Virus record (IMG/VR): IMGVR_UViG_2534681764_000020
Location: 1 to 4,324 of that record
DNA: 4,324 nt
Source: a virus
Taxonomy: Duplodnaviria > Heunggongvirae > Uroviricota > Caudoviricetes
Reading direction: 5' to 3' (one strand)
Below the pieces are notes generated by a model. The model saw nothing but the letters and a program-made list of their open reading frames with translations, did no database searches and was not told where the DNA came from. This document shows positions 1 to 4,324 of this stretch, in pieces. The position numbers and the translations under genes are program-made. The number at the start of each line of letters is the position of its first letter. Within the stretch, counting starts at the first letter, position 1.

Positions 1-573
1 ATGTTTTGCGAAGAAAAAGTAGCTCAAATGGCTGCATACCTACTTCTTAAGCGAGGTGGGCGCATGGCATATCTGAAATTGATGAAGTTGCTCTATCTGT
101 CTAACCGCCAGTCGATTTTGAAGCATGGCAGGATGATCGGCGAAGATAGCCTTTACTCTATGAAATTTGGACCAGTCATGTCGAATACGCTGAACTTGAT
201 TCGCGGTAAGGCTGAAGGCATTGGTGACTACTGGTACAACTTGATAGAGACGAACGGGCATAATGTATCGTTGCGTTCAGATCCGAGGGAAATGGATGCA
301 GACGAGGTCTTTGATGAATTGAGTCGTGCAGATATCCGGATTTTAGATGAAATCTATTCTCGGTATGGGCATATGAACCGATTTGATCTCGCAAATATGA
401 CGCATTTAGAAAGCGTTTGTCCAGAGTGGCACGATCCTGGCAATTCTCGTAAGCCTATAGACCTGAAAGAAATGCTGATCAGTGAGGGTAAAAGCGAGGA
501 TGAGGCTAATCGCATAATTGGCAAAATGGAAGAATCTCAGAAACTTAAGGAATTTTCTTTGCAATTATCATGA
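1..573 (+). CDS. Panacea-domain (DUF4065) protein, PanA/SocA/GepA-like putative antitoxin; N-terminus may extend beyond the window
   Basis: The 190-aa ORF contains the segment LKLMKLLYL...GEDSLYSMKFGPVMSNTLNLIRG, which matches my recollection of the conserved Panacea core (LKLQKLLY...W.YGPV). Its stop codon overlaps the start of the next ORF (ATGA at 570-573). The ATG at position 1 coincides with the window edge, so the true start is uncertain. Confidence 0.72.
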   Translation: MFCEEKVAQMAAYLLLKRGGRMAYLKLMKLLYLSNRQSILKHGRMIGEDSLYSMKFGPVMSNTLNLIRGKAEGIGDYWYNLIETNGHNVSLRSDPREMDADEVFDELSRADIRILDEIYSRYGHMNRFDLANMTHLESVCPEWHDPGNSRKPIDLKEMLISEGKSEDEANRIIGKMEESQKLKEFSLQLS

Positions 574-989
574 CGGATTATCAGCCATACAGGAAAGGAA
601 CTGTGCTTGCCCCAACTGGGCCATGCAATCATCTTCATGTGATTTGTAATGATCCTGTTTATTACCCCGTTAACGATTGTTATTGTGTTTTAGTTGTTAA
701 TATTTCTAGTATCAAGGATGGTGTCCCCCACGATCCGTCTTGCGTCTTGAATTCTGGTGATCATCGCTTTATCAAGCATCCAAGTTATGTTGTTTACGCT
801 GAAGCTATAATTTGGCGAGTGGATAACATGGTTAGAAAGCAGCGATCGGGTGAGATTTCTGTTCATGATGATATGCCAGAAGCTACATTCAATAGAATTC
901 TGGACGGTTTTGATATCTCTGATGAAGTTACGCCAAAGAACCTTAAATTTAAAAATAAATATTGCGTATCATCTATTGATGATGAGTAA
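570..989 (+). CDS. hypothetical protein, candidate cognate toxin/effector of the Panacea-domain protein; fold unrecognised
   Basis: 139-aa ORF whose ATG overlaps the upstream stop by 4 bp (ATGA), suggesting translational coupling. There is no nearby Shine-Dalgarno sequence (AAGGAA lies about 18 nt upstream). The N-terminal half is Cys/His-rich (CNHLHVIC, CYC, SC...DH). The DNA looks AT-rich relative to the neighbouring operon. No family recognised from memory. Confidence 0.55.
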   Translation: MTDYQPYRKGTVLAPTGPCNHLHVICNDPVYYPVNDCYCVLVVNISSIKDGVPHDPSCVLNSGDHRFIKHPSYVVYAEAIIWRVDNMVRKQRSGEISVHDDMPEATFNRILDGFDISDEVTPKNLKFKNKYCVSSIDDE

Positions 990-1017
990 ACAACAGGAAT
1001 TGTTTCGGTATAACTTC

Positions 1018-1022
1018 AGGAG
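1018..1022 (+). promoter_or_regulatory. Shine-Dalgarno (AGGAG) for the 57-aa ORF
   Basis: AGGAG lies 6 nt upstream of the ATG at 1029. Confidence 0.6.
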
Positions 1023-1028
1023 TTTTCT

Positions 1029-1202
1029 ATGGAAGATCAAAAAGCAACCAAGCCACAGGTTAAGTTCGACACAATGAAAGCATTCGCAGGTATGGGTGCT
1101 GCTGTTGAAGTTCTGATGAAGGCTGCTCCTAATGCGTTCACTCACGCTACTGTCTCTGGTAAAGAGCAGCAGGGTAAGCTTCGTCGTCGCAAAGCAGCAT
1201 GA
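1029..1202 (+). CDS. small hypothetical protein (57 aa), not in the supplied ORF track
   Basis: Manual translation gives MEDQKATKPQVKFDTMKAFAGMGAAVEVLMKAAPNAFTHATVSGKEQQGKLRRRKAA, ending at TGA 1200-1202. It has a good RBS and is followed within 20 nt by a strong intrinsic terminator. Codon choice (GGT, GCT, CGT, GTT, TTC, CTG, AAA) resembles highly expressed enterobacterial genes. There is a hydrophobic/amphipathic core and a basic C-terminus. Confidence 0.5.
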   Translation: MEDQKATKPQVKFDTMKAFAGMGAAVEVLMKAAPNAFTHATVSGKEQQGKLRRRKAA

Positions 1203-1221
1203 TCATAGCTGGTGCTTTTTG

Positions 1222-1250
1222 AAAACCCGCCTTTAGGCGGGTTTTTTATT
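1222..1250. terminator. Rho-independent terminator at a convergent gene junction, probably bidirectional
   Basis: Perfect 10-bp inverted repeat AAAACCCGCC / GGCGGGTTTT with a 4-nt loop (TTTA), followed by TTTTTTATTT on the plus strand. It lies immediately 3' of both the plus-strand 57-aa ORF and the minus-strand gene ending at 1250. On the minus strand the trailing U-run is weaker (GGGUUUUC then A-rich). Confidence 0.82.
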
Positions 1251-1531
1251 TAGTGATGTTCTTTGCCCTTCTGTTTGCTTGTTCTGACCTGTTCCCACTC
1301 GATACGTCCTTCTTCTCGTCTTTTGTCTATGTATTCCGCAAGATCCTGAATATTGATGCAACGTTTTGCTTTTTGTGATGTGCCGATGCGATATGTTGGA
1401 ACGGGCAACTTACAAGCGTTTGCTTTTGCTTCTGCCGTGGATGGACTCATACCAAAGTACTTTTGGCTAACTGCTGAGAGTTCAATGTTTGGGGTATTGA
1501 ATTCAGCCATCAGTAAAAACAAGGTGTTCAT
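1250..1531 (-). CDS. PrtN/excisionase-like small DNA-binding protein (putative phage Xis or regulator)
   Basis: The ORF track gives 1250..1558, but that start is GTG with no RBS. The in-frame ATG at 1531 is preceded by GGAG with a 6-nt spacer and gives 93 aa. The segment IELSAVSQKYFGMSPSTAEAKANACKLPVPTYRIGTSQKAKRCINIQDLAEYIDKRREEG resembles PrtN/AlpA-type winged-helix proteins as I recall them. It is the last gene of the operon. Starts at 1543 or 1510 remain possible. Confidence 0.5.
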   Translation of the reverse strand: MNTLFLLMAEFNTPNIELSAVSQKYFGMSPSTAEAKANACKLPVPTYRIGTSQKAKRCINIQDLAEYIDKRREEGRIEWEQVRTSKQKGKEHH

Positions 1532-1567
1532 AATTTTCTCCATCAAAACCGGCTGCACCCGGGAAAA

Positions 1568-2140
1568 TCATAATTCTGTGCTGGTGGCAGGAATTAATTT
1601 CTGCCAGATAGCGGAAACATATTTTGCCTGATGACGGGCATCAGCCCGGGCGTTGTGCCGTTCGCCATCGAAAGGCATGTCCATTTTGGGGTCGAATCCG
1701 ATGGAACGCCCAAGCGTAACGATCGTGCGTACATCGTGGTCATTCCAGTATGCCCACGGGCAGATTTGTCCTGCTCGCTCATAAGCTCCACGTAAAATTA
1801 CGTTGTCGAAGGTGGCCCCGTTACCCCAGACTTTTAAATATTTCGTATTGTCTGCGTGCCGGTTAATGAAATGATTTAGTTCTGAGAGAGCATCGCTGAT
1901 CGACAAAGTATCATCAATGCAGATTGCAGCTCGTGCTTCAGGGCTTTGTTTCAACCACCACAGGATGGTATCGCCGTCAGGTGTAGCTCCTTGCTTCATA
2001 GCACTGTCTAGGCTGACAACCGCATAGAATTCTTGTCCGATGTCTCCGGTTTCGGGGGTGAAGAACACTGCGCCAATAGAAACGATCGGCGCATCCTTAT
2101 TTTTCCCCATCGTCTCAAGGTCGATCATTAAGTTGTTCAT
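1568..2140 (-). CDS. DEDDh-family (DnaQ-like) 3'-5' exonuclease, phage-type
   Basis: Motifs read directly from the translation: Exo I MIDLETMG (D, E), Exo II WGNGATFDN (D), Exo III H-NARADA (H...D). The track ORF (1568..2224) is over-extended: the ATG at 2140 is preceded by AGGAGGTG and overlaps the upstream stop as TGATG, giving 190 aa. Confidence 0.85.
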   Translation of the reverse strand: MNNLMIDLETMGKNKDAPIVSIGAVFFTPETGDIGQEFYAVVSLDSAMKQGATPDGDTILWWLKQSPEARAAICIDDTLSISDALSELNHFINRHADNTKYLKVWGNGATFDNVILRGAYERAGQICPWAYWNDHDVRTIVTLGRSIGFDPKMDMPFDGERHNARADARHQAKYVSAIWQKLIPATSTEL

Positions 2141-2421
2141 CACTTCACCTCCTGCGGCGGTTCTTGTATTGGCATCGACTGAGCTATATATAGCGGCTGA
2201 ACATACCAGCCCTTTGATAACCAACTGTCAGCAACGTTTTTACTTCTGGTTATTGCTGGAATACCCAAGCCATTGTCTGAATGCAGCCATGCCACCGGTT
2301 CTGCTTCCAGCGAGGCTAACGCTATTTCATAAGCTCGGCGCTCAATATTGTCTCGCACGTCCAAGCTGCCTATGCGCTCTTTGATTTCTTTAATCAGTTC
2401 TTTGTCGGTAAAAGTGGTCAT
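2140..2421 (-). CDS. hypothetical phage protein (93 aa)
   Basis: ORF with an AAGGAG RBS 6 nt upstream of the ATG at 2421. Its stop overlaps the exonuclease start. No family assigned confidently; contains EPVAW and PLY motifs of the sort seen in prophage proteins of unknown function. Confidence 0.6.
   Translation of the reverse strand: MTTFTDKELIKEIKERIGSLDVRDNIERRAYEIALASLEAEPVAWLHSDNGLGIPAITRSKNVADSWLSKGWYVQPLYIAQSMPIQEPPQEVK
2146..2153 (-). promoter_or_regulatory. Shine-Dalgarno (AGGAGGTG) for the exonuclease gene
   Basis: Reverse complement of 2146-2153 is AGGAGGTG, 5 nt upstream of the ATG at 2140 (minus strand). Confidence 0.65.
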
Positions 2422-2431
2422 GTGTTACTCC

Positions 2432-2695
2432 TTAACCCGCAGTGCTTTCAACTGACGAGGGGAACAAAATCTTTTCATCAAATCCGGCATTCATATCATG
2501 GACAGCAACACACCAATCCATTGACGAACGATTATCAAGAGCCTCCATGATTTCATCCATGCGGCGTAGGTCATACAGGTAAATATTTTTATCGCCAATG
2601 GTGTAAAAACCAATTTTTTTCGGTGATGGACAGCGATCAATAACGTCCTGTAATTCGTTCAACCATGCCTGTTCTTTTTTTGTCAAAGTTGCCAT
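2432..2695 (-). CDS. hypothetical phage protein (88 aa)
   Basis: Trimmed from track ORF 2432..2785 to the internal ATG at 2695 (MATLTKKEQAWLNEL...), which sits 1 nt after the upstream gene's stop and has an AAGGA motif upstream. The longer N-terminal extension would overlap the membrane-protein ORF. Confidence 0.5.
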   Translation of the reverse strand: MATLTKKEQAWLNELQDVIDRCPSPKKIGFYTIGDKNIYLYDLRRMDEIMEALDNRSSMDWCVAVHDMNAGFDEKILFPSSVESTAG

Positions 2696-2696
2696 A

Positions 2697-2915
2697 TCAG
2701 TTTTCCTTATACGGATTAATTTTATTGTGCAGTGTGTTGAACGACGCCCATACCACGTCGTTATACAATTCAATAACTGGCTCAATTATTTTCCCGATTG
2801 CCCAGACAAAAATTAGCGGGGATATCGGTATCATCAACACGATAAACAGAATGAGAAACAGGAATTCTGTCGTTCTACTCTTTCGCGGATATTCTTTTCT
2901 GAATAATGTCGGCAC
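2697..2915 (-). CDS. small single-pass membrane protein (72 aa), probable GTG start
   Basis: A basic N-terminus (RKEYPRKSRTTE) is followed by a roughly 24-residue hydrophobic segment (FLFLILFIVLMIPISPLIFVWAIG), consistent with an N-in transmembrane helix. The start codon at 2915..2913 is GTG, preceded by GGAGAG. AT-rich. There is no in-frame ATG that would keep the TM segment. Confidence 0.5.
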   Translation of the reverse strand: MPTLFRKEYPRKSRTTEFLFLILFIVLMIPISPLIFVWAIGKIIEPVIELYNDVVWASFNTLHNKINPYKEN

Positions 2916-2916
2916 A

Positions 2917-3249
2917 TCACTCTCCTTTGATGCGAATGCCAGCGACGCGTAGTGCGTGTTCTAAGTCAATCAGGCAAAGCCAACTGCCATTTTCTTTAGG
3001 TATCATGACATGTCGCTTATCAGCATTTATTGGGTGCCCATATCGAAGGTCGTAGCGAGTCGGTAATTGAACTTCCCTCGCTTCCAGTTCTGTAATGCGT
3101 TTGTTTTTAGCTTCTAGTTCATCCAGCAGCGCCAGCACAACCTGCGGTGTGACTTTCATACGAAATGCCAGCAATTTTTGTGGTGTGGCTACTATTTTTA
3201 TTGCTTCTGCCGCCTCACGCAGTGCCTGATAGTTAATTTTGGTTGTCAT
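2917..3249 (-). CDS. Ead/Ea22-like family phage protein
   Basis: 110 aa; N-terminal INYQALREAAEA and the central VLALLDELEAKNKRITELEAR coiled-coil segment match my recollection of Ead/Ea22-like prophage proteins. The start overlaps the upstream stop as ATGA, with a GAGGTG RBS. Confidence 0.6.
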   Translation of the reverse strand: MTTKINYQALREAAEAIKIVATPQKLLAFRMKVTPQVVLALLDELEAKNKRITELEAREVQLPTRYDLRYGHPINADKRHVMIPKENGSWLCLIDLEHALRVAGIRIKGE

Positions 3250-4124
3250 GCCACCACCTCTTCGAATTTCAACTCCAATTGATCACCCCAGATTTCACAT
3301 GACTCTGAACACGAGCCGGTATCGAATCGCCTGGCTTGCACCATCGCCTGATACAAATTTCTGTAGTCGCTGTCGGCATACATTCTGGCAATCCCGTCAA
3401 GACTCAGATGACCACGGTACATAACGTCTTTATCTGTCTTTCGGTGACCATCCCGGACGTGTTTACCTGTAACCAGCTCATTAAAAACTCTCATCAGACC
3501 AGGTTCGTCTTTACATGCAAGCCCCAGCTTTTGCGTGGACTTTTTGATGCAGAAAACACAGTTCCCGAGGTGCTCCGGGATTTGCAAATCAAAAGGTTGT
3601 TTATGCCACCACCGGATAACATCCGACTTATCAAAATCAGATAGCTCGGCAAGATACCGGACGCCTGATTTCGGTTTCAGCCTACGAGGTTCGTCTGCAC
3701 GAATACCCAGCCATGTGATGTAATTCCCTCGTCCGAAATGGTCATCGCAGTATTTTGTGAAGGGGGTGAGTTTTAATCTGTCAGTGCAGAACGCGCCGCC
3801 GATGTATGGCGTGCCATATTTTTTTACCATGTCCATAAACGGTTTAAGCACCGGCATTCGCGTCTGAATATCCTTTGGTTCCCATTCCGTATAACCATTT
3901 GGCTGCCCAAGCTCTGGATTTATATCGACCTGCAACACAGTTAGCGGTATGCCCCAGAACTTCACAACCTCCCGAATAAAGCGGTATGTCAGCGGATGTT
4001 CGCAACCGGTATCCATAAAGATGTAGCAGACGTTATTACCAGCCTTTCTTTGTTCTTCCATCAGGTGAACAAGATATGCAGATGTTCTCCCGCCAGAAAA
4101 ACTAACTACATGAGTTATGCACAT
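3246..4124 (-). CDS. phosphoadenosine phosphosulfate (PAPS) reductase family protein, PP-loop ATP pyrophosphatase superfamily
   Basis: 292 aa; an N-terminal PP-loop-like motif VVSFSGGRTS (a variant of SGGxDS), a conserved D-T-G segment and a C-terminal CxxC (CVFC). Its position in a prophage early operon next to an Ea22-like gene is common in enterobacterial prophages (from memory). Confidence 0.8.
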   Translation of the reverse strand: MCITHVVSFSGGRTSAYLVHLMEEQRKAGNNVCYIFMDTGCEHPLTYRFIREVVKFWGIPLTVLQVDINPELGQPNGYTEWEPKDIQTRMPVLKPFMDMVKKYGTPYIGGAFCTDRLKLTPFTKYCDDHFGRGNYITWLGIRADEPRRLKPKSGVRYLAELSDFDKSDVIRWWHKQPFDLQIPEHLGNCVFCIKKSTQKLGLACKDEPGLMRVFNELVTGKHVRDGHRKTDKDVMYRGHLSLDGIARMYADSDYRNLYQAMVQARRFDTGSCSESCEIWGDQLELKFEEVVA

Positions 4125-4321
4125 TTGCGTAATTCCGATAACTCGTTGAAGCGTGCCATAAACATCCCGTAGGCATGGCCCGGTGCCAGTGGAATCACGT
4201 TGAACATCTCTGTTGCCGGGATGCCTTCCAGTACAGGCCAGAAAGAGCCATCATCAAGCCCGAGATCGCGGCGTTCGGTTGCCAGCATGATGAGATCGGC
4301 ATATTTCACGGGTGTACTCAT
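4115..4321 (-). CDS. hypothetical protein (68 aa or longer), start possibly beyond the window edge
   Basis: The ORF overlaps the PAPS-reductase start by 10 nt. The reading frame is still open at the window boundary (codon 4322-4324 is sense), so the ATG at 4321 may be internal. Confidence 0.45.
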   Translation of the reverse strand: MSTPVKYADLIMLATERRDLGLDDGSFWPVLEGIPATEMFNVIPLAPGHAYGMFMARFNELSELRKCA

Positions 4322-4324
4322 AAC

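Follow-up and report, generated by a model that had tools for sequence, protein, structure and literature searches.

The left end of the virus record analysed here (a window of 4,324 nucleotides) carries two overlapping genes, and it raises the question whether these genes form a toxin-antitoxin pair and, if so, whether the toxin belongs to a new family. The analysis suggested that positions 1-989 most probably encode a type II PanAT pair of cluster T6, in which PanT would be a translation-blocking toxin of the MazF/Kid fold and PanA its neutraliser, the pair being carried as prophage cargo.

Gene organization and the antitoxin gene

The plus strand of positions 1-1250 contains three open reading frames, which are summarized with the neighbouring features in Table 1. 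The Pfam profile PF13274 (SocA_Panacea) matched ORF1 with an E-value of 2.2e-19 and 70.9 bits against a cut-off of 25.7, which confirmed the Panacea core recognized in an earlier sequence-only reading of this DNA. The identical RefSeq entry, WP_000458584.1, is named 'Panacea domain-containing protein'. The NCBIfam SocA equivalog scored only 14.4 bits on ORF1 against its cut-off of 190; the PF13274 match together with this far sub-threshold score identifies ORF1 as PanA and not as an orthologue of SocA. The SocA protein of the SocAB system of Caulobacter crescentus is the founding Panacea-domain antitoxin, whereas its toxin SocB is unrelated to ORF2. SocB acts by blocking the DnaN clamp, and SocA is its ClpXP adaptor.

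Table 1. Features of the panAT locus and its surroundings
Feature	Position	Strand	Description
panA (ORF1)	1-573	+	190 aa; candidate antitoxin; PF13274
panA domains			stand-alone Panacea (DUF4065) domain, residues 27-137, then a C-terminal extension of ~50 aa
ATGA start/stop overlap	570-573	+	read from the sequence; translational coupling of panT to panA
panT (ORF2)	570-989	+	139 aa; toxin candidate, PanT cluster T6
ORF3	1029-1202	+	57 aa; phage backbone gene; phrog_2741, E 8.4e-36
Bidirectional intrinsic terminator	1221-1250	both	11-bp GC-rich stem (hairpin 1221-1246), A-run and T-run
xis (excisionase)	1250-1558	-	PF11112, phrog_1300
Next genes of the lambdoid early-left operon		-	Rv2179c-like 3'-5' exonuclease, Ead/Ea22-like, PAPS-reductase-like

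The junction of the two genes was read directly, the ATG at 570-572 lying over the TGA at 571-573, and this 4-nt overlap bears out the translational coupling that had been claimed for the 570-989 partner. No Shine-Dalgarno sequence was found close to ATG570. In the region upstream of panA promoter-like sites were no commoner than in shuffled sequence, and the operator search 5' of the gene returned a single 9-nt palindrome overlapping a weak -35-like hexamer. None of the PADLOC-DB v2 models matched ORF1, ORF2 or ORF3 at E-values up to 1, and a literature search by the accession numbers of the window proteins found no mention of them.

The panT gene and its homologues

The searches of ORF2 against Pfam, NCBIfam, PADLOC and the PDB sequences gave no match, and the PDB sequence search remained without a meaningful match whether ORF2 alone or a 73-sequence profile was used. 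Two hits, to ICMT (E 0.05) and to DapC (E 0.002, 17 bits against a cut-off above 500), were at chance level and were dismissed. The sole family match was the uncharacterised phrog_19071. Homologues were nevertheless plentiful, with 62 clusters at 90% identity in Enterobacterales, Vibrio and Shewanella, and at 50% identity the profile search (E up to 0.001) extended these to 2737 clusters, the members of which are almost always about 130 aa long.

The N-terminal motif MTxYxPYRKGTVLAP is kept in 33 homologues, and this conservation indicates that ATG570 is the true start of panT and that the RefSeq start at GTG603 is too short. The corrected start is of consequence for cloning, since the RefSeq form has 128 aa and lacks 11 conserved residues. 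Both genes are under purifying selection, the comparison with Kosakonia giving 62 synonymous and 20 non-synonymous codon differences for PanT and 76 and 34, respectively, for PanA. Two E. coli alleles of PanT differed by two synonymous and no non-synonymous changes.

Conserved pairing of panA and panT

The neighbourhood of the ORF2 homologues was surveyed at 26 genome and 4 phage loci, of which two at contig ends were left out. A PanA homologue was located directly upstream of PanT, within a few bases, at all 28 assessable loci, which span Gamma-, Beta- and Alphaproteobacteria and the four phages, and PF13274 matched each of the 25 upstream partners that were extracted. The survey had been proposed in the earlier reading as a check on the 139-aa protein, and it came out in favour of the pairing. 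The panA and panT genes overlap by 4 or 1 nt in most of the related loci. Further, the closer a PanA is to that of the window, the closer its PanT tends to be (Spearman 0.83 for the identities, n=26). A second E. coli panT allele, 52% identical and residing on a different mobile element, is also placed 3' of a PF13274 gene. With the domain match, the ATGA overlap and the 28 of 28 pairing taken together, the original view of a Panacea antitoxin with a coupled candidate toxin appears well supported. These observations also leave very little room for the proposal that the phage PanA is mainly an anti-defence decoy neutralising host toxins with ORF2 as an unrelated passenger: Panacea domains do partner many toxin types, but the ORF2 homologues follow the PanA gene everywhere and diverge along with it, and the two genes are translationally coupled.

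Membership in PanT cluster T6

The DUF4065 neighbourhood survey of Kurata et al. (2022) defined 88 toxin clusters (PMC8832971). In the accessible portion of their Dataset S1 the T6 entries, all in antitoxin-then-toxin order, include Pantoea septica LMG 5345 (overlap -4) and 'Yersiniaceae bacterium 2016Iso4' (toxin WP_101821906.1, overlap -1), along with Pluralibacter gergoviae, Proteus vulgaris, Photorhabdus, Halomonas, Pasteurellaceae and alphaproteobacteria, and the gene overlaps in these rows are likewise of 4 or 1 nt (PMC8832971). The genome scan with the ORF2 alignment recovered both of the named strains, at loci L008 (Pantoea septica, 4-nt overlap) and L007 (1-nt overlap). The L007 protein was found by exact-sequence look-up to be WP_101821906.1 itself, from Chimaeribacter coloradensis 2016-Iso4. 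ORF2 shares 55% identity with it (E 2e-49) and 56% with the toxin of the Pantoea septica LMG 5345 locus.

The experimentally validated T6 pair is that of Pseudomonas moraviensis (PanA WP_083354365.1, PanT WP_083201923.1, marked 'TA'), for which Kurata et al. reported that PanT is toxic, that it is neutralised by its PanA and that a complex of the two was obtained by pull-down; the toxin specifically blocked 35S-Met incorporation, identifying it as a translation inhibitor, and HHpred indicated similarity to the EndoA/PemK/MazF RNases (PMC8832971). The same authors restored the ten residues MIFSEQKVAQ to the P. moraviensis PanA (PMC8832971). The PanA of Pseudomonas phage Sirocco starts with these residues, its pair overlaps by 1 nt, and it is about 48% identical to the window pair in both proteins (47.9% for the toxin). 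ORF2 is accordingly assigned by sequence to cluster T6 through WP_101821906.1 and Pantoea septica, the Sirocco pair being used as a proxy for the P. moraviensis toxin. The P. moraviensis locus resembles the present one in its overlapping genes and in their order, with a stand-alone Panacea antitoxin ahead of a toxin of about 130-140 aa; it was scored 'NotPhage', whereas the E. coli pair is situated in a dusA-integrating lambdoid prophage.

Two E. coli pairs were found in the accessible portion of Dataset S1, in clusters T1 and T3 (PMC8832971). As the E. coli pairs seen there belong solely to these clusters, the E. coli T6 allele appears to be a new member and not a new family. By its sequence, the E. 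coli panAT thus adds a member to a PanAT family that is already known and in part validated, and the suggestion of a new PanAT toxin family has to be given up in view of the 55% identity to a catalogued T6 entry.

Other Panacea systems are more distant. The PanAT pairs of E. coli STEC O31 (T3) and Bartonella (T12) share with it the Panacea antitoxin, the status of validated toxin-antitoxin pairs and an origin in Enterobacterales or Proteobacteria, but the toxins in them, small peptides that depolarise membranes, are unrelated to ORF2. The T1 candidates of the E. coli MOD1 prophage and of Salmonella phage vB_SemP_Emek are likewise Panacea-first pairs on enterobacterial temperate phages; their partners, however, are predicted mRNases of a cluster other than the T6 of ORF2.

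Predicted fold and conserved residues of PanT

The AlphaFold2 model of ORF2, built on a 34-sequence alignment, reached a mean pLDDT of 91.1 and a pTM of 0.85. The Foldseek search of this model against the PDB gave MazF or Kid structures for all of the top 50 matches, with a probability of about 1.0 and a TM-score on the target of 0.55-0.67. ORF2 is therefore predicted by the model to have the MazF/Kid/CcdB fold (SH3-like barrel) with extra C-terminal helices. The earlier statement that the protein belongs to no recognized toxin family thus held for motifs and sequence and failed for the fold. At the sequence level none of the 73 PanT members matched PF02452 (PemK_toxin), and hhalign of the family profile against a four-sequence MazF/Kid/EndoA/ChpBK alignment gave a probability of 0.4%. 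Sequence profiles being blind to MazF, the link to it rests on the fold and on the HHpred statement of Kurata et al.

The conservation across 73 diverse PanT representatives revealed two invariant positions, H21 and S/T47 (73 of 73 each), and three near-invariant ones, C58 (72), D55 (71) and H65 (71); F67 (71), Y76 (72) and G113 (72) are further conserved. ORF2 contains 6 Cys and 6 His in its 139 aa, and these include the motifs C19-x-H21-x-H23-x2-C26 and C37-x-C39. Of the pattern described earlier, the C-x-C element was found at C37/C39, and the other had been misread as C-x2-H-x-H-x-C in place of the actual C-x-H-x-H-x2-C. The residues C19, H23, C26, C37 and C39 vary among the 73 representatives, so the cluster defines no metal-binding fold; the small metal-binding fold suggested before gives way to the predicted MazF-like one. 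A new toxin family on a small Cys/His zinc-binding fold, as that reading had it, is consequently most improbable. The cysteine and histidine content, the conserved C58 and H65 and the lack of a Pfam, NCBIfam or PADLOC match may be cited for it, but the family has an existing place in the catalogue as PanT T6, a MazF-type barrel plus helices is predicted for the 139 residues and five of the Cys/His positions are free to vary.

The catalytic pair of E. coli MazF is R29/T52. From the register of secondary structure, H21, with which strand 2 begins, and S/T47, which closes the long strand, would occupy approximately the places of R29 and T52. No conserved Arg of the MazF catalytic type was evident in the family among the 73 representatives, and an invariant His would stand in its place in this register. 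PanT also differs from MazEF and Kis-Kid (PemIK) in lacking the PF02452 match and any profile similarity, and in its antitoxin, which is of the MazE/PemI AbrB type in those systems and a Panacea protein in every locus here; beyond MazF, it has the conserved D55, C58 and H65 and about 30 extra C-terminal residues. As the conserved His/Asp/Cys/His set is unlike the MazF catalytic pair, the chemistry of PanT may differ from that of MazF.

This possibility leads to the strongest of the competing explanations, in which ORF2 would be toxic but not as an RNase, acting either by gyrase poisoning like CcdB or through a distinct site, catalytic or for a metal, made up of H21, D55, C58 and H65. CcdB shares the MazF-type fold and is a gyrase poison. 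The explanation is nonetheless considered unlikely, since every one of the best structural matches is a MazF/Kid RNase, translation and not replication is the process specifically hit by the validated T6 toxin, and S/T47, present in 100% of the members, falls in the inferred register at the strand end that bears the catalytic Thr of MazF.

Prophage setting and the third gene

Positions 1-1260 are identical to the left (attL) end of an E. coli prophage inserted in dusA, where zur, a DUF2713 gene and the first 35 codons of dusA precede panA in that order. The same segment is also identical to phage SKA5, in which the integrase and a dusA fragment lie just 5'. The panAT pair was detected in 208 of 5426 complete E. 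coli genomes, chromosomal throughout, with 206 copies essentially full length.

ORF3 is preceded by an AGGAG Shine-Dalgarno sequence at 1018-1022. In phage mEp460 it adjoins xis and panAT is absent, an unrelated 177-aa gene replacing the pair on the same ORF3-xis backbone; the presence of this gene in the place of panAT indicates that the interval between attP and ORF3 is a variable cargo slot. The segment from ORF3 to the terminator occurs in 565 E. coli genomes, compared to 208 for panAT. ORF3 is probably co-transcribed with panAT and yet stands outside the toxin-antitoxin pair. A role of ORF3 as a small membrane toxin like those of T3 and T12 was considered too and rejected, as the protein has no clear hydrophobic span and the gene is widespread in genomes that do not have panAT.

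The terminator folds as RNA with -23 kcal/mol (z -3.57), and none of 200 shuffles was as stable. The A-run on the 5' side of its hairpin makes termination possible on both strands, and the panA-panT-ORF3 unit of the plus strand would share it with the xis operon, which converges from the other side. The earlier description of a cassette ending in a strong terminator and convergent with the phage operon is thereby upheld, except that the 57-aa ORF3 in between had been overlooked. The layout of a prophage moron is in accordance with the attL position in a dusA-integrating prophage and with the variable cargo slot.

Proposed mechanism and role

For the preferred reading as a T6 PanAT pair, the following mechanism is proposed. 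PanT, when freed, would most likely arrest growth by inhibiting translation, by homology to the P. moraviensis T6 toxin, and the block would probably proceed through RNA cleavage. PanA, as a stand-alone Panacea protein, most likely holds PanT inactive by direct binding; the NetFlax work showed that in antitoxins of the stand-alone Panacea type the domain itself neutralises directly (PMC10440598). The ATGA coupling would hold PanT synthesis at or below that of PanA. The lysogen is likely to benefit through protection from superinfecting phage, through a more stable prophage, or maybe through both. The analysis itself establishes the domain, the family, the predicted fold, the constant pairing and the genomic position, with the two genes passed on together by temperate phages; the toxicity of the E. 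coli PanT, its RNase chemistry, its binding by PanA and the anti-phage role are what we infer from the homology and the locus. In the later literature no test of a T6 PanAT in phage defence was found.

A PanAT homologue could also act in another manner, ORF2 being no free-standing growth toxin and responding only to a phage cue or acting on a phage target. [quoted passage not shown] T1, however, is not the cluster of ORF2, and the validated T6 member is both toxic and neutralised; the ATGA coupling and the strict co-occurrence are expected if the unneutralised partner is harmful. This latent mode of action is hence judged rather improbable.

A combined reading, which is speculative and given a similarly small chance, takes the T6 PanT to be a MazF barrel re-tooled into something other than an ordinary RNase and the pair to be an abortive-infection module expressed during lysogeny. 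It would place a metal-dependent or Cys-His-Asp-type site at the nearly invariant His21, Asp55, Cys58 and His65, and it would have the module switched on by read-through from the host dusA promoter, specifically in lysogens. The host dusA promoter at attL is oriented into the cassette.

Significance of the locus

With this locus, the attL end of a prophage common in E. coli is seen to harbour a T6 PanAT pair, APEC, O103 and O121 strains being among the carriers. The mechanism of the T6 toxin is given in the literature as a homology prediction, a demonstration not being found there, and the residue set H21, S/T47, D55, C58 and H65 provides a handle for probing it. If the cassette shields lysogens from other phages, it would matter for phage therapy directed at avian and Shiga-toxigenic E. 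coli.

Results and Discussion

Between attP(dusA)/integrase and ORF3 lies a slot with variable cargo. It holds the panAT pair in the window (1-989) and another gene in phage mEp460, where a 177-aa protein (L033 1784-2317) that is unrelated to panAT and gave no Pfam match stands in its place. ORF3 follows the toxin gene panT and precedes the terminator, and its C-terminus is very basic (RRRKAA). The gene is more widespread in E. coli (565 genomes) than panAT (208 genomes), and in mEp460 it adjoins the excisionase gene xis with panAT absent; ORF3 is therefore a backbone gene lying outside the toxin-antitoxin pair. The terminator hairpin is positioned to halt transcription from either side, of panA-panT-ORF3 and of xis, which converge on it. 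The antitoxin gene panA is preceded at attL by the promoter of host dusA and the initial 35 codons of that gene, both pointing into panA (7643-7747 of the dusA-integrated prophage locus L001, immediately before window position 1). Transcription of the cassette might therefore start at a host promoter, and do so only in the integrated state.

Features of the window outside the panAT pair
Feature	Position	Strand	Remarks
ORF3, 57 aa	1029-1202	+	phrog_2741, function unknown; strong AGGAG Shine-Dalgarno
Terminator hairpin	1221-1250	both	A-run on one side, T-run on the other
Rv2179c-like 3'-5' exoribonuclease-domain protein	1568-2224	-	E 4.8e-74; early-left operon
PAPS-reductase/PP-loop-like protein, 292 aa	3246-4124	-	E 4e-9; early-left operon

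The toxin start in RefSeq WP_014640052.1 is GTG603, giving 128 aa (window 570-605; L001 8603-8989). The N-terminus is conserved across 33 homologues from ATG570, and this conservation shows ATG570 to be the true start, for a protein of 139 aa. The RefSeq protein as annotated is without 11 conserved residues. The 90%-identity cluster of the window toxin (cluster 5) also contains 190-aa PanA proteins and a 232-aa 'DUF4065 domain-containing protein'. This mixed content looks like a clustering artefact, with mis-called ORFs possibly forming the bridge.

Several Pasteurellaceae toxins in the rows for T6, the PanT cluster to which panT is assigned, in Dataset S1 of Kurata et al. 2022 (PMC8832971) are named 'terminase' in RefSeq. 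This label may have been transferred by position, since in a Helicobacter prophage (L032) a single hypothetical ORF separates the pair from the large terminase gene downstream, the second gene after the pair. A second E. coli T6 allele (L034-L036, 3435-4402) is found at the margin of a different mobile element. Its toxin P0044, 52% identical, is encoded downstream of a PF13274 gene, and the neighbours are a 2791-aa LPD/MuF polyvalent protein and a PAPS_reduct/DUF3440 gene.

Window positions 1-1260 are identical to L001 and phage SKA5 while the genes past about position 2140 differ from both, which shows prophage mosaicism.

Follow-up and report, generated by a model that had tools for sequence, protein, structure and literature searches.

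What does the small open reading frame at positions 570-989 encode, lying directly behind a gene for a Panacea-domain protein? The window, that is the whole stretch of 4,324 nucleotides analysed here, covers one end of an mEp460-like lambdoid prophage of E. coli, beside a dusA fragment. A preliminary description of its sequence had seen in the frame an effector with clustered Cys and His residues, paired with the Panacea gene as a toxin-antitoxin (TA) module, and had likened the clustered residues to a zinc ribbon or treble clef and not to a classical RNase toxin. Our analysis makes it probable that the two genes form a type II TA pair of the PanA-PanT kind, in which a toxin of MazF-type fold is translated in coupling with its antitoxin, inhibits translation and is probably an endoribonuclease with a non-canonical active site. 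Coordinates of the features are collected in Table 1.

Table 1. Features of the panA-panT locus (positions in the window; L001 is the locus that contains the window)
Feature	Position	Strand	Size	Basis or remark
panA, Panacea-domain antitoxin gene	1..573	+	190 aa	PF13274, PGAP name and synteny
panT, toxin gene, PanT cluster T6	570..989	+	139 aa	predicted MazF/Kid/CcdB-like SH3-barrel fold
ATGA junction	570..573	+	4 nt	panT start codon overlaps panA stop; putative translational coupling
GTG start used by PGAP	603..605	+		128-aa form of the toxin
orf57, small conserved phage gene	1029..1202	+	57 aa	phrog_2741, E = 8e-36; own SD, -6.9 kcal/mol
Putative intrinsic terminator hairpin	1221..1246 (L001 7221-7246)	.		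strong; 11-bp stem (6 GC pairs) between an A-run and a T-run

A gene paired with a Panacea antitoxin

The frame at 570-989 is a real gene. Its plus-strand translation of 139 residues contains GPCNHLHVICNDP, NDCYCVL, DPSCVLNSGDHRF, DISDEV and SSIDDE, exactly as the preliminary description had quoted them. Close homologues of the toxin fall into 62 clusters, and a profile search with the family retrieves 2,700 representatives at 50% identity with E <= 1e-3, 941 of them at E <= 1e-10. Against its closest relatives the gene has a dN of 0.09 with saturated synonymous sites. The reported clustering of Cys and His holds, these being 10 of the 52 residues between positions 19 and 70 compared with 4.1% in the other ORFs of the window (binomial P = 4e-5). 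So does the AT-richness of the gene relative to its neighbours: its GC content of 0.386 and its GC3 of 0.314 are the lowest among the genes of the window, and none of the 420-nt segments of 1250-4324 (mean 0.462, minimum 0.388) is as low. The C-terminus, described as acidic, is only mildly so (its last 25 residues contain 6 D/E and 4 K/R), and its SSIDDE tail is absent or altered in every aligned homologue. Horizontal acquisition of the toxin gene on its own, an idea prompted by a GC content below that of panA, was rejected because panA and panT co-occur throughout Proteobacteria.

In its protein cluster at 90% identity, the translation of 570-986 is grouped with PanA sequences of 190 aa and with a 'DUF4065' protein of 232 aa, and the cluster is represented by a protein of 190 aa. 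The cluster is chimeric; a fused or mis-called ORF perhaps bridges it, and cluster-level statistics for the toxin are therefore unreliable.

The upstream gene encodes a Panacea protein, as had been recognised (PF13274, E = 2.2e-19, 70.9 bits against a cut-off of 25.7), and PGAP names its product 'Panacea domain-containing protein'. The Pfam domain covers residues 27-137 and is followed by a C-terminal tail of about 53 residues; against the NCBIfam SocA equivalog the protein scores 14 bits, far under the cut-off of 190. Of the related loci, from gamma-, beta- and alphaproteobacteria, 31 were usable, and in 30 of these a PanA homologue lies immediately 5' of the toxin homologue (phmmer E 4e-114 to 1e-12). 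The PanA partners of the toxin family share the motif H-x2-E-x2-CPEW-x-DP-x2-S-x2-PI at residues 135-153. The tail that follows is of constant length and mostly net-acidic, and the region as a whole (135-190, window 403-573) is outside the Pfam Panacea match. By analogy with the tails of MazE and Kis, motif and tail together may, speculatively, be a candidate toxin-neutralising element.

Sequence comparison places the toxin in T6, one of the PanT clusters of Kurata et al. 2022 (PNAS 119:e2102212119; PMC8832971). In their Dataset S1, cluster T6 is listed in antitoxin-then-toxin order. Its rows include Pantoea septica LMG 5345, with an overlap of -4, and Yersiniaceae bacterium 2016Iso4, with one of -1; they correspond by strain and junction geometry to two loci of our set (L008 and L007, respectively). 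Members from Halomonas meridiana and H. stevensii were also recovered among the toxin homologues, and the taxonomic spread of the toxin family is that of cluster T6. The representative of the cluster is Pseudomonas moraviensis PanT WP_083201923.1 with PanA WP_083354365.1. This PanT is toxic and is neutralised by its PanA, with which it forms a complex in pull-down; it specifically inhibits incorporation of 35S-Met, and hence protein synthesis (PMC8832971). HHpred pointed the authors from P. moraviensis PanT to EndoA/PemK/MazF, and their 'RNase' label is a prediction (PMC8832971). The P. moraviensis protein SDU72800.1 (132 aa), presumed to be the counterpart of WP_083201923.1, is 43% identical to the toxin of the window (E = 6e-34), keeps H21, H23, D55, C58 and H65, and shares a 90% cluster with other Pseudomonas members.

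The PanA of the window resembles at its N-terminus those of P. moraviensis and of phage Sirocco (MIFSEQKVAQ). That decapeptide was restored to P. moraviensis PanA by the authors (PMC8832971); Sirocco PanA starts with exactly these residues, and panA and the toxin gene of Sirocco overlap by 1 nt, the value listed for P. moraviensis. The window module shares with the P. moraviensis T6 pair the antitoxin-then-toxin order, a -4 or -1 overlap and an antitoxin of about 185-190 aa that is a stand-alone Panacea protein and agrees at its N-terminus. Unlike that pair, it resides on a lambdoid prophage of E. coli, and the enterobacterial subfamily to which its toxin belongs additionally retains H23 and C26. 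The accessions of the window have no match in the available part of the supplements to the Panacea papers, an absence that means little.

Conserved pairing, an overlapping bicistron, a toxin fold and a validated toxic homologue all support the earlier reading of the two genes as a TA pair, and the pair is a new member of a catalogued kind, PanAT with toxin cluster T6 and a MazF-like fold. A toxin called 'hypothetical' in RefSeq thereby gains a function assignment and a family with one experimentally validated member; the gains for annotation are the start codon, the PanT name and the MazF-like fold.

Start codon and coupling to panA

Two starts for the toxin are in circulation. ATG 570 is annotated in the GenBank record of phage Lys8385Vzw; the RefSeq/PGAP entry WP_014640052.1 ('hypothetical') has 128 aa and begins at GTG 603 (L001 6603-6989). 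Both forms, of 139 and 128 aa, are found in public databases, each in roughly 1,000 contigs. Upstream of ATG 570 there is no Shine-Dalgarno (SD) sequence, the anti-SD duplex being at +0.4 kcal/mol compared with -6.9 kcal/mol for the next gene, orf57. GTG 603 is preceded by an SD-like AGGA (-5.6 kcal/mol).

The comparative evidence favours ATG 570 over GTG 603, because residues 1-11 are conserved, the -4 overlap is common, non-start codons align with GTG 603 and the early codons show a synonymous excess. Among close relatives P6 and G10 are near-invariant, and relatives have GTT, ATA, ATT or GTA at the codon aligned to GTG 603. The stretch AGGAAAGGA upstream of GTG 603 codes for a conserved Y-R-K-G, and within toxin codons 1-11 codons with synonymous differences outnumber those with non-synonymous differences in 7 of 8 comparisons. 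Every panA-panT junction compared is an overlap or a short gap. Of the 24 junctions to which a start is assigned, counting the window, 18 have the -4 ATGA overlap, and none of these 18 has a strong SD-like match; alphaproteobacterial versions have a spacer of 15-27 nt between panA and panT, mostly with an SD-like match. GTG 603 is probably not the main start.

The preliminary description had held that the toxin gene has no SD of its own and depends on translation of the Panacea gene; the conservation of the SD-less overlap supports this as an inference, and it is on this basis that we propose translational coupling. The toxin would be translated only by ribosomes that end on panA, through the SD-less ATGA overlap, and toxin synthesis would therefore depend on antitoxin synthesis.

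Fold, conserved residues and mechanism of the toxin

The AlphaFold2 model of the toxin, calculated from a 33-sequence alignment, is confident (pLDDT 92.7, pTM 0.85) and has a beta-barrel core followed by three helices, and the predicted fold is the SH3-like barrel of the MazF/Kid/CcdB type. Foldseek E-values for the model are modest, 2.3e-3 at best; MazF and Kid dominate both fold searches and outscore CcdB. As judged from the model, the relationship to MazF is structural only. Searches of PDB sequences with phmmer and with the family profile returned nothing for the toxin, and hhalign of the toxin family against an alignment of E. coli-type MazF gave a probability of 0.1%. PF02452 (PemK_toxin) does not match the toxin of the window and matches only 2 of 130 family members, weakly (best E = 0.011). 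Pfam, NCBIfam and PADLOC gave no usable match to the toxin, weak matches to ICMT and DapC being noise; PADLOC has no model for the product of either panA or panT, and in PHROGs the toxin matches only the unnamed family phrog_19071. Set against MazF, PemK and Kid (PF02452), the toxin exceeds them by about 25-30 residues and has two additional helices at its C-terminus, its antitoxin is PanA (Panacea) and not of the MazE/PemI/Kis type (AbrB/SpoVT), and the set conserved in its family is H/D/C/H where theirs is Arg/Thr.

In the enterobacterial subfamily H21, H23, C26, D55, C58 and H65 are invariant. Across 130 diverse members, H21 is kept in all 125 ungapped sequences, D55 in 126, and C58 and H65 in 127 each, the four occurring jointly in 115 of the 130. 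S/T47 (128/130), S/T72 (130/130), Y76, G63, F67, G113 and S117 are conserved as well. H23 alternates with F/Y/W and C26 with L/M/V/I, and both look like hydrophobic core positions by this pattern; C19, C37 and C39 vary freely. Thus H21, C58 and H65 survive from the Cys/His cluster originally flagged and its other Cys and His positions do not. In the AlphaFold2 model D55, C58 and H65 fall within 11 residues in the loop that follows strand 3, and strand 2 carries H21. The suggested zinc ribbon or treble clef was rejected for its fold, motif and conservation: the predicted barrel is the wrong fold, there are no CxxC pairs, and most of the flagged Cys and His residues are not conserved across the family.

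A forced global alignment of the toxin with MazF is meaningless. A relaxed local alignment is collinear with the strand order but non-significant (P = 0.067), and is therefore used only as a hint. In it H21 pairs with MazF H28, the neighbour of the catalytic R29, and S46/S47 with T52/T53, a hint that the conserved residues may border a groove corresponding to the active groove of MazF. No conserved Arg corresponding to the canonical MazF catalytic Arg was seen across the 130 family members.

We propose the following mechanism. PanA most likely neutralises the toxin by direct binding, as its P. moraviensis relative does, and toxin freed from PanA most likely arrests growth by blocking translation, by analogy with the 43%-identical relative. 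The toxin would probably be a sequence-specific endoribonuclease whose active site is unlike that of canonical MazF; the RNase chemistry, like the roles of the residues, is inferred. H21 and S/T47 would sit near the positions of MazF R29 and T52, with D55, C58 and H65 contributing. The view that the toxin is not of an RNase type finds no support. SocA-SocB of Caulobacter is the founding Panacea/DUF4065 antitoxin system. The antitoxin of the window carries the same SocA_Panacea domain. SocB inhibits replication and is degraded through SocA-ClpXP (PMC8832971); in contrast, the toxin of the window is MazF-like, and its family relative is documented to be bound directly by the antitoxin (PMC8832971).

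Other readings have to be weighed against a divergent endoribonuclease. Canonical MazF is metal-independent. The toxin could nonetheless be a metal-binding protein on a MazF scaffold, in which H21, D55, C58 and H65 bind Zn2+ or another metal in a structural or catalytic role; a metal-dependent chemistry, unlike that of MazF, would then be implied. This is the surviving core of the zinc proposal. It draws on the joint presence of the four residues in most of the family, on the genuine Cys/His enrichment and on the placing of three of the residues in one loop with H21 on strand 2, and His2-Asp-Cys is a plausible tetrahedral ligand set. We regard it as improbable, though the strongest of the alternatives set out here. 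The near-invariant C58, D55 and two His could instead form a Cys-His-Asp triad (C58, H65 or H21, and D55) of protease, deamidase or acyl-transferase type that modifies the translation machinery. That the MazF catalytic residues are not recognisable in the toxin would fit such an enzyme, but we know of no thiol-enzyme activity on any protein of MazF/CcdB fold. A triad with D, C and H inside 11 residues of one loop would be an unusual layout, and S/T47 is conserved at the position of the MazF catalytic Thr in the relaxed, non-significant alignment. The validated relative stops translation (PMC8832971), which would suit a thiol enzyme; even so, we think one unlikely.

Two further readings fare worse. 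A CcdB-like poison, with the barrel trapping DNA gyrase instead of cutting RNA, would be compatible with the general fold, but CcdB has a lower structural score than MazF, and MazF and Kid lead both fold searches. The P. moraviensis toxin inhibits protein synthesis specifically and not DNA synthesis, and because this phenotype of the relative is translation-specific, with translation and not replication as the target, a gyrase poison is disfavoured and was judged very unlikely. No more credence attaches to the protein being a harmless phage accessory that merely sits beside a Panacea gene. PADLOC, Pfam and NCBIfam have no match for it, and the evidence of toxicity comes from the relative and not from the E. 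coli protein itself; against this stand the co-occurrence with PanA at 30 of 31 loci, the overlapping bicistron typical of TA systems, the toxin fold and the validated toxic homologue.

The PanA-PanT endoribonuclease reading is the one we carry forward. Its residual interest lies in the unexplained set of His, Asp, Cys and His that is conserved on a MazF-type scaffold. A bolder and doubtful combination would take H21, D55, C58 and H65 with S/T47, S/T72 and Y76 as a new active centre on the MazF/CcdB barrel, be it a metal site or a catalytic site of thiol/imidazole type, and at the same time the module as an abortive-infection defence in which PanA senses incoming phage. If true, PanT-T6 would be a mechanistically new class of translation-blocking toxin and not a divergent MazF.

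A swappable cargo of mobile elements

On its plus strand the window carries panA, panT and a 57-aa gene, then a terminator; on its minus strand lie xis (PrtN-type), a 3'-5' exonuclease gene, Ead/Ea22 and a PAPS-reductase-like gene. The 57-aa gene, orf57, has no Pfam match and is kept in phage mEp460, which is without panAT; it apparently belongs to the transcription unit of panA and panT and lies outside the TA module. The hairpin between the convergent orf57 (+) and xis (-) looks like a bidirectional intrinsic terminator and is the probable end of the panA-panT-orf57 transcript, with panA and panT probably co-transcribed with orf57 up to this point. A promoter scan upstream of panA in L001 gave no more matches than shuffled sequence, and for this reason no promoter is claimed there.

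In phage Lys8385Vzw panAT lies between int/attP and xis. The prophage of the window has its integrase at the opposite end, consistent with an attP between int and panA, as in that phage. A truncated gene for tRNA-dihydrouridine synthase (dusA; L001 5643-5747), about 250 bp from panA, marks the attachment site of the prophage. In phage mEp460, the slot of panAT between int/attP and orf57 is taken by gene 023 (L002 3284-3817), which encodes an unrelated protein of 177 aa with no Pfam match and may be another cargo or defence gene; homology between mEp460 and the window resumes at position 1016. When complete E. coli genomes (5,426) were compared, part of 1-1260 was matched by 565 and the full cassette was present in only about 205 of these; several temperate phages have it as well. 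Since the mEp460 slot holds an unrelated gene and the full cassette is restricted to 205 of the 565 matching genomes, panAT is a swappable cargo, a further example of a TA module in the slot that lambdoid prophages have between int and xis. From its location, a role in prophage maintenance or in exclusion of other phages is plausible; we found no published phage-defence test of a panAT module in the literature.

Homologues of the toxin are also encoded by 9 sequenced phages and 3 plasmids. In the P2-like Pseudomonas phage Sirocco (OR683410.1), panAT is at the genome end and adjoins the portal gene. The toxin homologue of this phage (L037 1486-1884), a 132-aa protein 48% identical to the toxin of the window, follows directly after the PanA gene and is unannotated; the annotation instead places a 44-aa minus-strand CDS (1741-1875) over the toxin ORF. 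In the early-left operon of the window, a 72-aa ORF at 2697-2915 (-) contains the strongly hydrophobic stretch LFLILFIVLMIPISPLIFVWAIG and possibly encodes a small membrane protein.

Follow-up and report, generated by a model that had tools for sequence, protein, structure and literature searches.

In the GNAT/RHH type II toxin-antitoxin (TA) systems TacAT, AtaRT and KacAT, the antitoxin is a protein of ~90 aa with an RHH/DUF1778 domain, and its gene is located upstream of the toxin gene. Prophage morons, in turn, are self-contained promoter-gene-terminator insertions. In PanAT systems, a Panacea-domain antitoxin is combined with diverse toxins, and some of these loci have sporadic accessory third genes that are probably outside neutralisation (Kurata et al. 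2022, PMC8832971). The locus studied here, a window of 4,324 nt (positions 1 to 4,324 of IMG/VR record IMGVR_UViG_2534681764_000020), resembles the PanAT systems in that a PanA-type antitoxin gene and an overlapping toxin-sized ORF lie upstream of a 57-aa ORF (ORF57), which a first-pass annotation had taken for a possible third component of the cassette. However, ORF57 does not accompany the cassette in its diverged homologues and is not under constraint where the two are adjacent. In other lineages it is accompanied by a GNAT-fold gene, and this native module is like the GNAT/RHH systems both in its GNAT-fold partner, among whose structural matches are AtaT, TacT3 and KacT, and in being a two-gene, mobile, prophage-borne unit, although the GNAT gene is absent from the window itself. 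Unlike the antitoxins of TacAT, AtaRT and KacAT, ORF57 has no Pfam domain, consists of a single helix and is encoded downstream of its partner, with a structured leader of 93-265 nt between the two genes. Since it lacks the domain, has the wrong gene order and follows a long structured spacer, ORF57 does not belong to the RHH/DUF1778 antitoxins, so that the native module, if it is a TA pair at all, would fall outside that antitoxin family. The GNAT-ORF57 unit is also like a moron in having its own terminator and in occupying at least five different prophage slots, but a moron is a positional category and not a mechanism.

The window corresponds to the left end of a lambdoid prophage of E. coli, of the mEp460/SKA5 type, and is matched at or near 100% identity by hundreds of E. 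coli chromosomes; in strain WP4-S18-ESBL-09 it lies directly inside a displaced 5' fragment of dusA. The features around ORF57 are given in Table 1. The PanA product is named 'Panacea domain-containing protein' in RefSeq, and a promoter candidate, TTGACC-17-TAAACT, is found upstream of its gene in the full locus. No Pfam or PDB relative was found for the 139-aa toxin; a resemblance to PemK/MazF was an impression by eye that none of the searches backed. Beyond the excisionase gene, the minus strand carries an exonuclease gene (exo) and other early-region genes. Searches against PADLOC-DB 2.0 returned no match at E <= 1 for ORF57, the GNAT protein, PanA or the toxin.

Table 1. Features of the window from the PanA gene to the excisionase gene (positions are those of the window).
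Feature	Position	Strand	Remarks
PanA antitoxin gene (Panacea/SocA domain)	1..573	+	Pfam PF13274, E = 2.2e-19
Putative PanT toxin gene, 139 aa	570..989	+	PHROG 19071; overlaps PanA by ATGA
Cassette-specific spacer ending at the recombination junction	990..1016	+	GNAT-type similarity from ~1016-1017
Shine-Dalgarno sequence AGGAG	1018..1022	+	6-nt spacer to ATG; GGAG core common to GNAT-type loci
ORF57, 57 aa, ATG start, TGA stop	1029..1202	+	Coding gene, PHROG 2741
Bidirectional intrinsic terminator	1221..1246	both strands	Common to ORF57 (+) and the convergent excisionase gene (-)
PrtN-family excisionase gene (xis)	1250..1531	-	Pfam PF11112, E = 6.5e-23; PHROG 1300 excisionase; RefSeq coordinates

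All the sequence features that the first-pass annotation had described for ORF57 are there, some with corrections. The strong ribosome-binding site is present at ideal spacing; its AGGAG is the minority allele, TGGAG being found in 74 of 102 cassette-type loci. The codons are indeed those of high expression: using CAI weights (w table) after Sharp & Li 1987, we obtained a CAI of 0.56 for ORF57 versus 0.23-0.30 for nine neighbouring genes, a value that 5000 random synonymous recodings never attained (null mean 0.27, sd 0.05), and the orthologues of ORF57 have a CAI of 0.48-0.60. As for the terminator, a strong hairpin does lie 18 nt past the ORF57 stop, with the sequence GAAAACCCGCC-TTTA-GGCGGGTTTTT, an 11-bp stem including 6 GC pairs and a T6 tail, and the 61-nt stretch that contains it (1196-1256) folds on the plus strand with -20.9 kcal/mol (z = -3.15). 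However, it cannot be called dedicated to ORF57, since its minus-strand fold is just as good (-16.2 kcal/mol, z = -5.4) and the stop of the convergent excisionase gene is 4 nt away. A terminator follows the small ORF in all 13 lineages compared and in three further lineages whose downstream sequence was inspected. Another hairpin, pairing the last codons AAAGCAGCA with the 3' UTR segment TGGTGCTTT, occurs in the minimum-free-energy fold; we do not claim it because it is lost in distant lineages. The 39-nt gap between the toxin stop at 989 and the ATG of ORF57 has no sigma-70-like site, in agreement with the earlier remark that no convincing promoter precedes the ORF, and no terminator-like site either, and the first terminator downstream of the PanA/toxin pair is the one after ORF57. 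Co-transcription of ORF57 with the upstream pair is thus plausible from the arrangement of these signals.

The ORF had been regarded as unannotated, but public records already hold it as WP_000390072.1, as phage mEp460 gp24 and as PHROG 2741. The PHROG 2741 match is full-length (residues 1-57 on profile positions 1-57 of 57, E = 8.4e-36), the RefSeq record is 100% identical to ORF57 in DNA, and mEp460 gp24 is 98% identical in protein. These entries represent the same family over its full length; being records of hypothetical proteins, they give neither a function nor a partner nor a context. That ORF57 is a real coding gene is clear from its alleles: all 18 nucleotide alleles collected from 90 loci are 174 nt long, with not a single frameshift or stop; tolerated frameshifts or stops were what the first-pass annotation had named as speaking against the gene. 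The dN/dS comparison that had been proposed gave 0.12-0.22 for ORF57 against five other genera, and the variable columns are distributed over codon positions 1, 2 and 3 as 13, 12 and 30. An ORF on the opposite strand (969-1145, minus) is open in the E. coli alleles; we consider it a by-product of composition because it has stops in three of the five other genera.

A search of 5.8 billion proteins yielded 48 clusters of ORF57 homologues, most of them of 57 aa, from Escherichia, Salmonella, Enterobacter, Atlantibacter, Franconibacter, Cronobacter and Hafnia. The family is small, with 15 representatives in a profile search of 1.8 billion representatives, and its full-length small-protein members are 53-61 aa long. 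The alignment has a near-invariant core, FDTxKAFAGMGAAVEVLMKAAPNAF, with variable ends on either side, and the wider family is described by the pattern F-D/E-T, a helix M/I-G-x-A-x-D/E-x-L-x-K-A-x-P, Q-G-K/R, a basic stretch and a C-terminal Ala-Ala, the last being present in 21 of 24 aligned members and in all the distant ones. ORF57 itself has a variable basic N-terminus, the FDT motif, one helix and a basic, disordered tail whose last residues are KAA; its net charge is +6, it contains eight lysines, and the helix holds E27 and K31. AlphaFold, at modest confidence (pLDDT 66), predicted a single helix spanning residues 15-37 and disordered tails. The suggested membrane-active peptide is not borne out, as the best 19-residue Kyte-Doolittle mean is 1.0 versus the usual transmembrane cutoff of 1.6, and a type I toxin or other small membrane peptide fails on the same hydropathy. 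There was no match for ORF57 in Pfam or NCBIfam at E <= 1, none when PDB was searched by sequence using the family profile, and none in Foldseek, where a single helix is an uninformative query. Full-text literature searches on the ORF57 accessions and the PHROG identifier found no paper, and those on defence systems consisting of a GNAT and a small protein found nothing relevant.

We surveyed 5426 complete E. coli genomes for the association of ORF57 with its neighbours. ORF57 is present in 562 of them and the PanA-toxin cassette in 208; 205 of the 208 cassette copies have ORF57 next to them, while 357 genomes contain ORF57 without the cassette. Furthermore, none of 13 diverged PanA-toxin loci (70-86% toxin identity) has a downstream ORF57 homologue, and in one of them the toxin gene leads directly into xis. 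The boundary of the similarity is sharp. The megablast match of mEp460 begins at position 117 of the query (1016 in the window), ~13 nt 5' of the ATG; in cassette-free E. coli loci everything 5' of ~1016 is unlike the window, and the upstream sequences of cassette and GNAT-type loci, when aligned side by side, break at the same place. On the left side, similarity to GNAT-type loci returns at the attP-arm sequence. As similarity resumes at the Shine-Dalgarno sequence on one side and at the attP arm on the other, the whole cargo segment has been exchanged, and these alignments show that the partner of ORF57 switched from GNAT to PanA-toxin in the lineage of the window. On this comparison of loci, ORF57 is not a member of the PanA/toxin cassette, and the proposal that it serves the pair as a third component, whether regulator or second antitoxin, is not supported; elsewhere it is constantly found with a GNAT-fold gene.

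A gene of 172-184 aa lies upstream of the small ORF in all the other lineages that we examined, a Cronobacter variant being the one exception. These GNAT-type lineages comprise mEp460 (gp23), Pseudescherichia, Franconibacter, Hafnia, Edwardsiella, Photorhabdus, Brenneria, an Enterobacteriaceae isolate and metagenomic relatives, and some of their small proteins are barely detectable homologues of ORF57. The small ORF is always downstream of the ~178-aa GNAT-fold gene, at a distance of 93-265 nt. An ORF57-family ORF follows the GNAT gene in each of the 80 viral loci that contain it, and the small ORF is also present in six further GNAT loci that we checked, and in one GNAT genome without a called small gene the ORF was present on inspection. 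The small ORF was found without GNAT in two independent contexts, whereas GNAT without the small ORF was never seen. The module occupies at least five slots, namely attP/xis, Q/holin, the tail genes, a position beside cI, and chromosomal islets, one islet copy adjoining cas3.

The AlphaFold model of the GNAT partner (pLDDT 82) has 225 PDB matches with E<1e-3, and the best 50 of these 225 are all GNAT-fold acetyltransferases or closely related proteins. Beside AtaT, TacT3 and KacT, the structural matches include RimI, Naa50, SpeG, Gcn5 and a lasso-peptide acetyltransferase. The identification as GNAT came from this fold search and not from sequence: the protein has no match in Pfam, NCBIfam or PADLOC, and its sequence-profile hits in PDB, to HIV gp41, were spurious and due to coiled coils. 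Since the partner is as close to harmless acetyltransferases (RimI, SpeG, Gcn5) as to GNAT toxins, its toxicity is only putative. The leader between GNAT and ORF57 is conserved and has four hairpins, the last of which abuts the Shine-Dalgarno sequence. We scored three of them in 16 diverse sequences, the fourth having no consistent alignment. With a structure derived from the same alignment, 93% of the cells are paired versus 17-43% in slid controls, and 19 cells are changed on both sides, a number that 0 of 500 shuffles reached. The C-G to U-G and A-U to G-U changes are sensible only as plus-strand RNA. No Rfam family matches the leader, and it is wholly absent from the window.

The two contexts differ in the selection on ORF57. 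Across the 102 cassette-type loci, 15 nonsynonymous and 3 synonymous variants were counted in ORF57, which gives a pN/pS of 1.46. This value comes from a small number of sites (18) in IMG/VR prophage calls with shared ancestry and reflects variant counts, not a phylogenetic analysis. The pN/pS is 0.10 for PanA, 0.16 for xis and 0.17 for exo in ~100 cassette-type loci and 0.07 for the toxin in 101 such loci, and the contrast in N:S between ORF57 and its neighbour genes is significant (Fisher p = 1.3e-4). The N:S ratio of ORF57 is indistinguishable from neutral (binomial p = 0.78). Its amino-acid changes are scattered and not clustered, and they include P34H and K50E at family-invariant positions and A57V at a position that is >=90% conserved. 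The overall variant density of ORF57, 0.105 per nt, is similar to the synonymous density of the adjacent toxin gene, 0.136. Beside GNAT in E. coli, by contrast, ORF57 has 0 nonsynonymous and 4 synonymous variants (Fisher p = 0.005 for cassette versus GNAT context), and the GNAT gene shows the same counts. Moreover, the protein database contains ~12 frameshifted, truncated or indel alleles of ORF57 whose first residues are MED, by which cassette-type copies are recognised. Among the 102 cassette-type loci there was no disrupted allele, and the intact one is the commonest; the allele of the window is intact, K2E being its sole difference from the GNAT-type protein. By these variant counts, amino-acid constraint on ORF57 is not detectable in the cassette lineage.

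We therefore regard it as fairly probable that ORF57, a real gene of PHROG 2741, is native to a GNAT module, was stranded here by a swap to PanA/PanT and is no longer constrained. The native module would consist of a promoter, a gene of ~178 aa for a GNAT-fold, acetyltransferase-like protein, the structured leader, ORF57 and a terminator, and would be mobile and prophage-borne. In the lineage of the window, a dusA-integrated, mEp460-like E. coli prophage, recombination would have put the PanA/PanT cassette in place of GNAT and leader, the swapped segment extending from the attP arm to ~13 nt 5' of the ORF57 ATG. ORF57 would thereby have become the tail of the cassette transcript. As it retained its Shine-Dalgarno core and its terminator, ORF57 probably continues to be translated in the window, from a transcript that starts at the cassette promoter. 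The function of ORF57 appears to depend on the GNAT protein; with this partner gone, the small protein would have nothing to act on, and would for that reason be functionless in the window and evolve without detectable amino-acid constraint.

What ORF57 may do in the native module is a further matter. An abundantly translated and probably short-lived helical ORF57 may bind and restrain the GNAT enzyme, or may otherwise depend on it. We propose only tentatively that it is a neutralising, antitoxin-like partner of GNAT. This reading is drawn from the asymmetry of the orphans, namely that the small ORF is tolerated alone and GNAT never is, and the strong Shine-Dalgarno sequence, the high CAI and the C-terminal RRRKAA are consistent with it as well, as they would go well with a protein that is produced in surplus and degraded quickly. 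ClpX reportedly recognises C-terminal degrons that are ssrA-like (LAA) or MuA-like (RRKKAI), and the C-terminus of ORF57, ...RRRKAA-COOH, resembles such signals in sequence, from which we infer that the protein may be unstable. A high CAI is unusual for an antitoxin, and the antitoxins of the known GNAT toxins are upstream RHH (DUF1778) proteins, which ORF57 is not. It is about as doubtful, but conceivable, that GNAT, leader and ORF57 together form an undescribed module of TA or defence type, in which a single-helix protein of 53-61 aa with a protease-tag-like C-terminus would neutralise a divergent GNAT and the four-hairpin leader would determine how well the mRNA of the small protein is translated or how stable it is; the window would then contain an orphan antitoxin and be a natural knockout.

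The main alternative to a neutralising partner is that ORF57 depends on the GNAT enzyme in a substrate or cofactor relationship, for example as a Lys-rich peptide activated by acetylation or as an effector for which GNAT provides the immunity. The strict pairing with GNAT and the loss of constraint without it apply equally to such a role, peptide or N-terminal acetyltransferases (RimI, Naa50, lasso-peptide acetyltransferase) are among the best structural matches of the partner, and there are eight lysines to be modified. However, no motif for such a modification is known; an ORF57 that is toxic without GNAT should not leave the intact allele as the commonest one in cassette-type loci; and a small ORF that is tolerated alone, beside a GNAT that never is, better fits an inhibitor. 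We consider this role unlikely. An autonomous protein of lysogenic conversion or excision control, independent of whatever lies upstream, would be in keeping with the constant convergence of ORF57 and xis on a common terminator in E. coli and with a small, basic product that is highly expressed by codon usage. But the module of other phages lies far from xis (at Q/holin, the tail genes, cI or cas3), and the constraint on ORF57 has gone beside the cassette though the adjacent xis stays constrained, so that such autonomy seems quite improbable to us.

It is very improbable, too, that ORF57 serves the PanA/PanT cassette as an accessory third gene, be it for a regulator, a second antitoxin or a chaperone. 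The short gap to the toxin gene, which has neither promoter nor terminator, the 205 of 208 E. coli cassettes with ORF57 next to them and the accessory genes of some PanAT loci (PMC8832971) would all agree with it, but the co-occurrence in E. coli stems from a single insertion lineage, the same source calls these genes sporadic and probably outside neutralisation, and the 357 genomes with ORF57 alone, the 13 diverged cassettes without it and a pN/pS of 1.46 against 0.07-0.10 for the cassette genes point the other way. A pN/pS above 1 could also mean adaptive change, that is, diversifying selection on ORF57 after it joined the cassette instead of decay, and the lack of disrupted alleles in the 102 loci would go with this. 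Nevertheless, the N:S ratio does not differ from neutral, the scattered changes strike invariant or highly conserved positions, and frameshifted MED-type alleles occur in the wider database; we hold adaptation to be very unlikely. Finally, the locus might act mainly as RNA, be it a 3'-UTR-derived or dual-function small RNA or a terminator pad, with the ORF incidental. The 3' UTR catagctggtgctttttgaaaa is near-invariant between E. coli and Pseudescherichia, against a dS of 0.27-0.39, and its U-rich stretch is followed by a hairpin and a poly-U tail, an arrangement that resembles an Hfq-binding module. However, purifying selection acts at the protein level with an excess of third-position variation, family members down to ~30-40% identity retain the peptide motif and not the nucleotide sequence, and in the Rfam scan no family reached the gathering threshold (best match 29-31 bits versus 55), all sub-threshold matches being centred on the terminator and driven by it. 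An RNA with an incidental ORF is hardly credible on these grounds.

The preferred explanation, that ORF57 is a stranded GNAT-module gene, corrects the gene model of the cassette to an ordinary two-gene PanAT pair plus a passenger, and deletion of ORF57 is therefore not expected to alter the phenotype of the cassette. It also means that the attP-xis slot of dusA-integrating lambdoid prophages swaps its cargo by recombination right up to the Shine-Dalgarno sequence. While the gene itself is already catalogued as a hypothetical protein, its link to GNAT and its stranded state are not recorded in the literature and databases that we searched. The locus amounts to a natural experiment, in which one and the same small gene is constrained beside GNAT and unconstrained beside the cassette; this contrast between neighbours ties the small-protein family of ORF57 to the GNAT family and indicates, at the level of sequence variation, that the two proteins depend on each other. 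The main interest thus lies outside the window's own content, in the module of GNAT, leader and small protein: the pair occurs widely among prophages of Enterobacterales, at sites that are classic for morons, which makes it a reasonable candidate for a new TA or defence module.

The interval between ORF57, the 57-aa small-protein gene, and its usual upstream partner, a GNAT-fold acetyltransferase-like gene (the GNAT gene), is a conserved structured leader of ~145-200 nt in alignment A3, with four hairpins, the last of which abuts the Shine-Dalgarno sequence. Three of the four hairpins were taken into the pairing score; in these, 93% of cells were paired and both sides had changed in 19 cells, a number reached by none of 500 shuffles. 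The leader matched no Rfam family, and it is absent from the window.

Features of the leader, the cassette, ORF57 and their relatives
Feature	Locus	Position	Remark
Structured leader	mEp460 (L002)	3818-4013	between gp23 and gp24
Leader hairpin			TTACC-N5-GGTAA
Leader hairpin			CCAATCG-loop-CGATTGG
Leader hairpin			third stem, covarying
Leader hairpin			GAGAC-N7-11-GTCTC
Left prophage end (dusA, exchange bound)	L001	4744-5102	
Left prophage end (dusA, exchange bound)	L002	3030-3284	
Putative PanT toxin gene	window	570-989	139 aa
Antisense ORF	window	969-1145 (-)	58 codons
Shine-Dalgarno of ORF57	window	1018	
ORF57 3' UTR	window	1203-1220	catagctggtgctttttgaaaa
Toxin homologue, then xis	L163	1-744	
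RelA/SpoT-domain gene context	Hafnia L090-L092	~2150-3109	
85-aa gene/ORF57-homologue context	Cronobacter L096-L098	3667-4156	
ORF57-family gene and terminator	L264	~3300-3470	MKDHKASTSQEKYDTTKAFAEMGAAVEILMKAAP...KAA

The ORF57 Shine-Dalgarno sequence is also the right bound of cargo exchange, the left bound being repeated TGGGAACC motifs that are probably integrase arm sites. Across the cassette-type loci it is polymorphic (TGGAG in 73, AGGAG in 28 and TGGTG in one), the window belonging to the AGGAG group. The prophage sits integrated in dusA, and since the displaced 105-nt 5' fragment of this gene is directed into the prophage toward the cargo genes, read-through transcription from the host into them is conceivable. 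Downstream, the ORF57 3' UTR is nearly unchanged from E. coli to Pseudescherichia, whereas ORF57 itself has a synonymous divergence of 0.27-0.39 and the loop of the terminator is free to vary; a possible role for this 3' UTR is that of an Hfq-type element or one that governs RNA stability. An antisense ORF across ORF57 is open in all E. coli alleles, but of five further genera that were compared, three have it interrupted by stop codons; it is probably a by-product of Ala/Gly-rich codon composition.

The putative PanT toxin of the cassette is under strong constraint (pN/pS 0.07); it has no relative in Pfam, NCBIfam, PADLOC or PDB sequences, its only family match being PHROG 19071. In L163, only 63 nt separate a toxin homologue (86% identity) from the convergent excisionase gene xis, and ORF57 is missing; therefore the same slot can exist without the small gene.

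The Cronobacter loci provide a second context of the ORF57 family lacking the GNAT gene, where an unrelated 85-aa gene precedes a 51-aa homologue without the C-terminal KAA tail, and the two genes, encoded on the other strand, are flanked by those for the portal and the terminase; the C-termini differ among sister alleles of this homologue (P0035, P0046). The intact family member in L264 was missed by the source's gene caller and is a case of small-ORF under-annotation. In the Hafnia prophages, a RelA/SpoT-domain gene, possibly encoding a toxic alarmone synthetase, lies directly 5' of the GNAT-ORF57 pair, and all three genes occupy the slot between the Q antiterminator and holin genes, which seems to gather toxin-like cargo.

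Follow-up and report, generated by a model that had tools for sequence, protein, structure and literature searches.

The hairpin at positions 1222–1245, together with the U-tract that follows it, is probably the Rho-independent terminator of a small mobile cargo module, which comprises a 178-amino-acid (178-aa) gene, a 57-aa gene, a 3′ untranslated region (3′UTR) and the terminator itself. The stretch of phage DNA analysed here (4,324 nucleotides, hereafter the window) carries the 3′ part of this module, placed between a PanA-type cargo and the convergent gene for an rdfN-type excisionase. The features on which the argument rests are as follows.

1–573, plus strand: gene of a PanA-type antitoxin (190 aa, SocA/Panacea domain; Pfam PF13274, E = 2e-19; RefSeq 'Panacea domain-containing protein')
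570–989, plus strand: gene of a putative PanT-type toxin partner (139 aa; ATG at 570; phrog_19071), the second cargo gene, with the cargo ending at 1015
1016–1247, plus strand: conserved 3′ part of the mobile two-gene module (Shine-Dalgarno site, 57-aa gene, 3′UTR and predicted terminator)
1029–1202, plus strand: gene of the 57-aa protein (phrog_2741), with AGGAG at 1018–1022 and the stop codon TGA at 1200–1202
1191–1218, plus strand: minor imperfect hairpin (AAAGCAGCA / TGGTGCTTT) that encloses the stop codon of the 57-aa open reading frame (ORF), found by inverted-repeat search
1222–1245, no strand assigned: stem-loop of the predicted terminator (arms 1222–1231 and 1236–1245), identified by folding, inverted-repeat search, terminator scan and shuffle test
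1242–1251, plus strand: U-tract of the predicted plus-strand terminator, TTTTTTATTT, the last bases of which overlap the rdfN stop codon
1250–1531, minus strand: gene of an rdfN-type excisionase (recombination directionality factor, RDF; Pfam PF11112 (PrtN/PyocinActivator), E = 6e-23; phrog_1300 'excisionase'), with its stop codon at 1250–1252

Anatomy of the hairpin between the convergent stop codons

As the initial annotation had described, a plus-strand and a minus-strand unit converge on a single hairpin, their ends about 50 bp apart: the gap from the stop codon of the 57-aa ORF to that of the PrtN-type gene is 47 nt (1203–1249). The stem is formed by perfect pairing of AAAACCCGCC (1222–1231) with GGCGGGTTTT (1236–1245) around a TTTA loop (1232–1235), and an optional eleventh pair is available between G1221 and U1246. 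Six of these 10–11 pairs are G·C and the other four or five are A·U or G·U; the earlier description of a single 10-bp GC-rich stem is thus right in length and in pairing, and its GC-richness applies to the G·C core alone (1226–1231/1236–1241). On the plus strand, the hairpin starts 19 nt past the stop codon of the 57-aa ORF and is followed by a tail in which nine of ten bases are T (1242–1251). The TTA of the minus-strand stop codon forms the distal part of this T-tract, in agreement with the overlap noted before.

The predicted folding energy is −17.3 kcal/mol for the plus strand and −16.2 kcal/mol for the minus strand (z-scores of −4.4 and −4.6, respectively), and none of 200 shuffled sequences is equally stable. 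No other perfect inverted repeat with a short loop reaches 10 bp anywhere in the window, and a terminator scan ranked the hairpin first. A custom terminator test, which demands a perfect stem of at least 9 bp with at least 4 G/C, a loop of 3–8 nt, and a 10-nt stretch at the stem end with no fewer than 7 T, found the site in the window and in none of 1000 dinucleotide shuffles. The plus strand therefore presents the stem and loop, the U-rich tract, and the position shortly after the stop codon of a real gene that characterize intrinsic terminators, and the hairpin with its T-tract is predicted to act as a Rho-independent terminator on this strand. We also considered a REP-like or otherwise dispersed repeat, which is ruled out: each genome has one copy of the 39-nt hairpin region, essentially confined to this junction.

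The hairpin moves with the 57-aa gene

Homologs of the 57-aa protein, all 57–58 aa long and 67–98% identical, are present in Salmonella, Enterobacter, Atlantibacter, Franconibacter, Cronobacter and Hafnia. Between genera, the dN/dS of the ORF is 0.06–0.31, a sign of purifying selection, and because of this the ORF is a real gene. Within E. coli, four variable sites are synonymous versus 11 non-synonymous, so that the ORF looks unconstrained at this shallow depth; a reading of the ORF as not being a gene is ruled out by the constant-length homologs (67–91% identity) in six other genera, together with the dN/dS between them.

A comparison of 86 related loci, taken from prophage contigs and annotated genomes, showed the 57-aa ORF and an invariant stem in every one of them, with variation confined to loop position 1234 and tail position 1248. 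Covariation is uninformative for a stem so invariant among close loci and with a core conserved between genera; a single metagenomic copy shows what looks like a C-G to U-A change, in an alignment where MAFFT shifts some rows. The interval 1016–1247 is common to prophages with different upstream cargo, and to phages of other genera. Outside Escherichia and Salmonella, the 57-aa gene is always preceded by a 177–179-aa gene that is 64–72% identical to gp23 of phage mEp460. In phage contigs of Enterobacter, Franconibacter, Atlantibacter and Hafnia, this pair occupies a slot between the late antiterminator (Q/Antiterm) and holin genes, where the downstream genes are co-directional, and in one metagenomic contig a pair of the 178-aa/57-aa type is convergent with cas3.

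A homologous hairpin follows the 57-aa gene in Enterobacter, Franconibacter and Atlantibacter, at a spacing of 19–20 nt, and a different hairpin is found at the same place in Hafnia. Except for Hafnia, the hairpins of the other genera conserve the core CCCGC/GCGGG, the 3′UTR and a long U-tract, with loops and flanking pairs that vary. Homology of the module sets in ~10 nt ahead of the 178-aa start codon, and nucleotide homology with the antiterminator-to-holin copies stops at the equivalent of window position 1247, the end of the T run. Since the hairpin is found with the 57-aa gene in other genera and homology ends at the U-tract, the hairpin belongs to the module of the 178-aa and 57-aa genes; it is the module's own predicted plus-strand terminator, and moves with it. 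In sum, the 57-aa gene and its putative terminator make up an independent module, one that wanders and is under purifying selection.

A cargo slot between the attP arm and rdfN

The rdfN gene was found in 741 of 5,426 complete E. coli genomes. The slot between rdfN and the same attP arm (...GTGGGAGCCTATTGGGAACC) holds four main alleles: the PanA (190 aa) and 139-aa genes of the window (1–1015; 208 genomes), the 178-aa gene of O157:H7 and mEp460 (358 genomes), a second PanA paired with a membrane PanT (79 genomes), and a 179-aa gene with a YafO toxin (49 genomes). Three of these four are toxin–antitoxin-like, and all slot alleles lie on the plus strand, convergent on rdfN. The same layout is present in Kosakonia, Phytobacter and Salmonella. 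This presence/absence polymorphism, with four main alleles in one slot, bears out the suggestion that the cassette sits at a cargo-hotspot position, and makes the interval a recurrent slot for toxin–antitoxin-type cargo in prophages integrated in dusA. A PADLOC search of the cargo genes of every allele gave no matches. In a search for a cargo promoter, the best candidate lies upstream of the window and agrees with the consensus at 9 of 12 positions, which is no better than shuffled sequences.

The initial annotation had also located the insertion of the cassette directly at the phage operon's 3′ end, and had named alignment with related prophages lacking the cassette as the way to define its boundaries. 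In such an alignment with the prophages that carry the 178-aa cargo (O157:H7 and mEp460), homology is lost from window position −193 to 1015 and returns at 1016, just ahead of the Shine-Dalgarno site of the 57-aa ORF. With this correction, the PanA/toxin cargo is bounded at −193 and 1015/1016, and because homology resumes at 1016, the 57-aa ORF and the hairpin are shared backbone. The junction composed of the 57-aa ORF, the hairpin and the rdfN 3′ end (1016–1300) is found, behind either of two upstream cargoes, in 562 of the 741 rdfN-carrying genomes, versus the 208 with PanA cargo, and EHEC Sakai (O157:H7) carries the 178-aa allele with the same hairpin. The proposed insertion at the end of the operon is thus not upheld. 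The junction with the 57-aa gene is absent from the PanA/PanT allele, the YafO allele and Kosakonia, and the other cargo alleles have their own unrelated hairpins, U-rich on the plus strand in the YafO allele and on the minus strand in the PanAT allele. In these three cases, where the 57-aa gene is missing, the hairpin does not stay with rdfN.

Twelve genomes carry, in addition to the allele of the PanA and 139-aa genes, a CoiA-like gene with ~60-nt inverted-repeat flanks; this insert takes the place of precisely the hairpin's G·C core, and homology with the window ends at 1225. The idea that this insert is a multicopy mobile element that targets hairpins was rejected, as it occurs in only 12 genomes with one copy each (contexts were checked in L008 only).

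Phage 'morons', in the sense of Hendrix and Juhala, are extra genes with their own terminator, and often a promoter, inserted between backbone genes. Like morons, the module here is present or absent among close relatives, has its own predicted terminator directly after its last gene, and is found in two slots, from the attP arm to rdfN and from the late antiterminator to holin; the PanA cargo is also slightly lower in G+C than the backbone (41% versus 46%). Unlike morons, no convincing promoter of its own was found for the module, which is moreover composite, with its 5′ gene swapped for a toxin–antitoxin pair and its 3′ gene and terminator retained.

The dusA prophage, its integrase and rdfN

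Aligned to E. coli CUPF06, the whole window matches except at two positions, 1248 and 3393; in that genome it is one extremity of a lambdoid prophage of 41.8 kb that is integrated in dusA. To the left of the window, at a distance of ~254 nt, lies a 105-nt dusA 5′ pseudogene, followed by DUF2713 and zur. At the other prophage end dusA is intact, and genes for a tyrosine integrase and DinI are located there too. A 107-nt repeat with 83% identity is common to the host dusA fragment that was displaced and the dusA 5′ end supplied by the phage. The att junctions (marked by a slash) read ...ATGCTCGA/TAGGATG on the window side and ...ATGCTCGA/CTGGACG on the int side. Phage mEp460 carries a matching attP, and its gene order is int (minus strand), attP, gp23 (plus strand), gp24 (plus strand; the 57-aa ORF) and an excisionase gene (minus strand), gp25 being annotated as excisionase. 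Prophages of this kind, integrated in dusA, are present in ~14% of complete E. coli genomes, O157:H7 among them.

The rdfN ORF, which is also open from a GTG at 1558, is the last gene of the minus-strand early operon (lambdoid early-left). A PrtN homolog was found in 64% of dusA-specific integrase islands (Farrugia 2015, PMC4482086), and was later shown to be RdfN, the excisionase of elements that 'lack xis downstream of int' (Durand 2021, PMC8409611), with RDF-dependent excision shown for the RdfN of IMEVchUSA3 (PMC8409611). The dusA-specific elements never have an RDF adjoining int (PMC8409611, PMC4482086), and KplE1/HK620-type prophages have int and the RDF at opposite prophage ends (PMC2951348). 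The prophage analysed here shows integration at the dusA 5′ end with a replacement end and a displaced fragment, and a PF11112 RDF set apart from int; judged by domain and layout, the PrtN-like gene is a member of the RdfN family, the excisionases of dusA-specific integrases.

In detail, like the dusA-specific elements (DAI integrase plus RdfN), the integrase here lies next to the restored dusA 5′ end, with the displaced host dusA fragment opposite and the att core ATGCTCGA, and, like these elements and the KplE1/HK620-type prophages, the PF11112 RDF is not adjacent to int. Unlike the dusA-specific elements, the RDF here ends a lambdoid early-left operon and is not AcaCD-controlled; with the tested Vibrio RdfN, a distant homolog, it shares only the domain, and its role in excision is a predicted one.

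The cassette had been thought to stand where an integrase would often be found beside an Xis-like gene. A search of the flanking sequence, as proposed with that suggestion, located both the integrase gene and the attachment sites: the integrase is intact, 98% identical to mEp460 Int, and situated at the far prophage end beside the restored dusA, 36 kb from rdfN across attP, which does not support a cassette in place of the integrase. The integrase is outside the window because attP lies between int and the cargo slot, and for the same reason int ends up 36 kb away in the prophage. The 'missing' integrase is thus explained by the known layout of dusA-specific elements.

Strand asymmetry and a proposed role

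The stem is flanked by AAAA upstream and by T6 downstream. As a result of this arrangement, the minus-strand tail (UUUUCAAAAA) contains 4 U in 10 positions (four U, then CAAAAA), versus nine in ten on the plus strand, and a terminator scan of the minus strand did not call the hairpin. A spacer of 4 nt separates the rdfN stop codon from the stem on the minus strand, and because the stem starts so close to the stop codon, a terminating ribosome should cover it. In the study of Li et al. (PMC4824070), lambda tR2 was almost fully repressed at the shortest stop-to-terminator distances tested (8–9 bp) and reached its maximum at >30 bp; at a spacing of 17–18 bp, termination efficiency was variable (0.12–0.8). 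We note that the plus-strand spacer of 19 nt falls in this range of variable efficiency, which counts against the plus-strand terminator proposed here. The homologous hairpin of Salmonella has no minus-strand U-tract, and the rdfN stop codon lies 11 nt past the plus-strand U-tract; because of this distance, the overlap of stop codon and T-tract in E. coli is not a conserved property. The initial annotation had assigned to the one stem the insulation of both transcription units. The convergent genes do share one hairpin, and the U-tract is confined to one strand; insulation in both directions is unproven because the minus strand offers 4 U and a 4-nt spacer from stop codon to stem. The sequence argues for an asymmetric terminator, favouring the plus strand over the minus strand.

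We propose the following course of events. In dusA prophages of E. coli and Salmonella, the module occupies the slot that runs from the attP arm to rdfN and is oriented towards rdfN; as a result, in E. coli the U-tract ends 2 nt short of the rdfN stop codon. In the lineage of the window, the 178-aa gene would have been exchanged for the PanA/toxin pair, and the 57-aa gene and the terminator kept. The terminator would end the cargo transcripts made in the lysogen (PanA–toxin–57-aa), and would prevent cargo transcription from continuing, in antisense, through rdfN and into the early-left operon while this is repressed. On the minus strand, the stem would serve as the 3′ hairpin of the rdfN message, and would be at best a weak terminator or a pause site, because it is followed by four U and lies 4 nt after the stop codon, under the terminating ribosome; transcripts that passed it on the minus strand would be terminated by Rho, acting on the untranslated antisense RNA. 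As a terminator, the element would be a textbook intrinsic terminator closing a phage cargo unit, and of little importance in itself.

Alternative readings of the hairpin

Symmetry and position both invite the reading of the hairpin as a true bidirectional terminator, selected to stop the cargo operon as well as the rdfN/early-left operon and to insulate both, which we regard as unlikely. The convergent pair with a single hairpin in a 47-nt gap, and the AAAA...TTTT symmetry that yields the 4-U minus-strand tail, fit bidirectional terminators, which are common in E. coli, and to this extent count against the asymmetric terminator preferred here. Such elements are prevalent between convergent E. 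coli genes, where collisions of RNA polymerase can suffice without strong intrinsic features, and a single hairpin separates the convergent stop codons in each of the cargo alleles examined. However, the minus-strand tail of only four U before CAAAAA, the expected occlusion of the stem by the ribosome and the Salmonella homolog described above all speak against it, as does the presence of the same hairpin behind the 57-aa gene in co-directional contexts of other genera. The comparison with the bidirectional intrinsic terminators of convergent E. coli genes (Ju et al. 2019, as related in bioRxiv 10.1101/2022.10.23.513370) is to the same effect: alike are the convergent pair, the single stem-loop, the short gap and the partial A/U symmetry, whereas the hairpin here has a strongly asymmetric U-tract, is inherited with one gene of the two, and also sits in non-convergent contexts elsewhere. 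An elaboration of the asymmetry, which we consider very improbable, is a leaky, ribosome-gated stop on the minus strand that would couple induction to silencing of the toxin–antitoxin operon. If this were the case, induced early-left transcription would read antisense across the 57-aa gene and the PanA/toxin operon, antitoxin synthesis would be shut off, and induction or excision would be tied to toxin release; before induction, rdfN would be shielded from cargo read-through in the lysogen by the strong plus-strand terminator. In a milder version, the attP arm and the 57-aa gene with its terminator may act as fixed homologous flanks, and the slot as a dedicated site of toxin–antitoxin or defence exchange in dusA prophages.

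The remaining two readings concern the hairpin as part of a regulatory RNA and as a trace of insertion. The 20 nt from the stop codon to the hairpin (CATAGCTGGTGCTTTTTGAA) are nearly invariant between genera, compared with a synonymous divergence of 0.5–0.8 in the adjacent ORF, and the 3′UTR segment GCTGGTGCTTTTTG is kept across genera in the alignment. The usual Hfq-binding module is a strong stem with a long U-tail. Such a stem and tail are present here, along with the second small hairpin around the stop codon, and the 3′UTR and terminator could in principle be the body of a 3′UTR-derived (Hfq-type) small RNA or another cis-regulatory RNA. We hold this to be very improbable: a search of the whole window against Rfam at permissive E-values returned sub-threshold matches only, all on the hairpin and to terminator parts of unrelated families, and the conserved UTR may merely be complementary to conserved C-terminal codons. 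It is scarcely credible that the hairpin is instead a scar, marking the insertion boundary of a PanA/toxin cassette that landed at the extreme 3′ end of the operon. The cargo does differ between related prophages, and the hairpin can be an insertion point, because the CoiA-like insert replaces its core in 12 genomes. Nevertheless, the alignment refutes a scar for the PanA cassette, the boundaries of which are at −193 and 1015/1016; the hairpin and the 57-aa gene are found in the 358 genomes with the 178-aa cargo and in mEp460, and the PanA/toxin pair of Kosakonia lies next to rdfN with a different hairpin and without the 57-aa gene.

The PanA-type antitoxin and its partner

The variable cargo begins ~193 nt upstream of the window, and the PanA gene is the first of its genes. 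The ATG of the 139-aa gene overlaps the PanA stop codon by 4 nt (ATGA, 570–573); RefSeq places its start at 603 instead of 570. The 139-aa protein matches no Pfam or PADLOC family, and does not appear in the portion of the Kurata supplement (PMC8832971) that was available. In Kosakonia, the PanA/139-aa pair directly adjoins rdfN with 82–86% amino-acid identity, and thus a Panacea protein with an adjacent partner (<100 nt) is conserved in at least two species.

These features resemble those of the PanA–PanT systems (Kurata et al. 2022), in that a Panacea-domain antitoxin is followed by an overlapping small ORF and the pair is conserved in a second genus. Unlike in PanA–PanT, the 139-aa partner in the window has no known toxin domain, and is a putative toxin. 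The E. coli PanA/PanT pair WP_000287252/WP_000019185 was validated experimentally (Kurata et al. 2022, PMC8832971), and the validated antitoxin occupies the same prophage slot as the pair of the window: in 79 genomes the slot holds WP_000287252, and the genomes examined pair it with the closely related toxin WP_000019186 or WP_021563277. The slot described here thus also houses the E. coli PanAT of Kurata et al. (PMC8832971), a pair that carries the flag 'NotPhage' in the available portion of their supplement.

The 57-aa gene and its 3′ end

Within E. coli, the variable sites of the 57-aa ORF (window 1029–1199, 86 related loci) comprise 4 synonymous and 11 non-synonymous positions, and those of the neighbouring excisionase gene rdfN comprise 18 and 10, respectively. 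Between genera, the 57-aa ORF is clearly constrained; taken together, the two comparisons suggest that selection on it was relaxed in E. coli, or that the change there is recent. The 3′UTR, GCTGGTGCTTTTTG, is near-invariant between genera despite a synonymous divergence of 0.5–0.8 in the ORF. The stop codon lies inside a second, imperfect hairpin, AAAGCAGCA / TGGTGCTTT (window 1191–1221).

The terminator hairpin

The best database match of the window, E. coli CUPF06, differs from it at two bases, 1248 (in the terminator tail; A in the window, C in CUPF06) and 3393; at 1248, related prophages show both variants. A 1.3-kb insert that encodes a CoiA-like nuclease (PF06054) and carries inverted repeats of ~60 nt on both sides occurs in 12 E. 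coli genomes, at one copy per genome. At L008 (below), the locus where its context was checked, it exactly replaces the hairpin's G·C core, and the A-run and T-run flanking the core are retained around it.

Features at related loci, each in its own coordinates
L008 3682–5045: CoiA-like insert, E. coli 13E0725 (equivalent to window 1225–1245)
L103 2901–3945; L104 2904–3948; L004 308–1352: WP_000287252 pair
L107 1150–3174; L108 1051–3174: RelA_SpoT gene with the 179-aa and 57-aa pair, Hafnia phage contigs
L121 224–4112: module convergent with cas3, contig SRR6680341_10906
L005 4053–7285: decayed dusA prophage copy, O157:H7 TW14359

The PanA cargo and its slot

The PanA stop codon overlaps the start of the 139-aa ORF in an ATGA (window 570–573), an arrangement that suggests translational coupling of the two genes; RefSeq places the second start at 603, versus 570 here. 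Because the 139-aa protein has no family in Pfam or PADLOC and matches only phrog_19071, it counts only as a putative toxin.

The slot between the attP arm and rdfN in dusA prophages also houses WP_000287252, the antitoxin of the PanA/PanT pair from E. coli that Kurata et al. validated (PMC8832971), in 79 genomes and phage PhiR47_1. The toxin beside it is a close relative of theirs. An entry in their supplementary table marks the pair 'NotPhage' (PMC8832971).

Other neighbourhoods of the module

In Hafnia phage contigs, a gene of 319–352 aa with a RelA_SpoT domain (PF04607) precedes the 179-aa and 57-aa pair, in the stretch from antiterminator to holin; it could encode a toxSAS-type toxin adjacent to the module. 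A third type of neighbourhood is found on metagenomic contig SRR6680341_10906, where cas3 is convergent with the 179-aa gene, 57-aa gene and hairpin.

The dusA prophage of O157:H7 TW14359 is a decayed remnant, in which the exonuclease, DUF2303 and tail tip genes are truncated and the methyltransferase gene has an internal stop; the 178-aa and 57-aa genes remain intact, as do the hairpin and rdfN.

Follow-up and report, generated by a model that had tools for sequence, protein, structure and literature searches.

In phage lambda, the leftward early (pL) operon (N ... exo-bet-gam ... xis-int) lies beside the immunity repressor, carries many small non-essential genes and ends in excision functions next to att. 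A similar arm is found in phage mEp460 (NC_019716), whose genes gp25-gp35 run from a cI-like repressor through a leader, a yfdP-like gene, DUF2303/YfdQ, YfdR and variable small genes to an exonuclease and a PrtN-type excisionase, followed by a hairpin, convergent cargo, attP and int. The E. coli K-12 prophage CPS-53 (KpLE1) carries the cluster yfdP-yfdQ-yfdR-yfdS-yfdT; YfdR is a DnaA-binding protein, and replication initiation is inhibited when the yfdP-yfdT cluster is overexpressed (PMC4776307). The boundaries of lambdoid modules are described, in a passage of PMC3233612 citing Clark 2001 and Juhala 2000, as coinciding with gene boundaries and carrying short conserved junction sequences.

The stretch of DNA analysed here (4,324 nucleotides, denoted the window) matches a lambdoid prophage integrated in dusA of E. 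coli CUPF06 at all but 2 bases. The annotation of this prophage runs from a dusA' fragment through convergent cargo and xis...yfdR-yfdQ-yfdP to cI-like and cro-like genes; the other prophage end carries int and an intact dusA. The gene block of the window lies leftward of the cI-like XRE/S24 repressor and is transcribed away from it, with an excisionase-type gene last, beside the prophage end. Upstream of the window it continues through yfdQ and yfdP towards the repressor, which is flanked by operator-like TTGC-N7-GCAA palindromes, two just downstream of cI and one between cI and cro; these are three of the five matches in 28 kb (expected 1.2). The region is an ordinary, previously annotated locus of a known kind, and very probably forms the promoter-distal stretch of a leftward early (pL-type) operon in an mEp460-like lambdoid prophage at dusA. 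The early-left setting proposed in the first-pass annotation is thus borne out by the adjoining repressor, the terminal excisionase-type gene and synteny with the early-left arm of mEp460. The block is tightly packed on one strand but is not an eight-gene unit: the window holds seven complete genes and a fragment of yfdR, and at least yfdR, yfdQ and yfdP reach upstream.

Features of the window and junctions between its genes (a point marks a feature not assigned to a single strand).
Feature	Coordinates	Strand	Description
yfdR, C-terminal 69 codons	4115-4324	-	HD-domain 5'-deoxynucleotidase, 178 aa; runs past window edge
PAPS-reductase-family (PP-loop) gene, 292 aa	3246-4124	-	lambda NinC homologue; Pfam PF01507, phrog_424
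Ead/Ea22-like gene, 110 aa	2917-3249	-	Pfam PF13935 7.3e-12; phrog_250
DUF4014 gene, 72 aa	2697-2915	-	small hydrophobic protein, GTG start; Pfam PF13198 1.5e-25, full length; phrog_1832
87-aa gene	2432-2695	-	conserved phage protein, invariant CPSP motif; phrog_1714 1.4e-50, full length
93-aa gene	2140-2421	-	phrog_5117, phrog_60, phrog_660, N-terminal parts
DEDDh 3'-5' exonuclease gene, 190 aa	1568-2140	-	Rv2179c-like; Pfam PF16473 3e-74
PrtN-family gene (xis), 93 aa	1250-1531	-	last gene of block; Pfam PF11112 4.9e-23; phrog_1300 'excisionase' 1.3e-39
GC-rich hairpin	1221-1246	.	terminator scan; common to two convergent units; 3 nt past xis stop
Conserved boundary sequence	2140-2183	-	last ~43 nt of any gene preceding exonuclease; AGGAGGT Shine-Dalgarno and TGATG overlap
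yfdR / PAPS-reductase gene	4115-4124	-	10-nt overlap; stop 4115-4117, ATG 4124
PAPS-reductase / Ead/Ea22-like gene	3246-3249	-	ATGA overlap
Ead/Ea22-like / DUF4014 gene	2913-2919	-	TGA-T-GTG, 1-nt gap, GTG start
DUF4014 / 87-aa gene	stop 2697-2699, ATG 2695	-	1-nt gap
87-aa / 93-aa gene	2419-2434	-	TAAGGAGTAACACATG; 10-nt gap; Shine-Dalgarno overlaps stop
93-aa / exonuclease gene	2138-2142	-	TGATG, 1-nt overlap
Exonuclease / xis	1532-1567	-	36-nt gap; GGAG 8 nt before ATG 1531

The name yfdR follows the PGAP annotation of a near-identical locus (L001, 16115-16651); PHROG matches of the fragment are confined to the C-terminal ends of deoxyribonucleoside 5'-monophosphate phosphatase profiles. 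A 68-aa first gene with a start at 4321 was rejected, this start being an internal methionine of yfdR, which extends to window-equivalent position 4651. The 292-aa protein matches PF01507 in its N-terminal part only (37.1 bits; cut-off 22.5) and phrog_424 at 2e-93; it contains SGGRTS at residues 10-15, CVFC at 189 and CSESC at 272, and a motif scan did not find ECG[LI]H. Residues ~17-41 of the 72-aa protein are hydrophobic (Kyte-Doolittle maximum 2.96 over 19 residues). The next gene, previously listed as encoding 88 aa, encodes 87; its product has 148 homologues across Enterobacterales, mostly of 87 aa and with identities down to ~55%, and its AF2 model (pLDDT 91.7) matched no PDB fold and only a single, uncharacterised viral protein. 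The 93-aa product of 2140-2421 corresponds to the N-terminal module found in DUF551/'Eaa' phage proteins, here in stand-alone form, and has 659 homologues that are either stand-alone (86-93 aa) or DUF551 fusions (150-160 aa). The exonuclease matches PDB entry 8kel ('Exodeoxyribonuclease', 5e-11), with DLE at residue 7 and HNARAD at 162. The PrtN-family protein is probably an excisionase, the annotation given to its mEp460 counterpart. Every small ORF is a member of a conserved phage family, as judged by Pfam, PHROG and homologue searches.

Numerical re-derivation on the minus strand placed all seven proposed stop/start junctions where the first-pass annotation had read them. All genes share one strand, with spacings of -10 to +36 nt, and 99% of the operon strand at 1250-4324 lies within ORFs of 60 aa or more, far above the 18% +/- 10% (maximum 50%) of 300 shuffles; the arrangement is therefore not due to chance. 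Packing is equally tight among this prophage's rightward early genes (gaps of -8, -44, -4, -1, -4, -4, +19, +7 and +13); it is a general phage property and nothing special to the early-left block.

Comparison with related prophages showed the stop/start junctions to be also the mosaic joints of this family. Relatives retain yfdR, usually the PAPS-reductase gene, the exonuclease gene and xis, and the genes between them are exchanged. Homology between relatives stops at the stop/start overlaps or within a few nucleotides of them (breakpoints at 2183, 2407/2421, 2699, 2909-2920, 3243 and 4117); some others, near 2286-2324 and 3103, fall inside genes (93-aa and Ead) and mark domain boundaries, not gene boundaries. 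The exact gene combination occurs in only 2-3 of 5,426 genomes, its pieces in more than 3,000. The junction sequences themselves are conserved beside different neighbour genes. Before the exonuclease, where homology to both mEp460 and S115 breaks off at 2183, CA[G/A]GAGGTGAAGT[G/A]ATG is near-invariant in six loci with differing upstream genes. At the joint with yfdR, the downstream start codon is embedded in the last yfdR codons; in mEp460 a different, 120-aa YfdS/SfV-like gene replaces the PAPS-reductase gene and uses this same ATG as its start, 10 nt ahead of the stop of yfdR, with homology ending at 4117. Identity to mEp460 is 96-97% across the flanking segments (1016-2183 and 4117-4324), and 90% over 760 nt in the leader. 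The small genes of mEp460 are not those of the window, comprising DUF551, a longer Ead/Ea22, a 63-aa protein and two more, and its cargo has a different gene in place of the Panacea pair. The 'ea' accessory regions of P22-like phages and HK620 are presumably comparable mosaic regions.

With respect to translation, Shine-Dalgarno-like duplexes of -6 to -11.6 kcal/mol, a level (-6 kcal/mol) attained at only 6% of random positions, precede nine of ten starts, the exception being the PAPS-reductase gene (-3.5 kcal/mol). Because nearly all genes have a Shine-Dalgarno sequence of their own, overlap need not imply coupling, which would be needed solely for the PAPS-reductase gene. We infer that translation in the block is coupled to this extent: most genes would use a Shine-Dalgarno sequence located in the end of the preceding gene, and the PAPS-reductase gene would most likely rely on ribosomes that terminate at the yfdR stop, 10 nt beyond its own ATG. 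Alternatively, the gene ends might reflect compaction and recombination history only, each gene being translated independently from its own Shine-Dalgarno sequence and without functional coupling. The strong duplexes, which belong to the conserved junction sequences, would fit this reading, but we consider it doubtful, given that the PAPS-reductase start lies 10 nt inside yfdR without a usable Shine-Dalgarno sequence, that the alternative gene of mEp460 uses the same embedded ATG, and that overlaps of 1-4 nt have the classical geometry of termination-reinitiation.

A promoter scan found no sigma-70-like promoter on the minus strand within 1250-4324; since the presumed pL likewise gave no consensus sigma-70 match, the blank result argues only weakly against internal promoters. 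Promoters could also sit ahead of yfdQ and yfdR, where gaps of 65 and 127 nt are present. The only strong hairpin, at 1221-1246, has 11 pairs and is followed by a T-run on the plus strand; its folding energies are -18.1 kcal/mol (z -5.0) for the minus strand and -19.3 kcal/mol for the plus strand. It is probably a bidirectional terminator, although on the minus strand UUUUC alone follows the stem, and with only four U termination there may be inefficient. Internal hairpins are weak (-14, -10.3 and -4.3 kcal/mol; z -2.3, -1.1 and 0). With neither a promoter-like site on the operon strand nor a strong internal hairpin to split the block, a single message for the whole of it appears the best reading. 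Transcription would start near the operator-like palindromes just downstream of the cI-like gene, outside the window, and cross a structured leader, yfdP, yfdQ and yfdR; within the window it would read the NinC/PAPS-reductase-like gene, four small accessory genes, the DEDDh exonuclease gene and the PrtN-type excisionase gene, and end at the hairpin at 1221-1246.

It is highly unlikely that the block comprises several transcription units in which the swapped-in small genes behave as morons, with promoters or terminators of their own and with expression in the repressed prophage that does not depend on pL. The gene-by-gene exchange of the variable cassette is moron-like, terminator-like hairpins are commoner in the window than in shuffles (9 versus 4.1 +/- 2.1; one of them, inside the exonuclease gene at 2093-2069, has 9 pairs), and the scan that missed the presumed pL is insensitive. 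However, the variable genes are set at spacings of -10 to +10 nt, which leave no room for intergenic promoters or terminators, the internal hairpins are weak and lie within coding sequence, and the head-to-tail overlaps are the same in relatives whatever genes are present.

The earlier suggestion that the small ORFs (87, 93 and 72 aa) are of a kind often found to have anti-restriction functions drew no support: PADLOC profiles matched none of the three proteins, a PDB sequence search returned nothing for the 87- and 93-aa proteins, and a PDB fold search returned nothing for the 87-aa protein. The best anti-defence candidate is instead the 292-aa NinC/PAPS-reductase-like protein, which matches the PADLOC profiles SspD (1.5e-15), DndC and BrxP. 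It is also homologous along its full length, at 34-50% identity, to PAPS-reductase genes of over 300 Vibrio phage records. Anti-Dnd activity is conferred by a phage gene with a PAPS domain (bioRxiv 10.1101/2021.05.05.442762; NAR 2026 gkag862); in one of the Vibrio phages a gene with this domain gave escape from Dnd (bioRxiv 10.1101/2021.05.05.442762). A 2026 survey describes PAPS-reductase-type genes as clustered in variable anti-defence regions (NAR 2026 gkag862). By homology, this PP-loop DndC/SspD-like enzyme may counter phosphorothioate-based defence; yfdR likely interferes with host replication, the exonuclease likely processes DNA ends, and xis likely sets excision directionality. For three or four accessory proteins, homology predicts no role.

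A broader proposal is that the whole slot between yfdR and the exonuclease gene is an anti-defence or host-takeover island, with the NinC/PAPS-reductase-like, 87-aa CPSP, DUF4014, Ead/Ea22 and 93-aa module proteins acting as immunity inhibitors selected for diversity. Its gene content is hypervariable in prophages that are otherwise conserved, and the profile matches, the Vibrio phage homologues and the survey would agree with such a function. We nevertheless regard it as unlikely: the small proteins match no defence or anti-defence profile and no solved structure, the vibriophage protein that was tested is a PAPS-Dam fusion and not a stand-alone protein, and lambda NinC is dispensable and has no known function.

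Compared with other known systems, the locus shares with CPS-53 the genes yfdP, yfdQ and yfdR, so named by PGAP, but where yfdS and yfdT follow yfdR in K-12, the NinC/PAPS-reductase-like gene and other cassettes follow here. The 292-aa protein is 78.7% identical in amino-acid sequence, over its full length, to lambda NinC, whose position between ninB and ninD was confirmed in Lambda imm21. NinC is encoded in the nin region of the rightward (pR) operon, its homologue here in the leftward one. Both genes start overlapping the stop of the preceding gene, by ATGA with ninB in lambda and by 10 nt with yfdR here, and the first residues accordingly differ (MINVVSFSGG in NinC, MCITHVVSFSGG in the window protein). 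The gene-end joints are those of the boundary-sequence mosaicism of HK97/HK022 and HK620, with no difference in principle, and the locus is one more example of it. The description as typically lambdoid early-left holds for position and for synteny with mEp460 but not for the canonical contents of the lambda pL operon: N is not among the annotated genes, the Red genes exo, bet and gam are absent, a DEDDh 3'-5' exonuclease stands in place of Exo, xis is of the PrtN family, and int lies outside the operon, across attP next to dusA.

Recomputing every junction on the minus strand gave exact agreement with all seven junction coordinates of the first-pass annotation (see table). Positions 1250-4324 hold seven complete ORFs and one ORF that leaves the window. 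The spacing lies between -10 and +1 nt at five of the seven junctions, and 99% of the operon strand falls within ORFs of 60 aa or more, compared with 18% ± 10% in shuffled sequences. Two entries had to be corrected: the first ORF, listed as 68 aa, represents the last 69 codons of yfdR, truncated at the window edge, and the gene listed as 88 aa encodes a product of 87 aa. Plus-strand ORFs of up to 114 aa in the same interval were considered as antisense genes; this reading was dropped because they are not annotated in any relative and all minus-strand genes have family support.

Genes, junctions and neighboring features of the minus-strand block. Positions refer to the window unless marked L001 (the E. 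coli CUPF06 locus), L008 (the other prophage end) or L009 (the nin region of Lambda imm21); negative spacing denotes overlap.
Feature	Position	Strand	Spacing (nt)	Description
yfdR	4115-4324	minus		HD-domain 5'-deoxynucleotidase (annotation)
yfdR / PAPS-reductase gene	4115-4124	minus	-10	
PAPS-reductase (NinC-like) gene	3246-4124	minus		
PAPS-reductase gene / Ead	3246-3249	minus	-4	ATGA
Ead/Ea22-like	2917-3249	minus		PF13935
Ead / DUF4014	2913-2919	minus	+1	TGA-T-GTG
DUF4014	2697-2915	minus		full-length match, one strongly hydrophobic stretch
DUF4014 / 87-aa gene		minus	+1	
87-aa protein	2432-2695	minus		phrog_1714
87-aa gene / 93-aa gene		minus	+10	stop overlapped by TAAGGAG
93-aa protein	2140-2421	minus		stand-alone N-terminal module of DUF551/'Eaa' proteins
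93-aa gene / exonuclease	2138-2142	minus	-1	TGATG
Exonuclease	1568-2140	minus		predicted DEDDh 3'-5' (Rv2179c-like), full length
Exonuclease / xis		minus	+36	GGAG 8 nt before ATG 1531
Last gene (xis)	1250-1531	minus		PrtN family; called excisionase in PHROGs and mEp460
Strong hairpin	1221-1246			
57-aa ORF	1029-1202	plus		own AGGAG
Panacea/SocA-domain gene	1-573	plus		
Panacea gene / 139-aa gene	570-573	plus		ATGA overlap; pair spans 1-989
Displaced dusA 5' fragment	L001 11643-11747			prophage end on xis side
Leader stretch	L001 18040-18190	minus		about 10-160 nt upstream of yfdP
TTGC-N7-GCAA palindromes	L001 18640-18677 and 19447-19461			flanking cI-like gene
Opposite prophage end	L008 8521-10744			intact dusA, tyrosine integrase, dinI
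NinC gene of Lambda imm21	L009 2504-3376			

Compared with E. coli CUPF06 (NZ_CP182174.1), the window has two mismatches, at positions 1248 and 3393; in that genome it makes up the left arm of a prophage of ∼42 kb. The prophage is integrated in dusA: the restored gene and int are found at one end, and the displaced 5' fragment lies just outside the window at the other. Because of this integration with int at the far end, xis and int are ∼40 kb apart in the prophage, and the early-left block holds only xis of the two. An annotated XRE/S24 cI-like gene and a divergent cro-like gene are located upstream of the block, whose genes share the cI strand and which ends at the prophage edge beside the dusA fragment. 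The same circular order is seen in the sequenced lambdoid phage mEp460 (NC_019716), namely int, attP, cargo, xis-exo-...-yfdR-yfdQ-yfdP, leader and the cI-like/cro-like genes. Since layout and setting are the same in CUPF06 and mEp460, the block corresponds to the leftward early region of a lambdoid phage. The cI-like gene upstream, the leftward reading toward att and the synteny with mEp460 thus bear out the early-left assignment proposed in the first-pass annotation. The one-strand block is real but is not an eight-gene unit: its first gene is the yfdR fragment, and at least three genes lie beyond the window. As a lambdoid early-left region, the locus is ordinary and has been annotated before.

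Internal promoters or terminators that would divide this region were not indicated by consensus scans and folding energies. The scan yielded no sigma-70-like site on the operon strand within 1250-4324, and the three hairpins inside the block, all within coding sequence, are weak. A hairpin at 2093-2069 was weighed as a block-splitting terminator and judged unlikely; it is located in the exonuclease coding sequence and has a poor U-tract (z -2.3). The sole strong hairpin (-18/-19 kcal/mol on either strand) lies between two convergent units, 3 nt past the xis stop and 19 nt past the stop of the 57-aa gene. Outside the window, two TTGC-N7-GCAA palindromes lie just past the hairpin ending the cI-like gene and a third between the cI-like and cro-like genes; the 28 kb scanned hold five matches in all, against 1.2 expected, and these are three of them. 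Their placement is as expected of oL and oR, and the palindromes would be candidate operators. The promoter scan detected no hexamer pair at its threshold near these putative operators, and the negative result in the window is weak evidence for this reason. The best-supported view is that of a single leftward transcript, which we infer to be under repressor control.

The early-left leader comprises ∼600 nt with no annotated gene in the CUPF06 locus and contains a very stable hairpin of ∼90 nt. The stretch just upstream of yfdP folds as a whole with -62 kcal/mol (z -4.4), and the leader is 90% identical in mEp460. The leader may serve as an attenuator or as an antitermination element. An Rfam scan (E up to 1) of positions 11000-20000 of the CUPF06 locus found no known RNA family, with sub-threshold matches on the terminator hairpin only.

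A Panacea/SocA-domain gene followed by a 139-aa gene reads toward the block from the prophage end. The AF2 model of the 139-aa protein (pLDDT 93.4) retrieved MazF/PemK toxins as all of its top 50 PDB matches (TM 0.5/0.64, E about 1e-3), and residues H21, H23, C26, C58 and H65 are invariant. The pairing of PanA with MazF-fold toxins has already been validated (PMC8832971), and the two genes probably constitute PanA-PanT type II toxin-antitoxin cargo. The RefSeq/PGAP start of the 139-aa gene is GTG 603, which gives 128 aa; this start is probably too short, because homologues conserve the upstream residues P6 and G10 and the alternative ATG 570 on the same plus strand overlaps the Panacea stop. 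Between the toxin gene and the terminator common to both units lies the 57-aa ORF, which is 97% conserved in mEp460 (gp24) despite different neighboring cargo.

Within the block, a Shine-Dalgarno-like duplex of -6 kcal/mol or stronger, a value reached by only 6% of random positions, precedes every start with the exception of that of the PAPS-reductase gene, the only one without a Shine-Dalgarno sequence. Most genes would initiate from Shine-Dalgarno sequences inside the end of the preceding gene; termination-reinitiation is probably needed only by the PAPS-reductase gene, directly after yfdR. The polycistron with extensive translational coupling put forward in the first-pass annotation is consistent with the close stop/start spacing at most junctions, but coupling would be needed only at this one start.

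The junctions are also the places at which related prophages diverge. Relatives at the same dusA site retain yfdR and the exonuclease–xis end, and usually the PAPS-reductase gene as well; the genes between these parts differ and are always arranged head to tail with overlaps. As mapped from two relatives (loci L006 and L007) and from search coordinates, homology to the window breaks at 2183, 2407/2421, 2699, 2909-2920, 3243 and 4117, in each case at, or within tens of nucleotides from, a junction. Whichever gene precedes the exonuclease ends CA[G/A]GAGGTGAAGT[G/A]ATG, and in mEp460 an alternative 120-aa gene shares the start codon of the PAPS-reductase gene, an ATG inside the end of yfdR. Among 5,426 complete E. 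coli genomes, only 2-3 have the exact gene combination, and more than 3,000 have pieces of it. As it stands the prophage region matters little: it is annotated as a matter of routine, most E. coli genomes contain parts of it, and lambdoid phages are known from textbooks for closely packed stop/start junctions and for mosaicism at gene boundaries. It nevertheless provides a clean worked example in which one junction sequence is ribosome-binding site, stop/start overlap and cassette-swap recombination joint. The junctions are mosaic joints, an instance of the well-known match between module borders and gene borders in lambdoid phages (stated in PMC3233612, which cites Juhala 2000 and Clark 2001 for it).

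All gene functions in the block are predictions from sequence. The exonuclease matches PF16473 over profile positions 1-177 of 177 (249 bits) and PDB entry 8kel (5e-11); it carries the catalytic residues of the pattern DxE ... D ... Hx4D, with DLE at residue 7 and HNARAD at residue 162, as predicted for a DEDDh 3'-5' enzyme. The last gene before the prophage end, att-proximal among the early-left genes, encodes a predicted PrtN-family excisionase (PF11112, 81.5 bits with the cut-off at 24.2; phrog_1300, 1.3e-39). K-12 YfdR binds DnaA (PMC4776307). NCBIfam gave no match above cut-off for any protein. The small proteins belong to conserved families, whereas a lack of conservation is what the first-pass annotation named as refuting its reading; the 87-aa protein, for example, keeps the same length throughout Enterobacterales and has an invariant CPSP motif. 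Its model (pLDDT 91.7) retrieved no PDB fold (best E 1.5) and one viral structural match that is itself uncharacterised, so no function was given to it. A PDB sequence search with the 87- and 93-aa proteins found nothing at E up to 1.

The 292-aa product of the PAPS-reductase gene has a PP-loop-type motif, SGGRTS, at residues 10-15 and two Cys pairs. Pfam PF01507 matches residues 5-72 above its gathering score, and CysH-type Pfam and PDB matches are confined to the first ∼70 residues. The label of a sulfate-assimilation enzyme (CysH-type PAPS/APS reductase) was rejected: the C-terminal catalytic ECG[LI]H motif is absent, no match is full length, and the score with the NCBIfam CysH model is 20 bits where 154 are required. 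In PADLOC, the protein matched SspD (1.5e-15; profile positions 2-125 of 277), DndC (about 1e-3) and BrxP. The annotated locus contains none of the partner genes (cysteine desulfurase, DndD/E or SspB/C), and on sequence grounds the protein is a relative that does not itself belong to a Dnd or Ssp system. Full-length similarity places it in the NinC family of lambda (phrog_424, 2e-93); residues 2-292 are 78.7% identical to the product of the gene between ninB and ninD in Lambda imm21.

The suggestion in the first-pass annotation that the small ORFs are anti-restriction loci found no backing: PADLOC matched none of the small proteins, nor YfdR, xis or the Panacea pair, and neither the PDB sequence searches with the 87- and 93-aa proteins nor the fold search with the 87-aa model point to such a role. 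Full-length homologues of the NinC-like protein, at 34-50% identity, are found in over 300 Vibrio phage records. Escape from Dnd was conferred by two phage-specific genes of a V. crassostreae podovirus, one of which encodes a PAPS-Dam fusion protein (bioRxiv 10.1101/2021.05.05.442762), and the candidate anti-defence genes of a 2026 survey include PAPS-reductase-like genes (NAR 2026 gkag862). This vibriophage precedent makes anti-defence a lead for the NinC-like gene, which together with the adjoining small genes may be a reasonable candidate for an anti-defence screen. A stronger reading, which we consider unlikely, takes the cassette slot from yfdR to the exonuclease as a locus dedicated to counter-defence, in which the NinC-like protein would neutralise phosphorothioate immunity (Dnd/Ssp, possibly type 4 BREX) and the 87-aa CPSP protein would represent a novel host-system inhibitor; if true, lambda NinC would at last gain a function.

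Compared with the pL operon of lambda, which carries xis and int at its distal end, the block has the xis-like gene, whereas int lies across attP beside dusA; N and Red (exo, bet, gam) are absent from the annotation and the Pfam/PHROG results for the block. The NinC gene of lambda is part of the rightward nin region, whereas its counterpart here belongs to the leftward operon. In lambda it shares an ATGA overlap with ninB, and in the window it overlaps yfdR, the first codons and residues differing to suit. The NinC-like gene can occupy either early operon, with its junction tailored to the neighbor.

Follow-up and report, generated by a model that had tools for sequence, protein, structure and literature searches.

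How is an excisionase-like gene to be understood when its own start is ambiguous and no integrase is seen beside it? The question is raised by a minus-strand gene in a stretch of viral DNA of 4,324 nucleotides, the whole of which is referred to here as the window. A first-pass annotation, made from the sequence alone, had described this gene as PrtN/Xis-like, had listed four in-frame start codons for it, had placed any partner integrase outside the window, and had raised the possibility that a neighbouring Panacea cassette was inserted between xis and int or at a prophage end. In the following, we consider the family to which the gene belongs, the element that carries it, its probable function and regulation, its start codon, and the position of the Panacea cassette with respect to the integrase.

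Open reading frame (ORF) calling recovers the minus-strand frame at positions 1250-1558 of the window, within which the coding sequence adopted here occupies 1250..1531 (minus strand; ATG 1531, stop codon TAA at 1252-1250) and specifies a 93-aa protein. The product matches the Pfam family PF11112 (PrtN) with E = 6.5e-23, residues 12-83 of the 102-aa form of the protein aligning with positions 1-73 of the 74 positions of the model, as well as the PHROG family 1300, annotated ‘excisionase’, with E = 1.3e-39 (residues 1-84 on model positions 2-86). Both matches bear out the description PrtN/Xis-like. The protein thus carries the domain that defines PrtN, and at 93 aa, with essentially one PF11112 domain, it also has the size and domain content of RdfN proteins (~76-100 aa). 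In the comparison with PrtN, excisionase and AlpA families that had been proposed as a check, PF11112 was the sole Pfam family at E <= 0.1, with no match to models of the lambda Xis, AlpA or HTH_17 type. NCBIfam holds no model for RdfN, the Panacea protein (PanA), the PanA partner or the 57-aa ORF described below, and a sequence search of the PDB with the family profile returned only a chance match to interleukin-5 (E = 1.2). The prokaryotic genome annotation pipeline PGAP annotates the same 282-nt coding sequence in Escherichia coli CUPF06 under the name ‘pyocin activator PrtN family protein’.

At the level of predicted structure, the AF2 model of the window protein has a pLDDT of 89.8, with values of 55-75 in the last 13 residues, and combines a long helix at the C-terminus with a beta wing and three short helices. 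When the model was compared by Foldseek with known and predicted structures, the top BFVD matches were small HTH/excisionase proteins, among them a putative Klebsiella phage excisionase (TM 0.87, rmsd 1.9, E = 1.8e-3), and the PDB matches were winged-helix regulators together with a phage P2 DNA-binding protein, 4lhf, which we take to be P2 Cox (probability 0.92, E = 0.08). There was no match at E <= 1e-3 in either the PDB or BFVD, and the resemblance of the modelled fold to HTH/excisionase proteins may serve as a weak consistency check.

The genomic setting of the gene could be established because the window is 100% identical to positions 4532828-4537151 of the E. coli CUPF06 genome (NZ_CP182174.1), in which the host element is a 42-kb lambdoid prophage inserted in the 5' end of dusA. 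To the left of the window in CUPF06 lie lexA, dinF, yjbJ, zur, a DUF2713 gene and, on the attL side, a 105-nt dusA 5' pseudogene, which is annotated without a C-terminus and ends 253 bp before the Panacea gene. Some 41 kb away, past the tail, head, lysis and replication genes, come dinI, a gene for a 365-aa tyrosine recombinase (PF00589) and, divergent from this integrase gene at the attR end, an intact dusA, beyond which lie pspG, qorA and dnaB. The first-pass annotation had recommended inspection of the flanking genome for int and att sites. Both are present in the identical CUPF06 genome, and the partner integrase does lie outside the window as had been supposed, ~41 kb off at the other prophage end and next to dusA. 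None of the ten main ORFs of the window itself encodes an integrase domain.

Elements specific to dusA replace the 5' end of the gene with one of their own, and the original comes to form the outer boundary of the insertion (Farrugia et al. 2015; PMC4482086). The CUPF06 layout matches this architecture. The displaced dusA fragment forms an imperfect direct repeat with the 5' end of the intact dusA. The two agree at 89 of 107 positions as far as ATGCTCGA and diverge beyond it, and it is by this sharing between attL and attR that the prophage qualifies as a dusA element in the sense of Farrugia et al. 2015. Moreover, the attP of phage mEp460 corresponds to the CUPF06 attR arm, the core ATGCTCGA and the CUPF06 attL arm joined in that order. 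The attL fragment, the dusA at attR and the reconstructed attP concur in defining an element in 5' dusA that provides the gene with a surrogate 5' end and carries its cognate dusA-specific tyrosine integrase apart from the RDF gene. In a heptamer scan, GGGARCC occurred six times in 13.6 kb of mEp460, and five of these occurrences fall in the 235-bp attP, where the int-side arm has three and the cargo-side arm two; the sites lie in the mEp460 attP (L001 3965-4197) and, in CUPF06, at L002 7780-7809 and L003 15600-15640. These heptamers are candidate arm-type sites for Int (or RdfN). As for the condition of the CUPF06 prophage, an IS3-family element interrupts an invertase-like recombinase gene, the gene for DNA circularisation has a frameshift and stfP is cut short (L003 17198-19097 and 25626-26953); int and rdfN, like the two att sites, look intact. 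This copy of the prophage may be defective, and perhaps no longer excises productively.

Functional information on proteins of this type comes from Vibrio. Durand et al. 2021 gave the name RdfN to a 76-aa PF11112 protein of Vibrio dusA elements, and in the Vibrio element excision was lost when rdfN was deleted and came back with pBAD-rdfN, and a mini-element with int alone was excised only when rdfN was supplied (PMC8409611). With the IMEVchUSA3 sequences taken from the S1 Dataset of PMC8409611, BLASTP aligns the window protein with this experimentally tested RdfN over 76 aa at 59% identity (E = 9e-33), residue 1 standing against residue 1, and the CUPF06 Int shows 54% identity with the Int of IMEVchUSA3 across 361 aa; because of these identities, both partners are taken to be orthologous to the tested pair. 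Our own search recovered a 76-aa homologue in V. cholerae that lies 1.9 kb from a dusA 5' fragment beside zur, and the attL-proximal position is therefore shared; the element that carries this homologue also has an MpsA-type Integrase_1 gene. By analogy with the tested pair, from whose 59%-identical RdfN the function of the window allele is transferred, we consider it very likely that the ORF at 1250-1531 is rdfN and that it encodes a recombination directionality factor (RDF; also called excisionase) acting with the dusA-specific tyrosine integrase of a lambdoid, mEp460-like prophage. In the V. cholerae element just mentioned (L004 11266-14827), we also observed, two genes past rdfN, a gene for an OLD-family ATPase/TOPRIM protein followed by a UvrD-helicase gene, a pair that looks like a Gabija-type defence system.

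The main alternative is that the protein is a PrtN-type transcriptional activator of lysis or late genes after induction, and not, or not only, an excisionase. Its sole Pfam match, PF11112, is named after the pyocin activator, as is the product in PGAP, and the founding member of the family, PrtN, is indeed a transcriptional activator. Many RDFs, such as P2 Cox, TorI and AlpA, double as transcription regulators, and the P2 protein 4lhf is the PDB fold match of best probability. However, the window protein and its Int are orthologous to a pair in which RdfN is necessary, and Int plus RdfN sufficient, for excision; the gene occupies the att-proximal end of an early-left operon, the classical position of xis; and the prophage has a Q-like antiterminator of its own for the late genes. 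Furthermore, Farrugia et al. 2015 (PMC4482086) found a homologue of prtN, to which they could assign no role, in 60 of 94 dusA islands, of which about half are non-prophage elements, and this distribution fits a function in recombination better than one in the control of phage late genes. With integrase, att sites and phage early operon all arguing against a pure PrtN role, we regard activation as an improbable function and retain that of an RDF.

The early operon to which rdfN belongs also offers an indication of when the gene would be expressed. Directly upstream of rdfN lies a 3'-5' exonuclease gene (1568..2140, minus strand; PF16473, 3e-74), and from this gene to beyond position 4324 every gene lies on the minus strand, with gaps of a few bases or overlaps between neighbours. 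The run comprises yfdP, yfdQ, yfdR, a PAPS-reductase-like gene, ead/Ea22, a DUF4014 gene, two genes of unknown function, exo and, as the last, rdfN. The run sits below a gene for a CI-like repressor with HTH and Peptidase_S24 domains, and a cro-like gene is divergent. A promoter scan of positions 1-2300 detected fewer sigma-70-like sites than in shuffled sequences and none upstream of rdfN, a result that fits expression of rdfN from the operon. Because rdfN is the last gene of a leftward run below an HTH/S24 repressor, it is expected to be silent in the lysogen and to be made after cleavage of the repressor. How rdfN is driven in prophage-like dusA elements was a question left by the Vibrio study (PMC8409611), to which an early-left operon below a gene for an SOS-cleavable repressor of the CI type would be a plausible answer.

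From these features the following mechanism can be proposed. The circular phage carries, in order, int, attP with the surrogate dusA 5' end, the variable cargo and rdfN. Integration brings int to attR, beside the rebuilt dusA, and leaves the cargo and rdfN at attL, beside the displaced dusA fragment. In the lysogen rdfN would stay silent until SOS induction and RecA-stimulated cleavage of the repressor allow its expression, whereupon RdfN, as a small winged-helix protein, would bind an att arm and turn Int from integration to attL x attR excision. In the prophage int would have to be transcribed from a promoter of its own, co-transcription with rdfN being impossible in this arrangement; in IMEVchUSA3, Pint is constitutive (PMC8409611).

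The start of the gene had been left among GTG 1558, ATG 1543, ATG 1531 and ATG 1510, with the remark that a clear GGAG at proper spacing precedes ATG 1531 only. When the frame was recomputed, all four codons were found in frame, as were TTG 1546 and TTG 1522, and the preference for ATG 1531 proved right. Upstream, the frame is closed by TGA at 1570-1568, the stop codon of the exonuclease gene, and the minus-strand junction reads ...ACAGAATTATGA TTTTCCCGG GTG CAG CCG GTT TTG ATG GAG AAA ATT ATG AAC ACC TTG TTT TTA CTG ATG GCT. The Shine-Dalgarno (SD) sequence GGAG (1541-1538, minus strand) is separated from ATG 1531 by the 6-nt spacer AAAATT. The duplex with the anti-SD sequence, at -6.4 kcal/mol, is owed entirely to this GGAG, which stands at a working distance from ATG 1531 only; the corresponding energies are -1.1 to -3.8 kcal/mol for GTG 1558, TTG 1546 and ATG 1543, the last of which overlaps the SD sequence itself, and +0.4 kcal/mol for ATG 1510.

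Homologues locate the N-terminus at the same place. In an alignment of 26 homologues, which had likewise been suggested for fixing the N-terminus, Serratia, Vibrio and metagenomic proteins with identities of 43-61% open with the same sequence, MNT(L/A/M)(F/Y)LLMAE(F/Y), so that the MNT start is shared down to 43% identity; N-terminal extensions occur in a few records only and are mutually unrelated, and in every homologue below ~90% identity the upstream extension is absent or unrelated. E. coli AR434 has a different upstream gene and a spacer that differs in length by 1 nt. Its in-frame codons before the MNT ATG are TGA TGG AGA AAT GAT, with no start codon after the stop, and GGAG is retained. 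The V. cholerae homologue has TGA TTG AGG ATA ACC in frame upstream, with one TTG between stop and ATG, and its SD sequence, GAGGA, is in the same place as the GGAG of the window. In AR434 and in Vibrio alike, the frame is thus closed by a TGA four codons before the MNT ATG. PF11112 begins at the third residue of the 93-aa form, and in a tblastn search of phages the 30 listed matches, of 101, all begin at residue 1-3 of this form. Finally, in the clone of the complementing Vibrio RdfN the gene begins at ATG AAT ACC and is preceded by a synthetic SD sequence (primer prtNEcoRIf; PMC8409611 supplement).

Translation could instead begin upstream, at GTG 1558 (102 aa) or ATG 1543 (97 aa), perhaps coupled to the stop codon of the exonuclease gene. 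The frame is open back to TGA 1570, GTG 1558 follows the exonuclease stop by 9 nt in the same frame, and the RefSeq record of mEp460 annotates the gene (gp25) as a 309-nt long form, whereas PGAP uses the 282-nt form. Close E. coli alleles also leave the extension open, but three of these (L007, L009 and L010) have spacers identical or nearly identical to that of the window, and alleles with a 100% identical spacer are uninformative with respect to the long form. Set against this, neither 1558 nor 1543 has an SD sequence, the extension is not conserved below ~90% identity and in AR434 gives way to a TGA with no start codon behind it, and the Pfam and PHROG profiles, like the functional Vibrio construct, begin at MNT. 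The exonuclease-rdfN junction was also folded as RNA for a structure that might sequester the SD sequence or mediate coupling, and the minimum free energy of -13.1 kcal/mol (z = -0.82) is no better than that of shuffled sequences. An upstream start seems to us very improbable. Because SD spacing, conserved MNT start, upstream stops, profile starts and the Vibrio construct agree, the real start is predicted to be ATG 1531, giving a 93-aa product with the N-terminus MNTLFLLMAE. The spacer between exo and rdfN (1532..1567, minus strand) would then be untranslated, with GTG 1558, TTG 1546 and ATG 1543 in frame and unused. It contains an imperfect palindrome, ACCGGGTGCAGCCGGT (1547-1562, minus strand), between the exonuclease stop and the SD sequence of rdfN; the CCGGGTGCAGCCGGT part of this palindrome is kept even in AR434, with its unrelated upstream gene, and marks where homology begins.

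With identity and start assigned, the absence of an adjoining integrase can be considered. In dusA elements, int and the RDF gene are split by attP (PMC8409611), and the order in the excised or virion form, as in mEp460, is int, attP, cargo and rdfN. Because attP sits between int and rdfN, the two genes come to lie at opposite prophage ends, and in the integrated state rdfN is not expected to have int as a neighbour. All seven E. coli genomes that were inspected show the order dusA fragment, cargo (plus strand) and rdfN (minus strand), with no int between, and an element of V. cholerae likewise has attL, cargo and rdfN in succession. The suggestion that the Panacea cassette had been inserted between xis and int or at a prophage end therefore holds in both its versions, as the order is attL-cargo-rdfN in the prophage and int-attP-cargo-rdfN in the phage. 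Two findings had been named that would speak against it, namely membership of the protein in an unrelated family, or an integrase directly upstream of the window with the cassette ancestral in all relatives, and neither was made. That the incoming Panacea cassette pushed aside or removed an int next to it, leaving an orphan xis in a prophage unable to excise, would agree with a window that lacks int and with a cassette in the position where lambda has int, but is hardly credible given a full-length tyrosine integrase at the other prophage end beside dusA, the absence of int between attL and rdfN in seven of seven inspected genomes with any cargo, and the position of the mEp460 int just across attP from the slot, the same split as in PMC8409611; the distal int and the mEp460 attP layout rule out that the cassette removed the integrase.

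The separation of int from rdfN by attP being the normal state of these elements, the Panacea cassette can be viewed as occupying a slot of its own. The first cargo gene of the window (1..573, plus strand) encodes a Panacea-domain protein resembling the PanA/SocA antitoxins (PF13274, 2.2e-19), and is followed by a partner ORF for a presumed toxin (570..989, plus strand), which matches PHROG 19071 (3.4e-31; residues 6-127 on model positions 5-129) and no Pfam or NCBIfam family. The start of the partner is ambiguous: ATG 570, which overlaps the PanA stop codon (ATGA), would give 139 aa, and PGAP has a 128-aa form from 603. The PHROG 19071 alignment favours the long form, which would be translationally coupled. 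The third cargo gene is a conserved 57-aa ORF (1029..1202, plus strand), convergent with rdfN, that matches PHROG 2741 (8.4e-36), is annotated in mEp460 (as gp24), O157:H7 and A39, and has its own AGGAG and a Lys/Arg-rich C-terminus. Together with rdfN it is also found on plasmids, at 155677-156221 of a 204-kb APEC plasmid (NZ_CP126947.1) and at four other plasmid places, which points to a phage-plasmid or to a fragment of a prophage located elsewhere than in dusA. Between the 57-aa ORF and rdfN lies a GC-rich hairpin (1221..1246) with an 11-bp stem, 6 GC pairs and a plus-strand T-run, and on its minus-strand side only TTTTC follows. The hairpin is a plus-strand terminator and probably also a weaker minus-strand terminator.

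The content of the slot between attL and rdfN varies. Homology between CUPF06 and mEp460 breaks off just beyond the GGGAACC repeats in the attP arm, at a point ~190 bp to the left of window position 1, and resumes at 1016. Among 5426 complete E. coli genomes, rdfN is present in ~741, and at least four types of cargo were found in the slot, counted as places that cover >= 80% of a query spanning cargo and rdfN. Type i, that of the window, combines the 190-aa PanA, the 139-aa partner and the 57-aa ORF (193 genomes); type ii, as in O157:H7, A39 and mEp460, a 177-aa protein of unknown function and the 57-aa ORF (358 genomes); type iii, a different, 157-aa Panacea protein and a 182-aa partner, a pair unrelated to that of the window (79 genomes); and type iv, a 189-aa unknown and a YafO-family toxin (4 genomes, plus a diverged variant in strain 442/2). 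The 57-aa ORF is common to types i and ii only, and the inspected cargoes are all transcribed towards rdfN. As the cassette is contiguous with rdfN in only 193 of the ~741 E. coli genomes that carry the gene, it is not ancestral. The Panacea pair is exchangeable cargo at a prophage end, in a slot between the attP arm and rdfN, and the alternative cargoes are mostly toxin-antitoxin-like.

Exchange seems to reach into rdfN itself. The C-termini of RdfN proteins diverge after EWExVRT (homologue alignment A1), and the 3' tail of the gene (1250-1280, minus strand), comprising its last ~10 codons, varies between alleles (KQKGKEHH vs KQKNI, and others). DNA matches of relatives with cargo types iii and iv begin at 1279/1281, which places their predicted exchange boundary inside these codons, and the last ~10 codons of rdfN appear to have been exchanged together with the adjoining cargo. 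From gene orientation alone one might further suppose that the slot is a cargo hot spot for toxin-antitoxin or defence modules, whose convergent transcription in the lysogen, running antisense into rdfN, damps leaky excisionase expression. We consider this doubtful; if true, it would tie cargo expression to prophage stability.

In sum, the gene is a member of the already known RdfN family, and the essentials are already contained in the literature and in PGAP annotation, so the significance of the present analysis is limited and extends little beyond annotation. It does fix the start codon at ATG 1531, on which the PGAP annotations are right and the RefSeq mEp460 record has the long form, and it explains the absence of an adjoining integrase. 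By analogy with the Vibrio system, the label ‘pyocin activator PrtN family protein’ in ~741 E. coli genomes would be better read as RDF of dusA integrases, and the variable slot between attL and rdfN may repay a search for new toxin-antitoxin or defence cargo.

Among known systems, mEp460 has a gp25 ‘excisionase’ (NC_019716) that is 95.7% identical to the window protein and has the same setting, with exo upstream, the 57-aa ORF downstream and the same int and attP; mEp460 differs in that its slot holds a 177-aa hypothetical gene where the window has the Panacea pair, and in the annotation of a 309-nt gene form. The RdfN of IMEVchUSA3 shares PF11112, the N-terminus MNT.FLLMAE and 59% identity over the whole of its 76 aa, and its partner integrase is 54% identical. 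Compared with it, the window protein has a C-terminal helix and tail that are 17 aa longer, and its gene belongs to a tailed lambdoid prophage, whereas IMEVchUSA3 is a mobilisable SGI1-like island of V. cholerae. The two genes also differ in setting and orientation: the window rdfN ends an early-left operon below a CI/S24 repressor gene, and the Vibrio rdfN has an AcaCD-responsive promoter and, unlike the window gene, is transcribed away from attL. With PrtN, the pyocin activator of Pseudomonas aeruginosa and a small DNA-binding protein induced after DNA damage, the window protein has PF11112 in common. PrtN, however, activates pyocin promoters with P-box repeats, acts under a PrtR-type repressor and has no integrase partner, whereas the window gene has a dusA integrase for a partner and is accompanied by att sites, and RdfN has been described as only ‘distantly related’ to PrtN (PMC8409611). 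Lambda Xis, P2 Cox and AlpA/TorI, for their part, resemble the window protein as small basic winged-helix/HTH proteins whose genes stand at the att-proximal end of the early-left operon; there is no sequence-family match to them, and the resemblance of the modelled fold is weak. From these classical excisionases the window gene is set apart by its position in the prophage, where it does not lie next to int and attP comes between the two.

Follow-up and report, generated by a model that had tools for sequence, protein, structure and literature searches.

A GTG-initiated prophage gene at positions 2697-2915 encodes a predicted single-pass membrane protein of the DUF4014 family

We found that the 72-codon open reading frame (ORF) at positions 2697 to 2915, on the minus strand of the window (the whole 4324-nucleotide stretch of viral DNA that was analysed), is a genuine, translated prophage gene of the already catalogued DUF4014 / PHROG 1832 family. 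The 117-codon frame that overlaps it is a chance opening, and the next gene starts at ATG 2695. We regard both the gene call and the assignment of its product to the membrane proteins as nearly certain. Because the 72-codon ORF had already been catalogued and the overlapping frame arose by chance, the finding is an ordinary one; the gene call itself adds nothing, as RefSeq holds the same coordinates and the family is a long-standing entry of Pfam and PHROGs. The features to which we refer are as follows.

2917..3249, minus strand: upstream gene, 110 aa, Ead/Ea22-like (Pfam PF13935, E 7e-12)
2922..2927, minus strand: Shine-Dalgarno (SD) sequence AAGGAG of the DUF4014 gene, 6 nt upstream of the GTG, read from the sequence
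2697..2915, minus strand: DUF4014 coding sequence, 72 aa, with GTG start at 2915 and TGA stop at 2699-2697
2796..2864, minus strand: predicted transmembrane helix FLFLILFIVLMIPISPLIFVWAI, codons 18-40, from hydropathy and the AlphaFold2 (AF2) model, with a kink at Pro30
2703..2792, minus strand: predicted periplasmic amphipathic helix and tail F..LHNKINPYKE, codons 42-71, from conservation and hydrophobic moment
2696..2785, minus strand: apparent N-terminal extension of the downstream ORF, from TTG 2785, judged non-coding in that frame
2704..2708, minus strand: SD sequence AAGGA of the downstream gene, within DUF4014 codons K70-E71
2432..2695, minus strand: downstream gene, 87 aa, from ATG 2695 (PHROG 1714; RefSeq WP_001767791.1)

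The position, strand, length of 72 aa and GTG start given in the initial annotation agree with the ORF list. Residues 2-72 of the protein match model positions 2-72 of 72 of Pfam PF13198 (DUF4014; E 1.5e-25), with a score of 89.8 bits against a cut-off (gathering score) of 23.2, and the PHROG 1832 profile is matched from 1 to 72 of 72 (E 5.2e-46). The hallmarks of PF13198 are all present in the window protein, namely a basic N-terminus, an LF(I/L)VLM(I/V)PISP core and a C-terminal F..LHNK(I/L)NPY(K/R)E motif. The chromosome of Escherichia coli CUPF06 (NZ_CP182174.1) is 100% identical to the window over all 4324 bp, and RefSeq/PGAP annotates WP_001767792.1, a 'DUF4014 family protein', there at identical coordinates. 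Of 5426 complete E. coli genomes, 1020 (19%) carry the 219-bp gene, always annotated as DUF4014, and a single genome may contain as many as 6 copies. The homologue L0067 of phage 933W shares 94% amino-acid identity with the window protein, and more distant homologues (49-63% identity) occur in D6, epsilon15 (gp46), epsilon34, g341c, ES18 (gp39), MG40 and HK225. When 1.84 billion representative proteins were searched with a profile, only 25 matched, all of them members of the DUF4014 family, its fragments or read-through fusions with neighbours. A sequence search of the PDB returned nothing at E <= 1, and a Foldseek comparison of the model with viral models returned no match (best E 6.9), a result that is expected because the protein is a single kinked helix. 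No publication naming DUF4014 was found in our literature search.

An ORF of 117 codons with a TTG start (2432..2785, minus strand) covers the last 89 bases of the 72-codon ORF (2697-2785) in another frame. The initial annotation had described this overlap, which the ORF list confirms, and had favoured a membrane protein followed by a downstream gene starting at 2695. The alternative is that the 117-aa ORF, from TTG 2785 to 2432, is real across 2697-2785 and that the 72-aa ORF is spurious or truncated. We compared the two frames in 88 homologous loci with their flanks, 86 of which had an intact 219-nt ORF, representing 44 distinct ORF sequences. Across the 44 distinct ORFs, pN/pS in the 72-codon frame was 0.30 both for codons 2-18 and for the transmembrane segment, and it was 0.32 for codons 42-72. 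In contrast, pN/pS in the 117-codon frame was 0.98-1.04 over the overlap; the third frame, which served as a control, gave 0.94-1.00 over the same region, and since the control and overlapping frames show similar values, they are not distinguishable. The overlapping frame was also interrupted by stop codons in 6 of the 44 distinct homologues, and TTG 2785 was replaced by CAG in 5 of them. The start codon of the DUF4014 gene was ATG in 56 of the 86 loci and GTG in the other 30, at the same codon position.

In favour of the longer ORF, the 30 codons preceding ATG 2695 are open not only in the window but also in 73 of the 86 closely related loci. However, a stop-free run of 30 codons appeared in approximately 10% of nucleotide shuffles of the overlap stretch, and the open stretch overlapping the DUF4014 gene is not beyond chance. 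As read from the sequence, TTG 2785 has no comparable SD sequence ahead of it. The gene following DUF4014 belongs to at least eight unrelated families and always starts 1 or 3 nt past the DUF4014 stop codon; the N-termini of these downstream proteins include MATLTKKE..., MALTKKQRAE..., MTTITRENAE..., MATLQELIDL..., MTITTKEQQR..., MTELTKEQ..., MTFTEKEM... and MTTITKEQAQ.... In other words, the same stretch stands before at least eight unrelated genes, and we rejected the 117-aa reading on this ground, because an 'extension' common to unrelated proteins is not a coding feature. The PHROG 1714 profile begins at ATG 2695: all 87 of its positions align, and they cover residues 31-117 of the long ORF, that is, residues 1-87 of the short form (E 1.4e-50), and the short form is the one annotated by PGAP. 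The comparative data already refute the 117-aa gene model, to which we assign a vanishingly small probability. The homologues keep the 72-aa frame and disrupt the 117-aa frame, which is the reverse of the pattern that the initial annotation had named as fatal to its own model; the arrangement it favoured is borne out by RefSeq/PGAP in CUPF06, by the start of PHROG 1714 and by selection on the 72-aa frame only.

We also considered translation from codon 19, the start given in the annotation of phage Bas106. The Bas106 gene has the same GTG and SD sequence as the window, and we rejected this start because codons 2-18 show an in-frame pN/pS of 0.30.

The translation signals of the 72-codon gene are interlaced with those of its neighbours. 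Its SD sequence falls within the final codons (..K-G-E-stop) of the upstream gene; the TGA that ends this upstream gene (2919-2917) lies one base ahead of GTG 2915, and the junction AAAGGAGAGTGAT followed directly by GTG or ATG recurs in many homologous DUF4014 loci. The junction with the downstream gene is TGA-T-ATG, so that gaps of 1 nt separate the DUF4014 gene from both neighbours. At the position of the downstream SD sequence, AAGGA(A/G) or AGGGAGG is retained in all loci (86/86), whatever gene follows. Because the codons A(A/G)GGA(A/G) for K/R70-E71 constitute the SD sequence of the next gene, the conservation of these two residues may act partly at the RNA level rather than through protein function. 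Translational coupling would operate on both sides of the gene, through TGA-N-GTG upstream and TGA-N-ATG downstream.

In CUPF06, the stretch matching the window occupies one end of a prophage, beside a remnant of a tRNA-dihydrouridine synthase gene and the zur/yjbJ/lexA region. The DUF4014 gene is part of a long operon that reads leftward, away from an XRE-type repressor gene, in the order yfdP, yfdQ, yfdR, PAPS-reductase-like, Ead/Ea22-like, DUF4014, two hypothetical genes, 3'-5' exonuclease and PrtN-like; a strong hairpin terminator at 1221-1246 closes this operon. The genes beside DUF4014 are early-region genes according to the RefSeq annotation. A simple consensus scan, which weak or non-sigma-70 promoters may escape, found no promoter-like or terminator-like sites beside the DUF4014 gene on its strand. 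The DUF4014 gene thus appears to be embedded in the operon, with translational coupling to its neighbours, rather than to be a prophage-expressed moron.

The upstream gene at 2917..3249, named 'ead/Ea22-like family protein' in RefSeq, marks the 'ea' or exo-xis type accessory block that houses the DUF4014 cassette. Megablast identity to 933W-type Stx phages is confined to window positions 2684-2933, which comprise the gene with 18 nt upstream and 13 nt downstream, and the genes upstream of DUF4014 differ between loci (Ead/Ea22-like genes, HNH genes or small hypothetical ones). In the Stx phages 933W and VT2-Sakai, a DUF4014 gene is carried in the exo-xis type accessory region; in epsilon15 and HK225, an 'ea'-type block with the gene lies in a rightward early operon, and in D6 such a block is found in a P1-like plasmid prophage. 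In 933W, the genes L0066-L0068, DUF4014 included, lie between two parts of ea22. It was previously reported that this ea22 appears to be split by an insertion, its C-terminal domain being left as L0065, and that pL drives early transcription of the exo-xis genes (PMC8614690); L0067 goes undiscussed in that analysis of the split gene. The literature on the exo-xis region connects it with prophage induction and with the choice between lysis and lysogeny. The DUF4014 gene goes unmentioned in the reviews covered, and it is likewise not discussed in the epsilon34 genome paper, the exo-xis modelling review or the Phi24B exo-xis paper. Our literature search on L0067 and g341 returned unrelated papers only. 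Taken as a whole, the explanation that we favour, and hold to be moderately probable, is that the DUF4014 gene is a single-gene cassette of the leftward early operon, placed in a non-essential accessory block of the 'ea' (exo-xis) type, and that it encodes a bitopic membrane protein that would modulate an envelope protein.

The architecture of the protein bears on this explanation. The initial annotation had described a positive-inside N-terminus and a single hydrophobic helix of roughly 24 residues, and both were recovered: residues 1-16 contain five K/R and one D/E (net +4), and residues 18-41 (FLFLILFIVLMIPISPLIFVWAIG) form an uncharged stretch of 24 residues whose 19-residue Kyte-Doolittle average peaks at 2.96. 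The C-terminal 31 residues have a net charge of -1. A hydrophobic segment of at least 20 residues and an N-terminal positive bias are thus both present, as in a bitopic N-in/C-out protein, and we predict that the DUF4014 protein is a bitopic protein of the inner membrane with its N-terminus inside and its C-terminus outside, an orientation taken solely from the positive-inside rule. An AlphaFold2 run on an alignment of 35 sequences (mean pLDDT 82, and 90-95 across the hydrophobic segment) gave a helix at residues 14-28, a break at 29-31 (the conserved I-P-I), a long helix at 32-66 and a flexible NPYKEN end. P30 is invariant in alignment A2. A cleavable signal peptide was considered and, on inspection, rejected: the hydrophobic segment is 24 residues long, and the relatives have A, I, F, V or L at position -3 of the one A-x-G site that could be cleaved.

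Conservation is concentrated beyond the membrane segment. In an alignment that included the 51-53% identical proteins of epsilon15 and MG40, 11 of the 13 invariant columns fell at residues 41-71, and the invariant residues include G41, E45, E49, Y51, F59, L62, H63, N64, K65, N67, P68 and E71. The hydrophobic moment of residues 36-57 is approximately 0.50. The cytoplasmic N-terminal part, by contrast, varies between subfamilies. If the topology is N-in/C-out, the most conserved surface would face the periplasm.

We propose that the protein, a delayed-early accessory product, would insert into the inner membrane and act early in lytic growth. It would consist of a basic cytoplasmic N-terminus, a proline-kinked transmembrane helix and a periplasmic amphipathic helix ending in LHNKINPY. 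Like other very small phage membrane proteins, it would have no room for an enzyme fold, and its transmembrane helix and periplasmic LHNKINPY tail may instead bind a host envelope protein and modulate it. Judged from size and conservation pattern alone, the binding of such a partner appears to us evenly poised between true and false, and any single named host target would be improbable at best.

The initial annotation had compared this architecture with small phage proteins of the Kil or superinfection-exclusion type. That label found no backing: neither Pfam, PHROG, NCBIfam nor PADLOC linked the protein to Kil, DicB, SieB, Imm or defence families. At E <= 0.1, the only Pfam match was DUF4014 itself, with no Lambda_Kil or DicB; the further PHROG matches were to two families without assigned function and to no others; and PADLOC gave no match for the gene or its immediate neighbours. 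Because there was neither a family match nor a match to a promoter of its own, we consider the label a guess based on architecture.

T4 Sp, T4 Imm and HK97 gp15 are inner-membrane exclusion proteins that block DNA entry or cell-wall penetration. The DUF4014 protein could act similarly, its periplasmic tail blocking the entry of incoming phage DNA or the penetration of the cell wall during the lytic cycle. A small N-in/C-out bitopic protein whose best conserved part is predicted to be periplasmic has a suitable architecture, and the gene is an accessory one that is widespread among temperate enterobacterial phages. However, the searches of Pfam, PHROG and PADLOC gave no sequence match to exclusion or defence families. 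Since the consensus scan found no promoter-like site belonging to the gene, it is probably not expressed in the lysogen, the state in which exclusion counts most for a temperate phage. Moreover, it occurs in phages with varied tails and receptors (933W and P22-like podoviruses, the siphoviruses ES18 and HK225, and the P1-like D6), and occurrence across such unlike particles speaks against a block of one specific route. We therefore regard superinfection exclusion as quite unlikely.

The second half of the label would make the protein a Kil-like host-killing factor or cell-division inhibitor, expressed early after induction. It is indeed a small accessory protein of an early operon, and phage division inhibitors with a single membrane pass do exist, SPO1 gp56 being one. 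Apart from the lack of any Lambda_Kil, DicB or other Pfam match at E <= 0.1, the objections concern the distribution of conservation and the position of the gene. The conserved surface comprises the transmembrane helix and the predicted periplasmic tail, and the cytoplasmic N-terminus varies, which fits poorly with inhibitors directed at FtsZ such as lambda Kil. Nor is the gene found at the cIII-kil-gam position, its place being in the ea block, and as many as six copies are tolerated per genome, although these would be repressed. A Kil-like activity thus seems very unlikely. These objections to killing and exclusion are compatible with an envelope-directed role of the DUF4014 protein.

Database labels point to another activity, namely inhibition of a host membrane O-acetyltransferase (AT3 family) that modifies the O-antigen or another envelope glycan. 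The label, '(O-polysaccharide/sugar) acetyltransferase inhibitor', is attached to the MG40 protein and to some E. coli proteins, and it also occurs in the notes of g341c gene 23 and HK225 gp56. Phages epsilon15 and g341 both abolish O-acetylation of the group E1 O-antigen, and both carry a DUF4014 gene; a small transmembrane protein is also plausible as an inhibitor of a polytopic enzyme. However, the wording in g341c and HK225, 'acetyltransferase inhibitor protein epsilon15p46', is an older name of epsilon15 gp46, which the depositors' own epsilon15 record has as 'hypothetical', and RefSeq now places 'transacetylase repressor' on another gene, gp28, beside int. The similarity of gp28 to the DUF4014 protein is weak and dominated by transmembrane residues (pairwise BLASTP, 11/29 identities, E 0.001), and gp28 has no DUF4014 Pfam match. 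We rejected homology between the two, the match being most likely compositional, with no Pfam support and an apparently different architecture. DUF4014 genes lie in early operons downstream of annotated repressor-binding sites, a position that fits lysogenic conversion poorly, and they are common in O157 Stx phages and in the K-12/C600 phages HK225 and D6, where no O-acetylated O-antigen is involved. A literature search combining acetyltransferase inhibitor, phage and O-antigen found no paper reporting an experiment, and the proposed inhibitors were described as still uninvestigated in a review (PMC9558356). We conclude that the database label 'acetyltransferase inhibitor' is a legacy annotation, and that inhibition of an O-acetyltransferase by DUF4014 is a highly doubtful function. 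A second label, 'released from the phage upon host infection', is attached to the family in RefSeq and PHROG 1832, and in the literature it was traceable to no paper. The Gnarl proteins, small phage modifiers of the O-antigen, were considered as candidates and set aside; neither the DUF4014 family name nor its peptide motifs appear in the supplements of PMC12373910.

The preferred reading stays with a bitopic protein of an early accessory cassette that would modulate an envelope protein. A bolder extension is that the DUF4014 proteins form a distinct class of early phage 'micro-inhibitors'; inserted N-in/C-out, they would shut down an envelope enzyme or machine conserved among enterobacteria by means of the proline-kinked transmembrane helix and the invariant periplasmic LHNKINPY tail. 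We consider this unlikely. Its candidate targets may include acyltransferases of the AT3 family (WecH, OpgC, OafA, WbaK) or a component of the divisome or of transport. If true, micro-inhibitor action would remodel the cell surface in lytic growth and would give a function to a gene present in about one-fifth of complete E. coli genomes and in the reference Stx phages. Defining the host target would add modestly, but usefully, to the known small phage membrane effectors and would clear up two misleading database labels.

Compared with known systems, the window protein shares with lambda Kil, Rac KilR and Qin DicB a small size, non-essentiality and a place in the leftward early region of lambdoid prophages, whereas it differs from them in operon position and has no sequence similarity to them. 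Both lambda Kil and DicB have targets in the cytoplasm, FtsZ or MinC, and neither combines a single membrane pass with a conserved tail in the periplasm. The likeness to T4 Sp and HK97 gp15 is one of predicted architecture only, consisting of an N-terminal membrane anchor and a short periplasmic C-terminal part, and the window protein has no Pfam, PHROG or PADLOC match outside the DUF4014 family's own entries; furthermore, HK97 gp15 is a moron expressed from the prophage, whereas the DUF4014 gene has its place inside an early operon. Epsilon15 gp28 ('serotype conversion: transacetylase repressor', 60 aa) is likewise small and hydrophobic and has a similar PRKS...LFLI start, but it apparently contains two hydrophobic segments, lacks the C-terminal motif and is encoded beside int rather than in the early block. 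The closest counterparts are the other members of the DUF4014 family (933W L0067, epsilon15 gp46, ES18 gp39, epsilon34 gene 27, g341c gene 23 and HK225 gp56), which are homologous over their full length, even at the 51% amino-acid identity of epsilon15 gp46. Like the window protein, these relatives have 72 aa, a basic N-terminus, a transmembrane helix and an LHNKINPYKE tail, and their genes occupy the same type of location, beside Ead/Ea22-like, HNH or DUF551 accessory genes in early operons. There is no substantive difference between the window gene and this family; the window allele starts with GTG, whereas most relatives start with ATG, and its downstream neighbour differs from that in 933W.

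The junctions between genes in the 'ea' block, the exo-xis type accessory part of the leftward early operon, were compared at the boundaries of the DUF4014 gene, which encodes a predicted small membrane protein, in the window and in homologous loci L001-L093. The elements appeared in a fixed order: an SD sequence within the last codons, the stop codon, 1-3 nt and then ATG. The window contains two such junctions flanking the DUF4014 gene:

2693-2711, junction with the downstream gene
2913-2930, junction with the upstream gene

Among loci L001-L093, the first 6-8 codons were nearly identical in otherwise unrelated genes downstream of DUF4014, encoding M-(T/A)-T-(I/L)-T-(K/R)-E-(Q/N) from the DNA sequence ATGACCACTATTACCA(A/G)AGAA, and genes upstream of it frequently ended in K-G-E-stop. 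At the sequence level, these short conserved junctions look like recombination linkers for the shuffling of single-gene cassettes.

Another common upstream context, covering the 30 nt before the start codon of DUF4014 and absent from the window, was found in locus L047 and about 40 more loci. In these loci a GC-rich GNRA hairpin precedes the ATG start, GGCCGCCC-GAAA-GGGCGG-TAAGAA|ATG. Because the sole purine-rich SD-like stretch lies within the hairpin loop and 3' arm, access to the start site might be controlled by structure in such alleles.

Natural frameshift and read-through variants of DUF4014 were also found, in phage D6 and in proteins P0138 and P0121. In phage D6, the A-run before the DUF4014 stop is one base shorter, resulting in an in-frame fusion to the downstream MATLTKE... 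protein:

L089 (phage D6) 2501-2956, fusion of DUF4014 with the downstream protein, 151 aa

P0138 is shifted into the overlapping frame, and P0121 is an Ead-like::DUF4014 fusion. These variants may be sequencing errors or pseudogenes.

Two other early-operon genes, a hairpin and the genes at the prophage end are as follows:

3246-4124 (-), PAPS-reductase-like gene
1568-2224 (-), gene for an Rv2179c-like 3'-5' exoribonuclease (Pfam E 5e-74), as an ORF 218 aa long and beginning with TTG
1221-1246, strong hairpin GAAAACCCGCC-TTTA-GGCGGGTTTTT between convergent genes
570-989 (+), 139-aa ORF without a family match
1-573 (+), gene with a Panacea domain (SocA-like antitoxin; Pfam E 2e-19)

The PAPS-reductase-like protein also matched the PADLOC models SspD (E 1.5e-15) and DndC (E 9e-4); these matches point to a PP-loop enzyme akin to the proteins of DNA phosphorothioation. 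The Rv2179c-like domain begins at residue 30 of the 218-aa form, and PGAP starts this gene at 2140 (190 aa), at an ATG that shares bases with the stop codon of the preceding gene; the longer form is probably a spurious extension, as with the 2432-2785 ORF.

The hairpin separates a 57-aa ORF (1029-1202, +) from a PrtN-like gene (1250-1558, -). Since the sequence ahead of its stem is A-rich and that following the stem is T-rich, it can be read as a bidirectional terminator, and the leftward early operon probably ends here. The Panacea-domain gene and the 139-aa ORF overlap by 4 nt and, judged from their sequences, look like a PanA-type toxin-antitoxin pair; PGAP places the start of the second gene of this pair at 603.

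Among known phage proteins, DUF4014 was compared with the 'transacetylase repressor' of epsilon15:

L004 (epsilon15) 11345-11527, gp28, 60 aa

Residues 1-31 of gp28 are similar to the N-terminal part of DUF4014 and the beginning of its transmembrane segment (PRKS..E.LFLI; E 0.001 in a pairwise comparison). gp28 apparently contains two hydrophobic segments, and the N-terminal likeness is probably compositional.

Follow-up and report, generated by a model that had tools for sequence, protein, structure and literature searches.

A NinC-family PAPS-reductase-like protein in a lambdoid early-left operon is related to a phage protein implicated in evasion of Dnd defence

Introduction

The early-left operon of a lambdoid prophage of Escherichia coli encodes a protein that, from its sequence, belongs to the family of lambda NinC, a divergent branch of the PAPS-reductase/PP-loop superfamily. 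A relative in a Vibrio phage has been linked genetically to escape from Dnd defence, and we tentatively favour, as quite possible, a role in which the product of the prophage gene, made early and dependent on an Fe-S cluster, would mark the DNA of the phage and so protect it from phosphorothioate-based defence. The ninC gene is among the few in lambda that still lack a function; it is non-essential and has been described as poorly understood. About 10% of complete E. coli genomes carry a relative of NinC, as do hundreds of Vibrio and Salmonella phages and conjugative plasmids of Acinetobacter, and in metagenomic work these relatives are regularly scored as 'cysH', a gene of sulfur metabolism. 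The family, its commonness and the one genetically characterised anti-Dnd relative were known already, and RefSeq already annotates the gene described here.

Results

Gene and operon

The window, the whole stretch of 4,324 nucleotides analysed here (positions 1 to 4,324 of IMG/VR record IMGVR_UViG_2534681764_000020), carries the NinC-like gene between the 3' end of yfdR and an Ead/Ea22-like gene (Table 1). The end of yfdR overlaps the start codon of the NinC-like gene by 10 nt. At the other end of the gene its stop codon and the start codon of the Ea22-like gene overlap in the sequence ATGA, which bears out the translational coupling to an Ea22-like gene proposed earlier in a reading of this DNA made from the sequence alone. 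E. coli CUPF06 matches the whole window with a reported identity of 100.0% (99.9% for the gene alone), the match being a lambdoid prophage that adjoins a dusA fragment. The genes there lie on one strand in the order XRE repressor, yfdP, yfdQ, yfdR, NinC-like gene, Ea22, DUF4014, two small hypothetical genes, 3'-5' exonuclease and Xis. This arrangement from repressor to Xis is an early-left (pL-type) operon, as the phage early operon of the sequence-only reading had anticipated, and the protein is therefore expected to be made immediately on infection or induction. No convincing promoter or terminator was found inside the NinC-like gene, and an Rfam scan of the window gave zero matches.

Table 1. 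Coordinates in the window of the NinC-like gene, its two neighbours and the conserved motifs of the NinC-like protein.
Feature	Position	Strand	Remarks
NinC-family PAPS-reductase-like PP-loop protein	3246..4124	minus	ATG start, 292 aa
yfdR 3' end (HD-domain 5'-deoxynucleotidase)	4115..4324	minus	phrog_318, phrog_6402, RefSeq annotation
Ead/Ea22-like gene	2917..3249	minus	PF13935 at 7.3e-12
PP-loop variant SFSGGRTS, residues 8-15	4080..4103	minus	canonical Asp replaced by Thr
DTGCEH, residues 38-43	3996..4013	minus	aligns with the CysH / APS reductase 'DTG' nucleotide-binding motif
C113-T-D-R-L-K118-L-T-P121	3762..3788	minus	aligns with the APS reductase 'CCxxRKxxPL' Fe-S-ligand / substrate-binding motif
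GIRADEPRR, residues 140-148	3681..3707	minus	conserved acidic/basic motif; aligned to CysH-type 'GLRRDQS'
GNCVFCIKK, residues 187-195	3540..3566	minus	CxxC pair followed by conserved lysines; candidate Fe-S ligand pair
G-S-C272-S-E-S-C276-E, in the predicted flexible C-terminal tail	3294..3317	minus	

Family membership and distribution

The window protein scores 37.1 bits on PF01507 (PAPS_reduct; gathering cut-off 22.5) at E 4.3e-9, over residues 5-72 only, which agrees with its earlier assignment to the PAPS-reductase family. Matches over the full length come from the PHROG profiles phrog_424 (2e-93) and phrog_33262 (1e-92). The protein is 78.7% identical to lambda NinC (Orf290) over residues 2-292, its full length, and 93-94% identical to the copies in Stx phages. 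In a set of 5.8 billion proteins there were 5052 homologues at E≤1e-3, the best at 1.8e-203, and the representative clusters at 50% identity numbered 1658. The gene had been called common in prophages, and among 5426 complete genomes of E. coli 551 do carry it.

Predicted fold and conserved residues

An AlphaFold2 model calculated with 45 homologues is confident (pLDDT 86.6, pTM 0.84) except for residues 273-292 of the tail, where the pLDDT is below 50. The predicted protein has the Rossmann-like alpha/beta PP-loop fold on which the earlier reading turned. Conservation was evaluated in two alignments, one of 45 close members and the other of 108 distant members down to ~32% identity. Judged from the latter, the SGGRTS variant that had been picked out in the translation is a trait of the family, with the pattern SGG[RK][TS]S. 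Position 13 is arginine in 85 of the 108 divergent members and lysine in 8, position 14 is threonine in 95 and serine in 10 but aspartate in none, and Ser15 is retained in 105. Since the canonical PP-loop aspartate is missing throughout the NinC family, ATP pyrophosphatase activity is not assured. Residues T39, G40 and E42 of the following DTGCEH motif are near-invariant, and hhalign aligned them with 'TDTGYLFPETY' of CysH.

A phmmer search of the PDB with residues ~94-218 gave a spurious match only, and the comparison with Fe-S enzymes was therefore made with plasmid-borne CysH and APS-reductase sequences. When NinC was aligned by hhalign with four Fe-S-type APS/PAPS reductases together with E. 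coli CysH (probability 96.4%, E 1.2e-9), C113 fell on the first cysteine of the CC pair, K118 on the invariant lysine and P121 on the invariant proline; C113 and K118 are themselves invariant (108/108). Further along, R142 and R148 are invariant, while D144 and E145 are found in 106-107 of the 108 sequences. The CVFC pair, also noted previously, lies within GNCVFCIKK, where G187, N188, C189 and K195 are present in all 108 members and C192 in 107. This CxxC pair appears to correspond to the 'SxGCxxCT' of Fe-S-type APS reductases, by a resemblance that lies outside the hhalign alignment. In the tail C272 is kept in 104 and C276 in 107 of the distant members, and a cysteine from here might supply a further ligand to a cluster or bear a persulfide. 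All of the signature residues of NinC, namely SGG[RK][TS]S, C113, K118, R142/D144/E145/R148, GNCxxC and the CxxxC tail, are present in the window protein. The remaining cysteines were rejected as ligands, C126 being conserved in only 39 of the 108 members and C2, C33, C41 and C204 not being conserved. The PDB entry 'PptA' (21fy_C), which phmmer had returned at E 0.56 with two collinear motifs, was dropped as a relative because the match vanished with the family profile and no literature was found.

Comparison with CysH

On the CysH equivalog model NF002537 the window protein scores 20.3 bits against a cut-off of 154, and it gives zero matches to the CysH and APS-reductase models TIGR02057, TIGR00434 and TIGR02055; in control runs on CysH models, the genuine CysH of E. 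coli reached 323 and 346.5 bits. The profile alignment of NinC with CysH spans 63-108 N-terminal columns only. The C-terminal catalytic motif E-C-G-[LIM]-H, found in all five of the CysH and APS reductases compared, is absent from NinC, which ends ...DTGSCSESCE.... When the locus is set against genuine cysH loci, none of cysIJ, cysDN, cysC or sat is found near the window gene and its neighbours are all prophage early genes, in keeping with the earlier remark that the gene has no obvious metabolic role.

Scores on phosphorothioation profiles

The best PADLOC model for the window protein is SspD, with 55.7 bits (E 1.5e-15) over profile positions 2-125 of 277, the N-terminal ~45%. The matches to DndC (E 9e-4, ~134 of 468 positions) and BrxP (E 1e-4, ~50 positions) are marginal. 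In control runs of the SspD model, lambda NinC, the Vibrio protein and the homologue from an Acinetobacter plasmid all scored 52-56 bits; two genuine CysH proteins scored 14-17 bits and both were higher on BrxP. NinC is therefore nearer to SspD than CysH is. Going by these profile scores NinC is neither SspD nor DndC, and SspD is its nearest characterised relative. The profile search that had been suggested from the sequence alone thus came out differently for each of its targets, with PF01507 passed, the CysH models failed and DndC marginal behind SspD.

Association with DNA methyltransferases

NinC modules have become linked to DNA methyltransferases repeatedly and independently. Fusions to a PF05869 Dam domain occur with either partner first, a D12-class adenine methyltransferase (PF02086) is another fusion partner, and on a single contig an ORF of 968 aa joins a C5-cytosine methylase, NinC and Dam. 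In phage Oslo the Dam and ninC genes overlap. The neighbourhoods of 80 IMG/VR loci, equivalent to 43 clusters, were surveyed. In 8 of these clusters Dam is either part of the NinC protein or encoded on its strand no more than 300 bp away; NinB is a neighbour in 4 and NinG in 3. The gene yfdR was adjacent in one cluster, the window gene's own at 90% identity or above, and was rejected as a functional partner on account of this count and of the variability of the slot; in the collinear phage Lys8385Vzw the slot after yfdR holds 'Eae', with an identical 10-nt junction. Some 140 conjugative plasmids, mostly of Acinetobacter, carry a NinC-like gene that is 31% identical. The plasmid homologue is without the CxxxC tail, and in the one plasmid inspected its gene lies 1.2 kb from an N6 methylase (PF02384). 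NinC modules sit in variable accessory slots of both phages and plasmids. The orphan methyltransferases that mobile elements encode mark DNA protectively, which places NinC in the company of enzymes that mark DNA.

The anti-Dnd relative in Vibrio phage 44E38.1

The p0018 protein of Vibrio phage 44E38.1 is a fusion of a PAPS module with Dam, 479 aa in length (Piel et al, 2022, Nat Microbiol 7:1075; preprint 10.1101/2021.05.05.442762). When p0018 and p0019 were moved together into a Dnd-sensitive phage, it became fully infective on a Dnd+ host; a Dam 96% identical to the Dam domain fused in p0018 was present in this recipient beforehand (10.1101/2021.05.05.442762). A paper of 2026 cites Piel et al. 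2022 for the promotion of Dnd evasion by a phage PAPS reductase. The p0018 protein is hit P0097 of our search; its NinC module and the window protein share 55% identity over 283 aa (E 2e-110), and they have in common SFSGGRTS, DTGxEHP, FCTDRxKL, GIRADEP, GNCVFCIKK and GSCSESCE. As p0019 carries DUF6475 and adjoins the replication initiator, in the replication module, the NinC module is the likelier anti-Dnd determinant of the two. As a conserved partner p0019 was rejected, there being no DUF6475/phrog_10105 among the window ORFs in Pfam and PHROG scans. In the prophage that has the window gene, Dam (PF05869) is encoded apart from it, at a distance of ~6 kb within the nin region.

The sequence-only reading had held the function of the gene to be not established. 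This is so only in part, as regards the biochemical activity, since a protein 55% identical has published genetic evidence of escape from Dnd. On sequence comparison, neither that relationship to the PAPS module of p0018 nor the full-length homology to lambda NinC is contained in the earlier reading. Of the roles that it had raised, action on nucleic acid or the countering of a host defence is the direction in which the evidence points.

Discussion

Proposed function

In the reading that we tentatively favour, the unusual SGG[RK][TS]S loop of the NinC-like protein would take up a nucleotide, probably ATP, and the protein would hold a [4Fe-4S] cluster, or operate a persulfide relay, on C113, C189 and C192 with either C272 or C276, as the alignment and the conservation suggest. 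IscS, the cysteine desulfurase of the host, would provide the sulfur that the protein passes to the phage DNA, with a phosphorothioate-type mark as the likeliest product. Defences that discriminate by the mark, of the DndFGH type and perhaps of the Ssp type, would then treat the phage DNA as self. The adenine or cytosine DNA methyltransferase that is fused or adjacent in many relatives could both target the protein to DNA and add a second protective mark.

Several observations run against such DNA marking. The transfer in Vibrio involved two genes and a fusion protein rather than a stand-alone NinC; neither the window nor the prophage has an NTPase or DNA-recognition partner; the likeness to SspD is confined to the N-terminal ~45% of the profile and the DndC matches, at E ~1e-3, are marginal. 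The missing PP-loop aspartate is a further objection. For the window protein the model gives no reliable C-terminal tail, and members of the plasmid clade do not have this tail. Lambda DNA, which is prepared from a ninC+ phage, commonly serves as an unmodified DNA, and we know of no report of phosphorothioate in it; this argues against a constitutive, host-independent activity of NinC. Few E. coli strains have Dnd systems, but the gene occurs in about 10% of the complete genomes of this species, which suggests a broader or different target. A bolder form of the proposal has NinC-type proteins as writers of a sulfur mark on DNA that are independent of partners or guided by a methyltransferase, the mark being either phosphorothioate or a new thio-modification that camouflages phages and conjugative plasmids; we regard this as rather doubtful.

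Alternative explanations

The anti-Dnd phenotype in Vibrio fits more than one mechanism, and the NinC-like protein might instead counter defence without leaving any mark on DNA, as an inhibitor or decoy that binds DndFGH- or Ssp-type effectors or the host's Dnd or Ssp modification proteins, or that consumes their small-molecule or nucleotide cue. Such a protein could well stand alone, without NTPase or DNA-recognition partner, and resemble DndC and SspD only in the nucleotide-binding half, as this one does; anti-Dnd proteins unrelated to PAPS reductase are on record, and JSS1_004 is reported to be one. The catalytic-type residues, however, are near-invariant down to ~32% identity (the PP-loop, DTG, K118, R142/D144/E145/R148 and five cysteines), which points to an enzyme and not a binding decoy, and the recurrent fusion to DNA methyltransferases of active type is better explained by a common DNA substrate. 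We consider inhibition without a mark unlikely.

Enzymes that combine a PP-loop with an Fe-S cluster also include thiolases and amidotransferases with other substrates, and TtuA, NcsA, TtcA, LarE and QueC act on RNA, tRNA, a nucleotide or a cofactor. A NinC-like protein of this kind would tune phage translation or nucleotide pools by modifying RNA, tRNA, a free nucleotide or a cofactor. The profiles point elsewhere, giving PF01507 with SspD as the closest model and not the TtcA/TilS or QueC families. RNA-binding domains such as THUMP or PUA are absent from the protein, the fusions join NinC to DNA methyltransferases and never to RNA-modifying domains, and adjacency to yfdR is seen in only one of the 43 clusters, all of which makes this activity distinctly unlikely.

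Some records carry the name 'NinC-like recombination protein', and in lambda, Oslo and a Vibrio podovirus ninC lies between or beside ninB and ninG, with NinB or NinG adjacent in the few surveyed clusters counted above. An accessory role in recombination or replication alongside NinB (Orf) and NinG (Rap) nevertheless seems very improbable, given that in the window and in Stx phages the gene has been relocated to the pL operon, at a distance from ninB and ninG, that adjacency to Dam is commoner than adjacency to NinB or NinG, and that the protein has no nuclease or DNA-annealing fold.

We give hardly any credence to the role implied by the database product name and the PHROG category ('moron, auxiliary metabolic gene'), in which a phage copy of CysH would convert PAPS or APS to sulfite and so boost sulfur assimilation by the host; scores far below the CysH cut-off, the missing ECGLH, an alignment limited to the N-terminus, a locus without cys genes and fusion partners that are DNA methyltransferases all stand against it. 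A 2026 paper treats phage PAPS reductase, that of Gilliamella phages included, as a true auxiliary metabolic gene (AMG), and a Gilliamella protein (P0104) falls within the NinC family. Because the NinC-like protein fails every CysH test the label of sulfur AMG is unsupported, and the annotation of NinC-type genes in this way is probably wrong.

Implications

Ecological conclusions that have been based on the 'cysH' label are affected, as the label is unsupported for the relatives of NinC. If the counter-defence reading is true, NinC-type genes would represent a widespread means of evading immunity that relies on phosphorothioate, and they might also encode a minimal DNA-sulfuration enzyme, with relevance to the choice of phages for therapy and to tools for modifying the DNA backbone. 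Were NinC-type proteins writers of a sulfur mark, lambda NinC would be the founder of the first DNA-sulfur modification system to be encoded by mobile elements, and this system would do without a DndD, SspC or BrxC ATPase. The methyltransferase fusions of NinC make for a concrete, testable hypothesis.

Comparison with known systems

SspD, DndC and BrxP belong to the same superfamily as NinC and have in common with it a cysteine-rich PP-loop architecture that is presumably Fe-S-dependent. The DndC (468-586) and BrxP (779) models are much longer than the 292-aa NinC-like protein, whose PP-loop differs in being without the canonical aspartate. In all established phosphorothioation systems a P-loop NTPase (DndD, SspC or BrxC) is needed, together with a component that recognises DNA (DndE or SspB). 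Neither a DndD, SspC or BrxC NTPase nor a DndE or SspB partner was found in the window or within 14 kb on either side of it, and no such NTPase or DNA-recognition partners were found at the lambda, Oslo, PA2 or Vibrio loci. The reappraisal of Dnd systems from the Aravind laboratory does not mention NinC.

The assimilatory APS reductase with a [4Fe-4S] cluster (PDB 2goy) and CysH (6vpu, 1sur) have a degenerate 'SFG' loop in place of the glycine-rich SGGRTS of NinC, and they are without the extra helical region of ~70 residues at the C-terminus of NinC. The mobile catalytic tail of CysH is analogous in position to the C-terminal tail of NinC, but the latter does not have ECGLH.

The Vibrio gene p0018 lies in an early or nin-like region of 44E38.1 and its product carries a C-terminal PF05869 Dam domain, whereas the window protein stands alone and ends at residue 292 without a methyltransferase domain. 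In lambda, ninC is flanked by ninB and ninD within the nin region, which belongs to the pR operon, and ninC of Salmonella phage Oslo likewise lies in the nin region. A place in that region, between the replication genes and Q, is typical of the family without defining it; the window gene lies elsewhere, in the early-left operon between yfdR and the Ea22-like gene, as in Stx phages and unlike in lambda. In its length class and its conserved residues lambda NinC (phrog_424) is the same as the window protein.

Accessory position and relatives of the NinC-like gene

In phage Lys8385Vzw, which is otherwise collinear with the window, the NinC-like gene directly 3′ of the HD hydrolase gene yfdR is replaced by a gene annotated as 'Eae' (L095:4286-4897). 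The overlap between yfdR and 'Eae' is also 10 nt, so this position acts like an accessory cassette that can be exchanged.

Relatives of the NinC-like protein are found fused to methyltransferases and on plasmids. On one IMG/VR contig (L063:4582-7488) a C5-cytosine DNA methylase (PF00145) is joined to a NinC-like PAPS-reductase domain and a Dam domain (PF05869) within one ORF of 968 aa. On the three other contigs of the same NinC cluster (L060, L064 and L065) the NinC-containing ORF is just 496-521 aa, stopping short of the upstream region that the longer ORF covers. A NinC-like gene with 31% identity is present on the Acinetobacter plasmid pOCUAc19-1 (L013:6983-7756) and on about 140 similar plasmids, the NinC-bearing conjugative plasmids being mostly of ~70 kb and from Acinetobacter. 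The plasmid protein keeps the SFSGGRTS and GNCxxC motifs and lacks the C-terminal CxxxC tail. On pOCUAc19-1, the one plasmid inspected, which is of MOBF/MPF_F type, an orphan PF02384 N6 DNA methylase lies 1.2 kb from the NinC-like gene, which is surrounded by many small uncharacterised genes.

Among deposited structures, chain C of PDB 21fy ('PptA', 270 aa, a recent deposit) shows weak collinear similarity to NinC (phmmer E 0.56), with the motifs EHP...RF and NCVGC in the same order. It was not retrieved by the NinC profile search, and a literature search found no paper on this 'PptA'; possibly this is a distantly related PAPS-reductase-like protein carrying a CxxC pair.

In phages of Gilliamella and Snodgrassella, genes named 'PAPS reductase' have been read as auxiliary metabolic genes for sulfur and correlated with land use (PMC13369170, 2026). 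The Gilliamella homologue P0104 is a member of the NinC family, whose proteins do not pass as CysH in the tests applied. Genes of that study may be of the NinC type.

Neighbouring genes

Features of the window outside the NinC-like gene
Feature	Position	Strand	Evidence
Panacea/SocA-domain antitoxin gene	1-573	+	Pfam E 2.2e-19
139-aa ORF, phrog_19071	570-989	+	PHROG assignment
57-aa ORF	1029-1202	+	good AGGAG ribosome-binding site; RefSeq: hypothetical; no family assignment
GC-rich hairpin	1221-1246		T-runs flanking both sides
Rv2179c-like DEDDh 3′-5′ exonuclease gene	1568-2140	-	Pfam E 4.8e-74

The antitoxin gene and the 139-aa ORF, in which no Pfam domain was found, are joined by an ATGA overlap and form a candidate PanA-PanT toxin-antitoxin pair (window 1-989, plus strand) with an unclassified toxin. 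This candidate pair occupies that end of the prophage at which one would look for an integrase beside xis. In the matching prophage of E. coli genome CUPF06 no integrase is annotated at this end, a dusA fragment alone lying upstream of the pair.

The plus-strand unit stops at 1202 and converges on the minus-strand operon, in which xis ends at 1250; the strong hairpin between them, GAAAACCCGCC-TTTA-GGCGGGTTTTT, is probably a bidirectional terminator. The exonuclease gene belongs to the same operon as the NinC-like gene. In the Vibrio phages studied by Piel et al (2022), an RNaseT/DnaQ-type exonuclease is what escape from retron Ec48 was mapped to, and the Rv2179c-like DEDDh enzyme of the window may be related to it.
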